From: an uncultured Brevundimonas sp.
GTDB lineage: Bacteria; Pseudomonadota; Alphaproteobacteria; Caulobacterales; Caulobacteraceae
Direction: 5' to 3'
DNA length: 64,000 nucleotides
Assembly (NCBI GenBank): GCA_964398675.1
Contig: CAYNNT010000001.1
Span: 38,541 to 102,540, forward strand
The first letter of the stretch is position 1, and every line of letters begins with the position of its first letter. Made by a program: the position numbers and the translations under genes. Positions 1 through 64,000 of the stretch are shown piece by piece. The notes beneath the pieces were generated by a model. That model ran no database searches, had not been told where the DNA came from, and saw nothing but the letters and a program-made list of their open reading frames with translations.

Positions 1-188
1 CACAGGCGCGTCAGCGCCAGCATCATCTCTGCGATGCCGGCCACGATCCCGCCGAGCGCCGCCAGACCCTTGAACAGCACCAGGCCGGCGAGGGCAACGA
101 TCAGCACGGCTTCGACCCGCTCGCCGCGGATACGCCGTCGGGTCGCCCGGTCGGTTCGAGTGGCGCTCGCGGCTCCCTGTTTTTCCAT
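1..188 (-). CDS. hypothetical membrane protein, 5' part (runs off the window start)
   Basis: ATG at 188 opens a frame MEKQGAASATRTDRATRRRIRGERVEAVLIVALAGLVLFKGLAALGGIVAGIAEMMLALTRL with no stop before the edge; hydrophobic segment. Confidence 0.55.
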   Translation of the reverse strand, partial: MEKQGAASATRTDRATRRRIRGERVEAVLIVALAGLVLFKGLAALGGIVAGIAEMMLALTRL

Positions 189-226
189 GATGACCTTGCC
201 CGGTGCCGGCGGCGAAAGAGGAATGC

Positions 227-272
227 TTGACAGGTAAGGTTACAGACGTAATCTAACGAGATTACAAGTGTA
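227..272 (+). promoter_or_regulatory. sigma70-type promoter overlapped by two BlaI/MecI/CopY-type operators
   Basis: TTGACA 227-232, TAATCT 249-254; TACAgaCGTA 241-250 and perfect TACAagTGTA 263-272; BlaI-family gene downstream. Confidence 0.7.
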
Positions 273-331
273 GTCAATCTGGCCGGGCACGACTGGCGCG
301 CCCGTCTCATCTCCAACCATGGAGTTCGTTC

Positions 332-802
332 ATGCCTAATCCCCATTCGGCCCGCCTCGGTGCGGCAGCCCTCCTGTGCGCGCTGGCGGTTCCCGGTCTG
401 GCTTTCGCGGCGCCTTCGCGCCTCACTCTCGGCATGGTCTTCGGCGATGCCGCGCCCAGCGTGAAACTGGTCATGCTGGCCTTGGTCGTCGGCGCCTTGG
501 CGGCCGTGATCGTCACATTGATCAAGCTGGCCTCAGGGCGACGCCTCTCGGGCGGTTCGGCCTATGTCTCCGCGCTGCGACTGGGCGGTCCGCTGCTGGG
601 CCTGATGGGCGCGGTCTTCGTCATGTTGATGGGCTTTATCGGCATCGCCAACGTCGGCGAGGCGGTGCCGATGGCGGTGCTCGCCCCGGGATACGCCGAG
701 GCGGCCCTGCTGTTCCTGCTCGGACTGTTGGCCGGCGTCGTCGGCGTGATCTGTCACTGGATCATCGAGGCGCGCATCGACCGCACCATCCTGGGATCCT
801 GA
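332..802 (+). CDS. MotA/TolQ/ExbB proton-channel-like membrane protein (divergent, short)
   Basis: GPLLGLMGAV...FIGIA...AVLAPGYAEA resembles the ExbB/TolQ TM2-TM3 signature; N-terminal signal-like segment; GGAG SD. Confidence 0.6.
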   Translation: MPNPHSARLGAAALLCALAVPGLAFAAPSRLTLGMVFGDAAPSVKLVMLALVVGALAAVIVTLIKLASGRRLSGGSAYVSALRLGGPLLGLMGAVFVMLMGFIGIANVGEAVPMAVLAPGYAEAALLFLLGLLAGVVGVICHWIIEARIDRTILGS

Positions 803-807
803 CGCCC

Positions 808-1125
808 GTGCGTCTGCACGTCACAGAAGCGGAAAGCGCCGTCCTCGCTGCGCTCTGGCGGCGCGGCCCTCTGTCCTTCGCCTCCCTGATCGAGGAGGTG
901 AAGGCCGGCCAACCGTGGGCGGACGCAACCATCAAGACCCTTCTGCATCGCCTGATGCAGAAGGGCGCGGTGCGTTCCCAGAAGGAAGACGGTCGTCAGC
1001 GCTATCACGCCCTCATCGACCGCCAGAGCTATGTCGAGGGCGAGGTCCAGGACCTGCTGGACCGTCTGTTCGACGGCAAGGCGGATCGGCTGGTCGCCCT
1101 CCTGGCGGATCGGCCGGATCTCTAG
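808..1125 (+). CDS. BlaI/MecI/CopY family transcriptional repressor
   Basis: GTG start; TEAESAVLAALW...W-ADATIKTLLHRLMQKG...LLDRLFDG. Confidence 0.9.
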   Translation: MRLHVTEAESAVLAALWRRGPLSFASLIEEVKAGQPWADATIKTLLHRLMQKGAVRSQKEDGRQRYHALIDRQSYVEGEVQDLLDRLFDGKADRLVALLADRPDL

Positions 1126-1144
1126 GGACCTCCGGCGCGCACAC

Positions 1145-1177
1145 TTGACTCTATTTCGATGGTTAGCTAACTATCGA
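1145..1177 (+). promoter_or_regulatory. promoter with palindromic operator for the ArsR/SdpR autorepressor
   Basis: TTGACT 1145-1150; 22-bp palindrome TCGATGGTTAGCTAACTATCGA 1156-1177 with one mismatched pair, directly before the ATG. Confidence 0.6.
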
Positions 1178-1179
1178 TC

Positions 1180-1497
1180 ATGACCAATGTCTTCAAGGCC
1201 CTCTCCGATCCGACCCGCCGCCGGGTGCTTGAGCTCCTGCGCGGTCGGCCGATGACGGCGGGTGAGCTCAGTGAACACTTCCCCGTGTCGAAGCCGACCA
1301 TGTCCGCCCATTTCGCCGTCCTCCGCGAGGCCGACCTGGTGGACGCCTACAAGCAGGGCACGACCATCACCTACCGGATCAAGCTGTCGGTGCTGGAGGA
1401 CGCCCTGCTGGGTTTCGCCCAGACCTTCGGCTTCGGCTCCCTGAACAGCAGCCCGGTGACGGACCCCGCGTCCGCGCCCGGCAAGGAATCCGTCTGA
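1180..1497 (+). CDS. ArsR family autorepressor (SdpR-like)
   Basis: VFKALSDPTRRRVLELL...MTAGEL...SKPTMSAHFAVLREADLV...LSVLED. Confidence 0.9.
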   Translation: MTNVFKALSDPTRRRVLELLRGRPMTAGELSEHFPVSKPTMSAHFAVLREADLVDAYKQGTTITYRIKLSVLEDALLGFAQTFGFGSLNSSPVTDPASAPGKESV

Positions 1498-1907
1498 TGA
1501 TCATGAAACGTCTCGGCTTCGCCCTTGCGGTGGCCGCCGCCTTCCTCGCCGTCGCCGCCGGTATGCGCTTCGCCGCCGCCGGAGGGATGATCTCCGAAGA
1601 CCTCGCCCAGCGGATCGTGCAGGTCATGATCGGTCTGGGCCTCGCGGCCTACGCCAATATCATGCCCAAACAGTTGGGCGGTCCACGCCGGTCGGCAGAC
1701 GCAGAGAGCCGCTCCCAGGCGGCGCTTCGGGTCGCCGGCTGGTCCATGACACTGGCGGGCCTCGCCTACGCCGGGTTCTGGGCGTTCGCGCCCCTGCCGG
1801 TCGCTGACACCGTCTCCATGCTCCCGGTCGCAGCGGCGACGGCGCTCACGCTCGGCTATGCGATCTGGAGCTTCGCCGCCTGCCGCAGCGCGCCCGCCGG
1901 AAACTGA
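1497..1907 (+). CDS. 4-TM membrane protein (SdpI-like partner of the ArsR regulator)
   Basis: Overlaps the upstream stop; four hydrophobic segments; YANIMPK motif. Confidence 0.7.
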   Translation: MIMKRLGFALAVAAAFLAVAAGMRFAAAGGMISEDLAQRIVQVMIGLGLAAYANIMPKQLGGPRRSADAESRSQAALRVAGWSMTLAGLAYAGFWAFAPLPVADTVSMLPVAAATALTLGYAIWSFAACRSAPAGN

Positions 1908-1973
1908 TTGCGGCGGGTCTGCATCCAAAACGGCGACTCCGGGCCTCTGGTCTGCAGACCCGGAGCCGCGCCC

Positions 1974-2804
1974 ATGCTGAGACTGCTCGCCGCCCTTGCC
2001 GCCTTCGCCCTGCCGGGCGCCGCCATGGCCCAGACGCCCGACCCGGCGCCGATCGAGGTCATGGTGCTCGGGACCTATCACATGGGCAATCCGGGCCAGG
2101 ACCTGCACAACGCCCGGATCGATCCCGTCACGACCCCGGCGAAACAGGCCGAGCTCGCGGCGGTCGCCGAGGCCCTGGCGCGGTTCCAGCCAACCGCGAT
2201 CGCGATCGAGCGCGTGGCGCGGAACCAGTCCGACATGCTCGACCACCGCTACCCCGATTTCACCCCCGCCGATTTGCAGACCAGCCCCGATGAGCGGGTG
2301 CAGATCGGCTATCGCCTCGCCCATCGCCTCGGCCTCGAGCGGGTCTATGCCATCGACGAACAGGACCGCGACGGCCAGCCGTCCTACTTCCCGTTCGAGG
2401 ACGTCCAGAGCTGGGCCGTGGCCAACGGGCGATCAGACGCCCTCGAGGCCATGAGTGCGCAGGTCGGAGCGATGGTCGCCGACATGGAGACCCGCCAGCG
2501 AACGGATACGGTTGCCGGCCTGCTGCGTTGGATGAACACGCCCGAGCGGGCCGCGGCGGACCAGACCTTCTATACGGCCCTGCTGGCCTTCGGGGCGGGC
2601 GACGCCCAGCCGGGCGCGATTCTCAATGGCCGCTGGTACACCCGCAACGCCCTGATCTTCGCGCGCCTGATGCAGGCGGCGAAGCCCGGCGACCGGATTG
2701 TGGTGATCTACGGCGCCGGGCATGGCTACTGGCTGAGGGAATTGGTTCGGACGACGCCGGGTTTCCGACTGGTCGAGCCCAACGACTATCTGCCGCCGGC
2801 CTGA
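1974..2804 (+). CDS. DUF5694-like secreted protein (TraB/PrgY-like)
   Basis: Signal peptide (AMA-Q); VLGTYHM, FQPTAIAIE, ERVQIGYRLA, WYTRN, YGAGH motifs. Confidence 0.75.
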   Translation: MLRLLAALAAFALPGAAMAQTPDPAPIEVMVLGTYHMGNPGQDLHNARIDPVTTPAKQAELAAVAEALARFQPTAIAIERVARNQSDMLDHRYPDFTPADLQTSPDERVQIGYRLAHRLGLERVYAIDEQDRDGQPSYFPFEDVQSWAVANGRSDALEAMSAQVGAMVADMETRQRTDTVAGLLRWMNTPERAAADQTFYTALLAFGAGDAQPGAILNGRWYTRNALIFARLMQAAKPGDRIVVIYGAGHGYWLRELVRTTPGFRLVEPNDYLPPA

Positions 2805-2806
2805 GT

Positions 2807-4378
2807 TCAGGCCGCCACCACCCGCGCATCCCCGCTGGCCACAGCGTATTTCGCCCGCGTGCTCAGCGTCCCGCCGCGTTCGGACACCTTGTCCATCACC
2901 TTGAACTCGGTCTGCCAGCGTTCCGGCGTGACGTCGCAGACGACATAGCCGCGCTGGGCGTTGTTGAACTTCAGGAACGGATTGTCGGCCAGATAGCGCC
3001 GGCCGTCGGCCCGCTGGTCCTGACCGTCGCCCGATGAACTGATCGAGGTGGCGACGAATTCCGAGGCGATCGGCGCGCCTTCCGGATTGCGGCTGTCGCG
3101 GTACAACTCTCCCGCATAGTTCTGATGCTCGTCCCCGGTCAGGACGATGGTGTTGCCGATCCGGCGTTCGCGCAGCCGGTCCAGAAGTCTCTGGCGCGGG
3201 ATCGAATAGCCGGCCCAGCTGTCGAGATTGTAGCCCAGCTCCGGACCTTCCTGACGGTCCAGGTCCATGATCATGATTTGTTGGGCCAGCACCTTCCAGT
3301 GCGCCCGCGACTGGTCGAGGTTCCGGTACAGCCAGGCCTCCTGGGCCTGTCCCAGTATGTCGGCGTCGCGCGCCGAGACGCCTGCGCAGGTCTTGGACCA
3401 GCCGTCGTCGCAGGGCTGGTCCGACCGGTACTGACGCGTGTCGAGGAAGTTCAGGTCCAGCAGGTCGCCCCAGGTCGAGTGGCGGTACAGTTGCATGTCC
3501 GCCCCGCGCGGGAAGGCCGACCGGCGCAGCGGCATATGCTCATAGAAGGCCTGGGCCGCCGCCTGCCGCCGCAACAGGAAGATTTCGGGCGGCACATCGT
3601 CGGGGTCCTGGTCCGAGACCCAGTTGTTCTGGACCTCATGGTCGTCCCAGGTCACGAACCACGCGGTCGCCGCGTGACTGGCCTGCAGGTCAGTGTCCAG
3701 CTTGTACTGGGCATAGCGCCGCCGGTAGTCGTCGAGGCTGTAGGTCTCGCCGCCCAAGTGCTGGCGCGGGTTCTCGATGGTCCCGCCCGAGCCGGTGTAG
3801 GTGCGGTTGCCGCGGCCCTCGTAGATGTAGTCGCCGTAGCAGTAGACGAAGTCGAGGTCCTCGGCCGCCGCCTTGCGGTGGGCCGTATAGAAGCCCTGCT
3901 CATAGGCCTGGCAGCCCAGCACGCCGAAGCGGGCCCGGGCGACCGCGGAACCGGCCGCCGGGGCCGTCTTCGCCCGACCCGAGGGGGTCCGCTCGGCCCC
4001 TGCTGTGAACCGGTAGAAATACTCGCGGCCGGGCTCCAGGCCCGCGACTTCGACATGGACCGCGTGGCCGAGCTCGGGTCGGGCGATCGCCTCGCCTGTC
4101 TGCGCCACGTTGGAGAAGGCGCGATCCGTTGCGATTTCCCACTTTACCGGCACCGGGGCCGACGGCATGCCGTGGCCGATCTCGAGCGGGCGAGGGGCCA
4201 GCCGGGTCCAGATGACGAAGCCGTCGGGGGTCGGGTCGCCGGCGGCGATGCCCAGCTGGAACGGATATTCGGCGAACACCGGGTCGGCCAGCGCCCTGCG
4301 GCCGGACCCCAGCACCACCCCGCCGGCGCCGAGCGCCAGCATCAGGCCACGGCGGGAGACAGAATCGAGCGAACGCAT
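2807..4378 (-). CDS. phoD: alkaline phosphatase D, Tat-exported
   Basis: SRRGL Tat motif; GIAAGDP...IWTRL, GDYIYE, TWDDHEV, LDTRQYR, TGDEH. Confidence 0.92.
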   Translation of the reverse strand: MRSLDSVSRRGLMLALGAGGVVLGSGRRALADPVFAEYPFQLGIAAGDPTPDGFVIWTRLAPRPLEIGHGMPSAPVPVKWEIATDRAFSNVAQTGEAIARPELGHAVHVEVAGLEPGREYFYRFTAGAERTPSGRAKTAPAAGSAVARARFGVLGCQAYEQGFYTAHRKAAAEDLDFVYCYGDYIYEGRGNRTYTGSGGTIENPRQHLGGETYSLDDYRRRYAQYKLDTDLQASHAATAWFVTWDDHEVQNNWVSDQDPDDVPPEIFLLRRQAAAQAFYEHMPLRRSAFPRGADMQLYRHSTWGDLLDLNFLDTRQYRSDQPCDDGWSKTCAGVSARDADILGQAQEAWLYRNLDQSRAHWKVLAQQIMIMDLDRQEGPELGYNLDSWAGYSIPRQRLLDRLRERRIGNTIVLTGDEHQNYAGELYRDSRNPEGAPIASEFVATSISSSGDGQDQRADGRRYLADNPFLKFNNAQRGYVVCDVTPERWQTEFKVMDKVSERGGTLSTRAKYAVASGDARVVAA

Positions 4379-4430
4379 GCGGACCTCCGGACGGCGAAGG
4401 CTCTGACCTAGCCCGGATTTGTGACGCGCG

Positions 4431-4862
4431 TCACGGGGCCGGTTGAGGCGTGGGCCTCCACGCACGCATCTCGGCGATCTCGCGCGTCTGTGCGTCCTTG
4501 ACCAGCCGGGCCATGCGCCGGATTTCCGGGTCGCGCGACTGCGCCAGCGCGACATCCGCCATGGCCACGGCGCCGCGGTGGTGTTCGATCATCTTGGCGA
4601 TATAGGCCTGGTCCACTGTCTCGCCTGACGCCCGGGCCATGCCCGTGTGCATGGCGGCTTCCGAGGCGGCAAAGGCCTGATCGCCCGGCGTGGAGCCATG
4701 GCCGCCGGCGTGGGTCGGCGCGGAAACAACGCCCTCCTGCACGGTCGCGGCATGGTTCTCGGCCGAGGCCTCTCGCAGGGCCTGCTGGACGGGATCCCCA
4801 CCGCCGTCGCAGGCCGACAGGGTCAGGGCGAGCGCGGCAACGGCGATGAGCGAGGGGCGCAT
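4431..4862 (-). CDS. DUF305 (CopM-like, ferritin-like) lipoprotein
   Basis: Lipobox LSAC; MIEHHRGAVAMA...AQTREIAEM; start overlaps the purL stop. Confidence 0.85.
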   Translation of the reverse strand: MRPSLIAVAALALTLSACDGGGDPVQQALREASAENHAATVQEGVVSAPTHAGGHGSTPGDQAFAASEAAMHTGMARASGETVDQAYIAKMIEHHRGAVAMADVALAQSRDPEIRRMARLVKDAQTREIAEMRAWRPTPQPAP

Positions 4863-7078
4863 CAGGCGTGTCCCTCTATCCACGCCGGCATCCAGCTCTC
4901 ATGCATCTCGCGCAGGTGGTCCAGCGGCAGCCGGAACAGGTCGCCGCCGGGGCCGCCCGAGGCGAAATCCCGCCCCTTGGCCCGGCCGACCACCGAGGCT
5001 CGCAGGCCGGCGGCCTGGGCGGCGGCGATGATCTCCGTCGCATCGGCCACGGCGACGAGGTAGCGGGCCTGATCCTCTCCGAAGAGCAGGATGTGGGCAT
5101 GGCCCTCCGAGCTTGCGTCCAGCTCGACGCCGCAGTCGGAGGCGAGGGCGATGTCCGCCGCCGCCCCGATCAGTCCGCCGTCCGACAGGTCGTGCACGCA
5201 GGTCAGGGCGCCGGCCTCGATCTGCGCGCGGACAAAGTCGCCGGTCCGGCGTTCGAGCGCCAGATCGACCGGCGGCGGGGCGCCGTCCTCGCGGCCCAGC
5301 ACTTCGCGCAGGTAGATGGAGGAGCCCAGCTCGCCCTTGGTCTCGCCGATCAGGACCAGCACATCGCCCTCGACCATGCCGCCGAAGCCGACGACCACGT
5401 CATAGTTGGTCAGCAGGCCGACGGCCCCGACCGTCGGGGTCGGCGGAATGGCCGCGCCATTGGTCTCGTTATAGAGGCTGACGTTGCCGCTCACGACCGG
5501 GAAGTCCAGCACGCGGCAGGCCTCGGCCATGCCGTCGATGGCGCGGACGATCTGGCCCATGATCTCGGGCCGCTGCGGATTGCCGAAATTGAGATTGTCG
5601 GTGATGGCGATGGGCAGGGAGCCGACGGCCGTCAGGTTGCGCCAGGCCTCGGCCACCGCCTGTTTGCCGCCCTCATAGGGATCGGCCTTGACATAGCGGG
5701 GGGTGCAGTCCGAGGTCATGGCCAGACCCTTGTCCGTGCCGTGCACCCGCACCACGCCCGCGTCGGCGGCGGTGGCCGAGTCGTGCAGGGTGTCGGCCAT
5801 GACGTGGCGGTCGTACTGCTCCCAGATCCAGCGCTTGGACGCCATGTCGGGGCAGCAGACCACCTTGATCACCGCATCGACCCAGCTCTCGGGCGCGGGG
5901 ACGTCGGCCGGGGCGAGGCGCGGCTGGAGCGTGGGCTGGACCCACGGACGATCATACAGGGGCGCGTCGTCGAAGAGCGGGGCCAGCGGCACGTCGCAGA
6001 CCGTCTCGCCATGGTGTTTCAGCACCAGATGGCCGGTGTCGGTGGTCACGCCGATCACGGCGGCGTCGAGGCCCCACTTCTTGAAGATCCGATGGCCGTC
6101 TTCCTCGCGGCCGGGCTTCAGCACCGCCAGCATCCGCTCCTGGCTTTCCGACAGCATCATCTCATAGGCCGTCATCCCCTCTTCGCGCTGGGGCACGGCG
6201 TCCATGTTCAGCTCGATGCCGACCGCGCCCTTGCCGGCCATTTCGACCGACGACGAGGTCAGGCCTGCGGCGCCCATGTCCTGGATGGCCGCGACGGCCC
6301 CCGAGGCCATCAGCTCCAGCGTCGCCTCGATCAGCAGTTTCTCGGCGAAGGGATCGCCGACCTGGACGGTGGGCCGCTTCTCGTCCGAATCCTCGTCGAA
6401 CTCGGCCGAGGCCATGGTCGCGCCATGGATGCCGTCGCGGCCGGTCTTGGATCCGAAATAGACCACCGACAGACCCGGCGCCGGGGCGGCCGAATAGAAG
6501 AGGGCGTCGGCCTTGGCCACGCCCACGCACATGGCGTTGACCAGGATGTTGCCGTTGTACCCGGCGTGGAAATTGGTCTCGCCCGCCACCGTCGGCACGC
6601 CGACGCAGTTGCCGTAGCCGCCGATGCCGGAGACCACGCCCTTGACCAGCCGCTTGGTCTTCTCGTGCGACGGATCGCCGAAGCGGAGGGCGTTCAGCAG
6701 GGCCACGGGCCGCGCGCCCATGGTGAAGACGTCGCGCATGATGCCGCCCACGCCCGTCGCCGCGCCCTGATAGGGCTCGATGAAGCTGGGGTGGTTGTGG
6801 CTCTCCATCTTGAAGATGCAGGCGTCGCCGTCGTCGATGTCGATGACCCCGGCGTTCTCGCCGGGGCCGCAGATCACTCGCGGGCCCTTGGTCGGGAATT
6901 TGCCGAGATGGATCTTCGAGGACTTGTACGAGCAGTGCTCGGACCACATCACCGAGAAGACGCCCAGCTCGACATGGTTGGGCTCTCGCCCCAGCCGGTC
7001 GAGGACGACCTGATACTCGTTCGGGGCCAGGCCGTAGTCGGCGGCCAGTTCAGCCATGGTCTTTTGGGGAGCGCTCAT
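4862..7078 (-). CDS. purL: phosphoribosylformylglycinamidine synthase subunit PurL
   Basis: [32 protein letters not shown]. Confidence 0.98.
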
Positions 7079-7145
7079 GGGCGCGCCTTCTAGCCGTTGA
7101 ACAGAGTCGTGTCAGCCACTGCTTGGGACGTGTGCGAGATAGGGA

Positions 7146-7967
7146 TCAGGCGGTCGGGCGCTCGACGCCCGGGCGCAGGCGAAATGTCAGCAGGACGGCG
7201 CCCAACAGAACCGCCACGCCGGCCGCCAGCGCCACATAGGCCAGCATCGGGTTGCGCCCCTGCTCGGCGACGAACGCCCCCAGCAAGCCCCACGCGATCG
7301 GCAGCCCATAGGCGAGGGTCCGCAGGCGGTGTGTGACGCCGAGCGCAACAGCCCCCACCACGGCGATGGCCAGAATCGCCCAGACGGTCGGCGACAGGAC
7401 CTCGGGCAGCCAGCCGTTGCCGGTGGCCACGGTGATCAGATTGACCGGCGCCGCGACGGTCAGCCAGCCCGCCAGCATCGCCAGCGGCCACACGGTCATC
7501 CACCGGTCGCGATCGCCGCGGGGCAGGGCGCGGATGGCGCCGGCGTTGATCATCAAGGGTATCAGCAGGACGGCCAGAGACCCGAAGATCAGCACGATCG
7601 TCGCCATCTCCCAGTCGAAAGCGGCCGCCACGACCCACCAGCCGATGCCGAGCAGGGCGGCGACCGACGGCCAGCCCAGCCGATGGATCAGCAGGCTCTC
7701 ACCCGTCCGGGGCAGGGCCTGCCGCACGGCATAGACCACCAGCCAGAGATAGATCACGCCCCAGATGGCGAAGGCGTAGCCCGCGACCTTCAGGGTGGCG
7801 TCGCTGTCAGCGGCGAACTCGGCCGGGCTCTGGCCCCATTGAAGCAGGACCTGCGTCTGGCCGATCACGATGGCGAAGATCGTGGCGGCCAGGACGACCA
7901 GCCTGCGGGTCATCTGCGACGGGGTGGGACGTACAATGGACATGGCGGCTCCAGATGCGGTGGTCAC
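7146..7967 (-). CDS. tryptophan-rich multi-TM membrane protein (TspO/MBR-like)
   Basis: AGYAFAIWGVIY and GWLTVA motifs; about 8 hydrophobic segments; start may be 7943. Confidence 0.7.
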   Translation of the reverse strand: MTTASGAAMSIVRPTPSQMTRRLVVLAATIFAIVIGQTQVLLQWGQSPAEFAADSDATLKVAGYAFAIWGVIYLWLVVYAVRQALPRTGESLLIHRLGWPSVAALLGIGWWVVAAAFDWEMATIVLIFGSLAVLLIPLMINAGAIRALPRGDRDRWMTVWPLAMLAGWLTVAAPVNLITVATGNGWLPEVLSPTVWAILAIAVVGAVALGVTHRLRTLAYGLPIAWGLLGAFVAEQGRNPMLAYVALAAGVAVLLGAVLLTFRLRPGVERPTA

Positions 7968-8067
7968 CAGTACGCGCTCAAACGGTGAAGGTTCAATCCG
8001 ACCCCGCGGCCGGCCTGTCTGACGCTTTCATCTTGACGGACGCCGTTCTCCCGCCTCCGATCAGCGC

Positions 8068-9099
8068 ATGGCGAATATGGAAGATGGCCACCGCGCCGCG
8101 ATTGAAGCCGCCGACCGCGCGCTGGCTGTCGATGCCCGCGATCCGGGTGCGCTGATCGCCAAGGGTGATGCGCTCGCCGGGCTCGGCGACGGTCGGGCGG
8201 CCGCCAGCTTCTACAGCGCCGCCCTGCGCGTCGCCGGCGACGGCAGGGGTCTGGCGCCGGCGGTCATCACCGAGTTGCGACGCGCCCAGGCCGCGGTTCA
8301 GGCCCAGGCCCGGCAGTTCGAAGCCCACCTCACGACCAGTCTCGCCGGCGCCGGTTTCAACCCCTCCACCTCAAGCGACCGCTTCGCGCTGTCGCTCGAC
8401 CTGATGGCCGGCCGCAAGCGTCTGTATCAGCAGGAGCCGCGCTTCTATCTGTTTCCGGGCCTGCCCCAGATCCAGTTCCAGCCCCGCGAGACCCTGCCCT
8501 GGCTGGCGGCGGTCGAGGCGGCTGCGGGGGAGATTCGCGCCGAACTGGACGCGTTGCTGGCCGAACCCGACCTGTTCCGCCCCTATGTCGAACCGCGGGC
8601 GGACCGGCCCAACCAGGACGCCGTCGGCATGATGTCCAACGCCGACTGGAGCGCCCTGTTTCTTTGGAAGGACGGCGAGGAGCAGCCCGATATCGCCCGG
8701 CGCTGTCCGCGCACCCTGGCGGCGCTCGCCGGGGTTCCGCTGTGCCGGGTCCCGGGCCGGACGCCGTCAATCCTGTTCTCGAAGCTCAGGGCCGGCGCGC
8801 GCATTCCGCCGCATCACGGCCTGATCAACACCCGGCTGATCTGCCATCTGCCCCTGATCGCCCCGCCGGGCAGCCGCTTCCGCGTCGGCAATGACATGCG
8901 AGAGTGGCGCGAGGGTCAGGCCTGGGCGTTCGACGACACCATCGAGCATGAGGCCGTGAACGACAGCGGTCAGGACCGCACCATCCTGATCTTCGACGCC
9001 TGGAAGCCGGAGATGAGCGAGGAAGAGCGCGCGCTGGTCTCCGCGCTGTTCCAGGCGGTCGACGCCTATGGCGCGGGCGGTCAGGCCTGGGGGGTCTAG
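8068..9099 (+). CDS. aspartyl/asparaginyl beta-hydroxylase domain protein with N-terminal TPR-like region
   Basis: [15 protein letters not shown]...RLICHLPL...[10 protein letters not shown]...R.ILIFD. Confidence 0.88.
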
Positions 9100-9641
9100 G
9101 CTTTCAGGCGGGCCGGATTGCCGACCGCCGTCGCGCCGGCAGGCACGTCTCGCGTGACCACTGACCCGGCGCCGATGATGGCGTCATCGCCGATGGTGAC
9201 GCCGGGCAGGATGATGGCGCCGCCGCCGATCCAGACGTTGCGGCCGATGGTGACGGACCGGCCGAACTCGATGCCTTCGGCCCGCTGGCCGGGATCGCGC
9301 GGATGGTCGGCGGTCAGGATCTGCACCCCCGGCCCGATCTGTGTCTGGTCGCCGATCTCGACCTCGCAGACGTCCAGAACGACGCAGTTGAAATTCATGA
9401 AGACGCCGCGGCCCAGGCGGATGTTGTAGCCATAGTCGCAGTGGAACGGCGGCCGGATGACCGCGCCTTCGCCGACCTCGCCCATGCGTTGGCGCAGCAG
9501 GTCGCGGCGCTCCGCCGGACTGGCCGCCATGGCGGCGTTGTAGCGGGCCATCCACTGTTTCGCGGCGGTCTGGTCGGCCTGAAGCTCGGGATCGCCGGGA
9601 TCGTAGGGCAGGCCCGAGATCATCTTCTGGCGTTCGCTCAT
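9096..9641 (-). CDS. maa: maltose/sugar O-acetyltransferase
   Basis: [28 protein letters not shown] hexapeptide repeats. Confidence 0.9.
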
Positions 9642-9717
9642 GAACATCGGTCGGCCCCCGGACTGCGCCACGGGAGATCGACTGACGCACGCCGTCCGGT
9701 CAAGTCCGCAGTCCGCC

Positions 9718-10380
9718 TCAGGCGGCGGCGAAGACGCTGCGGAACAGGGTCGCGCCGTCGGCGGAGCCCAGTTCTTCCTCGAACGCCCGGTCGGGGTGGG
9801 GCATCAGGCCCAGCACATTGCCGCGCGCATTTTGCAGGCCGGCGATGTCGGCGACCGAGCCATTGGGGTTGTCGACGTAGCGGAAGACCACCTGTCCCTC
9901 GCCCTCGATGCGGGCCAGGGTCTCGGCGTCGGCGAAATAGTTTCCGTCGCCATTGCCCTGGGTCATCACCACCTCGCGCTGGCCCTGATAGCCGGCGGTG
10001 AAGCGGGTCTGGCCGTTGGCGACGGTCAGGGCGATGGGCTTGCAGACGTATTTCAGTCCGGCGTTCCTGAGCAGGGCGCCCGGGAGCATCCCGGCCTCGC
10101 ACAGGATCTGGAAGCCGTTGCAGATGCCGACCACGGCGACGCCGTCGTCCGCGGCCTTCTTCACCGCCTGCATGACCGGCGACTGCGCCGCCATGGCCCC
10201 GCAGCGCAGGTAATCGCCGTAGGAGAAGCCGCCCGGCAGGATGATCAGGTCCAGACCCGACGGCAGTTCCGTCTCCTGGTGCCAGACCATATCGACCCGC
10301 TCGCCGGTGGAGCGTTCGACGGCGACCTTGCAGTCGCGGTCGCAGTTGGAACCCGGGAAGACGATGACGGCTGCGCTCAT
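9718..10380 (-). CDS. purQ: phosphoribosylformylglycinamidine synthase subunit PurQ
   Basis: [33 protein letters not shown]. Confidence 0.97.
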
Positions 10381-10413
10381 GGCGCGGCCCTGTAGCAGCG
10401 TTTGCGGGTCATG

Positions 10414-11127
10414 TCAGGGTCTGGCGCCCTCGGGCGTCTCCCGCCGCACCTGAACCAGAAATTCCGTCATCACCGCGACGCGTTGCGTCGCCAGTTCGCG
10501 AGCCGCCGCCGTCTTCAGGCGAGGCGGAATATCCACGGCGAATCGCTCGATCCGGCCCAGCGCCTGATCGTAGTCCGGTCGGTCGCTGGTCGCCGCCAGC
10601 AGCCGCGCGGCGCCGAGGGCCCCGAGGAAATCCAGTGCGTCGGCGTCGTGCAGGACGACCGCCTCGGCCCCGTCCGGTTCCTTGTCGTACATGTGCCCAA
10701 GGATGGCGGCGCGCACAGCCGGGAATTTCTCCATCGGGAAGCCGGCCTCCGTCAGGAAGGGTTCGGCGAGCTCGACCGATCGCACCGCATGGTCCTTGCC
10801 GGCGACCGCAAAGGGCGCGATCCCGCCCCAGTCATGCAGGAAGGCCGCGGCGAACAGGACGTCGTCATCGACGGTCAGGCCGTCGGCCTCCGCGAGGGCC
10901 ATGCCCAGCACATAATTGCGCTCGGAGTGACGCACGCCCCAGCTTGGATGCCGGAAATGGGTGTTCGCCTGTTCGTACACCGCGCGCCGCCAGGCGCTGT
11001 CCAGCGGAATGCCGGCGGGCGTCGCGGTCGGCGCAGCCGCGGCCGCCGGGGCCTCCTGCGCGGCCGGTGCGCTCGCCGGGGACAACAGCAGCGCCCCCGC
11101 CGCGATGGTCAGAATGATGGACTTCAT
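10414..11127 (-). CDS. HD-domain phosphohydrolase with signal peptide
   Basis: HSERNY...AAFLHD...DHA...ILGH...LHDADALD; N-terminus MKSIILTIAAGALLLSPASAPA; GGAGG SD. Confidence 0.85.
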   Translation of the reverse strand: MKSIILTIAAGALLLSPASAPAAQEAPAAAAAPTATPAGIPLDSAWRRAVYEQANTHFRHPSWGVRHSERNYVLGMALAEADGLTVDDDVLFAAAFLHDWGGIAPFAVAGKDHAVRSVELAEPFLTEAGFPMEKFPAVRAAILGHMYDKEPDGAEAVVLHDADALDFLGALGAARLLAATSDRPDYDQALGRIERFAVDIPPRLKTAAARELATQRVAVMTEFLVQVRRETPEGARP

Positions 11128-11149
11128 GCCGCCCTCCCGATGTGCCGGC

Positions 11150-11623
11150 TCAGCCGCGGTTCTCGTAAACGCCGGTGATCGAGACCTTGGCCAGCGTATG
11201 GAAATGCAGGTTGAAGCCGAAGACTGCGCCCGAATTCTCCGGCGTGACGTCAAGCCGCTCCGTGTCGACGGCGAAAACGGTGAAGATGTAGCGGTGCGGT
11301 CCGTGTCCGGGGGGCGGAGCGGCGCCGCCGAAGCCAGGCTCGCCGAAATCCGTGCGGCCCTCGACCGCGCCCCTGGGCAGGCCGGCGGACGACGCGCCCT
11401 CGGCCAGCCCGGTCGTATCGGCGGGAAGGTTGGCCACGGTCCAGTGCCAGAAACCCGACCCCGTCGGCGCGTCGGGGTCGAAGCAGGTGACGGCGAAGCT
11501 TTTCGTGCCTTCGGGTGCGCCCGACCAGCTCAGTTCCGGTGACCGGTTGCCCCGGGCGTGAACCTGGGCGTCGGGCAGGGCGCCGCCGTCGGCGAAGCCG
11601 GTGGAGGTGAGGGTGAAGGTCAT
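11150..11623 (-). CDS. YbhB/YbcL family (PEBP) protein
   Basis: DPDAPTGSGFWHW, GAAPPPGHGPHRY. Confidence 0.93.
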   Translation of the reverse strand: MTFTLTSTGFADGGALPDAQVHARGNRSPELSWSGAPEGTKSFAVTCFDPDAPTGSGFWHWTVANLPADTTGLAEGASSAGLPRGAVEGRTDFGEPGFGGAAPPPGHGPHRYIFTVFAVDTERLDVTPENSGAVFGFNLHFHTLAKVSITGVYENRG

Positions 11624-11678
11624 GGGGGGCTCCTCGCTGCGTATGGATGACCCTAACGCATGACCGCCGCTCGCGTCG

Positions 11679-11810
11679 CTAGTGCGCCGCTTCCTTCGCC
11701 GCCGGCGTAAAGGCCCGATCGTCGGTCAGGCCGCCGGCCAGGGCGGCGGCGAAGATCAGCACGCCGACGACGACAAAGGCCGTCACGGAAAACTGGATCA
11801 GCCGCTTCAT
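11679..11810 (-). CDS. 43-aa single-TM small protein
   Basis: MKRLIQFSVTAFVVVGVLIFAAALAGGLTDDRAFTPAAKEAAH; ATGA overlap with the purS stop; GAGG SD inside the purS end. Confidence 0.6.
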   Translation of the reverse strand: MKRLIQFSVTAFVVVGVLIFAAALAGGLTDDRAFTPAAKEAAH

Positions 11811-12046
11811 GCGACCTCGATGCGGTAGCTTTCGATCACGGTATTGGCCAGCAGGGTCTCGCACATGCGCTTGATCTCGGTGGCCTTGTCCTCGACGCCG
11901 TCGCCGAGGTCGAATTCGATCAGCTTGCCGACCCGGGCGTTGGACACATCGGCCCATCCCAGTCCGTGCAGGGCGCCTTCGACGGCCTTGCCCTGGACGT
12001 CGAGCACGCCGGGCTTGAGGAAGACGTGAACCTTGACCTTGGCCAT
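11807..12046 (-). CDS. purS: phosphoribosylformylglycinamidine synthase subunit PurS
   Basis: LKPGVLDVQGKAV...MCETLLANTVIE. Confidence 0.95.
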   Translation of the reverse strand: MAKVKVHVFLKPGVLDVQGKAVEGALHGLGWADVSNARVGKLIEFDLGDGVEDKATEIKRMCETLLANTVIESYRIEVA

Positions 12047-12807
12047 CAGTGCAAACCCCCCTGAATCACGGTCGGCATGTCCTTCATGATGCCGAGGCGG
12101 CGGGCCACCTCGGTGTAGCTTTCGATGACATTGCCCAGATCGCGGCGGAAGCGGTCCTTGTCCAGCTTCTCGCCCGTATTGGTGTCCCACAGGCGGCAGG
12201 AATCAGGGCTGATCTCGTCGGCCAGCAGGACGCGCGAGAAATCGTTTTCCCACACCCGGCCGAACTCGATCTTGAAGTCCACCAGGGTGATGCCGACGGC
12301 GCCGAACATGCCCGACAGATAGTCGTTCACCCGCACGGTCATCGCCAGGATGTCGTCCAGTTCCTGGGTCGTGGCCCAGTTGAAGGCGGTGATGTGCTCC
12401 TCGGTGACCATCGGGTCGTTGAGCTCATCCTTCTTCAGATAGAATTCGATGATCGAGCGGGGCAGGGGCGTGCCCTCGTCTATGCCCAGCCGCTGGCTCA
12501 TCGAGCCCGCGACGATGTTGCGGCAGACGACCTCGAGCGGGATGATCTCGACTTCGCGGATCAGTTGCTCGCGCAGGTTCAGCCGCTTGATGAAGTGGTT
12601 GGTCACGCCGATGCCGTTCAGGCGCGACATGATGAACTCGCTGATGCGGTTGTTGATCACGCCCTTGCCTTCCAGCTGGGCCTTCTTCTCGCCGTTGAAG
12701 GCGGTGGCGTCGTCCTTGAAATACTGGATCAGGGTGCCGGGCTCGGGTCCTTCGTAAAGGATCTTGGCCTTGCCCTCGTAAATCTTCTTGCGCTTGACGT
12801 TCATCAT
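12046..12807 (-). CDS. purC: SAICAR synthetase
   Basis: [38 protein letters not shown]. Confidence 0.98.
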
Positions 12808-13077
12808 GGTTGGTCCGGGCGGGGCACGACGGAAACGGCTATCGCGCGACCAGAGCGGGGTCTGGGCGGCTCAATCCGGAATCGGGCGGGCGGGAAAAGT
12901 CGCGGGAACCCTTAGCGGATGCGGCGCCGCGACACAAACCGACTGCGTTGCGGCAGGGCCTGCCGCCGCGGTGTCGCAACCCGGCGAGTTCCGGTTGCGT
13001 TCGGCCATGGGGCGGCTATAGACCACCTCGACCGCGGCCGTGCTTTCAGGCCGCCCAAACGGAGCCTCGCAACGCCC

Positions 13078-13401
13078 ATGACCACCTTCGACGATCGGGA
13101 AAAGGGCTTCGAGTCCAAATACGCCCTCGATCAGGAACAGGAATTCAAGGCGGTCGCCCGGCGCAACAAGCTGCTGGGCCTCTGGGCCGCCGAGAAGATG
13201 GGGCTGAACGCTGATCGCGCGCAGGAATACGGCCGCGCCATCGTCAAGGCCGACTTCGAGCAGCCGGGCGAGGAAGACGTCTACCGCAAGATCGCCCAGG
13301 ACCTCGAAGGCGCCGGCCTGACCGTCTCCGAAGGCGAAATCCGCCGCAAGATGGACGAGCTGTCGTCGGTGGCGCGCGAGCAGATCCGCAACGACGAATA
13401 G
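13078..13401 (+). CDS. DUF1476 / F1Fo-ATPase inhibitory zeta subunit
   Basis: MTTFDDREKGFESKY...FKAVARRNKLLGLWAAE. Confidence 0.9.
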   Translation: MTTFDDREKGFESKYALDQEQEFKAVARRNKLLGLWAAEKMGLNADRAQEYGRAIVKADFEQPGEEDVYRKIAQDLEGAGLTVSEGEIRRKMDELSSVAREQIRNDE

Positions 13402-13424
13402 TCCGCTCAGGACTTCGGAATGCA

Positions 13425-13454
13425 GAAAGGGCCGCCCCTCGGGGCGGCCCTTTC
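13425..13454. terminator. bidirectional intrinsic terminator
   Basis: GAAAGGGCCGCCC-ctcg-GGGCGGCCCTTTC between convergent genes. Confidence 0.85.
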
Positions 13455-13510
13455 GTTTGCCGGGTCGGGGCCGCCCGGCGGTCCTGGCGCGTGTTTTGGC
13501 GCCAGAACAA

Positions 13511-14119
13511 TCAGTTCGGCATCAGGACCGTGTCGATGACATGAACCATGCCGTTGGACTGGGCGACGTCGGCCTGGGTGATGGTCGAGGTTCCGCCCTT
13601 CGAGTCGGTGATGACCCAGGTGTTGTTCGGGCCGGCCGAGACCTTCAGGGTCTCGCCCTGGACGGTCGTCAGCGTGGCGACGCCGCCGTTGGCCTGGGCC
13701 TGCGAGGCGATGTCGGCGGCGGTCAGACGGCCGGGCACCACATGGTAGGTCAGGATCTTCGTGAGCGCGTCCTTGCCGGCCGGAGCCATCAGGGCCGTGC
13801 GGGTCGCCGCGGGGACCTTTTCGAACGCGGCGTTGTCAGGCGCGAAGACGGTGAAGGGGCCGGTTCCCGAAAGCGTCTCAGCCAGACCGGCGGCCTGGAC
13901 GGCGCTGACGAGGGTGGTCAGGGTCGAGGCCTTGGCGGCATTGGCGACGATGGTGTCGGTCGGGCTCATGGCGGCGCCGCCGACCATCGGATCTGCGGCG
14001 GCAGGGGCGACGGCCGCGGCGTCGGCGGGCGCTGCCTTGTCAGCGGCGGGCGTGCAGGCGGCGAGCGCGAACGCCGCGGTCGAGGCGGCGGCGAGGGCGG
14101 CGTAGCGGGTGAAAGTCAT
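13511..14119 (-). CDS. fasciclin (FAS1) domain lipoprotein
   Basis: Lipobox LAAC; GPFTVFAPDNAAF, ILTYHVVPG, NGMVHVIDTVL. Confidence 0.93.
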   Translation of the reverse strand: MTFTRYAALAAASTAAFALAACTPAADKAAPADAAAVAPAAADPMVGGAAMSPTDTIVANAAKASTLTTLVSAVQAAGLAETLSGTGPFTVFAPDNAAFEKVPAATRTALMAPAGKDALTKILTYHVVPGRLTAADIASQAQANGGVATLTTVQGETLKVSAGPNNTWVITDSKGGTSTITQADVAQSNGMVHVIDTVLMPN

Positions 14120-14235
14120 GACTCGGTCTCCTGGAACAACCCGCTCTGTCGGCGGGGTCCGGGGAGGTACTGATCCGGAGCCGAAAGGATGCGTCCGCTA
14201 CGACATTTGTGCCGCGACAGGTGAGCGCACCCCGG

Positions 14236-14733
14236 CTAGCGCTCGGACAGCGCCTTCGCCAGCACCGACCAGACCGCCGCCTTTTCCGAAAGCGGCCGGG
14301 TATGGGCCGGGCTCGAGGAGGGCAGGTCGATCAGATCGAGGCCCGCCCGGAGCGTCAGGCTTCGGCGGCCGATCCGCGCCGCCGTTCCGCCGTTGAAGGC
14401 AATGGCCCGCAAGTCCGGGAGGGTGTCGACAAGACGGTTCAGGTCGGCCGCCTCGACGTCGCGTATGGCGGTGTCCAGACTGCCGGGCCGGTGAGCGCTC
14501 GAGATCACGTCCCACAGGCCCACGCCCGCCGCCTTCAGCGCCTGCAGCCGGTCAGGATAGGGAAGGGCGACGAGCTCGATGCCGATCACGCCGCCGACCA
14601 GTCGCCAGAAGCCGTTCTGCGGGTGGCCGTAGTACTGGCCGGCCCTCAGCGAAGCATCGCCGGGCAGGCTGCCGAGGATCAGCAGCCGTGTGTGCGCATC
14701 GACGACGGGGTCGAAGGCGCGCTTGAGGCTCAC
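14236..14733 (-). CDS. DNA-deoxyinosine glycosylase (UDG superfamily)
   Basis: LILGSLPG..SL...YYGHPQNGFW, GLWDV, LPSSSPA. Confidence 0.88.
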   Translation of the reverse strand: MSLKRAFDPVVDAHTRLLILGSLPGDASLRAGQYYGHPQNGFWRLVGGVIGIELVALPYPDRLQALKAAGVGLWDVISSAHRPGSLDTAIRDVEAADLNRLVDTLPDLRAIAFNGGTAARIGRRSLTLRAGLDLIDLPSSSPAHTRPLSEKAAVWSVLAKALSER

Positions 14734-16031
14734 GCCGCCCCGAACACGCGGGCGAACACCGTGTCGACGTGCTTGGTGTGGTAGCCGAGGTCGAACAGCG
14801 CCTCGAGTTGCTCCGCCGGGAGGGTCACGCGCGCGTCGGCCTTCAGGAAGTCGAGGAAACGCCCCTCGCCGCGCCAGACCTTCATGGCGTTCTCCTGCAC
14901 GGCGGCATAGGCGTCCTCGCGCGACACCCCCGCCTGGGTGAGGGCCAGCATCACCCGCTGGGAATGCACCAGCCCGCCGAGCAGGTTCAGGTTCTTCTCC
15001 ATATTGGCCGGATAGACGTTCAGCCGCTCGACGACGCCGGCCAGCCGGTGGAGGGCGAAATCGAGGTGGATGGTGGCGTCCGGACCGATCCCGCGCTCGA
15101 CCGAGGAGTGGCTGATGTCCCGCTCATGCCAGAGGGCGACGTTTTCCATCGCCGGGACGACCGCCGAACGGACCAGACGGGCCAGGCCGGTCAGATTTTC
15201 GGTCAGGATGGGGTTGCGCTTGTGCGGCATCGCCGACGAGCCCTTCTGGCCCTTGTCGAAGAATTCCTCGGCCTCCAGCACCTCGGTCCGCTGCAGGTGG
15301 CGAATCTCGGTCGCCAGTCGCTCGATCGATGAGGCGACGACGCCCAGGGCGGCGAAGAAGGCCGCATGACGGTCCCGCGGGATGACCTGGGTCGAGACCG
15401 GCTCGACCTGCAGCCCCATCTGGTCAGCGACATAGGCTTCCACGGCCGGATCGACGTTGGCGAAGGTGCCGACGGCGCCGGAGATGGCGCAGGTGGCGAT
15501 CTCTTCCTTCGCCGTCTGCAGACGCCGCTTCGCGCGCTGGAATTCGGCATGGTAGCCGGCGAGCTTGAGCCCGAAGGTGACCGGTTCGGCATGGATGCCG
15601 TGGCTGCGGCCCACGCACGGCGTGAGCTTGTGTTCCTTCGCGCGGGTCTCCAGCGCCGTCAGAACGCGATCAACGCCCTCGATCAGCAGGTCAGACGCGC
15701 GCGCCAGCTGGACCGCGAAACAGGTGTCCAGCACATCCGAGGAGGTCATGCCCTGGTGCAGGAACCGGGCTTCCTCGCCGACGATCTCGGACACATGGGT
15801 CAGGAAGGCGATGACGTCGTGTTTGGTGGTGCGTTCGATCTCGTCGATGCGGTCGGCATCGAACACGACATCCTTGCCCTTGGCCCAGATCGCCTCGGCC
15901 GCGGCGGTCGGGATCACACCCAGTTCGGCCATCTTCGTGGCGGCGTGCGCCTCGATCTCGAACCAGATCCGGTACTTGGTCTCCTGGGACCAGATGGCGA
16001 CGGCGGCGGGGCGGGAATAGCGGCTGATCAT
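14730..16031 (-). CDS. purB: adenylosuccinate lyase
   Basis: GRSHGIHAEP, GSSAMPHKRNP, ERDISHSSVER. Confidence 0.98.
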   Translation of the reverse strand: MISRYSRPAAVAIWSQETKYRIWFEIEAHAATKMAELGVIPTAAAEAIWAKGKDVVFDADRIDEIERTTKHDVIAFLTHVSEIVGEEARFLHQGMTSSDVLDTCFAVQLARASDLLIEGVDRVLTALETRAKEHKLTPCVGRSHGIHAEPVTFGLKLAGYHAEFQRAKRRLQTAKEEIATCAISGAVGTFANVDPAVEAYVADQMGLQVEPVSTQVIPRDRHAAFFAALGVVASSIERLATEIRHLQRTEVLEAEEFFDKGQKGSSAMPHKRNPILTENLTGLARLVRSAVVPAMENVALWHERDISHSSVERGIGPDATIHLDFALHRLAGVVERLNVYPANMEKNLNLLGGLVHSQRVMLALTQAGVSREDAYAAVQENAMKVWRGEGRFLDFLKADARVTLPAEQLEALFDLGYHTKHVDTVFARVFGAA

Positions 16032-16151
16032 GGGGGCGGGGTGTCAGGCGAGGGCGCCGCCGAGTCAAGCGCGGCTTGTGCCGGACGCCTCCGAACTGAT
16101 TGTCGGGAGACCCTGAAGCGCCCTATGCGTGACGTCTCACCCCTGAGGAGC

Positions 16152-16808
16152 ATGACCATGGAACTGATCATCGGCCCGCGGCTCTATTCGACCTGGTCCC
16201 TGCGCCCATGGCTGGTGCTGAAACGGTGCAAGGCGGACTTCACCGTGCGCGAGATCGACATCTATTCGCCGGCCGGTCAGGCCGAGCTTGAAAGGTTGTC
16301 GCCGTCCCGCCTGGTCCCGCTGCTGAAGGTCGAGGGCGTCACGGTCTGGGATTCCATGGCCATCTCGGTCTGGTGCGCCGAACGCTATCCCGAAGTCCGG
16401 CTGTGGCCTGCCGATCCGCACGCCCGCTGGCTGGCCCGGTCGGCGGCCTGCGAGATGCACGGCGGCTTCCTGGCGCTGCGCACCGACTGCGGCATGGGGC
16501 CGGACCACACCATGGTCGGACCGGATCGCTCGCCGCCGCCGACGGGCGAAGCGGTGGAACGCGACATCCGCCGCATCGTCGGACTCTGGAGGGAGATGCG
16601 CGCCCGCTTCGGCGCCGGCGGGCCCTACCTGTTCGGCGAGTGGTCAGTGCCGGACGCCTTCTTCACGCCCGTCGCCACCCGGTTCCGGCATTACCAGATC
16701 GACCTGGCGGCCTATGGCGACGACGGGTCAGCCGCGGCCTACCGCGATGCGCTTCTGGCCCAGCCGGACTTCCTCGAATGGTCGGCCGAGGCGCTGTCGG
16801 ACCGTTAA
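16152..16808 (+). CDS. glutathione S-transferase family protein
   Basis: YSTWSLRPWL, VWDSMAI, EMHGGF, YLFGEWSVPDAFFTPV; AGGAG SD. Confidence 0.9.
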   Translation: MTMELIIGPRLYSTWSLRPWLVLKRCKADFTVREIDIYSPAGQAELERLSPSRLVPLLKVEGVTVWDSMAISVWCAERYPEVRLWPADPHARWLARSAACEMHGGFLALRTDCGMGPDHTMVGPDRSPPPTGEAVERDIRRIVGLWREMRARFGAGGPYLFGEWSVPDAFFTPVATRFRHYQIDLAAYGDDGSAAAYRDALLAQPDFLEWSAEALSDR

Positions 16809-16888
16809 CCGCCCCGCGGAACCCGGTCTTAAGACAACAGCGGTATATCGGGGGCTTCAGGAGCGCAGAAGCGTTCAGGGGTCTACCG

Positions 16889-16999
16889 ATGTCCATGCCC
16901 GCCGAACAGCCCGGAGCAAGCCGTCCCAGCCTGATGGTCTATGGCCTGATGATCGTGATCGCCTGCTGCCTGCCGGCCCTGCTGCTGGTCAATATCTAG
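16889..16999 (+). CDS. 36-aa single-TM small protein (putative)
   Basis: MSMPAEQPGASRPSLMVYGLMIVIACCLPALLLVNI; host-like codons; AGGGG upstream. Confidence 0.45.
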   Translation: MSMPAEQPGASRPSLMVYGLMIVIACCLPALLLVNI

Positions 17000-18717
17000 T
17001 TTGAACTGACAGCCGGGACCGCTGCGACCTCGACCGGTTGCACCGGAACCGGCGGCGGCGGGACATAGTCGAGCGAGAGCGGGATCAGGGTGGCTCCGGA
17101 AGCCACGGCGTCCAGCGTATTCAGCGGACGGCCGTTCATACGCTGGTAGATCCAGTAGGCCGCCACGACCTTTTCCACATATTCCCGGGCCTGGGGCACG
17201 TCGATGGTCTCGATCAGCAGCAGCGGGTCGGCGTCATGGCCCAGTTTGCGCACCGCATCGACCATGGGGCCCGGCCCGGCGTTGTAGGACGCCGCCGCCC
17301 GCAACAGGTCGCCGTTGATCGCCGGCAGGGCCAGCACGCGGTTCACATAGGCCTGCCCCAGACGGGCGTTGATGTTGGGCTCGAACAGGCGGTCGGGCTC
17401 GCTGACGAAGGTCCGGTCTCCGGAAAGCTCGACGGCGGTCGCCGGCATCACCTGCATCAGGCCGTAGGCGCCGGCGCCGGAACGGGCGCGGGCGTTGAAG
17501 CCGGTCTCCTTGCGGGCGATCGCATAGACCAGCGACCGTTCGACGGTGAAGCCGCCCTCGGGCTCAATGACCGGCTGGGCGTAGCGTGTGGCGTCGATGC
17601 GGCGCACATCGTCGCCCGAGCCCGTCACCCTCGGGCCCAGCGCCCGGCCAAGGGCGGCCCAGAGCTGGCGGCCGCGGTCGGTGACGGCGGCGCGGAGGCC
17701 GGTCCGCAACTCATCGCGGGCATCGGCGCGGCGACCGACCTCGAAGAAGGCGACGGTGCGGCGCGCGCGCGGCTCGGACCGGATGAATTCGTCCAGTTCG
17801 TCCGCGCCGACGCCGATCGGTTCCTCGGCCTGGTAGGCGGCCGGGCGCAAATTGCCGGCGGCATAGGGCGTCGGTCCCAGATTCTCGATCACCGGTTCCT
17901 CGCCCAGCTGACGCAGGGCGATCTGGCCGTAGAAGGTGGCGGGCCAGGTGGCGGCGCGGTGCAGGAGCGGCTGGACGCGGTCCTGCTGGCCGGATCGTCC
18001 GGCTGCACGCGCGGCCCAGAAGGCGGCGCCGGAACGGACCCAGCCGTCCTCGGTCGGATCGTCGAGAACCCGTTCGAACGCGACCTTGGCGGCGGCGAAT
18101 TCGCCCAGCCGGTACTGGGCCAGGGCGACCGTCCACCAGTCGCCGATCTGTTCGCCGATCGTAACCGCGCCGGCCAGGTCGTCCCGGTTCAGGGCAACCC
18201 GTGCCGCCTTCATCGGGTCAGCCTCGGTGTTGCCGCCGGCGGCCTCTATGCGATTCCAGTAGCGGCCACCGCCCATGCGCGAGGGTTGCCGCGGTTCAGG
18301 CGCGCCGTCGGGACGGCGCCGCATGGCGAGATTCCAGGCGCGTTCCGCGACCGGAAGGTCCGAATACTCCTCCAGCCAGGCCGCCAGTTCTTCGTAGGTG
18401 GCCGTGTAGTCGGCGTGGAAAAGGCGTTCGAACTCGACCTGTCCCAGCAGGACGCGGTCCTGGGCCTGGCGCGCCGAGGTGCGGGCGGCCTCCAGGTCGC
18501 CGCGGCGCAGGGCGTCGAAGGCGGTGGTGTAGTTGAGGCGATCCGCGGCGCTGAGGGTCGAGAGCGGGCGACGGTCGCCCTCCTCGGCATGCGCTGCGCC
18601 GGCAAGGGCGAACAACGCCAAGGCCAACGTCGGCGCAAAAATCGCGCGGCGGAAATCAGATCGCACTTGAGGCGGCCCCCCTGAGAGCATCGAACGACCC
18701 GTCTCGACCCGGGTCAA
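16996..18717 (-). CDS. soluble lytic transglycosylase (SLT domain)
   Basis: TFYGQIA, AIARKETGF, GAYGLMQVMPATA, ASYNAGPG, REYVEKV; start uncertain. Confidence 0.9.
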   Translation of the reverse strand: MTRVETGRSMLSGGPPQVRSDFRRAIFAPTLALALFALAGAAHAEEGDRRPLSTLSAADRLNYTTAFDALRRGDLEAARTSARQAQDRVLLGQVEFERLFHADYTATYEELAAWLEEYSDLPVAERAWNLAMRRRPDGAPEPRQPSRMGGGRYWNRIEAAGGNTEADPMKAARVALNRDDLAGAVTIGEQIGDWWTVALAQYRLGEFAAAKVAFERVLDDPTEDGWVRSGAAFWAARAAGRSGQQDRVQPLLHRAATWPATFYGQIALRQLGEEPVIENLGPTPYAAGNLRPAAYQAEEPIGVGADELDEFIRSEPRARRTVAFFEVGRRADARDELRTGLRAAVTDRGRQLWAALGRALGPRVTGSGDDVRRIDATRYAQPVIEPEGGFTVERSLVYAIARKETGFNARARSGAGAYGLMQVMPATAVELSGDRTFVSEPDRLFEPNINARLGQAYVNRVLALPAINGDLLRAAASYNAGPGPMVDAVRKLGHDADPLLLIETIDVPQAREYVEKVVAAYWIYQRMNGRPLNTLDAVASGATLIPLSLDYVPPPPVPVQPVEVAAVPAVSSN

Positions 18718-18831
18718 TTCGCGCTGTTCGTTCGGTCGTCAGGCCAGAAAGGCGCCACCGCCCCGACCCATGTCAATATTTCACCCCTTTTTGGGGCGGT
18801 TTTGAGTCAGAAGAGTGAACTAGCCTGGCCG

Positions 18832-19614
18832 TTAGCCCTCGATCCGCGCCGCCAGCGACAGCAGGTCGGCCCAGACCTCGCGCTTGGCGATGGGCTGGCG
18901 CAGCAGGAAGGCCGGATGCAGCGTCGGCAGGGCTGGGGCCGACACGGCGCCCTCCGCCAGCCGCCACTCGCGCCACTGTCCGCGCATCCGCATGATGCCT
19001 TCGTCGGTCGCCAGCACCGACTTTGCCGAGGCCGCGCCCAGCAACAGCACCGCCTTCGGCTTCAGCAGGGCGAAGGCCCGTTCGACGAAGGGCGCGCAGA
19101 CGGCCTGCTCCGCCGCCGTCGGCGTGCGGTTGCCCGGCGGTCTCCAGAAGACGGTGTTGGTGATGAACACCCGGCCCTCGAGACCCGCCTCGGCCAGCAT
19201 CCGGTCCAGCAATTTGCCCGCCTTGCCGATGAAGGGCTGGCCGCGTTCGTCCTCTTCCGCGCCGGGGCCTTCCCCGATGATCAGAACCTCGGCCTCCGGA
19301 TTGCCGCGACAAAACACCGCCTGCTTCGCCCCCATGCCGCGCAGCGTGCAGCCCTCGAAGCCGGAGATGGCGAGGCCCAGAGCCTCCAGCGTGTCGGCCC
19401 CCGCCGCCAGCCGTCGCGCCTCGGACACGGCGTCGCCGGCCGGGACGATCGGCGTCACTGACGCCGTAGCCCTGGTCACCGCCTTGACGGCGGGGGGCGG
19501 GGCGACATGGGTCCGGTCGACCGGGGCGTCCTCGAAACAGGCGTCGACGCCCGCGTCCCGCCAGAAGGCGAGCAGGCTTTCGGCGCTGGCGGTGTCGAGG
19601 TGCGGCGTTGTCAT
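18832..19614 (-). CDS. uracil-DNA glycosylase family 4
   Basis: IIGEGPGAEED..GQPFIGKAGKLL, WRPPGNRTP, TLHPAFLL. Confidence 0.92.
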   Translation of the reverse strand: MTTPHLDTASAESLLAFWRDAGVDACFEDAPVDRTHVAPPPAVKAVTRATASVTPIVPAGDAVSEARRLAAGADTLEALGLAISGFEGCTLRGMGAKQAVFCRGNPEAEVLIIGEGPGAEEDERGQPFIGKAGKLLDRMLAEAGLEGRVFITNTVFWRPPGNRTPTAAEQAVCAPFVERAFALLKPKAVLLLGAASAKSVLATDEGIMRMRGQWREWRLAEGAVSAPALPTLHPAFLLRQPIAKREVWADLLSLAARIEG

Positions 19615-19711
19615 CGGGTGGATGCGCACAGGGATAGTCCTTGACCACCCTTGCGTCACCTTCCGATAAACGGAAAACAGCAAGACCCCACTGAACCCGA
19701 GGACATCCCCC

Positions 19712-21463
19712 ATGGCCGAGAACGCCATCGAAGGCGGCGCAACCAACGCCTGGCAGGACGCTGTGATCGACAAGCTGCCGCCCGCCGAGGCCCTGGCCGG
19801 GGTCGAGCGCGAGGTCATGGAGTACGATGTCGTCATCGTCGGCGGCGGCCCCGCCGGCCTGTCCGCCGCCATCCGCCTGAAACAGCGGGCGGAAAAGGAC
19901 GGCAAGGAAATCACCGTCGCGGTGCTGGAGAAGTCGGCCGAGGTCGGGGGGCACATCCTGTCCGGCGCGGTCATTGATCCGAAGGCGCTGAAGGAATTGT
20001 TCCCCGACTGGAAGGAACGCGGCGCGCCCCTCGAGACGCCGGTCACCGAGGACCGGTTCATGATCCTCGGCCCGATGGGCCAGGCCTCGCTGCCGATGCC
20101 GCTGCTGCCGCCGATCATGCACAATGACGGCTGCTACATCGCCTCGCTGGGCAATCTGGCGCGCTGGCTGGGTGAACAGGCAGAGGCGCTCGGCGTCGAG
20201 GTCTATCCCGGCATGGCCGCCAGCCATGTGGTCTGGGACGAACCGTCGGGCCGGGTGAAGGGCGTCGTTGCCGGCGTCTTCGGCATCGACCGCCACGGCA
20301 AGCCGACCGACGACTTCCAGCCGGGCATCGAACTGCACGGCAAATACGTCTTCATCGCCGAGGGCGTGCGCGGCTCGCTGGCCAAGACCATCATGGCCCG
20401 CCACAACCTGTGCGACACGGCCGAACCGCAGAAATTCGGCATCGGCCTCAAGGAGTTGTGGCAGGTTCCCGCCGAGAAGCACCGTCCCGGCCTGGCCCAG
20501 CACACGACCGGCTGGCCGCTGGACGAGTTCACCGGCGGCGGCAGCTTCATGTACCATTTCGGGGACCGCTATGTGGCCATCGGCTACGTCGTGCACCTGA
20601 ACTACAAGAACCCGTTCCTGTCGCCGTTCGACGAGTTCCAGCGCTTCAAACACCATCCGGCGATCAGCGAGCATCTGGAGGGCGGGACCCGCATCTCCTA
20701 CGGCGCCCGCGCCATCACCGAGGGCGGCTTCCAGTCCGTGCCGAAGCTCAGCTTCCCGGGCGGCGCCCTGATCGGCTGTTCGGCCGGCTTCGTGAACGTG
20801 CCGCGCATCAAGGGCAGCCACAACGCCATGAAGACCGGCATGCTGGCCGCCGACGCCGCCTATGACGCCGTCCAGGCCGGCCGCGCGGGCGACCAGCTGG
20901 TCGAATACCAGACCGCCTATGAGAAGAGCTGGGTCTACAAGGAGCTGAAACAGGTCCGGAACGCCAAACCCTATCTGTCGAAATTCGGCACGACGATCGG
21001 CGGGGCGCTGGGCCTGTTCGACATGTGGTTCTCGTCGATATTCCGCGTGAACCTGCCCTGGACCCTGAAGCACGGAAAGACCGACGCCGCCTCGACCCAG
21101 AAGGCCGCGAAGCACACGGCGATCGCCTATCCGAAGCCCGACGGGAAGCTGTCGTTCGACAAGCTGTCCTCGGTGTTCATCTCCAACACCAACCACGCCG
21201 AGGAACAGCCCGCGCACCTGAAACTGCTGGACCCGTCGATCCCGATCCGGGTCAATCTGCCGGAATACGGCGAGCCCGCCCGGCTCTACTGCCCCGCAGG
21301 CGTGTACGAGGTCCTGTACGACGAGGCCGGCGACAATCCGCGCTTCCAGATCAACGCCCAGAACTGCGTCCACTGCAAAACCTGCGACATCAAGGATCCG
21401 TCCCAGAACATCGTCTGGACCACGCCCGAGGGCGGCGGCGGGCCGAACTATCCGAATATGTGA
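19712..21463 (+). CDS. electron transfer flavoprotein-ubiquinone oxidoreductase
   Basis: DVVIVGGGPAGL, GGHILSGA, CPAGVYE, NCVHCKTCDIKDP. Confidence 0.97.
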   Translation: MAENAIEGGATNAWQDAVIDKLPPAEALAGVEREVMEYDVVIVGGGPAGLSAAIRLKQRAEKDGKEITVAVLEKSAEVGGHILSGAVIDPKALKELFPDWKERGAPLETPVTEDRFMILGPMGQASLPMPLLPPIMHNDGCYIASLGNLARWLGEQAEALGVEVYPGMAASHVVWDEPSGRVKGVVAGVFGIDRHGKPTDDFQPGIELHGKYVFIAEGVRGSLAKTIMARHNLCDTAEPQKFGIGLKELWQVPAEKHRPGLAQHTTGWPLDEFTGGGSFMYHFGDRYVAIGYVVHLNYKNPFLSPFDEFQRFKHHPAISEHLEGGTRISYGARAITEGGFQSVPKLSFPGGALIGCSAGFVNVPRIKGSHNAMKTGMLAADAAYDAVQAGRAGDQLVEYQTAYEKSWVYKELKQVRNAKPYLSKFGTTIGGALGLFDMWFSSIFRVNLPWTLKHGKTDAASTQKAAKHTAIAYPKPDGKLSFDKLSSVFISNTNHAEEQPAHLKLLDPSIPIRVNLPEYGEPARLYCPAGVYEVLYDEAGDNPRFQINAQNCVHCKTCDIKDPSQNIVWTTPEGGGGPNYPNM

Positions 21464-21518
21464 CGCGTGCCGGGCGAGAGGCCTTGTCGCCGCCGCATAA
21501 TCCGGGAAGGGTCGGGTC

Positions 21519-23315
21519 ATGCGTCTCTCCTGCCTCGCCCTTCTGCTCTCCGGTTGCGCCCTGACGGCGCTGGCCTCGCCCGCGTGGGCGCAGGAGGCGC
21601 CGGTCGTGATCAACCCGGCGCCTGCCGTCCCTGCGGAGCAGGCTGCGGCGCCGCCGGTCGAGCCCGACGCTCCGCCAATTCCCGCCGTCTGGGCTCCGGT
21701 GCCCGTCGATGCGACGGGACAGTCGGCATATGGTCTCTATCTTTCCGGCCTGCTCGCCAGCCTCCGCGGCGACTACACCGACGGGTCGGACCTGCTCTCG
21801 CAGAGTCAGAGCCTCGTCCCGGAACAGCCCCGGGTCGGGTTCGACGCCTTCCGCGCCGGCCTGATGGCCGGTGATCTGGACGCCATCGTCCGTATTTCCC
21901 CAGCCCTCCAGAACGACCCGGCGCTCGCCGATGCGGGGCGGCTCGCGGGCGCGGTCGACGCCATGCAACGGGGTGATGCGCGCGCCGGACTGGCGATCCT
22001 CGATGCGGGCGAGTTTGACGAGGCGTTTGCCCTGGCGGCGCGCTTCCTTCGCGCTCCGGTCGCCGCCGCCGCGGGCGAGTGGGACACGGCCCTGACGCCG
22101 GTCTCCCTGGCGCCCAACGATCCGGCGACCCTGATATTGCTGCACCAGCAGGCGCGCCTGCTGGAAGTCCGACGTCGCTACGCCGAGGCGGAGGCGGCCT
22201 ATCTGACCCTGCTTGAGGTTCCGATCGCCACCCAGCTGTTTGCGCGGGACTATGCCGACTTCCTGAAGCGGCGCGGCCGCAACGCCGAAGCCCTCGCCTA
22301 CTACCGGCGGGTGCTCGACGCCGCCGCAACCGAAGGATCGGACACCTCGGCCGAAGCAGAGGGGCTGGTGCAAGTCCGCCCTGCTGCGGCGCCTACGCTG
22401 GCCGAACTGGCGGCCCAGGGACTCAGGTTCGCGGCCATCTTCCTTGGGTCCAGCCCCGAGGCGCGCTCGCAGGTCGTCGTCTACCTGCGAATGGCGGAGA
22501 ACCTTCATCCGGACGACGAAATCTCCCTGCATCTGGGACAGACCCTCGCGGCCGGCACACAACAGGCGGAAGCTCGCCTGGCGTTTGGCCGCGTCGGGCC
22601 CGAAAATCCCATCCGCTACGCCGAGGCCCAGGTCGGGATTGGTGTCAGTTACGCGCGCGAGAATCGCACGGCCGAGGCGCTGGCCGCCTTCGAGCAGGCG
22701 CGCGAGGTTTCGCCGGGAGAGCCGCAAATTCTCAGGCTGCTGACGTCCCAGCTGAACAGTCTTGGCCGTCACGAAGAAGCCCTCGCGGCCATCGACGATC
22801 CGAGCGCGAACGCGGCGCGGGCCCAACCGGAGATTCGGGAAATCCGCGGCCTGACGCTGCAGGAGCTCGGCCGGATCGACGAGGCCGAGGCAGAGCTGTG
22901 GGCCGCGCTTCAGGCCGCCCCGGAAAACGCCTCCCTGCTCAACTCGCTCGGCTATATGTGGGTCGACACCGGTCGCCGGGTCGAACAGGGGGCCGAGATG
23001 CTGGCCCGCGCTCACGCCGCCCAGCCCGACAACGGCAACATTCAGGATTCGCTCGGCTGGGCCCAGTTCCGGCAGGGCCAGTACGACGTCGCGGTCGAGA
23101 CCCTGGAGGGCGCCGTCGGCAAGGAGCCCGCCAACGCCGAGATCAATGACCATTTGGGCGATGCCTATTGGCAGGTCGGCCGGACGCGCGAGGCCCGGTG
23201 GCAGTGGAACCGCGTCCTGACGCTGGATCCGGACGCCGCGCGCCGCGCCGAGGTGGAGCAGAAGCTGGCCTCGGGCCTGTCGATCGCGCCGCCGGTGTCC
23301 GCCGGCCAATCCTGA
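21519..23315 (+). CDS. periplasmic tetratricopeptide repeat protein
   Basis: Signal peptide; LNSLGYMWVD, DSLGW, EINDHLGDAYW; directly upstream of ispE. Confidence 0.9.
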   Translation: MRLSCLALLLSGCALTALASPAWAQEAPVVINPAPAVPAEQAAAPPVEPDAPPIPAVWAPVPVDATGQSAYGLYLSGLLASLRGDYTDGSDLLSQSQSLVPEQPRVGFDAFRAGLMAGDLDAIVRISPALQNDPALADAGRLAGAVDAMQRGDARAGLAILDAGEFDEAFALAARFLRAPVAAAAGEWDTALTPVSLAPNDPATLILLHQQARLLEVRRRYAEAEAAYLTLLEVPIATQLFARDYADFLKRRGRNAEALAYYRRVLDAAATEGSDTSAEAEGLVQVRPAAAPTLAELAAQGLRFAAIFLGSSPEARSQVVVYLRMAENLHPDDEISLHLGQTLAAGTQQAEARLAFGRVGPENPIRYAEAQVGIGVSYARENRTAEALAAFEQAREVSPGEPQILRLLTSQLNSLGRHEEALAAIDDPSANAARAQPEIREIRGLTLQELGRIDEAEAELWAALQAAPENASLLNSLGYMWVDTGRRVEQGAEMLARAHAAQPDNGNIQDSLGWAQFRQGQYDVAVETLEGAVGKEPANAEINDHLGDAYWQVGRTREARWQWNRVLTLDPDAARRAEVEQKLASGLSIAPPVSAGQS

Positions 23316-23318
23316 GCC

Positions 23319-24185
23319 ATGGCCGCGATCACCCGGCTGGCGCCCGCCAAGGTCAATCTGTTCCTGCACGTCGGACCGCTTGAGGCGGACGGCTATCACC
23401 CCCTGGCCAGTCTGGTCGTCTTCGCCGATGTCGGCGACCGGCTGACGGTCGAGCGGGCGGAGCGCCTGTCGCTGGCGGTCGGCGGTCCGTTTGCGGATGC
23501 GCTCGAAGGCGAGGGCGACAATCTGGTGCTGCGGGCGGTGCGGGCGCTGGGCGTGGCGGCGGGAGTCGACGAGCCGGGACTGCGGTTCAACCTCGACAAG
23601 CAGCTGCCGGTGGCCGCCGGCCTGGGCGGCGGGTCGTCCGACGCCGGGGCGGCGCTGAAGCTGGCGCGGGATGCGCTCGGCCTGCCGCTGGACGATGCGG
23701 CGCTGGCGGAGATCGCGGCCGGCGTCGGCGCCGACGGCCCCATGTGCCTTCACGCCCGCGCCGCCTGGGCCGAGGGGCGGGGCGACGTCCTGACCTTTGA
23801 GACCGGCCCGCCGCCTCTGCCGGCCCTGCTGGTCAATCCGGGCGTGCCGTCCTCGACCGGGGCCGTTTACCGCGCCTTTGACGACAGCGCGCCGGGCGCG
23901 GCGGACCGGCCGCTTTCGCCTTCCGCCTGGGACCTCTCGTCCGTCATCGAGTGGCTGGCAGCCCAACGGAACGACCTGCAGCCGCCCGCCGTCAGCCTCG
24001 CCCCTTCGATCGGCGAGGCCCTTGCAGCCACGGCAGACCTGCCCGGCGCGCGGCTGACACGCATGTCCGGCTCCGGCGCCACGGTCTTCGCCCTGTTCGA
24101 CACGGCCGCTTGCGCAGAGGCCGCCGGACGGACCCTTTCAGCGCGTCATCCCCACTGGTGGGTCCGGCCGACGGTCCTGCGCTAG
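23319..24185 (+). CDS. ispE: 4-(cytidine 5'-diphospho)-2-C-methyl-D-erythritol kinase
   Basis: APAKVNLFLHV, PVAAGLGGGSSDA, MSGSGAT. Confidence 0.96.
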   Translation: MAAITRLAPAKVNLFLHVGPLEADGYHPLASLVVFADVGDRLTVERAERLSLAVGGPFADALEGEGDNLVLRAVRALGVAAGVDEPGLRFNLDKQLPVAAGLGGGSSDAGAALKLARDALGLPLDDAALAEIAAGVGADGPMCLHARAAWAEGRGDVLTFETGPPPLPALLVNPGVPSSTGAVYRAFDDSAPGAADRPLSPSAWDLSSVIEWLAAQRNDLQPPAVSLAPSIGEALAATADLPGARLTRMSGSGATVFALFDTAACAEAAGRTLSARHPHWWVRPTVLR

Positions 24186-24238
24186 CCGTCGATCGCGGCC
24201 TTAACCGTCGGCAAACGCGTGTCTGGCACACTGGCGAT

Positions 24239-25162
24239 ATGGAAACGCTCTCGCCCGCCCAGATCGCCGCGTTCGAAGCCGTGCTCAGCAAGGTCCCGGT
24301 CGAGGATCGCGCCCGCCTTCACGCCCTCAAGGACGCCGCCGCGACCGCCGCCGCCGCCTCCGCCCCGCATTGGGATTTCGACCAGCCGGGTCATCGCGCC
24401 GAGGAGGCCCTGACGGAGGCCTTCGGCGCCGCCCTGACCGATGACCACCGCCGCGCCCTCGTGGCCCTGTGGGCGCTGGAGATGCCGGCGCGGATACCCG
24501 CCGCCGACCTGCCCCAGGCCTCGCTCGACCTCTATCCGGAATGGATCCAGCGGCTCGCCGACTTCCTGGCCGCCGCCGCCGACCCCTATGACCGCGACTT
24601 CTGGGCCAAGGACGTGCGCATCTCGCTGGTGCTCAGCGTGCCCGGCGCCCGCACCCAGATGATCGATCTGAGTTCGCCGATGGGGCCGGGTCAGGTCTTG
24701 CGCCACGCCCGTGAGGGCTGGGGCTGGTCGGTGATCCCGGCCTATGCGGCCGCCCAGGCCTGGAAGCCGTGGCTGGAGGTCCATACCGAGAGCCGCGAGC
24801 TGTCCGACTTCAACGAAGCCGGCTGGGACCGCGCCTGGGCGACCGCCGCCGAGATCTGCAAGCGCCGCCCCGAGATGGCGGGCATGCTGGGCTCGAGCTG
24901 GTTCTATGATCCGCCGCTGGAGCAGATCAGCCCGCGTCTGGCCTATCTGCGGCTCAACCTGCTGAAGCACGGCGCCTTCATGGTGCATCAGGGGCCGGGC
25001 GAGATTCACACCCAGCGCGCCGCCACCTCTTCGCCGACCCGCGCCGCCCTGATCGAGGCCGGCGAGTATACGGCCCGTTCGTGGATCGTCGCCTTCCCGC
25101 GCGCCGCCCTGATCCGGTGGGCGGACGGGCGCAAGGCCGCGATGATGCGCGAAGCGGCCTGA
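24239..25162 (+). CDS. hypothetical protein, possible GNAT-like acyltransferase C-terminal domain
   Basis: Host-like codon usage; LEVH...[10 protein letters not shown] recalls the LxxH...SWLLDP pattern of GNAT_C-type domains (weak). Confidence 0.6.
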
Positions 25163-25171
25163 CTCTCCTTT

Positions 25172-25362
25172 GCTTTCGTCATTCCGGGCGAAGGCGAGCG
25201 ACGCGAGCCGCAGACCCGGAACCCAGCGGCGCCGCGAAGGCGGCGAAACACCGCGGTATCAAGAATCTTACGCCGTCAGCGTCGGCGCTCCCGACGGCTT
25301 CGCGCTCTCGCGCGCCGCTGGGTTCCGGGTCTCCGCTGCGCTTCGCCCGGAATGACGAAAGC
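25172..25362. repeat. palindromic REP/MITE-like element (CGTC-type), copy A
   Basis: 22-bp perfect terminal IR GCTTTCGTCATTCCGGGCGAAG; internal IR GACCCGGAACCCAGCGGCGC. Confidence 0.85.
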
Positions 25363-26112
25363 TTATCGGGTCACTGCGGCCCACGCCGCGCCCACGGGCG
25401 CGATCTCCAGCCCGGCGGCCTTCGCAAGCCGCAGCACCCCATCCAGATCGGCCGGGGTGCAGCCGTAGTCTGTGGGCCGGTCGCTCACATCATGGCCGTA
25501 GGCGGTCAGCCAGCCTTTCGACGCGGCCGCTTCGGCCATCAGGCTTTCGAGGTCGTAGCCGGGGAGGCGGCGGCTCTCGAGGCCGATGCTCTTGATCAGG
25601 GCCCGGTCCTCGCGCCCGGCGTTGACGCCGTCGCGGACGCCCCGGGCCATGGCGAACCGCTCGCGCACCACGCGCTTGGCCCCAACCGTCGCATCGCCGA
25701 AGGGCCAGGCGAAGGTGGTCATGCGGTGGCCGTCCAGCCGCTCGGCGACCCAGGCCGCGTTGGCGTCGAGGCTGAGCCGCAGGGCGTCGGCGTCCATGCG
25801 CAGGGCGCTGGTGTGGCCGAAGGTGTGGCAGCCGACCTCATGGCCGGCGGTATGCAGCGCCTGGAGGTGCGGGACCTGGAACTGGTCGCGGTCCATGTTC
25901 ACGCCGTCGGCGAGGCCGCCGCAGACGTAGTAGGTGGCCTTCACGCCGTGGTCGGCGAGGATCGGCCCGGCCTCGGTCCAGGCGGTGGCGGGGAAGTCGT
26001 CGAAGCTCAGCGAGAAGACCCCGCGCGCCGGCGCGATCTCCACCGCCTCGATGTCGAGATAGCGCGCGGCCCGCCGGCGCATCTGGTCGATCTGCTTCAT
26101 GGCGGCGGTCAT
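25363..26112 (-). CDS. polysaccharide deacetylase (CE4, HfsH-like)
   Basis: [35 protein letters not shown]. Confidence 0.88.
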
Positions 26113-26217
26113 AGCGCGAGGGCGCTTAAGGAAGGGTTTGGCGGGGCTTCGCCTTGCCGCCAAAGGGCCGCCCGTCTAGGGTCCGCGCCTCTCATTTTGC
26201 GACTGCGAACAGCCTCT

Positions 26218-27105
26218 GTGACAACCGAACCGCTCGCCTTCCAGGACCTGATCCTGACGCTCCACAAATACTGGGGCGATCAGGGCTGCGCGATCCTGCA
26301 GCCCTATGACATCGAGGTCGGGGCCGGGACCCTGCACCCGGCGACGGTGCTGAGGGCGCTCGGGCCGCGCCCGTGGAAGGCCGCCTATGTCCAGCCGTCG
26401 CGGCGTCCCGGCGACGGGCGCTATGGCGAAAACCCGAACCGGCTGCAGCACTATTACCAGTACCAGGTCATCCTGAAGCCGAACCCGGACGACCTGCAGG
26501 CCCTGTATCTGGGCTCGCTGGCGGCGATCGGGATCGATCCGAAACTGCACGACATCCGCTTCGTCGAGGACGACTGGGAGAACCCCACGGTCGGGGCCTG
26601 GGGGCTGGGCTGGGAGGTCTGGTGCGACGGGATGGAGGTGACCCAGTTCACCTATTTCCAGGGCGTGGGCGGGATCGAGGTCGATGTGGTCTCGGGCGAG
26701 CTGACCTACGGGCTGGAGCGTCTGGCCATGTATGTCCAGGGCGTCGACAACGTCTATGACCTGAAGTTCACCAAGGAGGGCCTGACCTATGGCGAGGTCT
26801 TCCTCGAGAACGAGCGCCAGCAGTCGGAGGCCAATTTCCACGGCTATGACGTCGACGGGCTGAAGCGCCGGTTCGAGGACATGGTCGGCGAGGTCGGGCG
26901 GTTGCTGGCGATGAAGGGGCCGCAGGATCAGGCGCTGGTTCTGCCGGCCTATGACCAGGTGCTGAAGGCCAGCCATCTGTTCAACCTGATGGACGCGCGC
27001 GGGGCGATCGCCGTGGCCGAACGGCAGAGCTACATCGGGCGCATCCGCGATCTCTGCAAGGCCTGCGCGACCGAATGGGTCGAGCAGGAAAGGGGGCGCG
27101 TCTGA
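26218..27105 (+). CDS. glyQ: glycine--tRNA ligase alpha subunit
   Basis: GTG start; [33 protein letters not shown]. Confidence 0.98.
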
Positions 27106-29240
27106 TGGCCCAGCTTCTTCTCGAACTGTTTTCCGAAGAGATCCCGGCCCGCATGCAGGGCGGGGCGGCGCGTGATCTGGAGCGGATGGCGGCGGAGCGG
27201 CTGAAGGCCGCCGGCCTGACGTATGAGGCGCTGACGACCTACGCGGGGCCGCGGCGGCTGACGCTGGTGGTCGAGGGGCTGCCGGCGGCGACGCCGGACC
27301 GCGAGGAAGAGGTCAAGGGACCGCGGGCCAATGCGCCGGAACAGGCGCTGGAGGGCTTCCTGCGGAAGACCGGCCTGACCAGGGACCAGCTGGTCGAGCG
27401 CGACGGCGTGTTCTTCGCCGTGCTCAGCAGCAAGGGCCAGCCGACGGCGGCCCTGATCCCGGAGATGGTCGACCAGATCGTGCGCGGCTTCCCCTGGCCC
27501 AAGTCGATGCGCTGGGGCTCGGGCACGCTGCGCTGGGTGCGGCCGCTGAAGCGGATCGTCGCCCTGTTCGACGGCCATGTCGTGCCGTTCGAAATCGACG
27601 GGATCGCCTCGGGTGATCTGACCGAGGGGCATCGCTTCCTCGGCTGCGGCCGGCCGTTCGCGGTGAAGGATTTCGCGGACTATCGGGCGAAGCTGGAGAG
27701 CGATTTCGTTCTGCTGGACGCGGCCGACCGGCGGCTGAAGATCCTGGAGGCGGCGCAGAAGGTCTGTGCCGACAAGGGCCTCGCGCTGGTCGATGACGAC
27801 GGCCTGCTGGACGAGGTGGCGGGGCTGGCCGAATGGCCGACGCCCATTCTCGGCGACATGGACCCGGCCTTCCTGAGCCTGCCGCCCGAGGTGGTCCGGC
27901 TGTCGATGAAGGTGCACCAGAAATATTTTGCGGTGCGCGATCCGGCGAAGCACGGCCTCGCCCCGCATTTCGTGGTCGTGGCCAATGTCGAGGCGAGCGA
28001 CGGGGGCAAGGCGCTGGCCGCCGGCAACAGCCGCGTGCTGTCGGCCCGTCTGGATGACGCCCGCTTCTTCTGGGACGAGGACCTGAAGACCGGCTTCGAC
28101 GTCTGGTCGAAGAAGCTGGAGGGGGTGACCTTCCATGCGAAGCTGGGAACGCTGGCCGAGCGGGTCGAGCGGATCACGGCCCTGGCGCGCGAGATCGCGC
28201 CGCTGGTCGGGGCTGATCCGGATCAGGCGGAGGCCGCGGCGAAGCTGGCCAAGGCTGATTTGTCGGCCGCCATGGTCGGGGAGTTCCCCGAACTGCAGGG
28301 GATCATGGGCGGCTACTACGCCCGCGCCGCCGGCCACCCGGACGCCGTCGCCGACGCCGTGCGCGACCACTACAAGCCGCAGGGCCCGGCGGACTCCGTG
28401 CCGACCGCGCCGCTCACGGTGGCGGTGGCGCTGGCCGACAAGCTGGACACGCTGGTCGGTTTCTTCGCGATTGATGAGAAGCCGACGGGGTCGAAGGATC
28501 CGTTCGCGCTGCGGCGGGCGGCGCTGGGAGTGATCCGGCTGGTGCTGGAGAACGGAATTCGGGTGCCGCTGAAAGCCCGACTCCGGCAGCAATGCCTGTT
28601 TTACTACGATAGGCTGGGGTTCAAGGATCGCGATGACGGCTTCAAGCGTGAAGTCGAGCTGTTCATGGTCGACGGCTCGCCCCAGCGCCGGAGTTCGCGT
28701 CGGGTCGAGGCGACATCACTCGAACTCGTTGCCTTCTTCGCCGACCGCCTGAAGGTCCTCCTGCGCGATCAGGGCAAGCGCCATGATCTCGTCGATGCCG
28801 TCTTCGCGCTGGGCGATGACGACCTCGTCCGCATCGTGCGGCGGGTGGAGGCGCTGGACGGGTTCCTCGCCACGGACGACGGGGCCAATCTGCTGGCCGG
28901 GTACAAGCGGGCGTCCAACATCCTCAAGGCCGAGGAGAAGAAGGGCGCCGTGCCGACCGGCATGGTGCAGACCGGCCTGCCGGGACAGCCGGAACAGGAA
29001 AGCGCCCTGGCCTTCGCCGCCGCCGCCGCCGCGACCGCCGTGGACGCCGCGCTGGAGACCGAGGATTTCGCCGCCGCCATGACCGCGCTGTCGCGGTTGC
29101 GGGCTCCGGTGGACGCCTTCTTCGACAAGGTGATGGTCAATTCGGACGTGACCGAGGAGCGGGACAACCGGCTGAAGCTGCTGGGGCAAGTTCGCAGCGT
29201 GATGGGCCGGGTGGCGGACTTCGGGATGGTCGGGGGCTGA
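27105..29240 (+). CDS. glyS: glycine--tRNA ligase beta subunit
   Basis: LLLELFSEEIPA, WPKSMRWG, EFPELQG, PTGSKDPFALRR. Confidence 0.97.
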   Translation: MAQLLLELFSEEIPARMQGGAARDLERMAAERLKAAGLTYEALTTYAGPRRLTLVVEGLPAATPDREEEVKGPRANAPEQALEGFLRKTGLTRDQLVERDGVFFAVLSSKGQPTAALIPEMVDQIVRGFPWPKSMRWGSGTLRWVRPLKRIVALFDGHVVPFEIDGIASGDLTEGHRFLGCGRPFAVKDFADYRAKLESDFVLLDAADRRLKILEAAQKVCADKGLALVDDDGLLDEVAGLAEWPTPILGDMDPAFLSLPPEVVRLSMKVHQKYFAVRDPAKHGLAPHFVVVANVEASDGGKALAAGNSRVLSARLDDARFFWDEDLKTGFDVWSKKLEGVTFHAKLGTLAERVERITALAREIAPLVGADPDQAEAAAKLAKADLSAAMVGEFPELQGIMGGYYARAAGHPDAVADAVRDHYKPQGPADSVPTAPLTVAVALADKLDTLVGFFAIDEKPTGSKDPFALRRAALGVIRLVLENGIRVPLKARLRQQCLFYYDRLGFKDRDDGFKREVELFMVDGSPQRRSSRRVEATSLELVAFFADRLKVLLRDQGKRHDLVDAVFALGDDDLVRIVRRVEALDGFLATDDGANLLAGYKRASNILKAEEKKGAVPTGMVQTGLPGQPEQESALAFAAAAAATAVDAALETEDFAAAMTALSRLRAPVDAFFDKVMVNSDVTEERDNRLKLLGQVRSVMGRVADFGMVGG

Positions 29241-29257
29241 CCCTCTCCCGGCAAGAG

Positions 29258-29478
29258 CTTGTCATCCCGGCCGACGCGAAGCGGAGAGCCGGGACGCTAG
29301 AGTGCAATGACTTCATCCTCCCGGAAGTGGCGTCAGCCGCTATCCGGGAGACAGGTGGGGACAGATGGTGCGGCGGCCGCGTGTCTCCCGGACAATCGCA
29401 AGGGCGATTTCCGGGAGGTTGGTAGAAAGCGCGGTCGGCCGTCCCGGCTCTCCGCTTCGCTTCGGCCGGGATGACAAG
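29258..29478. repeat. nested palindromic element (outer GTCATCCCGG-type arms, inner CCTCCCGG-type arms)
   Basis: 39-bp outer IR with one mismatch (29258-29296 / 29440-29478); inner paired hairpins 29317-29418. Confidence 0.8.
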
Positions 29479-29618
29479 GGCCAACCTTCTTCTGGTGAGT
29501 TGCCCGAGGCTCTCCGCAAAAAATGCCGAAAAGCTGTCTTCTCGACCCTGCGCGGGTGTCGGTCAGGCGTCGTTGGCCTGTGGGTTCACCGCGCCTGGGG
29601 CGGTCGCGGGCGGGCTGG

Positions 29619-29700
29619 ATTGTCAAAGACCGGCGGCGGTCCGGGGAGCGCCGGGGTCTATTTTACGAGGGCCGGGACGGGCGTCAGGCTGAAAAATTTC
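29619..29700 (-). promoter_or_regulatory. putative sigma70 promoter with UP-like tract and boxA-like motif, no obvious gene
   Basis: GAAATTTTTC, CTGACG-N16-TAAAAT, GC-rich stretch, then GGTCTTTGACAAT. Confidence 0.4.
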
Positions 29701-29768
29701 GCGGAGGGGCGAGAAGGGACCTTCGGGGGCCGGAAGGGGACCAAGGATCGGGGGCGGGAAGGGAGGCT

Positions 29769-30755
29769 TCAGCGGCCGAGCGCGGGCTGGTCCATGAAGG
29801 CGGCGTCCAGACCATGGGCCTTGAAGCGGGCGAGGCGTTCGCGGAGGCGACCGTGGGCCAGAGGGTCGGCGCCGAGGCGGTCGAGGTCGGGCAGGAACTG
29901 ATTCTCGGCGCGGAAGGTCCAGCCGGCGACCTTGAGGCCGGCGGCGTGGGCGTCGCGGATGAGGGCGGTCGGCGCACCGGGGGTCGGTTCGATCAGGGCC
30001 GTGTCGACGCCGATCCAGTCGGCGTATCGCGCGACCTCCGCGAGGCCGTCGGGCGTGGTCAGGGCGGCGTAGCTGAGGTCCGGGCGGTCGACCGGGCCGC
30101 CGGATGCGGCGACCAGCTGCAGCAAGGGCGCGGCGAGGCGGGCGCGCAGGCGTCGCAGGGTTCCTGTCTCGAAACACTGGATCAGGATCGGCGCGTCCGC
30201 AGCGGTCAGGCCGCGCCGTTGCAGGGTCGCGACGAAGGCGTCCTCCATCGGCAGGCCGAGGGCGGCGAAATACGACGGGTGTTTGAGCTCGGGGGCGACG
30301 CCCACGCCGGCCGCGGCGGCGATGTCGAGCACCTCGTCGAAGGTCAGAAGCGGCTCCTGGCCGTCGAAGGCGGTGTTGGCGGGGCGGATGGCGGGCAGGC
30401 GCTCGCGGGCGCGCAGGGTCTTCAGTTCGGCGAGGGTGAAGTCCTCGGTGAACCAGCCGGTGACGGCCGCGCCGTCGATGGTTTTTGTCGTGTGGCGGTC
30501 GGCGAATTCGGTATGGGCGGCGACGTCTGTCGTGTCGCCGATCTCGTTCTCGTGGCGCACGACCAGGACGCCGTCGCGGCTGATGACCAGATCGGGTTCG
30601 ATGAAGTCGGCGCCCTGATCGATGGCGAGGTCATAGGCCGCGCGGGTGTGCTCGGGCCGCTCGCCCGAGGCCCCGCGGTGGGCGATGATGAGGGGGTGGG
30701 CCAGCGCGGGACTCGCGGTCAGGAGGACGACGGTCAGCACGATGAGCCGGATCAT
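29769..30755 (-). CDS. glycerophosphodiester phosphodiesterase, exported
   Basis: Signal peptide; IIAHRGASGERPEHT, FIEPDLV, VVRHE. Confidence 0.92.
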   Translation of the reverse strand: MIRLIVLTVVLLTASPALAHPLIIAHRGASGERPEHTRAAYDLAIDQGADFIEPDLVISRDGVLVVRHENEIGDTTDVAAHTEFADRHTTKTIDGAAVTGWFTEDFTLAELKTLRARERLPAIRPANTAFDGQEPLLTFDEVLDIAAAAGVGVAPELKHPSYFAALGLPMEDAFVATLQRRGLTAADAPILIQCFETGTLRRLRARLAAPLLQLVAASGGPVDRPDLSYAALTTPDGLAEVARYADWIGVDTALIEPTPGAPTALIRDAHAAGLKVAGWTFRAENQFLPDLDRLGADPLAHGRLRERLARFKAHGLDAAFMDQPALGR

Positions 30756-30803
30756 GCCCCGGGGATAGGGGCGGCCGGTGACGTCGGAATGACGGTGCAT
30801 ATT

Positions 30804-30994
30804 CCGCTATCGTCATTCCGGGCGGAGCGTAGCGGAGACCCGGAACCCAGCGGCGCGCGAGAGCGCGAAGCTGTCGGGAGCACCGATGGCGGCGATCCAT
30901 TCGCAAAGGCCGGTGTTTCGCCGCCGTCGCGGCGCCGCTGGGTTCCGGGTCTCCGAGCCGCTGCGCGTCTCTGCGCCCGGAATGACGATAGCGG
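30804..30994. repeat. palindromic REP/MITE-like element (CGTC-type), copy B, inverted relative to copy A
   Basis: 21-bp perfect terminal IR CCGCTATCGTCATTCCGGGCG; interior similar to the reverse complement of copy A. Confidence 0.85.
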
Positions 30995-31014
30995 TGGGGG
31001 TGGCGCCGGGGAGG

Positions 31015-31920
31015 TTACGCCCCCAGAATCCAGCCCTCTTCCTGCTCGACCTGTGCAATCAGGGCCTCGGTCGCGCCCCTGGGCGGGGCGAAGGCGGCGG
31101 AGAGGGTTCCGGCCTCGTCGAGGGCGGCGAAATGCTCGGCCGTGACGCGGACCTGGGCCTGGTCCTTGAACTCGCCTTCGTTCGGTTTGGCGTCGAACAT
31201 CGACGGGTAGACCTCGACGACGAGGGCCGAGAGCGGCTCCACATCGGCGGCGTCCAGGGCGCGCCAGCCGGTGCCGAAGGGCCAGACGGCGCCCGAGGGG
31301 CCGAGCTTCTCGAGCAGGCGGCGGACCGCGGGGATGCCGACCAGGGTCTGGCCGCCGACCGCGCCGGCGCCGTGCATCTGCCAGACGCTCTTGGGCTGGA
31401 GCTTGCCCTTGCGGACGGCGTCCTGGGTCGCGCGGTATTCGGGGATGTCCGCGCCGGAACCGGCGGGCGGCTTGGTCGTGGTCAGCCAGCGCTGGGCCTG
31501 GTTGGCCGGGGCGCCCCACATGGGCCAGGCCTCATCGGTCATCAGCCGGTTGATCTTGGCCGCGACCTGATAGCGGTTGTTGGTGTTGTCGGGCTTGTCG
31601 ACCACGTTGGCGGCGAGGAATTTCCACATCGCCGACCAGGGCATGCCTGTGAGATTCAGCCGTTCGGCCGTGCCGGCGGGGAAGCCAAAATTGAAGTCGA
31701 AACCGACCAGCACGCGGTCGCCGCGCTTGCGGTGGTCGGCCAGCAGGGAGGCCAGCAGAGCCTCGCCCTCGGCGCGCGTCGCGACATTGTGGGTCTCGGT
31801 ATAGAGGCGGAAACGCACGTCGCGTTTGGCCACGCCCAGCCACAGGGACGTATCGCCGAGCTTCTTGCCCTCGGCGGCGGTCCAGTCAGCGATGATGTAG
31901 GCGTCGAACAGGCGGGCCAC
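31015..31920 (-). CDS. predicted RNase H-fold nuclease/hydrolase (DUF429-like)
   Basis: IADWTAA, VGFDFNFGFP, VVEVYPS, EEGWILG acidic motifs; GAGGAG SD. Confidence 0.65.
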   Translation of the reverse strand: MARLFDAYIIADWTAAEGKKLGDTSLWLGVAKRDVRFRLYTETHNVATRAEGEALLASLLADHRKRGDRVLVGFDFNFGFPAGTAERLNLTGMPWSAMWKFLAANVVDKPDNTNNRYQVAAKINRLMTDEAWPMWGAPANQAQRWLTTTKPPAGSGADIPEYRATQDAVRKGKLQPKSVWQMHGAGAVGGQTLVGIPAVRRLLEKLGPSGAVWPFGTGWRALDAADVEPLSALVVEVYPSMFDAKPNEGEFKDQAQVRVTAEHFAALDEAGTLSAAFAPPRGATEALIAQVEQEEGWILGA

Positions 31921-31996
31921 GGGGGCTCCTCAGGGTACTCGGTCACAGGGAATGGGGGGTTCTAGCGGTCCGGGGGCGGAAGGGCGATACCCAAAC

Positions 31997-32132
31997 ATCC
32001 GCTCATCCCGGCGAAAGCCGGGACCCAGTGCTTTGGGTGAACGGCTGTTCCGGCCAGTCGCCCGGCCAGTCCTGAATCACCGGCGTCTCGCTGGACAGGA
32101 CTGGGTCCCGGCTTTCGCCGGGATGAGCGGAT
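31997..32132. repeat. palindromic REP-like element (CATCCCGGCGAAAGCCGGGACCCA type)
   Basis: 33-bp perfect IR 31997-32029 / 32100-32132, each arm with a GAAA-loop hairpin. Confidence 0.85.
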
Positions 32133-32137
32133 TGAGT

Positions 32138-32653
32138 TTATCCCTTCAACAAGGCTTCCAGATGCGAGAGCCAGCGGCGGCCGAGGCGGAGGGCCTCGCC
32201 GGGGGAGCTGGTCTGGACCGGGAGGGTGGCGTCCCAGAGGGCCAGTTCGAACTCGGGATGGCGGGCGTCCGCGAACATCAGCCGCAGCACCACCTGTTCG
32301 GCGTCCGGGGCCATGAGGTCGAGCGCCTTGCGGGCCTCGCCGCGGCGGACGCGGGCGACGACGTGGCCGTCGACGATGATCTCGCCGCCCTCGATCTCCT
32401 CGAAGGCATAGACCAGGCCGGAGCCGCCGCGGTTCCAGAGCACGGCGACCTGGGCGCCGTCGAAGTCGAGGCCGGCGGCGCGGCCCTCGGCGGGCGACAG
32501 GGCCTCGGCCTCGGGCGTGGCGCCGAGGGATTTCAGCAGGGCGCGGCGCATGCGGCGGACGGGCTCCATCCACCAGTTCAGGACCAGGGCGCCCGTGGTC
32601 AGGGCCGCCGCCGCGAGGGCGACCAGCAGTATGACCCTGAGCACATCGGCCAA
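32138..32653 (-). CDS. hypothetical membrane-anchored protein
   Basis: TTG start just after the xth stop; N-terminal TM; host-like codons. Confidence 0.7.
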   Translation of the reverse strand: MADVLRVILLVALAAAALTTGALVLNWWMEPVRRMRRALLKSLGATPEAEALSPAEGRAAGLDFDGAQVAVLWNRGGSGLVYAFEEIEGGEIIVDGHVVARVRRGEARKALDLMAPDAEQVVLRLMFADARHPEFELALWDATLPVQTSSPGEALRLGRRWLSHLEALLKG

Positions 32654-32655
32654 GC

Positions 32656-33453
32656 TCAGTCCTCCAGCTCGACGACGACGGGGACGTGGTCGGAAGGCTT
32701 CTCCATGTCGCGGGCGTCGCGATGGGTCTCGACGCCGACGAAGCGGTCGGCGGCCTGGGGCGAGAGCAGGTGGAAGTCGATGCGGATGCCGTGGTCGCGC
32801 TGCCAGGCCCCGGCCTGGTAGTCCCAGAAGGTGAAGGTCCCGGGCGGCTGTTTGCCCAACGCCCCGGCCTCCGACAGACCGAGATTGTTGAGGGCGCGGA
32901 AGGCGGCGCGGCTCTCGGGCTGGAACAGGGCGTCGGTCACCCAGGCGGCCGGGTTCTTCGCGTCGTCAGGCGTGGGGATGACGTTGTAGTCTCCGCACAG
33001 GGTGAAGGCCTCTTCTTGCCGGAGCAGGTTCTTCGCATGGGCCTGAAGCCGGTCCATCCAGGCGAGTTTGTAGGCGAATTTCTCGGTGCCGATGGGGTTG
33101 CCGTTGGGCAGGTAGAGGCAGCCGACGCGGACCGGGCGCGGGCATTCGATCACGGCCTCGATATAGCGGGCCTGTTCGAACTCGGCCTCGAAGCCCGAGG
33201 CGTCGACGCCGGGCAGGCCGCGGCGGACGTCGCTGAGCGGGTATTTCGAGAGCAGGGCGACGCCGTTGTAGGTTTTCTGGCCGTTGGTCTCGACGTTGTA
33301 GCCGAGCGACTCAAAGGCCTCGCGGGGGAATTTCTCGTCGAGGCATTTGATCTCCTGGAATCCGACCACGTCGGGTTGGACCGCTTCCAGCCACGCCAGC
33401 ACCGTGGGCAGGCGGGCGTTGACGGAGTTCACGTTCCAGGTGGCGATGCGCAT
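32656..33453 (-). CDS. xth: exodeoxyribonuclease III
   Basis: MRIATWNVNS, QEIK, YNGVA, YLPNG, GDYN, RID, SDH. Confidence 0.96.
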   Translation of the reverse strand: MRIATWNVNSVNARLPTVLAWLEAVQPDVVGFQEIKCLDEKFPREAFESLGYNVETNGQKTYNGVALLSKYPLSDVRRGLPGVDASGFEAEFEQARYIEAVIECPRPVRVGCLYLPNGNPIGTEKFAYKLAWMDRLQAHAKNLLRQEEAFTLCGDYNVIPTPDDAKNPAAWVTDALFQPESRAAFRALNNLGLSEAGALGKQPPGTFTFWDYQAGAWQRDHGIRIDFHLLSPQAADRFVGVETHRDARDMEKPSDHVPVVVELED

Positions 33454-33617
33454 ACGCCATGCTTACGGCGCGTCGGGGCGGTCTGTGAAGCAGGGATCTC
33501 CCGGACGACCTTGCCGTCAGGTCGAAACAAACGGGCGGCAAGGTCGTCCGAAATTACGCTGGAGCGAAATCTGAGCCCTGGCGGACTGCGTCCACCAGGA
33601 CCGATTTCGCTCTAACG

Positions 33618-33647
33618 AAAAACGCCCCGGAGCGAACTCCGGGGCGT
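33618..33647 (-). terminator. intrinsic terminator of the Cys-rich protein gene
   Basis: ACGCCCCGGAG/CTCCGGGGCGT stem followed by a T-run on the minus strand. Confidence 0.85.
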
Positions 33648-33671
33648 CATCTTGATGGAACTGCCGTCCGG

Positions 33672-34670
33672 TTACTCGGTCGGCGGCAGGGCCGGCGCCG
33701 GGGTGAACCGGCAGCCGCCGCCGATGCGCTGGGCGGTGGCGCAGGGATAGATCTGCTGGGTCACGCCCTCGTTGTTGATGCGGGCGATATACCCCTCGCC
33801 CTCGGCGGCGCATTTGGCCTCGAAGAAGCGGCCGTTGGCGTTGGAGCCCATCAGGCGCACCTGGGTGACGTCGCAGGCGGCGGCGTCGGTGCCGGCCAGT
33901 TTGGGCTCGAAGCCGTCAGCCTGTTCCTGGGCGGTGGTGAAGCGGCAGGCGCCGCCGGTCGAGTTGACCTGCAGGCAGTCCTTGAGGTCCCAGCCCGTTC
34001 CGACGCGTTCCAGCCAGTAGCCGTCGACGCCGGCGCAGCCGATCTCATAGACGATGTTGTCGGCGTCGCTCTTGCCGATGGCGACGGCCTGGTCGACCGT
34101 GCAGCTGACGCCGGCGGTGCGGGCCCAGCCGCCGATGACGGCGAGGCCGTTCTGGTTGGCGGGCAGGGCGCATTGCTGGCCCACGTCGGCGGCGGGATCG
34201 CGCAGGCGGGCGGTGTAGGCGGTGCCGGCCAGCTCAAGGCAGTCGAAGCTCTGGGGCGGGACCGACTCGATCAGGATCAGGCCGGGGCCTTCCGAACAGG
34301 CGGCTTCATAGATCTTCTGCTGTTCGGCGTTCATGCCGGGCTGGGCGGCTTCGGTCACCTGGCAGGCGGCGCCGGTGGCGACGACCAGGGCCTGGGCGGC
34401 GGCCTTGATTTCCTCGGGCGTGGGGACGACCGGAGCCGGCGCGGGGCGGTTGCGGGTCGCGCGGCTCTCGGGCACCTGGTCGCGACGACCGCCGCCGACG
34501 CGGCCGGGCAGGACGCTTTCGCCCCGGATCGTGCCGGAGGCCCGGTCAGATTCGGACCGGCCGACCGTGCCTGGCGTGTCGGGCGTATCCTGGGCGAAGG
34601 CAGGCTGGGCCGCGATCAGCGCAAGGGCCAGGGCGCCGCCCGCGAGCGCGAGCAATTTTCTGTGGAACAC
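33672..34670 (-). CDS. secreted Cys-rich repeat protein
   Basis: Signal peptide AFA-Q; 12 Cys in three 4-Cys repeats, each with (Y/F)ExxC-x2-4-GxG/GY. Confidence 0.8.
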   Translation of the reverse strand: MFHRKLLALAGGALALALIAAQPAFAQDTPDTPGTVGRSESDRASGTIRGESVLPGRVGGGRRDQVPESRATRNRPAPAPVVPTPEEIKAAAQALVVATGAACQVTEAAQPGMNAEQQKIYEAACSEGPGLILIESVPPQSFDCLELAGTAYTARLRDPAADVGQQCALPANQNGLAVIGGWARTAGVSCTVDQAVAIGKSDADNIVYEIGCAGVDGYWLERVGTGWDLKDCLQVNSTGGACRFTTAQEQADGFEPKLAGTDAAACDVTQVRLMGSNANGRFFEAKCAAEGEGYIARINNEGVTQQIYPCATAQRIGGGCRFTPAPALPPTE

Positions 34671-34810
34671 GAGAACACTCCGAACAGGATAACCGTTGGC
34701 TCAACCCTTGGCGGGCCGATGTGGCGGGGTCAAGGCGTGCGCTCGCGAGCGGCTGGACGGCGGATGCCGCTTGGGCGTATCTAGACGATCAGTTGCAATT
34801 GGAGACGGAC

Positions 34811-35902
34811 TTGGCGGACGGCGCTGTCCCGGCGGAGATCGATCAGGCGGCCCGTGACGGGCGCGGCCTGACCTATCCGCATCCGGCGCCCCCGGGATTC
34901 GGCGAGGCCATCGCGGTCGCGCCGGGCGTGCTGTGGATGCGACTGTCGATGCCGATCGCCCTGAACCACATCAATGTCTATGCGGTCGAGGACGGCGAAG
35001 GCTGGGCCCTGGTCGATACCGGTCTGAACATCCCCGATTCGCGCGAGCGCTGGGAGGCGATGCTGGCGGGACCGCTGGGCGGGCGGCCGGTAACCCGGGT
35101 GATCTGCACCCACATGCATCCCGACCATATCGGCCTGGCCGGCTGGCTGTGCGAGCGGACGGGCGCGCCGCTGGTGATGACGCGGGTGGAGTATGTGACG
35201 GCGCGGATGCTGCTGGCCGATACCGGACAGCCGGCGCCGGAGGCGGGGGCGGTCCACTATCGCGCGGCTGGCTGGGATCCCGAGCAGATTGAAACGTATC
35301 GCCGGGAATACGGGCAGTTCGGCCGGGCGGTCTCGCCCATGCCGACCGGCTTTGTGCGGATGCGCGAGGGCGACCGGCTGAGCATCGGCGGGCAGGACTG
35401 GCGGGTGGTGGTCGGCGAGGGGCACAGCCCGGAGCACGCCTGTCTGTGGCGCGAGTCGGACGGCGTGGTGCTGGGCGGGGACCAGATCCTGCCGCGGATA
35501 TCGTCGAATGTGTCGGTCTGGCCGACCGAGCCGGATGCGGACCCGCTGGGCGACTGGCTGGACTCGCTGGAGCGGATGAAGGGCGTCCTGCCGCACGACG
35601 GGCTGATCCTGCCCTCGCATGGCGAGCCCTTCCACGGCGTGCACACGCGGCTGGACGCCCTGATCCGGGGGCATGAGGTTTCGCTGAAGCGGCTGGAGAA
35701 GACGCTGCAGACGCCGAAGCGTGCGGTGGATGTGTTCGGCGCCCTGTTCGCCCGCGCGGTCGGCGACGGCGTGCGGGGGATGGCCACGGGCGAGGCCATC
35801 GCGCATTTGAACTATCTGCTGCATCGGGGCCGGGTCACCCGGACGCGCGATGCGGACGGCGTGGACTGGTGGACGATGATCAAACGGGGAGAGGCGGCGT
35901 GA
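34811..35902 (+). CDS. MBL-fold metallo-hydrolase
   Basis: LNHINVY, VDTG, THMHPDHIG, GHSPEH, LPSHG; TTG start after GGAG. Confidence 0.9.
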   Translation: MADGAVPAEIDQAARDGRGLTYPHPAPPGFGEAIAVAPGVLWMRLSMPIALNHINVYAVEDGEGWALVDTGLNIPDSRERWEAMLAGPLGGRPVTRVICTHMHPDHIGLAGWLCERTGAPLVMTRVEYVTARMLLADTGQPAPEAGAVHYRAAGWDPEQIETYRREYGQFGRAVSPMPTGFVRMREGDRLSIGGQDWRVVVGEGHSPEHACLWRESDGVVLGGDQILPRISSNVSVWPTEPDADPLGDWLDSLERMKGVLPHDGLILPSHGEPFHGVHTRLDALIRGHEVSLKRLEKTLQTPKRAVDVFGALFARAVGDGVRGMATGEAIAHLNYLLHRGRVTRTRDADGVDWWTMIKRGEAA

Positions 35903-36672
35903 GCGACCAAATTCAGACCGAACTGGCGGGCGGCGTCCTGACCGTCACCCTGGCGCGGCCGGAGAAGAAGAACGCCATCACCCAGGCGATGTACGCCGTG
36001 CTGGCCGAGGCAACCAACCGGGCGCGGACGGACGACGCCGTGCGGGTGCTGGTCTTCAAGGGCCAGGGCGACAGCTTCTCGGCGGGCAATGACATCGCCG
36101 ACTTCATCGCCCTCGGCTCGCAGGGACAGCAGCCGGCGCAGATGCCGGTGTTCGATTTTCTCAAGGCGCTGGCCGATCTGGACAAGCCGGCGGTGGCCGC
36201 CGTGCGGGGGCGGGCGGTCGGCATCGGTCTGACGCTGCTGCTGCATTGCGACATGGTGGTGGTGGCCGAGGACGCCCTGCTGTCGGTTCCCTTCATCAAC
36301 CTGGCGCTGGCGCCGGAAGCGGCGTCGTCGCTGCTGCTGCCTGCCGTACTGGGCCATCAGCGGGCGTTTGAACTGTTCGCCCTGGGCGAGCCCATCGACG
36401 GCCGGACGGCGGTCGCCTGGGGACTGGCCAACCGGGCGGTTCCGGCGGACCAGGTCGACGCCCTGGCGGCCGAACTGGCAGGCAAGCTGGCCGCGCGGGC
36501 GCCGAACTCCATCCGCAAGACCAAGCGGCTGATGCGCGACGCCGAGCGGCTGTGGGCGCTGATGCAGCGCGAGGGCGAGGCCTTCGGCAGCCAGATGACC
36601 AGCCCCGAGGCGATGGAGGCCTTCATGGCCTTCAGCCAGAAGCGGTCGCCCGACTTTTCAAAAGCCGGTTGA
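35899..36672 (+). CDS. enoyl-CoA hydratase/isomerase family protein
   Basis: RPEKKNA, FSAGND, AVGIG..LLLHCD, PEA. Confidence 0.92.
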   Translation: MSDQIQTELAGGVLTVTLARPEKKNAITQAMYAVLAEATNRARTDDAVRVLVFKGQGDSFSAGNDIADFIALGSQGQQPAQMPVFDFLKALADLDKPAVAAVRGRAVGIGLTLLLHCDMVVVAEDALLSVPFINLALAPEAASSLLLPAVLGHQRAFELFALGEPIDGRTAVAWGLANRAVPADQVDALAAELAGKLAARAPNSIRKTKRLMRDAERLWALMQREGEAFGSQMTSPEAMEAFMAFSQKRSPDFSKAG

Positions 36673-36706
36673 TTCGCGGGCGCGTCGGCCCTAGTTGCGC
36701 GCCCTC

Positions 36707-37183
36707 ATGTTCGACGCCCCCGCCAGACCCGCTCCCTTGCGCATCGAGATCGAAGCGCCCGCCGATGCGGCGGCGGTCGAGGGTCTCGTGCTGGCCGCCT
36801 TCGGTCCGGGCCGGTTCGCCAAGACGGCGGAGCGGTTGCGGGAGCGGGCGCGGATCGCGGCCGGGTTCGTGGCGCGCGAGGACGGACAGATCATCGGCTC
36901 GGTACGGCTCTGGGCCATCACCCTTGATGGAGCGCCGGCGCTGTTTCTCGGTCCCATAGCCGTGTCGGCCGCCAGCCGTCGGGCTGGACTGGGCGCCGAT
37001 CTGGTGCAGGCCTGCGTCGACCATGCCGGAGATGTCGGCATCCTTCTGGTCGGCGACCTTCCGTATTTCGGCCGGTTCGGGTTCAGGCCGGCGCCGGATG
37101 CGCGACTCGGCGGGCCCGTCGATCAAGGCCGGGTGCTGTGGCGGGGTGCGGGCGAGGCGACGGGAACCGTGCTGCCGGCCTGA
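36707..37183 (+). CDS. GNAT family N-acetyltransferase (YhbS-like)
   Basis: AFGPGRF, LGPIAV...GLG, LVGDLPYFGRFGF. Confidence 0.88.
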   Translation: MFDAPARPAPLRIEIEAPADAAAVEGLVLAAFGPGRFAKTAERLRERARIAAGFVAREDGQIIGSVRLWAITLDGAPALFLGPIAVSAASRRAGLGADLVQACVDHAGDVGILLVGDLPYFGRFGFRPAPDARLGGPVDQGRVLWRGAGEATGTVLPA

Positions 37184-37234
37184 CTCGCCGGTCGACGCCT
37201 TTCCGATCCGCCCGACGCGGCCTAAGTCTGGGCC

Positions 37235-37801
37235 ATGGCTGAATCCGCGGACAGCAAGACAGGACTGGCGGGCGTCGCAGCGGCGGCCAAACAGGCCCCC
37301 GGCAGGGGGCTGCCTCCCGTGCACCTTTGGCATCCGGCGCACTGCGGCGAGATCGATATCGTCATCCGGCGGGACGGTCTGTGGATGCATGAGGGCTCGC
37401 CGATCGGGCGGGCCGAGCTGGTGCGGCTGTTCTCGACGGTGCTGCGCAAGGACGCCGACGGCTATGTGCTGGTCACGCCGGGCGAGAAGCTGTCGATCAC
37501 GGTCGAGGACCTGCCGTTCCGGGCTGTGAGCGTGGAGCGGCGCGGCGGGGCCCTGGTTTTCACCACCGATGTGGGCGACGAAACGGAGGCGGGGCCGGAG
37601 CATCCGATCCGCGTCGAGACCGATCCGGGCACCGGAGAGCCGGCGCCGTCGGTGCATGTCCGGGCCGACCTGTGGGCGCGGATCGCGCGGCCGGTCTTCT
37701 ATGAACTGGTGGAGATGGCGAGCGTCGAGGACGGGCGGCTGACGGTGCGCTCGGGCGGGGTCGCCTTCGCCCTCGGACCGGTCGGGGCGGGCGTGGAATG
37801 A
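37235..37801 (+). CDS. DUF1285 family protein
   Basis: PPVHLWHPAHCGEID, LVRLFSTVLRKD, LVTPGEK. Confidence 0.9.
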   Translation: MAESADSKTGLAGVAAAAKQAPGRGLPPVHLWHPAHCGEIDIVIRRDGLWMHEGSPIGRAELVRLFSTVLRKDADGYVLVTPGEKLSITVEDLPFRAVSVERRGGALVFTTDVGDETEAGPEHPIRVETDPGTGEPAPSVHVRADLWARIARPVFYELVEMASVEDGRLTVRSGGVAFALGPVGAGVE

Positions 37802-38457
37802 GTCTGGCGACCCTGCGCGAGCGATTGATCGAATATCTGGAGCCGGCCGCCAGCTGGACGGCGGACCGCGCCCCCACGCGCTCGGATTTCGACCTCAACC
37901 CCGAGGCCGAGCGGCCCGAGCGCACCTTGAGGCCGGCCGCGGTGCTGATTCCCGTGATCGCGGGGCCGGATGGGGCGACGGTGCTGATGACCCGTCGGTC
38001 CGACAGCCTGGCCAGCCACACCGGTCAGATCGCCTTTCCCGGCGGGCGGCTGGATCCCGGCGAGACCGCGGTCGAGGCTGCCCTGCGCGAGGCCTTCGAG
38101 GAGGTGGCGCTGGATCCCGCGCTGGTCGAGGTGCTGGGCGTCGGCGACGCCTATGAGACGGGCACCGGCTTTCTGGTGACGCCCGTGGTCGGCTGGCTGA
38201 CGGAGACGCCGGCGACCGAGGCGGCGCCGGACGAGGTGGCCGAGGTGTTCGAGGCGCCGTGGGACTTCCTCATGGACCCGGCCAACCATCGCCGCGATTC
38301 CTACGACCGTGAGGGCCAGCCGCGCCGCTGGTACTGGGCCATCACCCATGAGGAACGCTATATCTGGGGGGTGACGGCGGGGATCGTGCGGGCGCTGCGG
38401 ACGCGGCTGTACGGCGAGGATGTCCGCCCGGATGCCGTGTCGGAGGACGCGGCGTGA
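37798..38457 (+). CDS. CoA pyrophosphatase (Nudix, NudL-like)
   Basis: AAVLIP, HTGQIAFPGG, AALREAFEEVAL, IWGVTA. Confidence 0.92.
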   Translation: MSLATLRERLIEYLEPAASWTADRAPTRSDFDLNPEAERPERTLRPAAVLIPVIAGPDGATVLMTRRSDSLASHTGQIAFPGGRLDPGETAVEAALREAFEEVALDPALVEVLGVGDAYETGTGFLVTPVVGWLTETPATEAAPDEVAEVFEAPWDFLMDPANHRRDSYDREGQPRRWYWAITHEERYIWGVTAGIVRALRTRLYGEDVRPDAVSEDAA

Positions 38458-39671
38458 GGCGGCTCGACGACCAGCCCTGGCTGACGGCCCCGGCCACCCG
38501 CGCGGTGATGACGGCGCTGGAGGCGGCCGGCGGGCCGGGCTGCGCCCGTTTCGTCGGCGGCTGCGTACGCAACGCCCTGATCGGAGCGCCGGTGGCCGAC
38601 GTCGACATCGCCACCACCCTGAAGCCGGAAGAGACCGACCGCGCCATCCGCGCCGCCGGGCTGAAGGCCGTGCCGACGGGCATGGCCCACGGCACGGTGA
38701 CGGCGGTGTCCGGACGCCAGCCGTTCGAGATCACCACCCTGCGTCGTGACGTCTCGACGGACGGTCGCAATGCGACGGTCGCCTTCACCGACGACTGGGC
38801 CGAGGACGCCGCGCGTCGCGATTTCCGCCTGAACGCCCTCTACGCCGACGGCGAAGGCCGGGTGTTCGATCCGACCGGAGAGGGCGTCGCCGATGCGGCG
38901 GCGGGGCGGATCGTCTTCGTCGGCGACCCGGAGACGCGCATCCGGGAAGACTATCTGCGCATCCTGCGCTTCTTCCGCTTCCTCGCCTGGTACGGGCGTG
39001 GTGAGCCCGACGCCGCGGCGCTGGCGGCCTGCCGGGCGCTGGCGTCGGGCATGACGCGGCTGTCGGCTGAGCGTGTGTCCAAGGAGCTGATGACCCTGCT
39101 GGCCGCACCCGATCCGCGGGTCGCCCTGTCGGCGATGGCGGAGGCGGGCGTCCTTGCGCAGATCCTGCCCGAGGCCGCGGCCGGCCCGTTGTTCGAGGCG
39201 GCGGTGGAGCAGGGCGCCGACCCGGTGATCCGGCTGATGACCTTGCTCCCGAGCGACGAACGGCTTGTGAGAGAGGCCTCGGCGAGGCTGCGGCTTCCGA
39301 ATTCCACGCGCGACCGGCTGGCGGACGCCGCCGTGGCGGCCCCTGCCGTGAGCCTGGCGATGCGCGATCCCGCGGTCCGCGCCGCCGTCTATCGCTTCGG
39401 CGCGCGGGCGGTCTCGGACGCCCTTCACCGGAGGATGGCTGAACGTCCTGCGCAGGCCGCGGACGGACGCCGTCTGCTGGCGCTGGCCGAGGGCTGGAAG
39501 CGCCCGTCGATGCCGGTCGGTGGGCGTGAGCTGGCGCGGTTGGGCGTCGAACCGGGGCCGGAGACCGGGCGGCTGCTCAAGGCGTTCGAGGAGCGCTGGA
39601 TCGCCGACGACTTTCCGTCAGACGGCCATGCCGAAAGACTCGCTGGCCTGGTCAGTCCGCGGCGCGGGTGA
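38454..39671 (+). CDS. cca: CCA-adding tRNA nucleotidyltransferase
   Basis: FVGGCVRN, DVDIAT, RRDFRLNA, EDYLRILR. Confidence 0.92.
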   Translation: MRRLDDQPWLTAPATRAVMTALEAAGGPGCARFVGGCVRNALIGAPVADVDIATTLKPEETDRAIRAAGLKAVPTGMAHGTVTAVSGRQPFEITTLRRDVSTDGRNATVAFTDDWAEDAARRDFRLNALYADGEGRVFDPTGEGVADAAAGRIVFVGDPETRIREDYLRILRFFRFLAWYGRGEPDAAALAACRALASGMTRLSAERVSKELMTLLAAPDPRVALSAMAEAGVLAQILPEAAAGPLFEAAVEQGADPVIRLMTLLPSDERLVREASARLRLPNSTRDRLADAAVAAPAVSLAMRDPAVRAAVYRFGARAVSDALHRRMAERPAQAADGRRLLALAEGWKRPSMPVGGRELARLGVEPGPETGRLLKAFEERWIADDFPSDGHAERLAGLVSPRRG

Positions 39672-40635
39672 TTTCGGTCACGACGGGACGATGATCCGAA
39701 CCCGTCGGGCGGCCGAGGCGGCGGCTGACGAACGCGAGGTCCGGCGAGGCGTAGACCTGGTCAATGGTGATTGCGAAGGCCGGGGGCAGGCTGGACGGCC
39801 AGGTGCCCGGGAAGCCCGGCGCAGGACGCAGGCCGATGTCTTTCCGGACCTGTTTGCCGATACGGGCGCTTGAGACGCTGTTGAAATCGCCGGCGACCAC
39901 CACAGGACCGCTCATTTCCTCAAGCAGCTGATCCAGCAACATCGTCTGGCTGATCTGGCCCCAGGATTCCTCGAAGGGCCAGGGGCGGGTCAGATGGATG
40001 CTGACGAGGTTGACCGGACCGAGCGGCGTCATGGCCGTCGCGCCGACCGCCTCGACCCGCACCTGTCGCGGGAACCCCACAAGCGGGTAGCGGGATGCAA
40101 TGACCGAACGCACGGCGCCGTTCGGACGACCGAACCGGGGGCTTGTGATCCTGTGGGGATAGTCGCCGACCAGGGCGTCCACATGTGACGCGGTGGCGTC
40201 GCCCAGCTCGATCAGCATGACGATGTCGGCGTCGGCCTGGCGGATGGAGGCGGCGATGGCGTCCAGGTCGTTGTTCCGGACCCAGAGATTGGCGGAATAG
40301 AGTCGGATGGAGGCCGCGCCCTCCACGGGCTTCGAGGCGGACGGAAACCACTGGGGAGACACGGCGATAAGCAGCAGGGCCGCCGGCGCGAGGGTCGCGG
40401 CCGCCCATCGCCGTCGGCGGAACAGCAGGAACAGGACCCCGAGCCCCAGGGTCGCGAACAGGGCGGGCGCGATGAACTGGGCGATGAGATCGGCGTACTG
40501 GTTTCGCATTCCGGTGAGCGTCACCAGCGCCATGAAGGTGGGCGCCGCGACCAGCCCGGCGAGCGAGAGCCTGACGGCCCATCCCATCGCTTTTGCGAAG
40601 GATGCTTGCGTTTCCGGGTGAACGGGGTTCGTCAT
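39652..40635 (-). CDS. membrane-anchored endonuclease/exonuclease/phosphatase family protein
   Basis: N-terminal TMs; SANL, GDFNS, IDQV, GSDHRPV. Confidence 0.88.
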   Translation of the reverse strand: MTNPVHPETQASFAKAMGWAVRLSLAGLVAAPTFMALVTLTGMRNQYADLIAQFIAPALFATLGLGVLFLLFRRRRWAAATLAPAALLLIAVSPQWFPSASKPVEGAASIRLYSANLWVRNNDLDAIAASIRQADADIVMLIELGDATASHVDALVGDYPHRITSPRFGRPNGAVRSVIASRYPLVGFPRQVRVEAVGATAMTPLGPVNLVSIHLTRPWPFEESWGQISQTMLLDQLLEEMSGPVVVAGDFNSVSSARIGKQVRKDIGLRPAPGFPGTWPSSLPPAFAITIDQVYASPDLAFVSRRLGRPTGSDHRPVVTEITRAAD

Positions 40636-40668
40636 GGCGCGTTACGGTCTCGCTTCAGGAGGACAGAC

Positions 40669-41142
40669 ATGGCCAGACGGTCCGTCGCGGATATCGAGAA
40701 GATCTGGTCCAATGTCGAGGGCGTCAAGAAACTGTCCGACCGGGCGGTGGGCATCGGCCCGTTCGGAATCGGGCTCGACGGCCTGCTGACATGGATACCC
40801 GTCGTCGGCACGGTCTACAGCGTCGGCGCCGCCGGCTGGTTGCTGATCCAGGCGGCCCAGGCCCGGGCCACGCCGGCGACCCTGCTGCGGATGATGACCT
40901 ATCTGGGGCTGGATACGGCGACGACGGCGGTGGGCGAGGTCATCCCGTTCGCTCCGGACGTTGTCGACCTTCTGTTCCCGGGTCACCTGATGGCGGCCAG
41001 GGCGCTGCAGAAGGACATCGAAAGCACGCACTGGGTCGAGGCGAACGAGCGCGAGGCGCGGGCGTCGGGCGCGCATGAGGGCCACGTGGCTGATATGCGC
41101 CGAAACCCGAAGCTGCGGCGGATCGTCTATCTGCACGACTGA
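40669..41142 (+). CDS. DUF4112 family membrane protein
   Basis: GIGLDGLLTWIPVVG; AGGAGG SD. Confidence 0.8.
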   Translation: MARRSVADIEKIWSNVEGVKKLSDRAVGIGPFGIGLDGLLTWIPVVGTVYSVGAAGWLLIQAAQARATPATLLRMMTYLGLDTATTAVGEVIPFAPDVVDLLFPGHLMAARALQKDIESTHWVEANEREARASGAHEGHVADMRRNPKLRRIVYLHD

Positions 41143-41203
41143 ACCGCTTGACGAAGTCGTGTCGCCGCCGCCAACTCGACACTCACCTACGCCGGACCTG
41201 TGA

Positions 41204-41764
41204 ATGAGCGCGATACTGACCCGAGATGAACTGGCCCTGGCGCTTGGCCGCACGGGCGAAGGGGACCGGGCTGCGTTCCGTCGCGTCTATGAGGCGACCT
41301 CCGCGAAGCTATTGGGCGTGACCCTGCGTATCTTGGCTGACCGACAGCTCGCCGAGGACGTTTTGCAGGACACCTATCTGACCGTATGGAGGAAGGCGGG
41401 AAGCTTTGATGCTTCACGCGCCAGCCCCATCACCTGGCTGGTGACCATCGCCCGCAACCGGGCGATCGACCGGCTGAGGTCCGGCGCGGCCATGCGTAAA
41501 TCGACCCCGATCGACGAAGCGGCGACGGTCATCGCGGACGACGCCCCTTCGCCGGCCCAGGTTCTGGAGACCGGCGACGACGTGCGCCGTCTGAACGACT
41601 GTCTCGGCCAGCTGGACGACAGGACCGGGGGGGCCATCCGCACGGCCTTCATCGAGGGCGTGACCTATGACGCCCTGGCCGTGCGCGAGAATGTGCCGCT
41701 GGGGACGATGAAGAGCTGGATCCGGCGCGGATTGATGCGGCTGAGGATGTGTCTCGAATCATGA
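41204..41764 (+). CDS. ECF sigma factor (SigK-like)
   Basis: AEDVLQD, WLVTIARNRAID, PLGTMKSWIRRGL. Confidence 0.93.
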   Translation: MSAILTRDELALALGRTGEGDRAAFRRVYEATSAKLLGVTLRILADRQLAEDVLQDTYLTVWRKAGSFDASRASPITWLVTIARNRAIDRLRSGAAMRKSTPIDEAATVIADDAPSPAQVLETGDDVRRLNDCLGQLDDRTGGAIRTAFIEGVTYDALAVRENVPLGTMKSWIRRGLMRLRMCLES

Positions 41765-42489
41765 CCGATCCCACGGACATCGGCGGAATGGATGAGGACC
41801 TGGCGCTGGCCGGGGAACTGGCCCTGCGCGTTCTCTCGCCGGAGGACGAGGCCGCGGCCCGCGCCCGCGAGGCGGCTGACCCTGCCTTCGCCGCTCACGT
41901 AGAGGCCTGGAACGAACGGCTCGGAGGGCTGGCCGATGGAATCGTATCGGTCGAGCCCTCGCCCTGGGTCTGGCCGCGGGTCGAGGCGGGGCTGACGCCG
42001 CCGGCCGCCGCCAATGACAACAGCGTGGTGTTCTGGCGCCGATGGGCCATCGGCTCGACGGGACTGCTGGCGGCCAGCGTGGCGGCGGTGGTCATGCTGG
42101 CCATGCAGCCGGCCCCGGCCCCGATCGCCCCGCCGGCTCCGGCGCCGGCGGTGATCCGGGTCGCGACCCTGACGCTGGAAAACGGCGCAGCGGCCATGAC
42201 CCTCGCCTATGACGCCAACACCGGGGAACTCTACCTGGCCCCGACCACGGAGATGGCGGGCGACAGGCGGGTGCCGCACCTGTGGCTGGTCATGCCGGAG
42301 GGCGGGGTCCAGCTGGTCGGCGCCATCGACGGCTCGACCACCTCGCGCCATAGCCTGGGCCAGGCCCTGTTCGGCCCCGCCGGACACGCCAACGCCGTCG
42401 CCGTCTCGATGGAGGCGCCCGGCCATACGCCGGCGCCGAACAAGCCGGACGGCCCGGTCGTCGCCCAGGGCGCGCTCCAGCGACTCTAG
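41761..42489 (+). CDS. RskA-like anti-sigma factor
   Basis: ATGA overlap with the sigma gene; LAGELAL, one TM, HLWLV, AVSMEAPG...PDGPVV. Confidence 0.88.
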   Translation: MTDPTDIGGMDEDLALAGELALRVLSPEDEAAARAREAADPAFAAHVEAWNERLGGLADGIVSVEPSPWVWPRVEAGLTPPAAANDNSVVFWRRWAIGSTGLLAASVAAVVMLAMQPAPAPIAPPAPAPAVIRVATLTLENGAAAMTLAYDANTGELYLAPTTEMAGDRRVPHLWLVMPEGGVQLVGAIDGSTTSRHSLGQALFGPAGHANAVAVSMEAPGHTPAPNKPDGPVVAQGALQRL

Positions 42490-42770
42490 CCTGCATCCGC
42501 AGGGGGGCTGCAGGCGTAGCTGTCATGACGGGTGCGGTAGCGGCTCGCGCAAGCGGGTCGCCTGGTCCTGACAGCCTGCGGGCCCGTCTGCGGGGAGGCC
42601 GTCCAGCCCTTCCAACTACGGTCTCCCCGCTACCTTTTCGCCGATTGTCAGCATATTGCGGCGAAGCAAGTCTCGGATTTTCCAGACATTGCTTTCGACG
42701 ACAGCGTCATGAGCCCGCCTGAGGAAGGCCGCCCGCCAGACTGATCTCCGACACGATTTCGGAGATTGCC

Positions 42771-44249
42771 ATGAGCGATGACCACAGCGCGCGGCTGGCC
42801 CTGCCCTATCTGGCGGCCGGGCAGATGCAGAAGCATGTCACCCTGAACGAGGCCCTGACCCGGCTGGACGCGATCGTCCAGACCGTCGTGGCCAGCCGGA
42901 CGACGACGGCCCAGCCGGGCGCGCCGGACGACGGCAGCCTGTGGATCCTGCCGTCCGGGGCGACGGGCGGCGACTGGACCACGCGGCCGGCGGGCGCGCT
43001 GATGCGGGCGGAGGGCGGCGGCTGGACGGCGGTGGAGGCCGGCGACGGCCTGATCGCCCTGGTGGAGGACGCCGACGAGGTCGTGGTGCGGCACGGCGGG
43101 GCCTGGACGCCGCTGGGCGCCCGGCTGGGCGTGGTGCAGGCGCTGACCCGGCTCGGGATCGGGACCACGGCGGACGCCGGCAACCCCTTTGCGGCCCGGC
43201 TGAACACCGCCCTTTGGACGGCGCTGGAGGTCGGGGCCGGAGGGACGGGCGACCTGAGGCTGACGCTGAACAAGGAGGCGGCCGGCGATGTCCTGTCGCT
43301 GCTGTTCCAGAGCGGCTGGAGCGGCCGGGCGGAACTGGGGCTGGTCGGGGATGACGACCTGAGGCTCAAGGTCAGCGCCGACGGTTCGAGCTGGCGCGAC
43401 GCCCTTGTCGTCGATCGCGCCACGGGCCGGATGACCCACGCGCTGGGCGCGGGGCGCCGGGCCGTGACGGCCTTCACCACCAGCGGAAGCTTCGCCGTGC
43501 CGGCATGGGCGCGCAGCATCGAGGCGGTCGCGGTCGGCGGCGGCGGCGGTGGCGGGGCCGGGGCCTTCGGTGCGTCCGGGTCCCGCTTCGGCGGAGGCGG
43601 GGGCGGCGCCGGCGGGACCAGCCGGTGTGAATGGGCGGCGGACCTGCTGGGCGGAACGCTGGATGTGGTTGTAGGGGCCGGCGGCGCGGGCGGCAGCGCG
43701 GCAGCGGGCTCGAACGGCGGCAACAGCACGGTCTCCATGGGCGGAACCCGGGTGCTGGCCGCGGGCGGCGGCGGCGGGGGCGGGCGGGGCGACAGCACGG
43801 GCGGGGCGTCGGGAACGCCGGGCGTGGGCGAGCTGGTCGCCAACGCGGGCGGCGCTTCCAGCGTGACGGCGACGGGCGGGACGGGCCGAAGCCTTGACCG
43901 GCCGGACGGGCCGGGCGGCGGCGGGGCCGGCGGCGGTCTGGACGGCGCGGGGGCGGCGCGGGCGGGCGGCGCCGGCGGCGACGGCGGCATCGTGGCGGTC
44001 AGGGCCCTTGGCGGCGCCGGCGGGTCAGGCGCGGCGGGGTCGGCGGGCACGGCGGCGCCCCAGCCGACCCTGCACTGGGCCGGAGGCGGCGGGGGAGGCG
44101 GCGGCGCGGCGGCTGCCGGGTCAGGCCACGCGGGCGCTGCGGGCGGGTCGATCGGCGGCGGAGGCGGCGGTGGCGGAGCCGGCGTCACCGCGGGCGGCAG
44201 CGGCGGCGCGGGCGCGCCCGGCGTCGTCTGGCTGGTCGCCTTCGGATGA
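42771..44249 (+). CDS. DUF2793 domain protein with Gly-rich C-terminal domain (phage/GTA fibre or head-spike-like)
   Basis: RLALPYL..GQMQKHVTLNEAL.RLD; SLLFQSGWSGRAELGL.GDDDL; polyglycine tracts ending GGAGAPGVVW. Confidence 0.88.
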   Translation: MSDDHSARLALPYLAAGQMQKHVTLNEALTRLDAIVQTVVASRTTTAQPGAPDDGSLWILPSGATGGDWTTRPAGALMRAEGGGWTAVEAGDGLIALVEDADEVVVRHGGAWTPLGARLGVVQALTRLGIGTTADAGNPFAARLNTALWTALEVGAGGTGDLRLTLNKEAAGDVLSLLFQSGWSGRAELGLVGDDDLRLKVSADGSSWRDALVVDRATGRMTHALGAGRRAVTAFTTSGSFAVPAWARSIEAVAVGGGGGGGAGAFGASGSRFGGGGGGAGGTSRCEWAADLLGGTLDVVVGAGGAGGSAAAGSNGGNSTVSMGGTRVLAAGGGGGGGRGDSTGGASGTPGVGELVANAGGASSVTATGGTGRSLDRPDGPGGGGAGGGLDGAGAARAGGAGGDGGIVAVRALGGAGGSGAAGSAGTAAPQPTLHWAGGGGGGGGAAAAGSGHAGAAGGSIGGGGGGGGAGVTAGGSGGAGAPGVVWLVAFG

Positions 44250-44401
44250 GCCCCGCCATGAGCCCCGCCGATCCCTGGCTGCTGGATGATGAGGTCTGGG
44301 ACAGCCCCGGCCGCCTGACGGACGCCGACCTGTTCACCCACGCCAGCCCCGGCTGGCGTCGCGGCGACGCCCCCCTTGATGATCCGGAGGACGACCGATG
44401 A
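44246..44401 (+). CDS. 51-aa acidic Trp-containing small protein
   Basis: MSPAMSPADPWLLDDEVWDSPGRLTDADLFTHASPGWRRGDAPLDDPEDDR; ATGA overlaps at both ends. Confidence 0.6.
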   Translation: MSPAMSPADPWLLDDEVWDSPGRLTDADLFTHASPGWRRGDAPLDDPEDDR

Positions 44402-44673
44402 GCGCGCCTTCAACGCCCGGGGCCCCGTTGCTGGCGGAGGGACGCTGGCTGTGGCGCAGGCTGTATGTCTTCGCGACCAGCGGCGCGGCCTGGCTGCTGC
44501 TCGACCGTCTGATCGAGGTGACGCCTCCCGAGGCCGCGCCGCGGCTGGCGCAGGGGCTGATGGCGCTGCTGGCGCTGGTGCTGGTCCTCTATCTGGTGGC
44601 GCCGACGGCCCAGCAGCTGATCGCGACGCTGGCGGTGCTGCGGCCCCGGATCGACGAGGAGGGCCGGTCATGA
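44398..44673 (+). CDS. putative holin-like 2-TM protein
   Basis: 91 aa, two hydrophobic segments, charged C-terminus, directly before the endolysin; GGAGG SD. Confidence 0.55.
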   Translation: MSAPSTPGAPLLAEGRWLWRRLYVFATSGAAWLLLDRLIEVTPPEAAPRLAQGLMALLALVLVLYLVAPTAQQLIATLAVLRPRIDEEGRS

Positions 44674-45053
44674 GCTTTCGTCTGTCCGGGCGATCCCTCA
44701 AGCGGCTGGACGGCGTGCATCCGCGCCTTGTCGCCCTGGTGCGGGAGGCCGCGGCCCTGAGCCCGGTGGAGTTCATGGTGACCGAGGGCCTGCGCACGCC
44801 CGAACGCCAGGCCGCCCTCGTCCGGGCCGGGGCCAGCCGCACCCGGCGGTCGCGCCACCTGACCGGCCACGCGGTCGATGTCGCGGCCCTGGTCGACGGC
44901 CAGGTCCGATGGGACTGGCCGCTGTATCCGCGCATCGCCGCGGCGTTCAAGGCGGCGGCGGCGCGTCAGGGCACGGCCATGATCTGGGGCGGCGACTGGA
45001 CCAGCCTGAGGGACGGCCCCCATTTCGAGCTGGACCGGAAGGCCTTCCCATGA
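44670..45053 (+). CDS. M15 family (L-Ala-D-Glu) peptidase endolysin
   Basis: EGLRT.ERQ, SRHLTGHAVD, WGGDW..LRDGPHFEL. Confidence 0.92.
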   Translation: MSFRLSGRSLKRLDGVHPRLVALVREAAALSPVEFMVTEGLRTPERQAALVRAGASRTRRSRHLTGHAVDVAALVDGQVRWDWPLYPRIAAAFKAAAARQGTAMIWGGDWTSLRDGPHFELDRKAFP

Positions 45054-45529
45054 AGACGCCGGCGCTATTGCGGACCCTGACCCCATGGGGCTGGGCGCTG
45101 GTCGTGGCCGGCGTGCTGGCTGCGGCGCTGATCGGCCTGCACGGACTGGGCTTTCGCTGGGACCCCTTGAGGCTGGCCGAACGGCGGCTGGCGGCGGCCG
45201 AGGCCGGGGCTTCAGCCGCCGCCGCGGACGCCGCCGCGCGCCGACTCGAGGTCGACGGCGCTGCGGACCAGACGCGGCGTCTTGAAGTACGTCACCAACA
45301 GACCGTGGCCGTGGCGCGGGAGACCGCGCGGGCCACGACACAGGCCAGGAGGGCCGATGATGCCGATACCCCGCTGGACCCTGATCGCGTGGCTCGCCTC
45401 GCCGGTCATGACCGCGAGCTGTGCCGCCTCGCTCCCGCCGTCTGCGGAGCCGCCCCGTCTGACCCTGCCGGAGGCGGCGACCAGACCCTGCGTTCTGGAG
45501 CGACTGCCGCAAGCGCCGACCCTCGCTGA
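45050..45529 (+). CDS. Rz-like inner-membrane spanin (putative)
   Basis: One N-terminal TM, then Ala/Arg-rich coiled coil and two C-terminal Cys; follows the endolysin. Confidence 0.65.
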   Translation: MKTPALLRTLTPWGWALVVAGVLAAALIGLHGLGFRWDPLRLAERRLAAAEAGASAAAADAAARRLEVDGAADQTRRLEVRHQQTVAVARETARATTQARRADDADTPLDPDRVARLAGHDRELCRLAPAVCGAAPSDPAGGGDQTLRSGATAASADPR

Positions 45530-45683
45530 CCTTGAGGTCGCCTATGTCGAGCGGGGGGCGCGGCTGGTCGCCTGCGAGAACGCCCGGGCTTCTGCGGTCG
45601 AGACCCTGACGGCCGAGCGGGCCTTGCAGGATCGGTGGCGGCGCGCGAGCGGAGCGCGGCCCGGGGCGGTGATCCGGCCCTGA
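45357..45683 (+). CDS. Rz1-like outer-membrane spanin lipoprotein (putative)
   Basis: Overlaps the Rz-like gene in the +1 frame; AGGAGG SD; lipobox-like TASC; Pro-rich with two further Cys. Confidence 0.65.
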   Translation: MMPIPRWTLIAWLASPVMTASCAASLPPSAEPPRLTLPEAATRPCVLERLPQAPTLADLEVAYVERGARLVACENARASAVETLTAERALQDRWRRASGARPGAVIRP

Positions 45684-45728
45684 CCGGCAGGCGCAGACCG
45701 GCCCGGCCGACCCGCCGGGCAATCCCTT

Positions 45729-45875
45729 CCGGCACGACCTGCCCACTACCCGGCAGAAGGTGCCTGGCCTTGGCAGGTTTTGCCGGAAGGCAGGGGCCGT
45801 AGAGCCAAAAAACCTGAGGAAAAACAACAATGGAGGCGGGGCCGTCGATGTCTGGCGGGTGGCCCTGTCCTTGCT
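45729..45875 (+). promoter_or_regulatory. three ftr-like enhancer sites plus sigma54 promoter of flagellin 1
   Basis: GGCA-N5-TGCC at 45731, 45752, 45772; TGGCCCTGTCCTTGCT (GG-N10-GC) 45860-45875. Confidence 0.8.
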
Positions 45876-45951
45876 CAATGGAAACCCGAGCAGAACGCTC
45901 CTGACCGCCAAAATGGCGTCAGACATGTCGAAGACACAGAGGACAGCCAAA

Positions 45952-46644
45952 ATGGCTAACAGCATCAATACGAACGTCGGCGCCATGGTTGCGCTGCAGA
46001 ACCTGAACGCGACCGGCCGCGACCTGAAGGTCACGCAGGACCGCGTCAGCACCGGCCTGAAGGTCGGCTCCGCCAAAGACAATGGCGCGATCTGGGCCGT
46101 GTCCCAGAACCAAAAAGCCAACATGGGCGTGTTGAACGCCACCCGTAACGCGCTGCAGCGGACCATGTCCGTCAATGACGTGGGTCTGGCCGCCGGCGAC
46201 ACCATCATGGACGCCCTGCGTCAGATGAAGGAACTCGCCGCCGGTCCGTCAAGCGCCGCCCGGGATGCGGATCTGGCTGCCCTGAGGGCCGAGGTCGTCG
46301 CCGCCAAGGCCGCTGCTGTCTTTGACGGCACCGCCGCCCTCAGCGGTCTGACCCTGACCATCAGCGCCGCACCGACCGCCGGTGAAATCGACGCCGATCT
46401 GGCCTCGGCCATCACCGCCCTGCAGGCCCTCGGCACCTCGGCCAAGTCGACCGAGCGCTCGCTGACCTTCAACGACAAGCTCCAGGACGCCATCGAATCC
46501 GGCATCGGCAACCTGGTCGACGCCGACCTGGCCAAGGAAAGCGCTCGCCTGACGGCTCTGCAGACGAAGCAGCAGCTGGGCGTGCAGGCGCTCTCGATCG
46601 CCAACCAGTCGGGCTCGATCCTGCTCGGCCTGTTCCGCAACTAG
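45952..46644 (+). CDS. flagellin, short form (230 aa)
   Basis: SINTNVGA..ALQNL, STGLKV.SAKDN, LVDADLAKESA, ALSIANQ. Confidence 0.95.
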   Translation: MANSINTNVGAMVALQNLNATGRDLKVTQDRVSTGLKVGSAKDNGAIWAVSQNQKANMGVLNATRNALQRTMSVNDVGLAAGDTIMDALRQMKELAAGPSSAARDADLAALRAEVVAAKAAAVFDGTAALSGLTLTISAAPTAGEIDADLASAITALQALGTSAKSTERSLTFNDKLQDAIESGIGNLVDADLAKESARLTALQTKQQLGVQALSIANQSGSILLGLFRN

Positions 46645-46719
46645 GTCCGGGAACGCCCGCGGCCTCCTGACCCGAGGACATCCCGGCCACGGCCGGTCAA
46701 ACGATCCGATGATCAAACG

Positions 46720-46748
46720 AAGGGTCCCCGCGCATGCGGGGGCCCTTT
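46720..46748 (+). terminator. intrinsic terminator after flagellin 1
   Basis: AAGGGTCCCCGC-gcat-GCGGGGGCCCTTT. Confidence 0.7.
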
Positions 46749-46874
46749 GTCGATGGGACCTGGCTCACCCGGAGAGGGGGCGCGACCCGGCCAGACGCGC
46801 CGGAATTCGGGCCGTGAGGCGGTCGGACGCGCCGGATCCTTGTCCCGGAGCGCTGCCGTATTGAAGCCCTCCGT

Positions 46875-47023
46875 CCCGGCACGACCTGCCGACCACCCGG
46901 CAAATACTGCCCGAAGCCCGGCAGATTCTGCAGGGCCAACAACGTGATGAACAAGAACTAACGTAGCAAATTCAATGGTGGCCGCTCTGGCATGGGGGGG
47001 CGCCGGATGGCTCCGTCCTTGCT
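46875..47023 (+). promoter_or_regulatory. three ftr-like enhancer sites plus sigma54 promoter of flagellin 2
   Basis: GGCA-N5-TGC(C/A) at 46878, 46899, 46920; AT-rich spacer; TGGCTCCGTCCTTGCT 47008-47023. Confidence 0.8.
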
Positions 47024-47098
47024 TGTACCCCAGCGGGCAGAATGCTCCCGATCGCCAAAACGGCGTCGGAAATGTCGAAGACAAAAAGGACAGCCAAA

Positions 47099-47788
47099 AT
47101 GGCTAATAGCATCAACACGAATGTCGGCGCCCTGGTGGCGCTGCAGAACCTGAATCAGACCAGCCGCGATCTGGCTATGACGCAAAACCGCGTCAACACT
47201 GGTCAGAAGGTCTCGTCCGCCAAGGACAACGGGGCGATCTGGGCTACGGCCGAGAACCAAAAAGCCAACATGCAGGTGCTCAACACCACCCGCAACACGC
47301 TGCAGCGGACCCAGTCCGTGAATGACGTGGGTCTGGCCGCCGGCGACACCATCATGGACGCCCTGCGTCAGATGAAGGAACTCGCTGCCGGTCCGTCCAG
47401 CACGGCTCGCGACGCCGACCTCAACGCACTCAAGGCCGAAGTCGCTGCCGCCAAGGCGGCCGCGGTGTTCGACGGCACGGCTGCGCTGGGTTCGCTGACC
47501 ATGACCTTCGCCGCCACCCCGACCGGCGCTGAAGTCGATACCGCGATCACCAACGCGATCTCGGCCCTGCAGACCCTCGGCACTTCGTCCAAGTCGACGG
47601 AGCGTTCGCTGGCCTTCAACGACAAGCTCCAGGACGCCCTGGAAGCCGGCATCGGCAACCTGGTCGACGCCGACCTGGCCAAGGAAAGCGCCCGCCTGAC
47701 GGCTCTGCAGACGAAGCAGCAGCTGGGCGTGCAGGCGCTGTCGATCGCGAACCAGTCGAGCTCGATCCTGCTCGGCCTGTTCCGCTAA
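47099..47788 (+). CDS. flagellin, short form (229 aa)
   Basis: Same N- and C-terminal flagellin motifs as copy 1. Confidence 0.95.
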   Translation: MANSINTNVGALVALQNLNQTSRDLAMTQNRVNTGQKVSSAKDNGAIWATAENQKANMQVLNTTRNTLQRTQSVNDVGLAAGDTIMDALRQMKELAAGPSSTARDADLNALKAEVAAAKAAAVFDGTAALGSLTMTFAATPTGAEVDTAITNAISALQTLGTSSKSTERSLAFNDKLQDALEAGIGNLVDADLAKESARLTALQTKQQLGVQALSIANQSSSILLGLFR

Positions 47789-47905
47789 CCACCGGGGAAG
47801 TGGGCGTAGCCGCTCGCGGCTCCGCCCGCTTCGCCAAACCCTGAGCAGAACGCTCCCGGCAGCCAAAACGGCGTCGGACATGTCGAAGACAAAAGGACTA
47901 TCCCA

Positions 47906-48595
47906 ATGGCTAACAGCATCAATACGAACGTCGGCGCCCTGGTGGCGTTGCAGAACCTGAACCAGACCAGCCGCGATCTGGCTGTCACGCAAAACCGCGT
48001 GAACACGGGTCAGAAGGTCTCGTCCGCCAAGGACAACGGGGCCATCTGGGCCACCGCCCAGAACCAAAAAGCCAACATGCAGGTGCTCAACACCACCCGC
48101 AACACGCTGCAGCGGACCCAGTCCGTGAATGACGTGGGTCTGGCCGCCGGCGACACCATCATGGACGCCCTGCGTCAGATGAAGGAACTCGCCGCCGGTC
48201 CCGCCAGCACGGCTCGCGACGCCGACCTCGCCGCCCTGCGGACTGAAGTCGTCGCTGCTCAGGCCGCGGCTGTCTTCGACGGCACGGCCGCTCTCAGCGG
48301 TCTGACCCTGACCATCGCCGCCGCTCCGACCGCCGGTCAGATCGACGCCGATCTGGCCTCGGCGATCTCGGCCCTGCAGACCCTCGGCACTTCGTCCAAG
48401 TCGACGGAGCGTTCGCTGGCCTTCAACGACAAGCTCCAGGACGCCCTGGAAGCCGGCATCGGCAACCTGGTCGACGCCGACCTGGCCAAGGAAAGCGCCC
48501 GCCTGACGGCTCTGCAGACGAAGCAGCAGCTGGGCGTGCAGGCGCTGTCGATCGCGAACCAGTCGAGCTCGATCCTGCTCGGCCTGTTCCGCTAA
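47906..48595 (+). CDS. flagellin, short form (229 aa)
   Basis: Same N- and C-terminal flagellin motifs as copy 1. Confidence 0.95.
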   Translation: MANSINTNVGALVALQNLNQTSRDLAVTQNRVNTGQKVSSAKDNGAIWATAQNQKANMQVLNTTRNTLQRTQSVNDVGLAAGDTIMDALRQMKELAAGPASTARDADLAALRTEVVAAQAAAVFDGTAALSGLTLTIAAAPTAGQIDADLASAISALQTLGTSSKSTERSLAFNDKLQDALEAGIGNLVDADLAKESARLTALQTKQQLGVQALSIANQSSSILLGLFR

Positions 48596-48689
48596 CCCAC
48601 GGGGAAGGGACGGGGCCGTCCACGGCTCCGTCCCGACTTCCCATCGCACCTAACCGGGAGACGTCGGCCTAGTCGCCGACGTTCAGGAG

Positions 48690-48974
48690 ATGAATGCAGA
48701 TGCAACGATAAGGGCGGTCCCGGCAGTCACTGTCGAAACACCGCTGCAGTCCGGAGCCGATCAGGAATCCAGATCCAGGACCGCTGAGGATGCTGAACGC
48801 CAGGCCCGCTATCGGCTGGTGATCGAGCAGGGCCCCCGCGCGGGGTCTTTTGTCTACAAGACGCTGGACCGGGAAACCGGCGAGATCGTCCGGCAAATGC
48901 CGAGTGAAGAAGTGCTCAAGTTGAAGGAGCGCAACGACTACGGAGTCGGCGCAGTGATCAACACCACCGCCTGA
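48690..48974 (+). CDS. FlaG-like protein
   Basis: FVYKTLDRETGEIVRQMPSEEVL matches the FlaG pattern; located among flagellins. Confidence 0.75.
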   Translation: MNADATIRAVPAVTVETPLQSGADQESRSRTAEDAERQARYRLVIEQGPRAGSFVYKTLDRETGEIVRQMPSEEVLKLKERNDYGVGAVINTTA

Positions 48975-49031
48975 CACGTCAGTCAGGACGGACTTTACCC
49001 GGGCCGCAGCCGCGCGTCCGGTCACGTTGCG

Positions 49032-49039
49032 TTAACCAT
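49032..49039 (+). promoter_or_regulatory. CtrA-type site (TTAACCAT) upstream of flagellin 4
   Basis: TTAACCAT about 55 bp before the ATG; no GG-N10-GC sigma54 motif recognised here. Confidence 0.5.
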
Positions 49040-49093
49040 ACGCTCACGACTCGCGGCATAGCCTGTCCCTGAAACGATCCAGGGCCGAACGCC

Positions 49094-49918
49094 ATGACCA
49101 ACAGCGTCCACTCCAACTCTTCCGCGCTCATCGCGCTGCAAAACCTCAATCAGATCAGTGATCGGATGGCGGCCACGCAGAACCGCGTCAGCACGGGCCT
49201 GAAGGTTGGCGGAGCCAAGGACAATTCGGCGGTCTGGGCGATTGCACAAAATCAGCGCGCCGACCTGGGGGCGCTCGGGGCGGTGAAGACCAGCCTCGAC
49301 CGGGCCACCTCGCTGGCCGACGTGACCCTGGCGGCCGGGGAGGCGATCTCCGATCTGATCATCCAGATGCGCCAGAAGGCCGTGGCCGCCTCCGACCTGT
49401 CGCAGACGCCCGAATCCCGCGCGGCCTACAACGACGACTTCCAGAGCCTCGTGCGGTCGGTTCAGCAGTTCGCGGACAGCGCCTCGTTTGACGGGGTGAA
49501 CCTGCTCGACAACTCCCTGACGGCGCCGCTCGACTTCCTCGCCAACGTCGATGCCGTCGACACGATTTCGATCGACCCGCACAATTTCACCGAGGCCGGT
49601 CTGGGGCTCGACACGCAGAACCTGCTTCTGCCCGCCGCCGCGGCGACCGCGCTCGGCGTGATCGACACGGCGCTGGCGACGGTGAACTCCGGCCTGGCCT
49701 CGCTGGGCGCGCAGGCCAAGCAGATCGAAACGCACAATACCTTCGTCTCCAAGCTGATGGACTCGCTGGAAACCGGCATCGGCAAGCTGGTCGACGCTGA
49801 TCTGGCGAAGGAAAGCGCCCGCCTTCAGGCGTTGCAGGTGCAGCAGCAGCTGGGCGCGCAGGCGCTGTCGATCGCGAACCAGGCCCCGCAGATCATCCTG
49901 TCGCTGTTCAAGAGCTAG
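49094..49918 (+). CDS. flagellin, normal length (274 aa), divergent from the other three
   Basis: STGLKV, ASFDGVNLL, LVDADLAKESARL. Confidence 0.95.
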   Translation: MTNSVHSNSSALIALQNLNQISDRMAATQNRVSTGLKVGGAKDNSAVWAIAQNQRADLGALGAVKTSLDRATSLADVTLAAGEAISDLIIQMRQKAVAASDLSQTPESRAAYNDDFQSLVRSVQQFADSASFDGVNLLDNSLTAPLDFLANVDAVDTISIDPHNFTEAGLGLDTQNLLLPAAAATALGVIDTALATVNSGLASLGAQAKQIETHNTFVSKLMDSLETGIGKLVDADLAKESARLQALQVQQQLGAQALSIANQAPQIILSLFKS

Positions 49919-50118
49919 GCGGGTCGGCGTATCCCGGCGGGACCGATCTGAATCGCGGCGGGACGTCGACGGGTCCCGATTCCGTACAGTGAAAGCAATG
50001 ATTTCAAGACATTGACGAAGGCGGTCTTCACGGCGTCCTCCTCATCCAGCGCGCCGTTAACGGGTGCGCAAGATCATTGTTCCCTGAGTCGCGCGCAAAG
50101 TCGCTCCGCGGCCGGACG

Positions 50119-50133
50119 TTAAGCGCCCGTTAC
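50119..50133 (+). promoter_or_regulatory. CtrA-like box upstream of the FlaEY-like gene
   Basis: TTAA-GCGCCCG-TTAC. Confidence 0.55.
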
Positions 50134-50168
50134 GGTTGGCGGGTCACAATGACGGCCGGGAGCCGCCT

Positions 50169-52874
50169 GTGATCAACAACAGTTATCTGCTCGGGTTGTA
50201 CGGAGGGACCGCGGACACCTCGTCCACGTCCAGCGGAACCACGACCACGACCCGGAAGACGCAGCCGACCGCGCCCTGGTCAGCGGGGGCCAAGGTTCCC
50301 GAGCAAAGCGCCCTGGTGCGGGCGGCGCTGGCGGGAAACCGCCTGATCAATGAAGGCACCGAACGTCTCGACGTGCCGGGCGCATCGACGGACTATCGAA
50401 AGCTGTTCGCTCTCTACAAGGGCCTGGACTCCCTGACGGCGCTCGCCACCCGGGCGGACCAGCGGGGCGTGAGCGCCAGCGAGACGGCCCAGATCCGCCA
50501 GCGCTTCAGCGCCGGGCTTTCAGAAGTCAGCGGCTATCTGCGGACGGCCGGCTTTGACGGCATCCGTCTGGTGGAGGGCGTTTCGTCCACGACCGCCAAG
50601 ACGACCGCCTCTGTGCCGCGCGATGCGACCCGCATCGTCACCCGGCCGATCCACGACGGGCCGCTGACGTCATCCGTCGCTTCCTTCGAGGGCGATGTCC
50701 GGTTCGAGATCACCATCGGAACCCTCAACGGCGACACGACGATCCCGATCGATCTGGCGGATATGGGAGCCCAGACCCGTACGTTCGACGACGTGCTGTC
50801 CCACATCAACGGCAAGCTGGCCGACGCCGGCGTCGCCACCCGGTTCGGACGGGAAAACGTCACCGGCCCGCCGCGCACGATCAAGGCGGGGACCAAGACG
50901 ATCACCCTGCCGGCGCGGTCCGACCAGTGGGCGCTGGTGATCCAGGGCACGAATGTCGAATCCGTCCGGTTCGCGACGACGCAGAAGTCCGACGCCGTCT
51001 ACGTCGTCCAGGGCACGGGGAGCGGGGGCGGGAACGAACTGCTGAAGTTCCAGAGCGACGGCGGCGCCGCCCCTGAACCGCTCGATATCGGCCTGCAGAC
51101 CGGATGGGTCGCCGGTCGCGCGTCGCAGACCGCCCTGCCGAAGGGGGTCGAGACGGTGCGGGCGAGCGCGGTCGCCGCGGACGGGTCGTTGTGGATGGTC
51201 GCGGACGTCGAGTCCGCGCCGGGCGAACAGCCGGTGAAGGGCGAGCGCGACGTCGCCCTGATGAAGTTCGACCCGTCGGGCCGTCTGGTGGCGACGCGCA
51301 TGCTCGGCGCCGCGGATACGGCCAGCGGCTATGCGATCGCCATCGCCGACGACGGGCGGGTGGCCGTGGCGGGATCGGTCACGGGCGCGCTCGAGGCCGG
51401 GGTCAAGCCGGCCGACGCCGATCTGGCCGACAGCTTCGTGACCGTCTTCGACGGGGCGGGCGAAGAGCTCTGGACCCAAAGGCGTGGCGCCAAGGCGGCC
51501 GACGAGGCCACGGCCGTGTCTTTCGGCGCAGATGGCAGGGTCTATGTCGCCGGACGGGCGAAGTCGTCCATGCCCGGCGCGTCCGGACTCGGCGGCTGGG
51601 ACGGGTATCTGCAGGGCTTTACCGCCACCCAGGCGCACAGTCTGGCGCCGTTGGTCGGCGCGGCGGTTTCGATCGACCAGTTCGGAACGGCCAGCGACGA
51701 CAGCGTCAGGGCGATGACGACCGAGGGCACGTCCATCTACACCGCCGGAGTCGAAAGCGGCCGGGTGGTGGTGCGCCACTATACGCCCGACGTCGACGGC
51801 CGGCCGAGCCTGGCGGCAGTCCGGGATCTGGGCGCCGCCAGCGGGGACGTTACGGGGATCGCCGTCGCCGATGGACGGGTCGTCCTGACCGGCACAACCA
51901 GCAACGCCGCCCTCGACATCGCGACGGTGAACACAGCCCATTCCGGCGGCACAGATGCCTTCGTGGCGGTGCTGGAGGCCGATCTTTCGGCCAGCGCCTC
52001 GGATCGTCTGACCTATGTCGGCGCCGCCGGGGACGACACCGTTTCGGACATGAAGGTCCACGACGGGAAGGTCTGGCTGACCGGGCTCGCCGACCGGCCG
52101 CTCGGGGCCAAGGCGGAGGATCCCCGGCAGGGCTATCTGACCCGGCTGGACCCGCTGACGGGGGCGGTCGAATGGACCCGGACCTGGTCCGGCGCGAACC
52201 AGCAGGCCGCGCCCCTTACGCTTGCCGTCGCCACCGACGGCGCGAGCGTGCTGGACCGCCTGGGTCTGCCCGATGGTCGTGTCTCGGCCGGGGATTCCAA
52301 GATCCTGACGACCGTGACGGCGGCCCGGCCCGGCGACCGGTTCTATGTGACCCCCGCCGACGGCAGCCGGTCGCGGGCGGTCACGATCGACGCCAGGGAT
52401 ACGCTGCAGACCCTGGCCAAGAAGATCGAACAGGCGAGTTTCGGCCAGTTGAGCGTGACGGTGGTCACCGACACGCTCAAGAGCGCCACCGGAGAACTGA
52501 TCACCAGCGGACGCCCCCAGAGGCTGTCCATCGTTCCGCGGACCGGGCGGGAGGGCGCCACCCTGACCAGCGGCGAAACCGGCCGGGATGCGCTTTCGGC
52601 CCTGGGCCTTTCGCCCGGCCTGATCAGCCCCAAGCCGGGAACCGGCGACCTGAAGATCTTCGCCATGGCGCTGCCGGCCTCCCTGTCGCTGTCCGGCGCG
52701 GATGACATCAAGGCGTCGATCAAGTCGCTGCAGGACGCCATGACCGTGGTCCGGAGCGCCTATCGCGGGCTGGCCCCCGGCGCGAACAAGCCGGCGGTCA
52801 CCGGCGCGGCGCCGGCCTATCTCACGGCCCAGCTCGCCAACTACCAGGCGGCGCTCGCCCGCCTCGGCGGATAG
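50169..52874 (+). CDS. FlaEY-like flagellar protein with beta-propeller repeats
   Basis: About 900 aa, no signal peptide; repeated G-x-A-x-D/DAFV blade motifs; amphipathic C-terminal helix; flagellin locus. Confidence 0.7.
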   Translation: MINNSYLLGLYGGTADTSSTSSGTTTTTRKTQPTAPWSAGAKVPEQSALVRAALAGNRLINEGTERLDVPGASTDYRKLFALYKGLDSLTALATRADQRGVSASETAQIRQRFSAGLSEVSGYLRTAGFDGIRLVEGVSSTTAKTTASVPRDATRIVTRPIHDGPLTSSVASFEGDVRFEITIGTLNGDTTIPIDLADMGAQTRTFDDVLSHINGKLADAGVATRFGRENVTGPPRTIKAGTKTITLPARSDQWALVIQGTNVESVRFATTQKSDAVYVVQGTGSGGGNELLKFQSDGGAAPEPLDIGLQTGWVAGRASQTALPKGVETVRASAVAADGSLWMVADVESAPGEQPVKGERDVALMKFDPSGRLVATRMLGAADTASGYAIAIADDGRVAVAGSVTGALEAGVKPADADLADSFVTVFDGAGEELWTQRRGAKAADEATAVSFGADGRVYVAGRAKSSMPGASGLGGWDGYLQGFTATQAHSLAPLVGAAVSIDQFGTASDDSVRAMTTEGTSIYTAGVESGRVVVRHYTPDVDGRPSLAAVRDLGAASGDVTGIAVADGRVVLTGTTSNAALDIATVNTAHSGGTDAFVAVLEADLSASASDRLTYVGAAGDDTVSDMKVHDGKVWLTGLADRPLGAKAEDPRQGYLTRLDPLTGAVEWTRTWSGANQQAAPLTLAVATDGASVLDRLGLPDGRVSAGDSKILTTVTAARPGDRFYVTPADGSRSRAVTIDARDTLQTLAKKIEQASFGQLSVTVVTDTLKSATGELITSGRPQRLSIVPRTGREGATLTSGETGRDALSALGLSPGLISPKPGTGDLKIFAMALPASLSLSGADDIKASIKSLQDAMTVVRSAYRGLAPGANKPAVTGAAPAYLTAQLANYQAALARLGG

Positions 52875-52949
52875 GACGCCGCCGACGAAGAGCGTTGACG
52901 TGGAAGGGCCGGGCGGGGTTATTGGAGGCTCCATCCGCGCGAGCCCTTC

Positions 52950-53615
52950 ATGCCCCAGGACAATCGTCTTCTCATCGCCATCGGCGCCGGCCTGGCGGTT
53001 GTCGCGGCCGTCGTGATCGCCCTGATCTTCAGCGCCGGTCGGGACCGGAATCCCGCGCCCCCGCCGGCGGCGCAGGGCGGGCTGACGGTGGATGTCGCCG
53101 ACGCGCCTGAACTGAACACGACCCGCGAACTGCGCTGCTTCGTGGACGGCCAGTATGTCGGGCTGGCCACCCTGTCCGACTGCGCGCGCCGCAACGGGGT
53201 GGCTACGGACGCGCTGGACGTCGGCATCGACGAAACCGGCGCCCTGGCCGCCGCGCCGACCGCCGCCTTCGCCCCGCCGCCCAGCGCCCCGCCGGTTGAG
53301 CTGACCGAGGCTGAACAGCCGTCGCAGGTTGACCAGCCGGCGGTCGAGCCATCGGTCCAGCCGGCGTCGGGCTCCGCCTGCCTGCGGCACACCGGCTCGG
53401 ACTGGCGTTCGCTGTCGGGCAATATGAGCCTGAACGCCTGCGTGCAGGCGCTGTATTCCGGCACCTGCGTGCGCCCGGGCGAGGCGCTGTACGGCCGCTG
53501 GGGCGACATCACGCTCCGCCTGGTGCCGCGCCGCGTCGAGCAATCGAACGACAACAGCCGCTTCCGCACGCTGGCCGAACAGGATCGAAGCTGCACATTC
53601 CCGGGACTGCGCTGA
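52950..53615 (+). CDS. hypothetical membrane-anchored protein
   Basis: N-terminal TM, Pro-rich linker, paired Cys. Confidence 0.75.
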   Translation: MPQDNRLLIAIGAGLAVVAAVVIALIFSAGRDRNPAPPPAAQGGLTVDVADAPELNTTRELRCFVDGQYVGLATLSDCARRNGVATDALDVGIDETGALAAAPTAAFAPPPSAPPVELTEAEQPSQVDQPAVEPSVQPASGSACLRHTGSDWRSLSGNMSLNACVQALYSGTCVRPGEALYGRWGDITLRLVPRRVEQSNDNSRFRTLAEQDRSCTFPGLR

Positions 53616-54082
53616 TGAAATACGTCGCCATCACCGCCATCACCGCCATCACCGCCATCGCCGCCGGCGCGCTTTCGCTGGCCGCCTGCGAAAAGGCCGT
53701 CGAGGCTCCGTTTGACCGGGGCGTCTGCTACGCCGTCGAGGTCGGCGCCGAGGGCGAGGCGCCGCGGTTCAACAAGGTGGCGGACAACCAGCCGCAGATC
53801 GAGTTCTGCGCCGCCCGTCTGGAAGAGGTTCGCCTGCGTTTCCTGCGCATGGGCGGGTCGCGACAGGAGATCACGGGCTCCTACCAGGGCCAGTTCATCT
53901 TCATCGACCGCGGCGGCGTCTGGCTGTCGCAGACGCTGGACGGCGGGCGGTTCAACGCCATGGCCAGGACCGGAGACGGTCGTCTGGCCATGCCCGGCGC
54001 GATCCAGCGGGCCATTGACGGCACCCCCGTCGCCGTATCGGCCAACAGCGCGCCCGACCCGACGGCGCCGCCCGCGCCCTAG
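53615..54082 (+). CDS. hypothetical lipoprotein
   Basis: Lipobox LAAC; TGATG overlap with the upstream gene. Confidence 0.75.
   Translation: MKYVAITAITAITAIAAGALSLAACEKAVEAPFDRGVCYAVEVGAEGEAPRFNKVADNQPQIEFCAARLEEVRLRFLRMGGSRQEITGSYQGQFIFIDRGGVWLSQTLDGGRFNAMARTGDGRLAMPGAIQRAIDGTPVAVSANSAPDPTAPPAP
53626..53661 (+). repeat. 9-bp tandem repeat (CGCCATCAC x3 plus one variant) in the signal peptide
   Basis: Read directly; encodes AIT-AIT-AIT-AIA. Confidence 0.8.
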
Positions 54083-54090
54083 ACGGAATA

Positions 54091-54105
54091 GAACAAACGT
54101 GGAAC
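54091..54105. promoter_or_regulatory. alphaproteobacterial LexA (SOS) box upstream of ssb
   Basis: GAAC-AAACGTG-GAAC, i.e. GTTC-N7-GTTC on the minus strand. Confidence 0.8.
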
Positions 54106-54232
54106 AAGCAATCTGTGGATTGCGCCACAAAGCGGGCGCGCGCCTGTCGAAAGCGCGCTAGGCCCGGACAACAGGCAATCGGCTCCGAACAGCGCGAAGC
54201 GCGGCGGGCCAGAACGAAGAAGGAGCTCGGCG

Positions 54233-54712
54233 ATGGCGGGCAGCGTCAACAAGGTCATTCTGGTCGGCAATCTGGGCAAGGATCCGGAAATTCGCACCCT
54301 CAACTCGGGCGAGCGCGTGGCCAACCTGTCGCTCGCGACCTCGGAACAGTGGCGCGACAAGGCCACCGGCGAGCGCAAGGAAAAGACCGAGTGGCACCGG
54401 GTGGTTATCTTCAACGAGAACATCGTCAAGGTGGCCGAGAACTATCTGAAGAAGGGCTCGACGGTTTACATCGAGGGCTCGATCCAGACCCGGAAATACG
54501 AGCAGGCCGGCGTCGAGAAATACACCACCGAGATCGTGCTGCAGAAGTTCCGCGGCGAGCTGACCATGCTCGGCGGGCGCAGCGACAGCGCCGGCGGCGG
54601 CGCCTCGCGCGGCGGGGACGACGACTATTCGTCGGGCTTCTCGACCGGCGGCGCCAACAAGCCCAGCGGTCCCAAGGAAAGCTACGACCTGAACGACGAC
54701 ATTCCGTTCTAG
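54233..54712 (+). CDS. ssb: single-stranded DNA-binding protein
   Basis: [22 protein letters not shown]-terminal DDIPF. Confidence 0.98.
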
Positions 54713-54834
54713 GTCCGCGCCACACTTCGAAATGCCCGGGAGCGGAGCTGCTTCCGGCGACGCGCCACACTCGGAAATGCAATGTGTCGCCGTACGCGCT
54801 CGCGTGCGGCGACCGTGCGCGTTAAGCCGGGCGG

Positions 54835-55740
54835 GTGACCACTCCAGACAAGCCGCACAGCCCGCTCTCGCTCGCCGAGATCCTCGCCATCCTTGCGGTG
54901 GTGGTGATCTGGGGGGTCAACAATGCGGCGGCGAAATTCGGGACGGAGACCCTGCCGCCCTTGCTGATGGCGGCGATGAGGTTCGCCATCGCGGCAGCCT
55001 GCCTGCTCCCGTTCGTGCGGCCGCCGTTCCCGAACTGGAAGAGCCTGCTGATCATCGTCGGTCTGGGCGGACCGGTTCACTATGGCCTGCTTTATCTGGC
55101 GTTCGGGCTGGCGAACGACGTCAGTCCGGTGTCGGTGGCGGCGCAGCTCTGGATTCCGTTCACGGCCCTGTTCGCCTTCCTGCTGCTGGGAGAGCGGCTG
55201 TCGCGGTTCGCCCTGGTCGGGATGGGCGTGGCCTTCGTCGGCGTCGCCTGGATGACGCTGGACGCCCATGCCATCGCTGACTGGAAGGCCATTCTGGTGG
55301 TCGTCGGCGCGTCCGGGGCGTGGGCCCTGACCACGGTCGTGGCGCGGCGGACGACCTCCATCCCGCCGCTGAAGATGCAGGGCCTCCTGTCGCTCTTCAC
55401 CCTGCCGACCCTGGCCTTCGCCTCGGCCCTGTTCGAGCGGGGCCAATGGGAAGCGGTGCAGCAGGCTGACGCCCTGATCTGGGCGTGCGTGATCTGGGCC
55501 GGGCTGGTGTCGTCCGTGCTGGCCACCACCCTGCTGTTCTGGCTGGTGCAGAAGCGCGAGGCGGGGCGGGTGACCCCGTATCTGCTGTCCACGCCCCTGG
55601 TGTCGATCCTGATCGGCTGGGGCTTCATGGGCGATGTGCTGACGCCGCAGATCCTGGTCGGCGCGGCCCTGACCATGGGCGGCGTCGCCATTGTCGCCCT
55701 CGCCGAGCGCGGCCTCAGGGCGGGGGCCGCCAGGTCCTGA
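54835..55740 (+). CDS. DMT/EamA family transporter
   Basis: IWGVN, LPPLL.AAMRF, LLGERL, about 10 TMs. Confidence 0.9.
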   Translation: MTTPDKPHSPLSLAEILAILAVVVIWGVNNAAAKFGTETLPPLLMAAMRFAIAAACLLPFVRPPFPNWKSLLIIVGLGGPVHYGLLYLAFGLANDVSPVSVAAQLWIPFTALFAFLLLGERLSRFALVGMGVAFVGVAWMTLDAHAIADWKAILVVVGASGAWALTTVVARRTTSIPPLKMQGLLSLFTLPTLAFASALFERGQWEAVQQADALIWACVIWAGLVSSVLATTLLFWLVQKREAGRVTPYLLSTPLVSILIGWGFMGDVLTPQILVGAALTMGGVAIVALAERGLRAGAARS

Positions 55741-55798
55741 TCCCCGCTCGCGGGGCCGCAGTCACAGGGCTCCGGCCTGTCGATCCGAAGCGGCCATG

Positions 55799-55830
55799 AA
55801 AAAGGCCCGGCTGCTCTCGCAACCGGGCCT
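55799..55830 (-). terminator. intrinsic terminator
   Basis: AGGCCCGG...CCGGGCCT stem with a T-run on the minus strand, between convergent genes. Confidence 0.7.
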
Positions 55831-55851
55831 AATTGCAGCTTGCGCCCGAAC

Positions 55852-56415
55852 CTAGAGGCCCGGGAGTTTGAAGCCCGTGTCGCGGCGCGGCGTGATGGAG
55901 ATGCCGGCGCGGCCGCCGGTCAGGGCCTGAACGCGGGCGTATTCGCTCGCGGCGTCGACGTTGACGGCGCCTTCAGAGGTCTGGAGGGTCGTCGGCGCCT
56001 GGGTCGCGGCGTCGTCGCGGCGCCAGAACATGATGCGGTTGGCCCAGCCTTCTTCCTTGTGCGCCAGGTCGCCGAACTCATCGTCCACGACATAGCGGGC
56101 CAGGGGATCGGCACGGTCGCCGCCGGCCTGGGCCACCAGGGCCTGTTCGCCTTCCGACCGGGTGACGGCCTGACGCTGGCCGAGCAGGATCTGGCGGGCG
56201 GCGGATTCGGGAGCGAGCTCCTGCGGGCGCGGCTGGCCCGGCGCCGGCGGGCGCAGGCCGTATTCCGGCGGAACGGTCAGCGGGGCGGTCGAGACGGTCA
56301 GAAACTCGTCCGGCGTGATCTTGTTCAGACCGACGCCCGTCCGCAGGCCTGAGCAGGCGCCCAGGGCGAACATCGAGGTGGTGAGGGTCAGAACGGCGAC
56401 GGTGCGAAGACGCAT
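55852..56415 (-). CDS. DUF3035 family lipoprotein
   Basis: Lipobox LGAC; PDEF.V...PLTVPPEYGLRPP.PG; downstream of lspA. Confidence 0.88.
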   Translation of the reverse strand: MRLRTVAVLTLTTSMFALGACSGLRTGVGLNKITPDEFLTVSTAPLTVPPEYGLRPPAPGQPRPQELAPESAARQILLGQRQAVTRSEGEQALVAQAGGDRADPLARYVVDDEFGDLAHKEEGWANRIMFWRRDDAATQAPTTLQTSEGAVNVDAASEYARVQALTGGRAGISITPRRDTGFKLPGL

Positions 56416-56479
56416 GTTTGATATCTCGGTGCGGGGCGCCGGAAAGGGCGCGCGCGTAAACCCTACAGGAAGCGGCTGA

Positions 56480-57010
56480 TTACGACTTTTCGGCGGCGAG
56501 GCCAACCTTGGCTTCCTGCTCCGCTCGCACACTGTCGAGGATCAGCAGGATGACGCCGATGCAGATGGCGCTGTCGGCGACGTTGAAAATCCACGGGAAG
56601 TTGATCTTCATCGCGCCGAGGAAGAAGTGCGGGCCCGAGAAGTCCAGAAAATCGACGACATAGCCGAACCGGATCCGGTCGATCACATTGCCGAGCGCCC
56701 CGCCCATGATCAGGCCGATGGCGGTGATCAGCAGGCGGCGGTCGGCCCTCAGCGCCCACCAGCCCAGGATGCCGGCCACGGCGATCGAGAAGGCGCTGAG
56801 CATCCACCGGGCCGAGCCGTCGCCGAACAGGCCGAAGCTGACGCCGCGGTTCTCGACCCAGGTCAGGTTGAAGAGTGGCGACAGGACCGGGATATGGCCC
56901 ATTTCACGCAGATCGAGGCCGCCCAGGATCCAGGCCTTGGTCAGCTGGTCCAGGACGATGACGATAAGGGCGAAGCCGTAGGCGGCGTAGGCGATGCGGG
57001 GGATTTTCAT
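56480..57010 (-). CDS. lspA: lipoprotein signal peptidase II
   Basis: LDQLTK, NRGVSFG, GGALGNVIDR, VVDF, FNVAD. Confidence 0.96.
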   Translation of the reverse strand: MKIPRIAYAAYGFALIVIVLDQLTKAWILGGLDLREMGHIPVLSPLFNLTWVENRGVSFGLFGDGSARWMLSAFSIAVAGILGWWALRADRRLLITAIGLIMGGALGNVIDRIRFGYVVDFLDFSGPHFFLGAMKINFPWIFNVADSAICIGVILLILDSVRAEQEAKVGLAAEKS

Positions 57011-57180
57011 TCGGGTCGCTGAAAAGTGAAGGCCGTTCGGTTAGCAGCCTCCGCGCCGCGCGCGAAGGGGCAATCGTGTCACGGGGACGCGGCCGCGCCT
57101 GCGAACTTGTCCCGACGGCCGCAAGACCCCAATTACAACTTTCCCGACGATCAATCCCCTCCCGCATCCCCGGAGCGCCG

Positions 57181-58416
57181 ATGCCGCATGCCGACAGCCT
57201 GATTCTCACCCTGGTCGGCGGCTTTGTGCTGGCCTTCGTGTTCGGCATGTTGGCCAACCGGCTGAAGCTGTCGCCCCTGGTCGGATATCTGGTCGCCGGG
57301 ATCGCGGTCGGCCCGCACACCATGGGCTTCGTCGCGGATACGGAACTGGCCCCGCAGCTGGCGGAGGTGGGCGTCATCCTGCTGATGTTCGGGGTCGGGC
57401 TGCATTTCTCGCTCGCCGACCTGATGAAGGTGCGCAAGATCGCCGTCCCCGGGGCCCTGTTCCAGATCGCGGCGGCCACCGCCCTGGGCTGGGGACTCGG
57501 CCGGCTGATGGGGATGTCCGATCTTGAGGCGACCCTGATGGGGTTCGCCCTGTCGGTCGCCTCGACCGTGGTGCTCTTGCGGGCGCTGGAGGAACGCAAA
57601 CAGGTCAAGGGCCAGGTCGGCCGGCTGGCCATGGGCTGGCTGATCGTCGAGGATCTGGTGATCGTCCTTGCGCTGGTCATCCTGCCCCTGCTGATCATTC
57701 AGCCCGGTGAAGCGCTGAACGGGGCCGAACTGGCGAAATCCATCGGCTGGACGCTGTTCAAGGTCGCCGGTTTTGTCGGGGTGATGCTGTTGGTCGGCTC
57801 CCGACTGTTGCCCTGGCTGCTGATCCGCATCGCCCACACCCGGTCCCGGGAGCTGTTCACCCTCGGGGTGCTGGCCATCGCCCTCGGCATCGCCTGGATC
57901 GCCTACGCCCTGTTCCACTCGTTCGCCCTCGGGGCCTTCCTTGCGGGACTGGTGCTGAACAGCTCGCCGCTGGGACACAATGCGGCCGAGCGATCGCTGC
58001 CGCTGAGGGACGCCTTTGCGGTGCTGTTCTTCGTCTCGGTCGGCATGCTGTTCGATCCGACCATTCTGGTGCGTGAGCCACTGGCCGTGCTGGGCGTTCT
58101 GGGCATCGTCATCGTCGGCAAGTCGATCGCCGCCCTGGCGATCACGACCGCCTTCAAACTGGACAAGGCGACCAGCCTGACGGTCGCCGCCGCCCTGGCC
58201 CAGATCGGCGAGTTCTCGTTCATCCTTGCGGCCGTCAGCGTCCAGCTGGGCGGCATGCGGCAGGAGACGCACGACCTGATCCTGGCGGCGGCCCTGCTGT
58301 CGATCTCGCTGAACCCGTTCGTCTTCGCCCTGATCGACCGGATGGGCGCGCGGCCGCAGCCGCCGGCCGCCGGGACCATGGAAAAGGCCGCCGCCGTGAA
58401 CCCGGCGACGGCCTGA
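57181..58416 (+). CDS. CPA2 family cation:proton antiporter (YbaL/RosB-like), membrane domain only
   Basis: AEVGVILLMFGVGLHFS, STVV, WLIVED, LAQIGEFSFI. Confidence 0.9.
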   Translation: MPHADSLILTLVGGFVLAFVFGMLANRLKLSPLVGYLVAGIAVGPHTMGFVADTELAPQLAEVGVILLMFGVGLHFSLADLMKVRKIAVPGALFQIAAATALGWGLGRLMGMSDLEATLMGFALSVASTVVLLRALEERKQVKGQVGRLAMGWLIVEDLVIVLALVILPLLIIQPGEALNGAELAKSIGWTLFKVAGFVGVMLLVGSRLLPWLLIRIAHTRSRELFTLGVLAIALGIAWIAYALFHSFALGAFLAGLVLNSSPLGHNAAERSLPLRDAFAVLFFVSVGMLFDPTILVREPLAVLGVLGIVIVGKSIAALAITTAFKLDKATSLTVAAALAQIGEFSFILAAVSVQLGGMRQETHDLILAAALLSISLNPFVFALIDRMGARPQPPAAGTMEKAAAVNPATA

Positions 58417-58437
58417 TCTGTCAGACGACGAAAGGCG

Positions 58438-59217
58438 TCAGAGGACGCCGATCATCGAGGCCACCAGCGGATGCCGGACGATGTCCTGCTCGGCGAGGCG
58501 CACCACGGCGATGTCGGGCACAGGCTCCAGTCGCTGGGCGACGTCCATCAGGCCCGAGATGCCGGGCAGCAGGTCGGACTGCTGCGGGTCGCCGGTGACG
58601 ACCATGGTGGAGTGCCAGCCCAGCCGGGTCAGCAGCATCTTGAGCTGCACATAGGTGCAGTTCTGGGCCTCATCGACGACGATGAAGGCGTTGTTCAGGG
58701 TGCGGCCGCGCATGTAGCCGATCGGGGCGATCTCGATCAGCCCCTCGGCCATCAACGCCTTGACCCGTTTCATGCTGAGCCGGTCGGACAGGGCGTCGTA
58801 GAGCGGTCGGAGGTAGGGGGCGAGCTTGTCCTCCATGTCGCCGGGCAGGAAGCCGATCGATTCGCCGGCCTCGACAGCCGGGCGCGACAGGACGATGCGT
58901 CCGACCTTGCCGGCCTCCAGGGCCTCGACCGCCTTGGCCACGGCCAGATAGGTCTTGCCGGTGCCTGCCGGCCCGAGCGCCAGCACGAGGTTGTGGTGGT
59001 CGATGGCCGTCATCAGTTCGGCCTGGCCGTCCGACTTCGGCTTCAGCGTCTTCAGATAGGCCTGGTCGCGGTCGTCGTTGGATGGATAGGGCGACCAGCC
59101 GGCGTGGGTCGGGAGCCGGCGTACCTTGGAGTCCTCCATGAACTGACGGGAATCGAGCACCCCATGTTCACGGGATGTCTCGCGGGTCTGACGCTTGATG
59201 GCCGCACGCTTCGTCAT
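58438..59217 (-). CDS. phoH: PhoH family ATPase (short form)
   Basis: GPAGTGKT, GFLPG, YMRGRTL, DEAQN, VRHPLV; GGAGG SD. Confidence 0.92.
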   Translation of the reverse strand: MTKRAAIKRQTRETSREHGVLDSRQFMEDSKVRRLPTHAGWSPYPSNDDRDQAYLKTLKPKSDGQAELMTAIDHHNLVLALGPAGTGKTYLAVAKAVEALEAGKVGRIVLSRPAVEAGESIGFLPGDMEDKLAPYLRPLYDALSDRLSMKRVKALMAEGLIEIAPIGYMRGRTLNNAFIVVDEAQNCTYVQLKMLLTRLGWHSTMVVTGDPQQSDLLPGISGLMDVAQRLEPVPDIAVVRLAEQDIVRHPLVASMIGVL

Positions 59218-59235
59218 GGACGCCTCCAGGGCATG

Positions 59236-59265
59236 AAAAAAGGCGATGCCGGAAAAGCATCGCCT
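59236..59265 (-). terminator. intrinsic terminator directly upstream of the phoH ribosome-binding site
   Basis: AGGCGATGC-ttttccg-GCATCGCCT-TTTTT, ending 18 nt before the ATG. Confidence 0.75.
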
Positions 59266-59450
59266 CGAACGAACACATTGAAGAGGAAGGCAGGGGACGC
59301 GACGCATCCGCCCGGGTCGGAAGAAGGGTCAACTTCCAGCGGAAACATCCGCCGAACCGAGCGCACCACGCACAATCCCCGAGGTCTGACCGGACCGGGC
59401 TTGATCCGGCTTCCAATCCGGGGCCGAAATGGCGGCCTCGAATCGCATCT
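59236..59450 (-). ncRNA. candidate sRNA or regulatory leader upstream of phoH
   Basis: About 200-nt non-coding stretch between a CtrA-like site (59471-59485) and a terminator; 5' end estimated. Confidence 0.35.
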
Positions 59451-59519
59451 ACACGATGAGCCTAACGTGGTTTACGAGAGCTTAAAGCCCTCGATTTATT
59501 GAGAAATGGCGGTGTTCGG

Positions 59520-60044
59520 ATGAATGTTTACGGTCTTGGCGACAAGAAACCGCAGCTTCCGCCTGAGGGCGAATACTGGCTGGCGCCGAACGCAACGCTC
59601 GTAGGAGACGTGATTCTCAAACCGGGCGCCAGCGTCTGGTTCGGGGCGGTGGTGCGGGGCGACAACGATCCCATCACCATCGGGCGGGACACCAATATCC
59701 AGGACGGCAGTGTGCTGCATTCAGACCCCGGCGAGCCGCTGACCATCGGCGACGGCGTCACCGTCGGCCATATGGTCATGCTTCACAGCTGCGAGATCGG
59801 GGACAACACCCTGATCGGCATCGGCGCCGTGGTGCTGGGTCGCGCGAAGATCGGGAAGAACTGCCTGATCGGGGCCAATACCCTGATCACCGAGGGCAAG
59901 GTGATCCCGGACGGTTCGCTGGTCATGGGCCAGCCGGGCAAGGTGGTTCGGGACCTGGAGCCGGGCCAGATCGAGGCGCTCAAGGCCTCGGCCGCCCACT
60001 ATGTGCAGAACTGGAAGCGCTATCAGCGGGACCTGAAGGCCTGA
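59520..60044 (+). CDS. gamma-carbonic anhydrase family protein
   Basis: [23 protein letters not shown] hexapeptide repeats. Confidence 0.93.
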
Positions 60045-60047
60045 GCG

Positions 60048-60587
60048 TCAGGCGATCCGGCGGCCGCCGACTGCGGCGAGGGACAGGGCCGGGCGGGCGG
60101 CTTCGCCGACGCCGATCGAGACGCGGGCGGTGAGCAGGCGGGGCTCGTCAGCGGCGAAACTCAGGGTGGCCGCCGGCGCATAGAGACCCAGGATCCGGTC
60201 CACGCCGCCCGAAGGGCCGCGCAGGGGGACGATGACGATCTCGATCTGGGCCGAGAGGAAGCCCGCGAGGGCGGCGATCACGACGGGCCGGGCCTCGCGC
60301 ACGGTCTGGGTCATGGCCGCGGCCACCAGCGGCCGCGAGGCGGTGCGCCAGACAGACAGCAGGGGGCGGTCTTTCAACGGCTCGCCGTGGAAGCCTTCGA
60401 TCCAGGTGCCGGCCAGGCGGATGACGGCGTCGTCCCCGTTGCGTTCGGCGATGAAGGCGCGCGGCAGGCGCAGACCAAGGGCGTCAGGCTCGAACGCGGC
60501 GCGGTCGGGAATCCCGGCGCGCACGGCTCCCCGGCGGGACAGACCCGTCCAGTGGTCGATCAGGAACTGCGTGTCAGGATGAAACAT
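60048..60587 (-). CDS. stand-alone PAS domain protein (PAS_5/DUF1457-like)
   Basis: H..TQ.LIDHW...PDRAAFEP...RLAGTWI...E...PL. Confidence 0.75.
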   Translation of the reverse strand: MFHPDTQFLIDHWTGLSRRGAVRAGIPDRAAFEPDALGLRLPRAFIAERNGDDAVIRLAGTWIEGFHGEPLKDRPLLSVWRTASRPLVAAAMTQTVREARPVVIAALAGFLSAQIEIVIVPLRGPSGGVDRILGLYAPAATLSFAADEPRLLTARVSIGVGEAARPALSLAAVGGRRIA

Positions 60588-60611
60588 CGCTCTCGCCTCT
60601 GGCCATGGCGA

Positions 60612-60627
60612 CGCAAGGCTCGCGCCT
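60612..60627 (-). promoter_or_regulatory. putative sigma54 promoter of the PAS gene
   Basis: AGGCGCGAGCCTTGCG (GG-N10-GC) about 25 bp before the ATG. Confidence 0.5.
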
Positions 60628-60739
60628 GTGAGGCGGTCGGGCGAAAGGCAACGGAAATGAAAGGCTTTTGGGGTTCTGATGGACGCTGAAGCGAGCTGCG
60701 CCCGACGCGGCTCGCATGAACTTGACGGGAGGTCGGCCC

Positions 60740-61624
60740 ATGCGGGTGCGGATCATGACATGGCTGCCGGCGCTGGTGGGCTTCATCGCCCTCACGGCGT
60801 TCGCGGACAAGGCGGCGGCCCAGTGCGGGTCCGGCTGCCCGCCGCCGCCCCCGCCGTGCTGCGAGCCGCCCCCGCCGCCGCCGCCGCCCCCTCCGCCGCC
60901 GCCTCCGTGCTGCGAGAATCCGCCTCCGCCCCCCTGCTGCGGCGGCGGCGGCAATCTGAACGTCAACGTCAATGTGAACGCCAATGCGAACGCCAACGCC
61001 AACGCCGGCGCGCGGGCGGGCCTGAACGCCCGGGCGGGCGGCAGCGTCTACGTCGGCGGCGGCGGATCGGCCTATGTGACGGTCGACCAGCCGTATCCGA
61101 CCACGATCAACGGCCTGATGGTCGAGGGCGCGCGCGTCCGTCAGGTCATCCGCGTGCCCTATGAGGCGCGCCGGCGGTGGGAGAAGCGGGTCGTGATCCG
61201 CGCCTTCTGCATCGACGACCGCAATGTGCCGCATCCGGCGTCGCAGGTGCGTCCCGACCGGGACGTGGACGGCGACTATGAGGGCGAACTGTACCGCTGC
61301 CTGGCCGGGACCTGGCTGCAGATCACCTGGGCCGAGTATACGGGCGACACGGACTTCGGCCACGGCGAGACCATGGACTGTCGCAAGGGCGAGGCCCTCT
61401 GGCATGGCCGCGGCGGCCGGATCGAGTGCAAGGCCCAGCGGGCCGAACGCGAGTGCAACGAGCGCTCGCTGCTGCGCCGCTACGGCGCGGGCGTGAAGAT
61501 CCTGACCTGGGTCCGCGAGGAGACCTACACCGAATACCGCGAGGAAGTGGTCGAACAGGCCGGCTACGCCGTGCAGGGCGCGACCATCACCCTGGACGGC
61601 GGCGTCGGCGGGCGGGTTTTCTGA
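60740..61624 (+). CDS. secreted Pro/Cys/Asn-rich hypothetical protein
   Basis: GGAGG SD; signal peptide; poly-Pro tracts separated by CC; NVNVNVNANANANANA; Cys-containing C-terminal domain. Confidence 0.75.
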   Translation: MRVRIMTWLPALVGFIALTAFADKAAAQCGSGCPPPPPPCCEPPPPPPPPPPPPPPCCENPPPPPCCGGGGNLNVNVNVNANANANANAGARAGLNARAGGSVYVGGGGSAYVTVDQPYPTTINGLMVEGARVRQVIRVPYEARRRWEKRVVIRAFCIDDRNVPHPASQVRPDRDVDGDYEGELYRCLAGTWLQITWAEYTGDTDFGHGETMDCRKGEALWHGRGGRIECKAQRAERECNERSLLRRYGAGVKILTWVREETYTEYREEVVEQAGYAVQGATITLDGGVGGRVF

Positions 61625-61715
61625 CGCGGGAGTGAACACCGGCGTTCAGCCGCGCGTCAGTCGCGGCGGCCCAGAGTGTGAGCGTCGGCTCCGTCGACGA
61701 TCCTGAGAAGCAAAC

Positions 61716-61751
61716 TGGCCCCGGTCCCGAAAGGAACCGGGGCCACTTTTT
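61716..61751 (+). terminator. intrinsic terminator between convergent genes
   Basis: TGGCCCCGGT.CC-gaaa-GG.ACCGGGGCCA followed by TTTTT. Confidence 0.8.
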
Positions 61752-61768
61752 CGCTTGCCGGTCGTCGC

Positions 61769-64000
61769 CTACTGCACCGCCGGGGCGTTGGACGAGACCA
61801 CCACGGCCCGCCAGGCGGTGTCGGACTTCAGATACTGACGCGCCAGGGTCTGGATATCGGCCGGGGTGATGGCCTCCAGATCCGAGATGTGGGTCAGGAT
61901 CTGCTCGATGTCGCCCGGCTGGTCGACCACTTCGCCGAGCTGGCCCAGCCAGTATTCGTTGCTGGCCTGGCTGCGGCGCAGCGATTCGATGACCGGGAGA
62001 CGGGCGCGGTTCAGCTCGTCCTCGGTGGGGGGCGTGTCGCGCAGCGACGCCGTGATCGCCTCGACCGCCGCATAGAAGGCGTCCAGCTTGTCAGCCGCCG
62101 TCTCGGCCGTGATCGAGATCGAGCCGTAGTCCTCATAGATGTCCGAGGCGCTGGCGCGGACCGAGGGCGAATAGGCCAGGGCCTGACGTTCACGGATTTC
62201 CTCGAGCACGCGCAGCTTGAGCACCTCGGACAGGATCGAGGCGCGGCGGGCGTCCGTGCGATCGCCGACGGCGTCGGTGGTCGGCCAGGCGATATAGGCC
62301 AGGGCCTGTTCGGCCGGACCCGTGTGGGTCAGGCGAACGGGCTCGGCCGTCGGGGCCGGGAAGCGCAGAACCGTGGCGCCGGGCGCGGGCTGGGCGTCCG
62401 GACCGCGGGCGGGCAGGGCGCCGAAGGTCGGGGCCACGGCCGCGATGGCGTCCTCGACGGTCAGGTCGCCGACCACGATCACGTCAATCGGGCCGCTGGC
62501 CATGCCGTTGGTGACGCCTTCGCGCAGCTGGTCGATAGTCCAGCTGTTGATTTCCTCGGCCGTCGGGAGGGATTCGCGCTTGTCGCCGCTGGCCAGCAGG
62601 CCGGAGCCCTGGATCTGGAAGGCGCCGCCGGGGGTGGCCATCAGCTGGGCGATCTGCTGCGGGAAGATCGACTTGATCAGCTGCATCGGCGCGGGGCGCA
62701 GGCCGGGATCGGTGAGGTAGGCGGCCAGAACCTGCATCTGCAGCGCCAGATCCTCGGGACGGGTTCCGCCCTGAAGCTGGTAGCTGTCGCCGCCGACCTG
62801 GAAGCCGGCCGAATAGATGCGGCCGTTCAGGGTGCGGCTGAGCTCGTCAAAGGTCAGGCGACCCAGACCTCCGGGCGGCACGATGGCGGCGGCCAGCAGT
62901 TGCGGGTCAGCGCGGTCGGGGCTCATGCCCTGCTCGCCGATGCCGGTGCGGACGCTGACCAGAATCTGCTCGTCGCGGAAGGTGGTCGGCTTGACCGTCA
63001 GGCGGACGCCGTTGGCGAAGGTGACGACCGTGGCGCCGACCTCGGTGATCTCGCGGCGATCCTGCACCGTGCCGGGCGCGCCGAAGCTGGCGTAGGGCCA
63101 GTCCACCTGGGTCTGGGCGGCGGGGGCGGCGACCGGGACCAGACGCGAGGCCTCGAGAGCGGCGGTGACGGCGGCTTCACCGCCCTCGATCTCCACCGGG
63201 CTGATGACCAGGGCCAGCGGACCTTCGCCGGTGAACACCGGCTTCAGGGCTTCGCTGATCTGGGCGGCGGTCACGCCCTGAACGGCGGCGTTGAAAAGGT
63301 CGAGGTTGGTCTGGGGCGAGGAGAAGACATCGCCTGCGTTGGCCGCATTGCTCAGGGCACCCGCCAGTTGCGGGGTGCGACGGGTGGCGGCGCCGGCGAC
63401 AGCGTTCTCGAGGCTGGCGCGGATGTCGGTGATCTCACGCTGCAGCTCGGCTTCCGAGACGCCGTACTGGGTGAGGCGGCGCTGCTCCTGTTCGATCGCC
63501 TCGAGGGCGCGTTTCCATTCGCCGGGCGCGAACTGGGCCGAGACGGAGGCGATGTCGAGGCTGTCGACCAGACCGGACTCGCCGCCGCCGGCGCTGGCGA
63601 ATGGCGGATTGTCGGCGCGGGCGATCTCGCCCAGACGACGGTTCAGGACCGAGACGCCAAGACCGCGGAGCAGCTCCTCGCGGCGCTCGGAAACGGTGTC
63701 GGGATCGAGGTCGGGATTGCGGATCCAGTTCAGCTGGATCGAGGACTGGACGCCGGGCTCGACGAGGATGCGGGTTTCCGGCTGGCGCGGCGCGACCGTG
63801 CCCAGATCGGGCTCGGGACCGTCAGCGGCGCGGGGCTCCCAGCTTTCAAAGGCGCCGCGGATCTTGGCTTCCATCACATCGACATCGAAGTCGCCGACGG
63901 CGACGAAGGTCGCGCGGGAAGGGCGGTAATAGGCGTCGTAGAATTCGACGAACCTTTCGCGCGGGGCGTTGCGGATGATGTTCAGATCGCCGATCGGCAG
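61769..64000 (-). CDS. M16 family zinc protease (PqqL-like), 3' part; start lies beyond the window
   Basis: Frame open to the edge: LPIG...FYDAYYRP..ATFVAVGDFD; FANGVRL.VKPT; IRERQALAYSP. Confidence 0.9.
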   Translation of the reverse strand: MPIGDLNIIRNAPRERFVEFYDAYYRPSRATFVAVGDFDVDVMEAKIRGAFESWEPRAADGPEPDLGTVAPRQPETRILVEPGVQSSIQLNWIRNPDLDPDTVSERREELLRGLGVSVLNRRLGEIARADNPPFASAGGGESGLVDSLDIASVSAQFAPGEWKRALEAIEQEQRRLTQYGVSEAELQREITDIRASLENAVAGAATRRTPQLAGALSNAANAGDVFSSPQTNLDLFNAAVQGVTAAQISEALKPVFTGEGPLALVISPVEIEGGEAAVTAALEASRLVPVAAPAAQTQVDWPYASFGAPGTVQDRREITEVGATVVTFANGVRLTVKPTTFRDEQILVSVRTGIGEQGMSPDRADPQLLAAAIVPPGGLGRLTFDELSRTLNGRIYSAGFQVGGDSYQLQGGTRPEDLALQMQVLAAYLTDPGLRPAPMQLIKSIFPQQIAQLMATPGGAFQIQGSGLLASGDKRESLPTAEEINSWTIDQLREGVTNGMASGPIDVIVVGDLTVEDAIAAVAPTFGALPARGPDAQPAPGATVLRFPAPTAEPVRLTHTGPAEQALAYIAWPTTDAVGDRTDARRASILSEVLKLRVLEEIRERQALAYSPSVRASASDIYEDYGSISITAETAADKLDAFYAAVEAITASLRDTPPTEDELNRARLPVIESLRRSQASNEYWLGQLGEVVDQPGDIEQILTHISDLEAITPADIQTLARQYLKSDTAWRAVVVSSNAPAVQ

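Follow-up and report, generated by a model that had tools for sequence, protein, structure and literature searches.

The DNA analysed here (64,000 nucleotides in total, referred to as the window) comes from an uncultured Brevundimonas sp. and carries a six-gene operon at 42771..45683, in which all six ORFs were confirmed: a tail fibre gene, a 51-aa ORF, a holin-like gene, an M15 endopeptidase gene and an Rz/Rz1-like pair. The features of the operon and its leader are as follows.

42716..42722, + strand: CGCCTGA, predicted activator-dependent promoter element, spaced as in Brevundimonas gtaT promoters
42737..42742, + strand: CAGACT, -10-like hexamer of the predicted promoter, proposed from the frequency of its pattern in fibre leaders
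42743..42767, + strand: predicted RNA hairpin, burying the Shine-Dalgarno GGAG (42761-64) of the fibre gene
42771..44249, + strand: tail fibre, 492 aa; PF10983 (DUF2793, E 7e-23), PF21722 (Gly_rich_2), PHROG tail families, PDB 8gtc_S (E 2e-10)
44246..44401, + strand: acidic protein, 51 aa, net charge -9; ORF present in 48/53 loci
44398..44673, + strand: holin-like membrane protein, 91 aa, unnamed family; homologues adjoin endolysin/spanin genes in phages
44670..45053, + strand: endolysin of the M15 L-Ala-D-Glu endopeptidase type, 127 aa; phrog_465 (E 3.5e-57), Peptidase_M15_4 (E 6e-13)
45050..45529, + strand: putative inner-membrane spanin (Rz/LysB-like), 159 aa; N-terminal TM, alanine-rich periplasmic region, invariant C125
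45357..45683, + strand: putative outer-membrane lipoprotein spanin (Rz1/LysC-like), 108 aa; +1 frame, lipobox Cys22

The genes are chained by ATGA overlaps at 44246-49, 44398-401, 44670-73 and 45050-53; re-reading of the ORFs bore out this chain and the +1-frame lipoprotein, as given in the original prediction. The operon lies among host genes, without an integrase nearby, and is flanked by an ECF sigma/anti-sigma pair (found at this site in 8/20 loci) and flagellins. Its GC content, which had been called host-like, is slightly higher than that of the genome (0.71-0.79 vs 0.688). The claimed absence of prophage genes was confirmed: phage families were found in none of the 51 other ORFs of the window (scan at E 1e-12) and in none of the four ORFs flanking the operon (Pfam-type domain search), and the three PF00589 integrases of the genome are all on contigs other than that of the operon. 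A direct-repeat search of 40000-50200 gave no att-like pair flanking the operon; the long repeats of this region fall in flagellin genes, flagellin promoters and Gly-rich codons.

In the fibre protein the DUF2793 baseplate-binding region is N-terminal and the Gly-rich domain C-terminal. DUF2793 had been taken to indicate a GTA or phage decoration protein; this identity was dropped in favour of a tail fibre of the Rcc00171 type, since DUF2793 is the mark of that baseplate fibre (PMC5026251, PMC7296036). An AlphaFold model of the fibre, run without an alignment, was unusable (pLDDT 38.5). The ORF for the 51-aa protein overlaps the holin-like start via ATGA in 48/49 loci; PHROG and Pfam searches assigned this protein to no family, and a role as fibre-assembly helper is a guess.

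For the holin-like protein, which had been described as having two TM helices, only the second helix exceeds the hydropathy cut-off of 1.5; the first does not. The protein gave no Pfam or PHROG match, its alignment gave no match among viral contigs, and an ESM Atlas search returned only unnamed clusters. Of the 150 distant homologues listed, 47 were scanned against PHROGs, again without a family. A direct search of the phage collection with the window's holin-like and Rz1-like proteins found nothing. Homologues of the former have endolysin and spanin genes as their neighbours in two phages, Carli and R16L, and in four prophages; the gene is also carried by named Brevundimonas strains, and PHROG holins occupy the corresponding slot in other genera. 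Gene slot and phage context thus fit a holin, and hole formation is predicted.

The endolysin is of the ChiX/T5 M15 type, its best solved relative being ChiX (5opz, E 4e-37). H63, D70, D115 and H118 are invariant in 55/55 sequences and the catalytic site is intact; H63, D70 and H118 are presumably the zinc ligands, as in the M15 motif. The holin-like and M15 genes each have a GGAG site of their own. The Rz-like protein itself matched no PHROG or Pfam family. The Rz1-like ORF begins inside the Rz-like gene and extends past its end (overlapped type), most likely from ATG 45357 or 45360 and not from TTG 45282; it is in the +1 frame in 43/44 loci, and C22, C45 and C73 are invariant in 27/27 members, 17 of which, the window's own not among them, match the Rz-like spanin family phrog_456. 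An i-spanin with N-terminal TM and a +1-frame o-spanin lipoprotein can accordingly be read from the sequence, and the pair resembles an overlapped spanin pair, for which complex formation and outer-membrane lysis are predicted. Together, the holin-like protein, endolysin and spanins would form a complete lysis kit.

Synteny and purifying selection across the genus, which the original prediction had proposed to check, were both found, and patchy distribution with decay was looked for and not seen. The endolysin gene is present in 134/151 genus genomes (113/121 of those of high quality), mostly as a single copy, and among the M15 matches listed only two contain a stop codon. In 20/20 loci flagellin follows the fibre, holin-like and M15 genes, a fixed site beside the flagellin cluster. 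All six genes have a median pairwise dN/dS below 1 (M15 0.14-0.24), a crude estimate at a GC3 near 0.9 and a dS near 0.8. The spanin pair is absent or broken in 13/55 loci. In related genera the endolysin slot holds other wall hydrolases.

The GTA head-tail cluster and the gafYZ-like activators, likewise named as things to look for, were sought in the same genome. Terminases, portal and protease were located on contig C62 and the genes from capsid to megatron at C1:2596-12438, about 69 kb from the operon on the same contig; capsid and portal are single-copy. The megatron is divided between two overlapping ORFs, so the GTA of this particular genome may be defective. GafZ was found on contig C103 (PF20057, E 8e-33), and a 118-aa ORF upstream of it was assigned to GafY solely on its position and appearance. 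Among 251 genomes of the family, fibre and megatron were both found in 104, the fibre only in 17, the megatron only in none and neither in 130; the two are carried by the same 10/25 genera, the genomes being related by descent.

The promoter of the operon was compared with those of the main cluster. GCCTGA within the upstream element begins 20 nt 5' of the -10-like box, a spacing equal to that in Brevundimonas small-terminase (gtaT) promoters, and the -10-like pattern is present in 70/77 fibre leaders vs 33/270 control upstream regions. A matrix was built from 30 gtaT promoters only, with the own genome left out when scoring. On the full matrix, fibre upstream regions exceeded 8 bits in 18/39 and 0 bits in 23/39 cases, whereas controls above 0 were 0/32 (flagellin), 0/20 (dnaJ) and 0/17 (ycgN); on the core matrix, 27/39 fibre regions exceeded 8 bits vs 0 for flagellin, 0 for dnaJ and 1 for ycgN, figures to be read with matrix columns picked after inspection of the alignment and with genomes that are related and hence not independent. 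The window's fibre promoter scored 17.9 on the core matrix and a modest -0.7 bits on the full one (rank 39 of 3105 upstream regions). Similarity of the fibre promoter to the gtaT promoter of its own genome is 0.484, vs 0.413 to those of other genomes; this excess was reached in 0/3000 permutations and is absent in three control promoter sets. That a gtaT-only matrix ranks the fibre-lysis promoters far above three control sets, and that both promoters co-vary within genomes, is new here, and from this shared, co-varying sequence we infer activator control of the fibre operon.

The positive control for this comparison failed: Caulobacter-type fibre promoters did not match the gtaT matrix of that genus (median -24 bits), despite the Caulobacter fibre gene CCNA_02456 being induced by GafYZ. 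Of the published GafZ element, the CGCTGG half occurs in gtaT promoters and is missing from the fibre consensus, as is to be expected, because GafZ binds the main-cluster promoter only (PMC11150451). Within the window's genome, a composite pattern ("GafY core plus IHF site") was found in just the fibre and gtaT promoters; it was rejected, being derived from those two sites, with its 10-mer in 0/20 other Brevundimonas fibre leaders and its position within the loop of what is probably a terminator further upstream.

The predicted transcription start falls inside the 5' arm of the leader hairpin. When leaders are shortened, the ribosome site becomes more accessible in the controls as well (0.37 to 0.58), so that the fibre leader is set apart only by the burial of this site in long transcripts.

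We regard this locus, with good confidence, as a domesticated fibre-plus-lysis operon and the likely detached attachment-and-release module of the Brevundimonas GTA. The original prediction of a lysis operon for GTA release that includes spanins is supported by the conservation, the GTA cluster and GafZ in the same genome, the co-occurrence of fibre and megatron and the gtaT-like promoter. As the latter resembles the main-cluster promoter, the operon is likely to equip the particles that carry DNA and to burst the cell that makes them. In the few GTA-on cells, GafY, probably with IHF, would activate the fibre-operon promoter together with the main-cluster promoter at the terminase gene. Transcription starting inside the leader hairpin would free the ribosome site of the fibre gene, which would stay buried in read-through transcripts from upstream. 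The particles would gain the fibre at their baseplate (megatron) and would be set free by the breaching of three layers: the inner membrane, opened by the holin-like protein; peptidoglycan, cut at its L-Ala-D-Glu bond by the zinc endopeptidase; and the outer membrane, removed by the Rz/Rz1 pair. Homologous fibres are required for RcGTA transfer (PMC5026251), and the homologous fibre of C. crescentus is induced about 1000-fold by GafYZ (PMC9632790, supplement 10).

A GafY-controlled operon could also serve a particle-independent role, for example in the control of biofilm or adhesion, with part of the population lysing in a programmed way to release DNA or the fibre in free form, and would then persist after loss of the head-tail cluster. 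Thirteen genomes without the GTA capsid and full megatron do retain the fibre, holin-like and M15 genes together with GafZ, and ten of them keep both spanins, which also speaks against the GTA reading; their dN/dS is slightly higher yet low (M15 0.24 vs 0.14), and in the sister pair G021/G080 the holin-like plus M15 value is 0.26 at a dS of 0.45. However, the 12 readable deletions differ in their end points and their remnants resemble the query roughly as closely as intact orthologues do, which gives these losses a recent and independent look, those of G021 and G080 included. In G091, moreover, the main cluster is cleanly gone and searches for fibre, M15 and GafZ found nothing (93% complete, 330 contigs), and 15 genera are without both fibre and megatron. 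This explanation is judged unlikely.

Less likely still, in our estimation, is a type 10 secretion-like system with no connection to the GTA that serves to export a protein. A stand-alone holin plus a peptidoglycan hydrolase outside a prophage, by which such systems are recognised, is the arrangement found in the operon, and Serratia chiWXYZ shares its four-gene design of stand-alone holin, L-Ala-D-Glu endopeptidase near ChiX and two spanins; the chiWXYZ spanins are dispensable (PMC4259817), and those of Brevundimonas are often lost. Unlike chiWXYZ, the Brevundimonas operon has a tail-fibre gene first, another holin family and a promoter resembling that of the GTA terminase; its only linked non-lysis genes are the GTA-type fibre and the 51-aa ORF, and neither chitinase, other enzyme or toxin cargo nor a dedicated regulator was found among the neighbouring ORFs. 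ChiX-like enzymes are, in addition, ordinary phage endolysins (183 phage records). A decaying leftover of the distal end of a prophage, suggested by gene loss at some loci and by a gene order (fibre, holin-like, endolysin, spanins) with which the tail operon of phages Carli and R16L also ends, is the least credible reading and is largely refuted by the conservation of a single-copy, genus-wide operon at a fixed site, with invariant catalytic residues, dN/dS below 1, few stop codons and no integrase or att site nearby.

The preferred reading, a GTA attachment-and-release module, has a close parallel in Rhodobacter capsulatus, where RcGTA also has a DUF2793 fibre (rcc00171) and an endolysin-holin pair (rcc00555-rcc00556) away from the head-tail cluster, and particles are released by holin and endolysin (PMC5026251); in Brevundimonas, release is suggested by the genes. 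Fibre and lysis genes of R. capsulatus are in two separate loci, the lysis locus having two genes, whereas those of Brevundimonas are joined in a single operon with translational coupling, and its lysis part encodes an M15 endopeptidase, an Rz/Rz1 pair and a holin-like protein that belongs to no curated family. The +1-frame overlapped spanin design is that of phage cassettes such as P2 lysB/lysC and phiCbK (PMC3556154), and Sphingomonas phage Carli and Erythrobacter phage R16L have a DUF2793 gene followed by the same holin-like family, endolysin and spanin-like genes; unlike these cassettes, the operon is chromosomal and fixed, without phage replication, integration or head genes. The leader resembles that of T4 gene e (lysozyme), in which a hairpin hides the ribosome site in read-through RNA and the promoter starts in the 5' arm (PMC3014915); in Brevundimonas, in contrast, the gene behind the hairpin is that of the fibre, the start is a predicted one, and the holin-like and M15 genes are each preceded by a separate GGAG.

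The operon bears on how GTAs leave Caulobacteraceae cells: no holin or endolysin is reported for C. crescentus (PMC9632790, PMC13236601), in which GTA release is reported to need LypABC, acting through an unknown lytic effector (PMC13236601). CcGTA is of the same family, with a homologous main cluster, GafYZ, the CGCTGG element in the terminase promoter and a DUF2793 fibre (CCNA_02456) as a distal gene (PMC9632790; PMC11150451), but Caulobacter-type loci keep the fibre alone, the lysis genes of the operon being matched in 0/20. The neighbouring genus Brevundimonas has a predicted complete classical lysis set on its fibre operon, and it adds a holin-like family that has no name, together with what are predicted to be a promoter signature of the Brevundimonas GTA and a safety lock acting on translation. 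Each part by itself is familiar; if the role we infer for them is true, the Brevundimonas GTA would use spanins, and a spanin-using GTA was not found described in the literature searched.

A wider joint reading, rated only a little better than even, is that the Caulobacteraceae ancestrally used the fibre-holin-endolysin-spanin operon for GTA release, with a shared co-evolving promoter that ties it to the head-tail cluster, insulation from read-through by the hairpin and an endolysin slot refilled from phages, and that its lysis genes were lost in Caulobacter, so that C. crescentus needs an immune-derived lysis route. The slot would have been refilled several times, with enzymes of the M15_4, M15_3, lysozyme and Tlde1 types. 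As a probe for LypB, PF13191 was unspecific and was dropped. The trypsin-plus-endonuclease protein, taken as LypC-like, had no match in the window's genome; PF01223, assumed to be a proxy for LypC, was found in 3/36 Brevundimonas and 9/36 Caulobacter-type genomes.

All six ORFs of the original prediction are present, as are its four ATGA overlaps and the lipoprotein gene in the +1 frame. Its claim that no prophage surrounds them also held: phage families were absent from the 51 other window ORFs scanned, no integrase was found near the operon (the genome's three integrase-family genes sit on other contigs), and no att-like flanking repeat was found. The operon is flanked by an ECF sigma/anti-sigma pair on one side and a flagellin cluster on the other. 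Window features are as follows.

42771-44249: tail fibre gene
to 45683: genes for a 51-aa ORF, a 91-aa holin-like protein, a 127-aa M15 endolysin, an Rz-like protein and an Rz1-like lipoprotein
45952-49918: tandem array of four flagellin genes, of which three are short (229-248 aa) with 85-94% similarity across 300 nt; a 94-aa ORF here is presumably FlaG-like
7758-7846, + strand: probably spurious tRNA-SeC call (ARAGORN) within a minus-strand ORF of 273 aa

The operon is real and conserved; as a lysis cassette it looks ordinary, but its location is unusual and informative. Its sequence predicts action like that of a phage holin-endolysin-spanin module, and it is probably a GTA (gene transfer agent) accessory operon. 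RcGTA is described with its fibre gene in one place and its holin-endolysin genes in another (PMC5026251). C. crescentus is reported to have neither holin nor endolysin and to depend on LypABC (PMC9632790, PMC13236601); LypABC occurs in 4/11 Caulobacter species, its effector being reported there as unknown (PMC13236601). The four-gene design is the same as in chiWXYZ (PMC4259817). Literature on Brevundimonas GTA, holin, endolysin or DUF2793 and on Caulobacterales GTA or spanin, covered by titles and abstract beginnings and mostly from outside subscription journals, did not describe the operon.

In the 492-aa fibre, DUF2793 is accompanied by a Gly-rich domain. The N-terminal part of the fibre matches PDB 8gtc_S (E 2e-10), whose label 'Ribonuclease III' is a known mis-annotation of Rcc00171, a DUF2793 protein required for RcGTA transfer (PMC5026251) and described as the tail fibre of the baseplate, to which the baseplate protein megatron binds (PMC7296036); DUF2793 is reported to co-evolve with GTA genes (PMC10883770). 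The C-terminal halves vary between relatives, with Mtd and S74 domains among them, as expected of a receptor-binding fibre. Among 251 family genomes, the fibre was found in 104/104 megatron-positive ones; 17 had the fibre only and 130 neither. Upon gafYZ induction, expression of the C. crescentus homologue CCNA_02456 goes from 21 to 20,545 RPKM (PMC9632790, supplement 10); that CCNA_02456 is the DUF2793 gene is inferred from PMC9632790 and a PF10983 match in the C. vibrioides control.

The GTA cluster that had been proposed as a check was located: in the window's own genome (G000) a head-tail cluster lies at the ends of two contigs, and the activator GafZ is encoded as well. A 118-aa ORF is taken to be GafY. 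The megatron of G000 (G000:C1:8717-12438) is split near residue 820 into overlapping ORFs of 867 and 411 aa, the second of which contains the fibre-binding end; that of relatives is a single ORF of about 1230-1270 aa. The split reflects either a genuine frameshift or a mistake in the assembly. At G000:C103:7250-9913, the gafY-like gene and gafZ are divergent from a gene that looks like ctrA from its translation, and the intergenic region holds TTAA repeats. GafY is reported to bind about 18 accessory promoters and GafZ the main promoter only (PMC11150451). Second megatron and DUF2793 copies lie together in two further genomes (G118:C1:629033-633579; L037 in G272), apparently in RcGTA-like prophages.

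The M15 protein matches phrog_465 endolysin and ChiX, with H63, D70, D115 and H118 invariant in 55/55 sequences. In the last ORF, lipobox Cys22 and two further cysteines are invariant (27/27), 17/27 members match an Rz-like spanin family, and 43/44 loci have the +1 frame, the arrangement of the overlapped spanin class (PMC3556154). Domain, PHROG and other homology searches found no family for the 91-aa protein. A profile search gave 304 relatives, and with two of these as queries phages Carli, R16L and R22L were matched. The holin-like gene of Carli and R16L (hhalign 97.5%) is downstream of a DUF2793 gene and is immediately followed by a gene for an SLT or GH19 enzyme and by two spanin-like genes. 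In other genera the family occurs in 4/52 genomes, each time in a prophage lysis cassette as judged by eye; we take these prophages to be Mu-like. Because its relatives sit in phage and prophage lysis neighbourhoods, the 91-aa protein is assigned by context as a putative holin.

Endolysin matches were found in 134/151 genus genomes (113/121 of high-quality ones), 126 with E < 1e-50 by our count. Synteny was kept: fibre, holin-like and M15 genes precede flagellin in 20/20 loci, 14 with spanins. In the 55-locus set overlaps were retained (ATGA from M15 to Rz, 44/45), with the spanin pair intact in 42/55. Crude median pairwise dN/dS estimates were 0.14-0.24 (M15), 0.36-0.38 (fibre N-terminus), 0.40-0.52 (holin-like gene), 0.43-0.71 (non-overlapping spanin parts) and 0.64-0.77 (51-aa ORF). 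In divergent Brevundimonas the place of M15 between the holin-like and Rz genes is taken by a lysozyme, by a protein with a Tlde1 domain or by one without assignment; in other genera the genes downstream of the fibre encode lysozyme or M15_3 enzymes, holins known to PHROG and lipoproteins resembling Rz1. Seven loci (L050, L054, L055, L066, L071, L072, L075) have a different 170-190-aa membrane protein after the fibre, in some cases together with an M15_3 enzyme; the protein is phrog_6637 (unknown function) where scanned, a candidate second holin family sometimes left without endolysin. Partial losses (L106 and L111 in G051 and G120; L114 in G047) comprise fibre and holin-like gene only, or deletion of the endolysin alone with holin-like and spanin genes kept. 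Genus g25, termed Caulobacter-type because its terminase promoters bear published C. crescentus elements, gave no lysis gene match in 20 loci; in the 13 with fully readable ORF lists, the fibre has 245 aa and the genes after it are host genes, whose names are presumed.

A -10-like hexamer occurs in 70/77 fibre leaders versus 33/270 controls, preceded in Brevundimonas by a CGCC-TGA element at spacing identical to the promoter of gtaT (the GTA small-terminase gene). A matrix from 30 gtaT promoters (scored genome left out; columns picked after inspection; scored genomes including kin, not independent) gave > 8 bits for 18/39 fibre upstream regions and > 0 for 23/39, versus none > 0 among 32 flagellin, 20 dnaJ and 17 ycgN regions; its core version gave > 8 bits for 27/39 versus 0 flagellin, 0 dnaJ and 1 ycgN. 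For the window's fibre promoter the core gives 17.9, the full matrix only -0.7 (rank 39 of 3105). Fibre promoters resemble their own genome's gtaT promoter (0.484) more than those of other genomes (0.413; 28 genomes with both, 0/3000 permutations), which control promoter sets do not show. The method fails in the Caulobacter-type genus. A predicted hairpin straight after the hexamer buries the ribosome site: GGAG unpaired probability is 0.02 in 21 Brevundimonas leaders (the first 20 loci and the window) versus 0.37 in 200 control genes, and < 0.2 in 95% versus 24%. Transcription from the predicted start, 6-9 nt past the hexamer, would give an mRNA lacking the 5' arm, as is described for T4 gene e (PMC3014915). 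In Brevundimonas (G000:C62:13485-13499; L118-L157) the ATG of gtaT is found 6 nt downstream of the -10 box, which suggests a leaderless mRNA; Caulobacter-type promoters have the ATG at the same position, but for C. crescentus the start codon has been published at +251.

A particle-independent role of the operon is a less likely alternative: 13 of 33 genomes chosen for lacking capsid or endolysin have no capsid and no full megatron yet retain the operon core and GafZ. The cluster site was read in 12 of these, G036 and G091. Twelve sites have internal deletions with differing end points and well-preserved remnants, and one is cut by a contig end; cluster-deleted genomes are scattered over the operon tree. 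Retention of the operon in these genomes is explained if the cluster, a 14-kb target, was lost recently and independently and the operon lags behind in time. In G091 the cluster is cleanly gone, and fibre, M15 and GafZ matches are absent too. Five loci (L132 in G064, L134 in G004, L121, L123, L120) have lost the large terminase from the start of the cluster and retain the gtaT promoter and portal; in G064 and G004 the remainder of the head-tail cluster is intact.

Follow-up and report, generated by a model that had tools for sequence, protein, structure and literature searches.

The closest described relatives of the genes analysed here are the flagellins FljK, FljL, FljM, FljN and FljO of Caulobacter crescentus (273 aa; PDB 6XL0, 8UXJ, 8UXK, 8UXN, 9CEF), which are their best sequence and fold matches. 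In the published flagellin structures consulted here, every D1 domain is described as three helices and a beta-hairpin. The structures of FljK, FljL and FljM provide the limits of the hairpin (FljM 145-160) and the positions of the glycosylated Thr residues (PMC10369909); the hairpin has been called critical for the quaternary structure of the Caulobacter filament (PMC10369909) and that of FljK carries inter-subunit bonds (PMC10369909, 10.1101/2020.07.27.223248). Filaments of Bacillus and Pseudomonas show the hairpin touching ND1b in the 5-start direction and ND1a/CD1 in the 11-start direction (PMC5643327). In the FljK N130S variant, the N151 loop moves by 2.5 A and the filament straightens (10.1101/2020.07.27.223248). 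FljJ is regulatory in C. crescentus and cannot support motility alone (PMC7591256; 10.1101/2020.07.27.223248). At the lower end of the size range, BC1658 (273 aa) and BC1659 (249 aa) of Bacillus cereus have been described as the smallest natural flagellins (PMC5895748), and outer-domain-deleted FliC of E. coli (constructs from 266 aa) supports motility with shorter filaments (10.1101/2024.12.02.626473).

Three short flagellin genes at one locus

The window analysed here, a stretch of 64,000 nucleotides, belongs to genome G000, a Brevundimonas assembly of 2.9 Mb in 173 contigs that is 99.4% complete. It carries the following features:

45750..45785, + strand: ftr-like half sites upstream of fla1 (pattern match CCGGCAGA...TTTGCCG)
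45859..45875, + strand: sigma54-type -24/-12 promoter of fla1 (GTGGCCCTGTCCTTGCT), 93 nt before the ATG
45886..45951, + strand: conserved 5' leader of fla1 with a small hairpin (motif match, predicted fold)
45952..46644, + strand: fla1, 230-aa FljK-type flagellin predicted to lack the D1 beta-hairpin (ORF, Pfam, tree, codon use)
46720..46749, + strand: GC-rich hairpin ending in TTT after fla1, terminator-like (predicted fold; the terminator scan did not call it)
46897..46925, + strand: ftr-like half sites upstream of fla2 (pattern match)
47007..47023, + strand: sigma54-type promoter of fla2 (ATGGCTCCGTCCTTGCT), 92 nt before the ATG
47099..47788, + strand: fla2, 229-aa FljK-type flagellin predicted to lack the hairpin (ORF, Pfam, tree, codon use)
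47796..47905, + strand: intergenic hairpin and conserved leader of fla3 (motif match, fold)
47906..48595, + strand: fla3, 229-aa FljK-type flagellin predicted to lack the hairpin, the copy that was modelled (ORF, Pfam, AlphaFold2, fold search)
48284..48340, + strand: 19-residue linker, fla3 residues 127-145, in place of the hairpin region (FljM 136-189)
48690..48974, + strand: flaG (PF03646 above cut-off)
49094..49918, + strand: fla4, 274-aa FljJ-type (regulatory, hook-proximal) flagellin with a hairpin-length insert (tree, upstream motif, codon use)

Three intact flagellin reading frames of 229-230 aa had been proposed in the initial annotation. Translation of fla1, fla2 and fla3 gave lengths of 230, 229 and 229 aa with no internal stops, and the gaps reported relative to the 274-aa flagellin, 8 residues before FDG and 36 after it, were found in all three. 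The three products match Flagellin_N (PF00669) with 41.9-44.3 bits (cut-off 26.6) and Flagellin_C (PF00700) with 43.1-48.1 bits (cut-off 23), and the Flagellin_N match ends at profile position 112-114 out of 139. A length of 228-240 aa was observed in 107 of the 112 complete sequences among the 120 best matches, a list ranked by likeness to the query. Database entries for the short proteins carry the plain name 'flagellin'. Four DNA runs, each from a different study (4 of the 23 runs listed; one of the four may be the source of the window), gave contigs with no insertion or deletion over the fla1-fla3 stretch. The shortened middle is spanned by such contigs in fla1 (X1-X3), in fla2 (all four) and in fla3 (X6); the short genes are therefore not an assembly artefact.

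A sigma54-type pattern, TGG-N8-TTGC, is present 92-93 nt upstream of fla1 and fla2 (pattern matches only), and the site of fla1 also precedes a 269-aa allele in locus L081. No sigma54-type site was found before fla3 by pattern search, so that co-transcription of fla3 with fla2 is likely. The half sites upstream of fla1 and fla2 are presumably ftr elements (FlbD enhancer-type), and a flbD gene is present in G000. In the whole 2.9-Mb genome the leader motif has exactly three occurrences, each preceding one of the short genes. These pattern matches agree with the earlier assignment of sigma54/ftr promoters to two genes and of a leader to all three. FlbT acts on the flagellin leader in Caulobacter (PMC8306008, PMC7591256), and the fla1 leader likely represents the FlbT-regulated leader.

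The four genes were then assigned to types. FljK-type genes are marked by a sigma54 promoter and a leader; the promoter was found on fla1 and fla2 and the leader on all three short genes. The FljJ type, marked by membership of the FljJ clade, an upstream GTTAAC and the lack of both sigma54 site and leader, describes fla4 and not fla1-3, and the same upstream arrangement was seen in 16 of the 16 FljJ-type genes listed. In the tree, fla4 groups (100/99) with the third flagellin of a Caulobacter-type fljK/fljL cluster, the other two genes of which match FljL and FljK, and fla1-3 group with FljK/L/M, apart from FljJ.

G000 contains four Flagellin_N genes only, the three short genes and the FljJ-type gene. 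A full-length (264 aa or more) FljK-type gene was found in none of the 13 genomes checked in group A, the group with only short structural copies defined below (G000 and 12 more, of which G269, G272, G105 and G266 are single-contig and 100% complete). Matches of 315-342 aa below the cut-off, present in five of the 12 further genomes, are probably FlgL. In G000, flgK on contig C4 is followed by a distinct FlgL-like gene of 310 aa, and fla3 has no FlgL (HAP3) match at E 1e-8. The flagellar genes identified in G000 by NCBIfam and Pfam cover hook, rod, junction, switch, export and regulation and comprise flgBCDEFGKL, fliEGHLMNP, flhA, flbD, flaF and flbT; two of them, fliG and fliM, run into the end of a contig and are truncated there. 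As the only other flagellin is FljJ-type, the short flagellins likely build the swimming filament.

Selection and codon use were analysed for the short genes. Between-locus pairs among 22 distinct 229/230-aa genes gave a dN/dS (Nei-Gojobori) of 0.167 overall and 0.26 in the 19-residue linker, D0 and CD1 being the most conserved (0.13-0.16). When codon use was scored against 22 ribosomal-protein genes, fla1-3 ranked at the 98.0-99.2 percentile of 2,029 ORFs and fla4 at percentile 54, which is average; plain CAI was less sharp (76-82 for fla1-3 versus 42 for fla4). Four RNA libraries gave contigs that span the short middle in relatives, with DNA carry-over possible (X15: 29 of 30 bins), and one RNA-library contig runs from the leader to the stop of fla3. 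Combined, gene inventory, dN/dS and codon use make it likely that these genes are, as first suggested, major expressed flagellins and not pseudogenes, and the short flagellins probably build the filament.

Predicted fold of the shortened D1 domain

When a 272-aa Brevundimonas paralogue was aligned to FljM, the large gap of the short flagellins corresponded to FljM 136-189, a span that holds the beta-hairpin (145-160), the glycosylated Thr143, Thr158 and Thr163, and Phe177. The 19-residue linker that takes its place in fla3 is also found at 46330-46386 in fla1 and 47477-47533 in fla2. Compared with the closest long allele (269 aa), the loss amounts to 8 aa at the ND1a/ND1b tip and 32 aa around the hairpin. 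The AlphaFold2 model of fla3 (61 short sequences, pLDDT 82) has helices at 2-34, 41-96, 102-121 and 143-228 and no strand of at least three residues; a control 269-aa allele from close kin, modelled with the same pipeline, has strands at 147-150 and 156-159 (pLDDT ~70 there). The CD1 helix starts 87 residues from the C-terminus in both models, which indicates that the hairpin, its flanks and tip residues are gone and that the helical bundle is kept. In a fold search with the fla3 model, flagellins filled the top matches with Caulobacter FljK/L/M/N first (fold Z 14.2-14.8, ~50% identity; sequence match E 4e-58).

The model thus contains the predicted ND0/ND1a/ND1b and CD1/CD0 helical fold, and the hairpin that completes a canonical D1 (three helices and a beta-hairpin, as in FljK, Hag and BC1658) is absent from both alignment and model. 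The missing part had been placed in the D1 beta-hairpin region by the initial annotation; the alignment to FljM, the model and the hairpin-bearing control bear this out, and the model keeps the three helices and has no hairpin. The short flagellins are predicted to lack 40-44 D1 residues, comprising the beta-hairpin, its flanks and part of the ND1a/ND1b tip. Since a 2.5 A shift of the hairpin loop goes with a straightened FljK filament, loss of the hairpin could give a straight or fragile filament. The thinner or repacked filament proposed in the initial annotation may be another outcome.

Distribution, allele swapping and glycosylation

At E 1e-40, fla3 matches were found in 60 of 276 genomes of the genus. 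They were sorted into group A (229-241 aa, all structural copies short; 22 genomes), group B (243-248 aa, alternating with 265-272-aa paralogues; 23 genomes) and group C (254-262 aa, shortened insert; 13 genomes), with G102 and G190 unclassed and genomes without fetched loci classed by match span. In trees of the terminal columns only, group A forms one clade (98/92) and group B is nested among the long paralogues of 265-272 aa; a single A+B clade was rejected (AU p=0.018, a test chosen after the first tree had been seen), and gene conversion between paralogues can blur a flagellin tree. The second flagellin cluster L086, the frameshifted copy L062 and near-duplicates (>93%) were left out of trees and counts and sequences with X out of trees only; 63 of 144 rows were left out of the IQ-TREE run. 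Judged by these matches and trees, the short type is a multi-species Brevundimonas family, and hairpin loss probably arose twice, in group B independently of group A.

Outside the genus, 2 of 317 genomes of the family matched at E 1e-36, both with 257 aa. Among the best 150 of 275 matches in a class sample of 401 genomes, the one-piece matches from genomes other than G000 came from G640 (one, 239 aa) and G955 (two, 257 aa). When a phylum sample was searched, open frames of at least 273 aa were seen in 146 of the best 150 of 418 matches, the other four being shorter. Among 122 complete-looking representatives taken from a best 150, one was of 241 aa and two were of 159 and 182 aa, the rest being at least 260 aa. 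In a 239-aa flagellin of another alphaproteobacterial family, a short segment resembling a hairpin is retained and the linker and CD1 are trimmed; P0130, a protein of 241 aa, seems to have no hairpin. Short forms outside the genus thus appear rare in the samples searched.

Loss of the hairpin is accompanied by changes in helix ND1a, where positions 67, 71 and 75 (FljK 68, 72 and 76) share one helical face. Gly at position 71 was found in 0 of 50 group-A and 0 of 33 group-B sequences and in hairpin-length K-types of groups C and D in 24 of 24 and 150 of 153 (174 of 177 together); Val or Ile at position 75 was found in 0 of 83 A/B sequences versus 174 of 177 in C/D. The A/B substitutions are mostly polar (FljK G72 to T/Q/N/S, I76 to N/A/T). 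Positions 71 and 75 likely lie under the hairpin, as suggested by helical spacing. In genome L066, a copy of 267 aa has the same N-terminus as the neighbouring 245/247-aa copies and nevertheless retains S-G-V, which argues that the ND1a change tracks the hairpin and not ancestry. FljJ-type proteins with the insert have Ala at position 71 in 101 of 106 cases and at position 75 in 96 of 106, so the Val/Ile rule is not universal. Co-loss of N130 was considered as a further signal and rejected, hairpin-bearing Brevundimonas flagellins already having Gly there.

In close kin with flanks of 81-88% DNA identity, 269-aa alleles are found behind the same promoters; over the four 269-type loci of the neighbour tree described below, identity of the flanks is 78-88% and breaks inside the flagellin genes. 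A second swap was seen between L072 and L066, whose flanks are 88-92% identical and whose cassettes differ. In a FastTree phylogeny of the 912-aa downstream neighbour, group-A loci are scattered over several host clades and four 269-type loci are nested among 229-237-type loci. The short genes occupy the fljK/L positions and promoters of the long alleles. On this comparison of loci, the swapping of long and short alleles at one locus resembles serotype exchange. Adsorption of phage phiCbK to Caulobacter is affected by flagellin composition (10.1101/2020.07.27.223248) and, taken together with the serotype-like exchange, this makes phage pressure the preferred driver; a surface serotype under phage pressure is likely. 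The altered phage recognition suggested in the initial annotation would be in line with the allele swapping. A phage-encoded copy of the short flagellin was not found in our search, and the ESM Atlas returned only ordinary flagellin clusters. TLR5 or host immunity was considered as a driver and is unlikely, the best locus-bearing runs being bioreactor, aquaculture, freshwater-sediment and aquatic metagenomes. The genus name Brevundimonas refers to short-wavelength flagella; hairpin loss as the basis of this trait was rejected, B. diminuta ATCC 11568 (L157) having flagellins of 268, 267 and 274 aa.

O-glycosylation by FlmG with Pse/Leg is a trait of C. crescentus and B. subvibrioides, and FlmG and LegI are needed for motility in the latter (10.1101/2022.03.25.485807). 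FlmG and NeuB were not found in G000 (99.4% complete, 173 contigs), the FlmG query being a 598-aa TPR protein of the Caulobacter-type cluster, presumed to be FlmG from its size, TPRs and position. FlmG is present in 2 of 22 group-A genomes (G091 and G266), 0 of 23 group-B, 3 of 13 group-C and 139 of 218 other genomes, kin not being independent, and is absent from 43 of the 45 A/B genomes; NeuB is present in 8 of the 60 fla3-matching genomes versus 134 of 216 others. Both tallies count one unpublished genome, G165, among the others. These gene counts suggest that the short flagellins would be unglycosylated. Loss of glycosylation probably came first and freed the hairpin region, with exceptions both ways: two group-A genomes have FlmG and many genomes without FlmG have the hairpin, indicating that glycan loss is neither necessary nor sufficient.

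Proposed filament, rival readings and known systems

We propose that FljK-type flagellins lacking the hairpin probably form the bulk of the working filament, as a probably unglycosylated surface type kept by phage pressure. Transcription would proceed through sigma54/FlbD, with FlbT/FlaF control as in Caulobacter. The FljJ-type subunit would be added first, adjoining the hook, followed by the short subunits, whose polymerisation would rely on intact D0 coiled coils and on the helices ND1a, ND1b and CD1; the 5-start and 11-start contacts between helices would be kept and those of the hairpin lost, the ND1a face likely once under the hairpin having turned polar. Here the fold is predicted, and assembly, waveform, absence of glycan and the phage driver are what we infer around it. 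We lean slightly towards a fuller version, in which several lineages swim with a supercoiled, almost wholly 229-residue filament devoid of hairpin and glycan, made of the smallest natural flagellin, which would have arisen at least twice, with convergent changes of its surface, and be traded between strains as a phage serotype.

The same filament might have been shaped by economy or relaxed constraint, the hairpin region having drifted shorter after FlmG loss with a saving of ~15% of residues per subunit. The lower subunit mass (23.6 versus 27.0 kDa), the missing FlmG in nearly all A/B genomes and the graded lengths of 229-316 aa in a largely FlmG-less lineage, compared with 274-278 aa in the FlmG-bearing loci fetched, fit this account. 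However, among close kin the long alleles are interspersed with short ones and the two are swapped as cassettes, the same lineage has also lengthened its flagellins to 284-316 aa, and group-B genomes keep both forms side by side, which leaves economy a possible but clearly less probable driver than phage pressure. It is a good deal more doubtful that the hairpin shrank and was not lost, the linker (LSGLTLTI) preserving the canonical contacts as one strand or as a mini-hairpin, either by itself or together with a neighbour. The alternating L-T-L-T-I pattern is compatible with a strand, block 131-140 has the lowest pLDDT inside D1 (80), and a monomer model cannot show inter-subunit strands; yet the way back to CD1 must also be covered by these nineteen residues, group-A members vary freely in the linker and the ND1a face changed in both losses.

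Two further readings deny the short genes a place in the filament. Flagellin-homologous proteins that stay out of filaments exist in Vibrio (PMC6692518), and the critical role ascribed to the hairpin in Caulobacter (PMC10369909) would also be consistent with exported, poorly polymerising decoys, matrix proteins or adhesins in cells that make only an FljJ-type stub. This is improbable: D0 and CD1 are the most conserved parts, the short genes hold the positions and promoters of the long fljK/L alleles, and in 13 of 13 genomes checked no other structural flagellin accompanies the retained flagellar machinery. Pseudogenes or an assembly collapse, conceivable with near-identical tandem genes in a 173-contig assembly, are refuted by the same lengths in independent runs and closed genomes and by a dN/dS of 0.17, and can practically be dismissed.

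If short FljK-type subunits do form such a supercoiled filament, the hairpin contacts considered critical for packing and waveform would be dispensable, supercoiling would rest on D0 and helix-helix contacts alone, and the known size floor for flagellin would be lowered. A natural, selected and cultured series of ~269-273, 254-262, 243-248 and 229-241 aa makes the role of the hairpin in packing and supercoiling directly testable, and group-B mixed filaments and natural allele pairs offer material for asking what flagellum-binding phages recognise. No report of hairpin-less or ~230-aa flagellins was found in the literature searched, which covered few subscription journals and included PMC8306008 and 10.1101/2024.09.25.614892, so that a supplement or a species description may still mention them; nor were motility data found there for the named short-flagellin isolates. 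Isolates whose locus has only short FljK-type genes beside the FljJ type include Brevundimonas sp. VNH65, NPDC092305 and MF30-B. The suggestion that these proteins are shorter than known flagellins holds for those we found in print, BC1659 being the shortest named in the texts available. The hairpin-less flagellin is an undescribed architectural variant of a known protein.

The locus shares with the Caulobacter system flagellins of D0-D1 only, a sigma54 promoter, an fljJ neighbour and flaF/flbT. Compared with FljK, the short proteins are without the hairpin (145-160) and 8 tip residues; of the five Thr positions that are glycosylated, three (143, 158, 163) are gone, as is Phe177, and His214 is Ser here. 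They resemble BC1658 and BC1659 in having D0-D1 only and no outer domains, but are 19-20 aa shorter than BC1659, and BC1658, unlike them, keeps the beta-hairpin (PMC5895748). The E. coli FliC constructs are engineered and have D2/D3 removed, whereas the natural short flagellins lose part of D1. Enterobacteria exchange H-antigen-type flagellin alleles. In both exchanges a single locus provides different surface types, with the termini conserved (context in PMC7018530); the variable part is D2/D3 in the H antigen, whereas in Brevundimonas it is a core element of D1.

Local divergence and flanking modules at flagellin clusters

Between the two hairpin-less flagellin genes fla2 and fla3 (window 47099-48595), DNA identity is 93-100%, except in the tip and the linker, where it falls to 72-84%. 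As read from the sequences, this pattern is consistent with gene conversion acting on the termini while the exposed part diverges. Directly upstream of fla1 lies a further element:

Window 42771-45683: phage- or GTA-like module, directly upstream of fla1

The module encodes a DUF2793/minor-tail protein, a small membrane protein, an M15 endolysin and two ORFs that are possibly spanin-like. In relatives, the flagellin cluster is flanked by parts of this module, which could therefore bear on cassette exchange, the swapping of long and short flagellin alleles at one locus among kin.

Mixed clusters, apparently regrown inserts and other short flagellins

In group-B clusters (L066-L073, L084 and L092-L095), where flagellins of 243-248 aa are encoded beside longer paralogues, long and short genes alternate, e.g. 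272-247-267-245, and this alternation suggests mixed or segmented filaments. Named group-B loci include those of B. vesicularis NCTC11166 (L131) and B. mediterranea DSM 14878 (L169). In group A, where all structural copies are short, two members (L063:7954, 253 aa, and L074:5779, 247 aa) carry a longer insert of unrelated sequence and retain the hairpin-less ND1a residues; judged from these sequences, the inserts look like secondary regrowth.

A 239-aa flagellin (L229:7427-8146) is encoded by genome G640, whose host belongs to another alphaproteobacterial family, and is apparently its sole filament flagellin. It was shortened by a different route, the linker and the start of CD1 being trimmed and a short hairpin-like segment retained, and its gene is adjoined by that of a TPR-GT41 glycosyltransferase. 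The 241-aa flagellin P0130, which represents its own 50%-identity cluster and has Gln at position 71, apparently lacks the hairpin and is a possible third loss of it.

A short flagellin with a frameshift (L062:6825-7709), a 752-aa, partly flagellin-like frame between two flagellin genes (L089:3355-5613) and a 207-aa variant without part of ND1a (P0063) may all be sequencing or assembly errors. Second, divergent flagellin loci away from the main cluster were seen in G001 (L086; flagellins of 297-316 aa) and in G152 (G152:C1:882220).

The protein encoded after the FljJ-type gene

Window 50136-52874: gene downstream of the FljJ-type gene, encoding a beta-propeller-like protein of 912 aa

In one paper, FlaY is named as a FliD-analogous polymerisation factor (10.1101/2024.09.25.614892). 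The 912-aa protein is possibly FlaY; it has 36% identity to a 939-aa protein encoded at the same place in a Caulobacter-type cluster.
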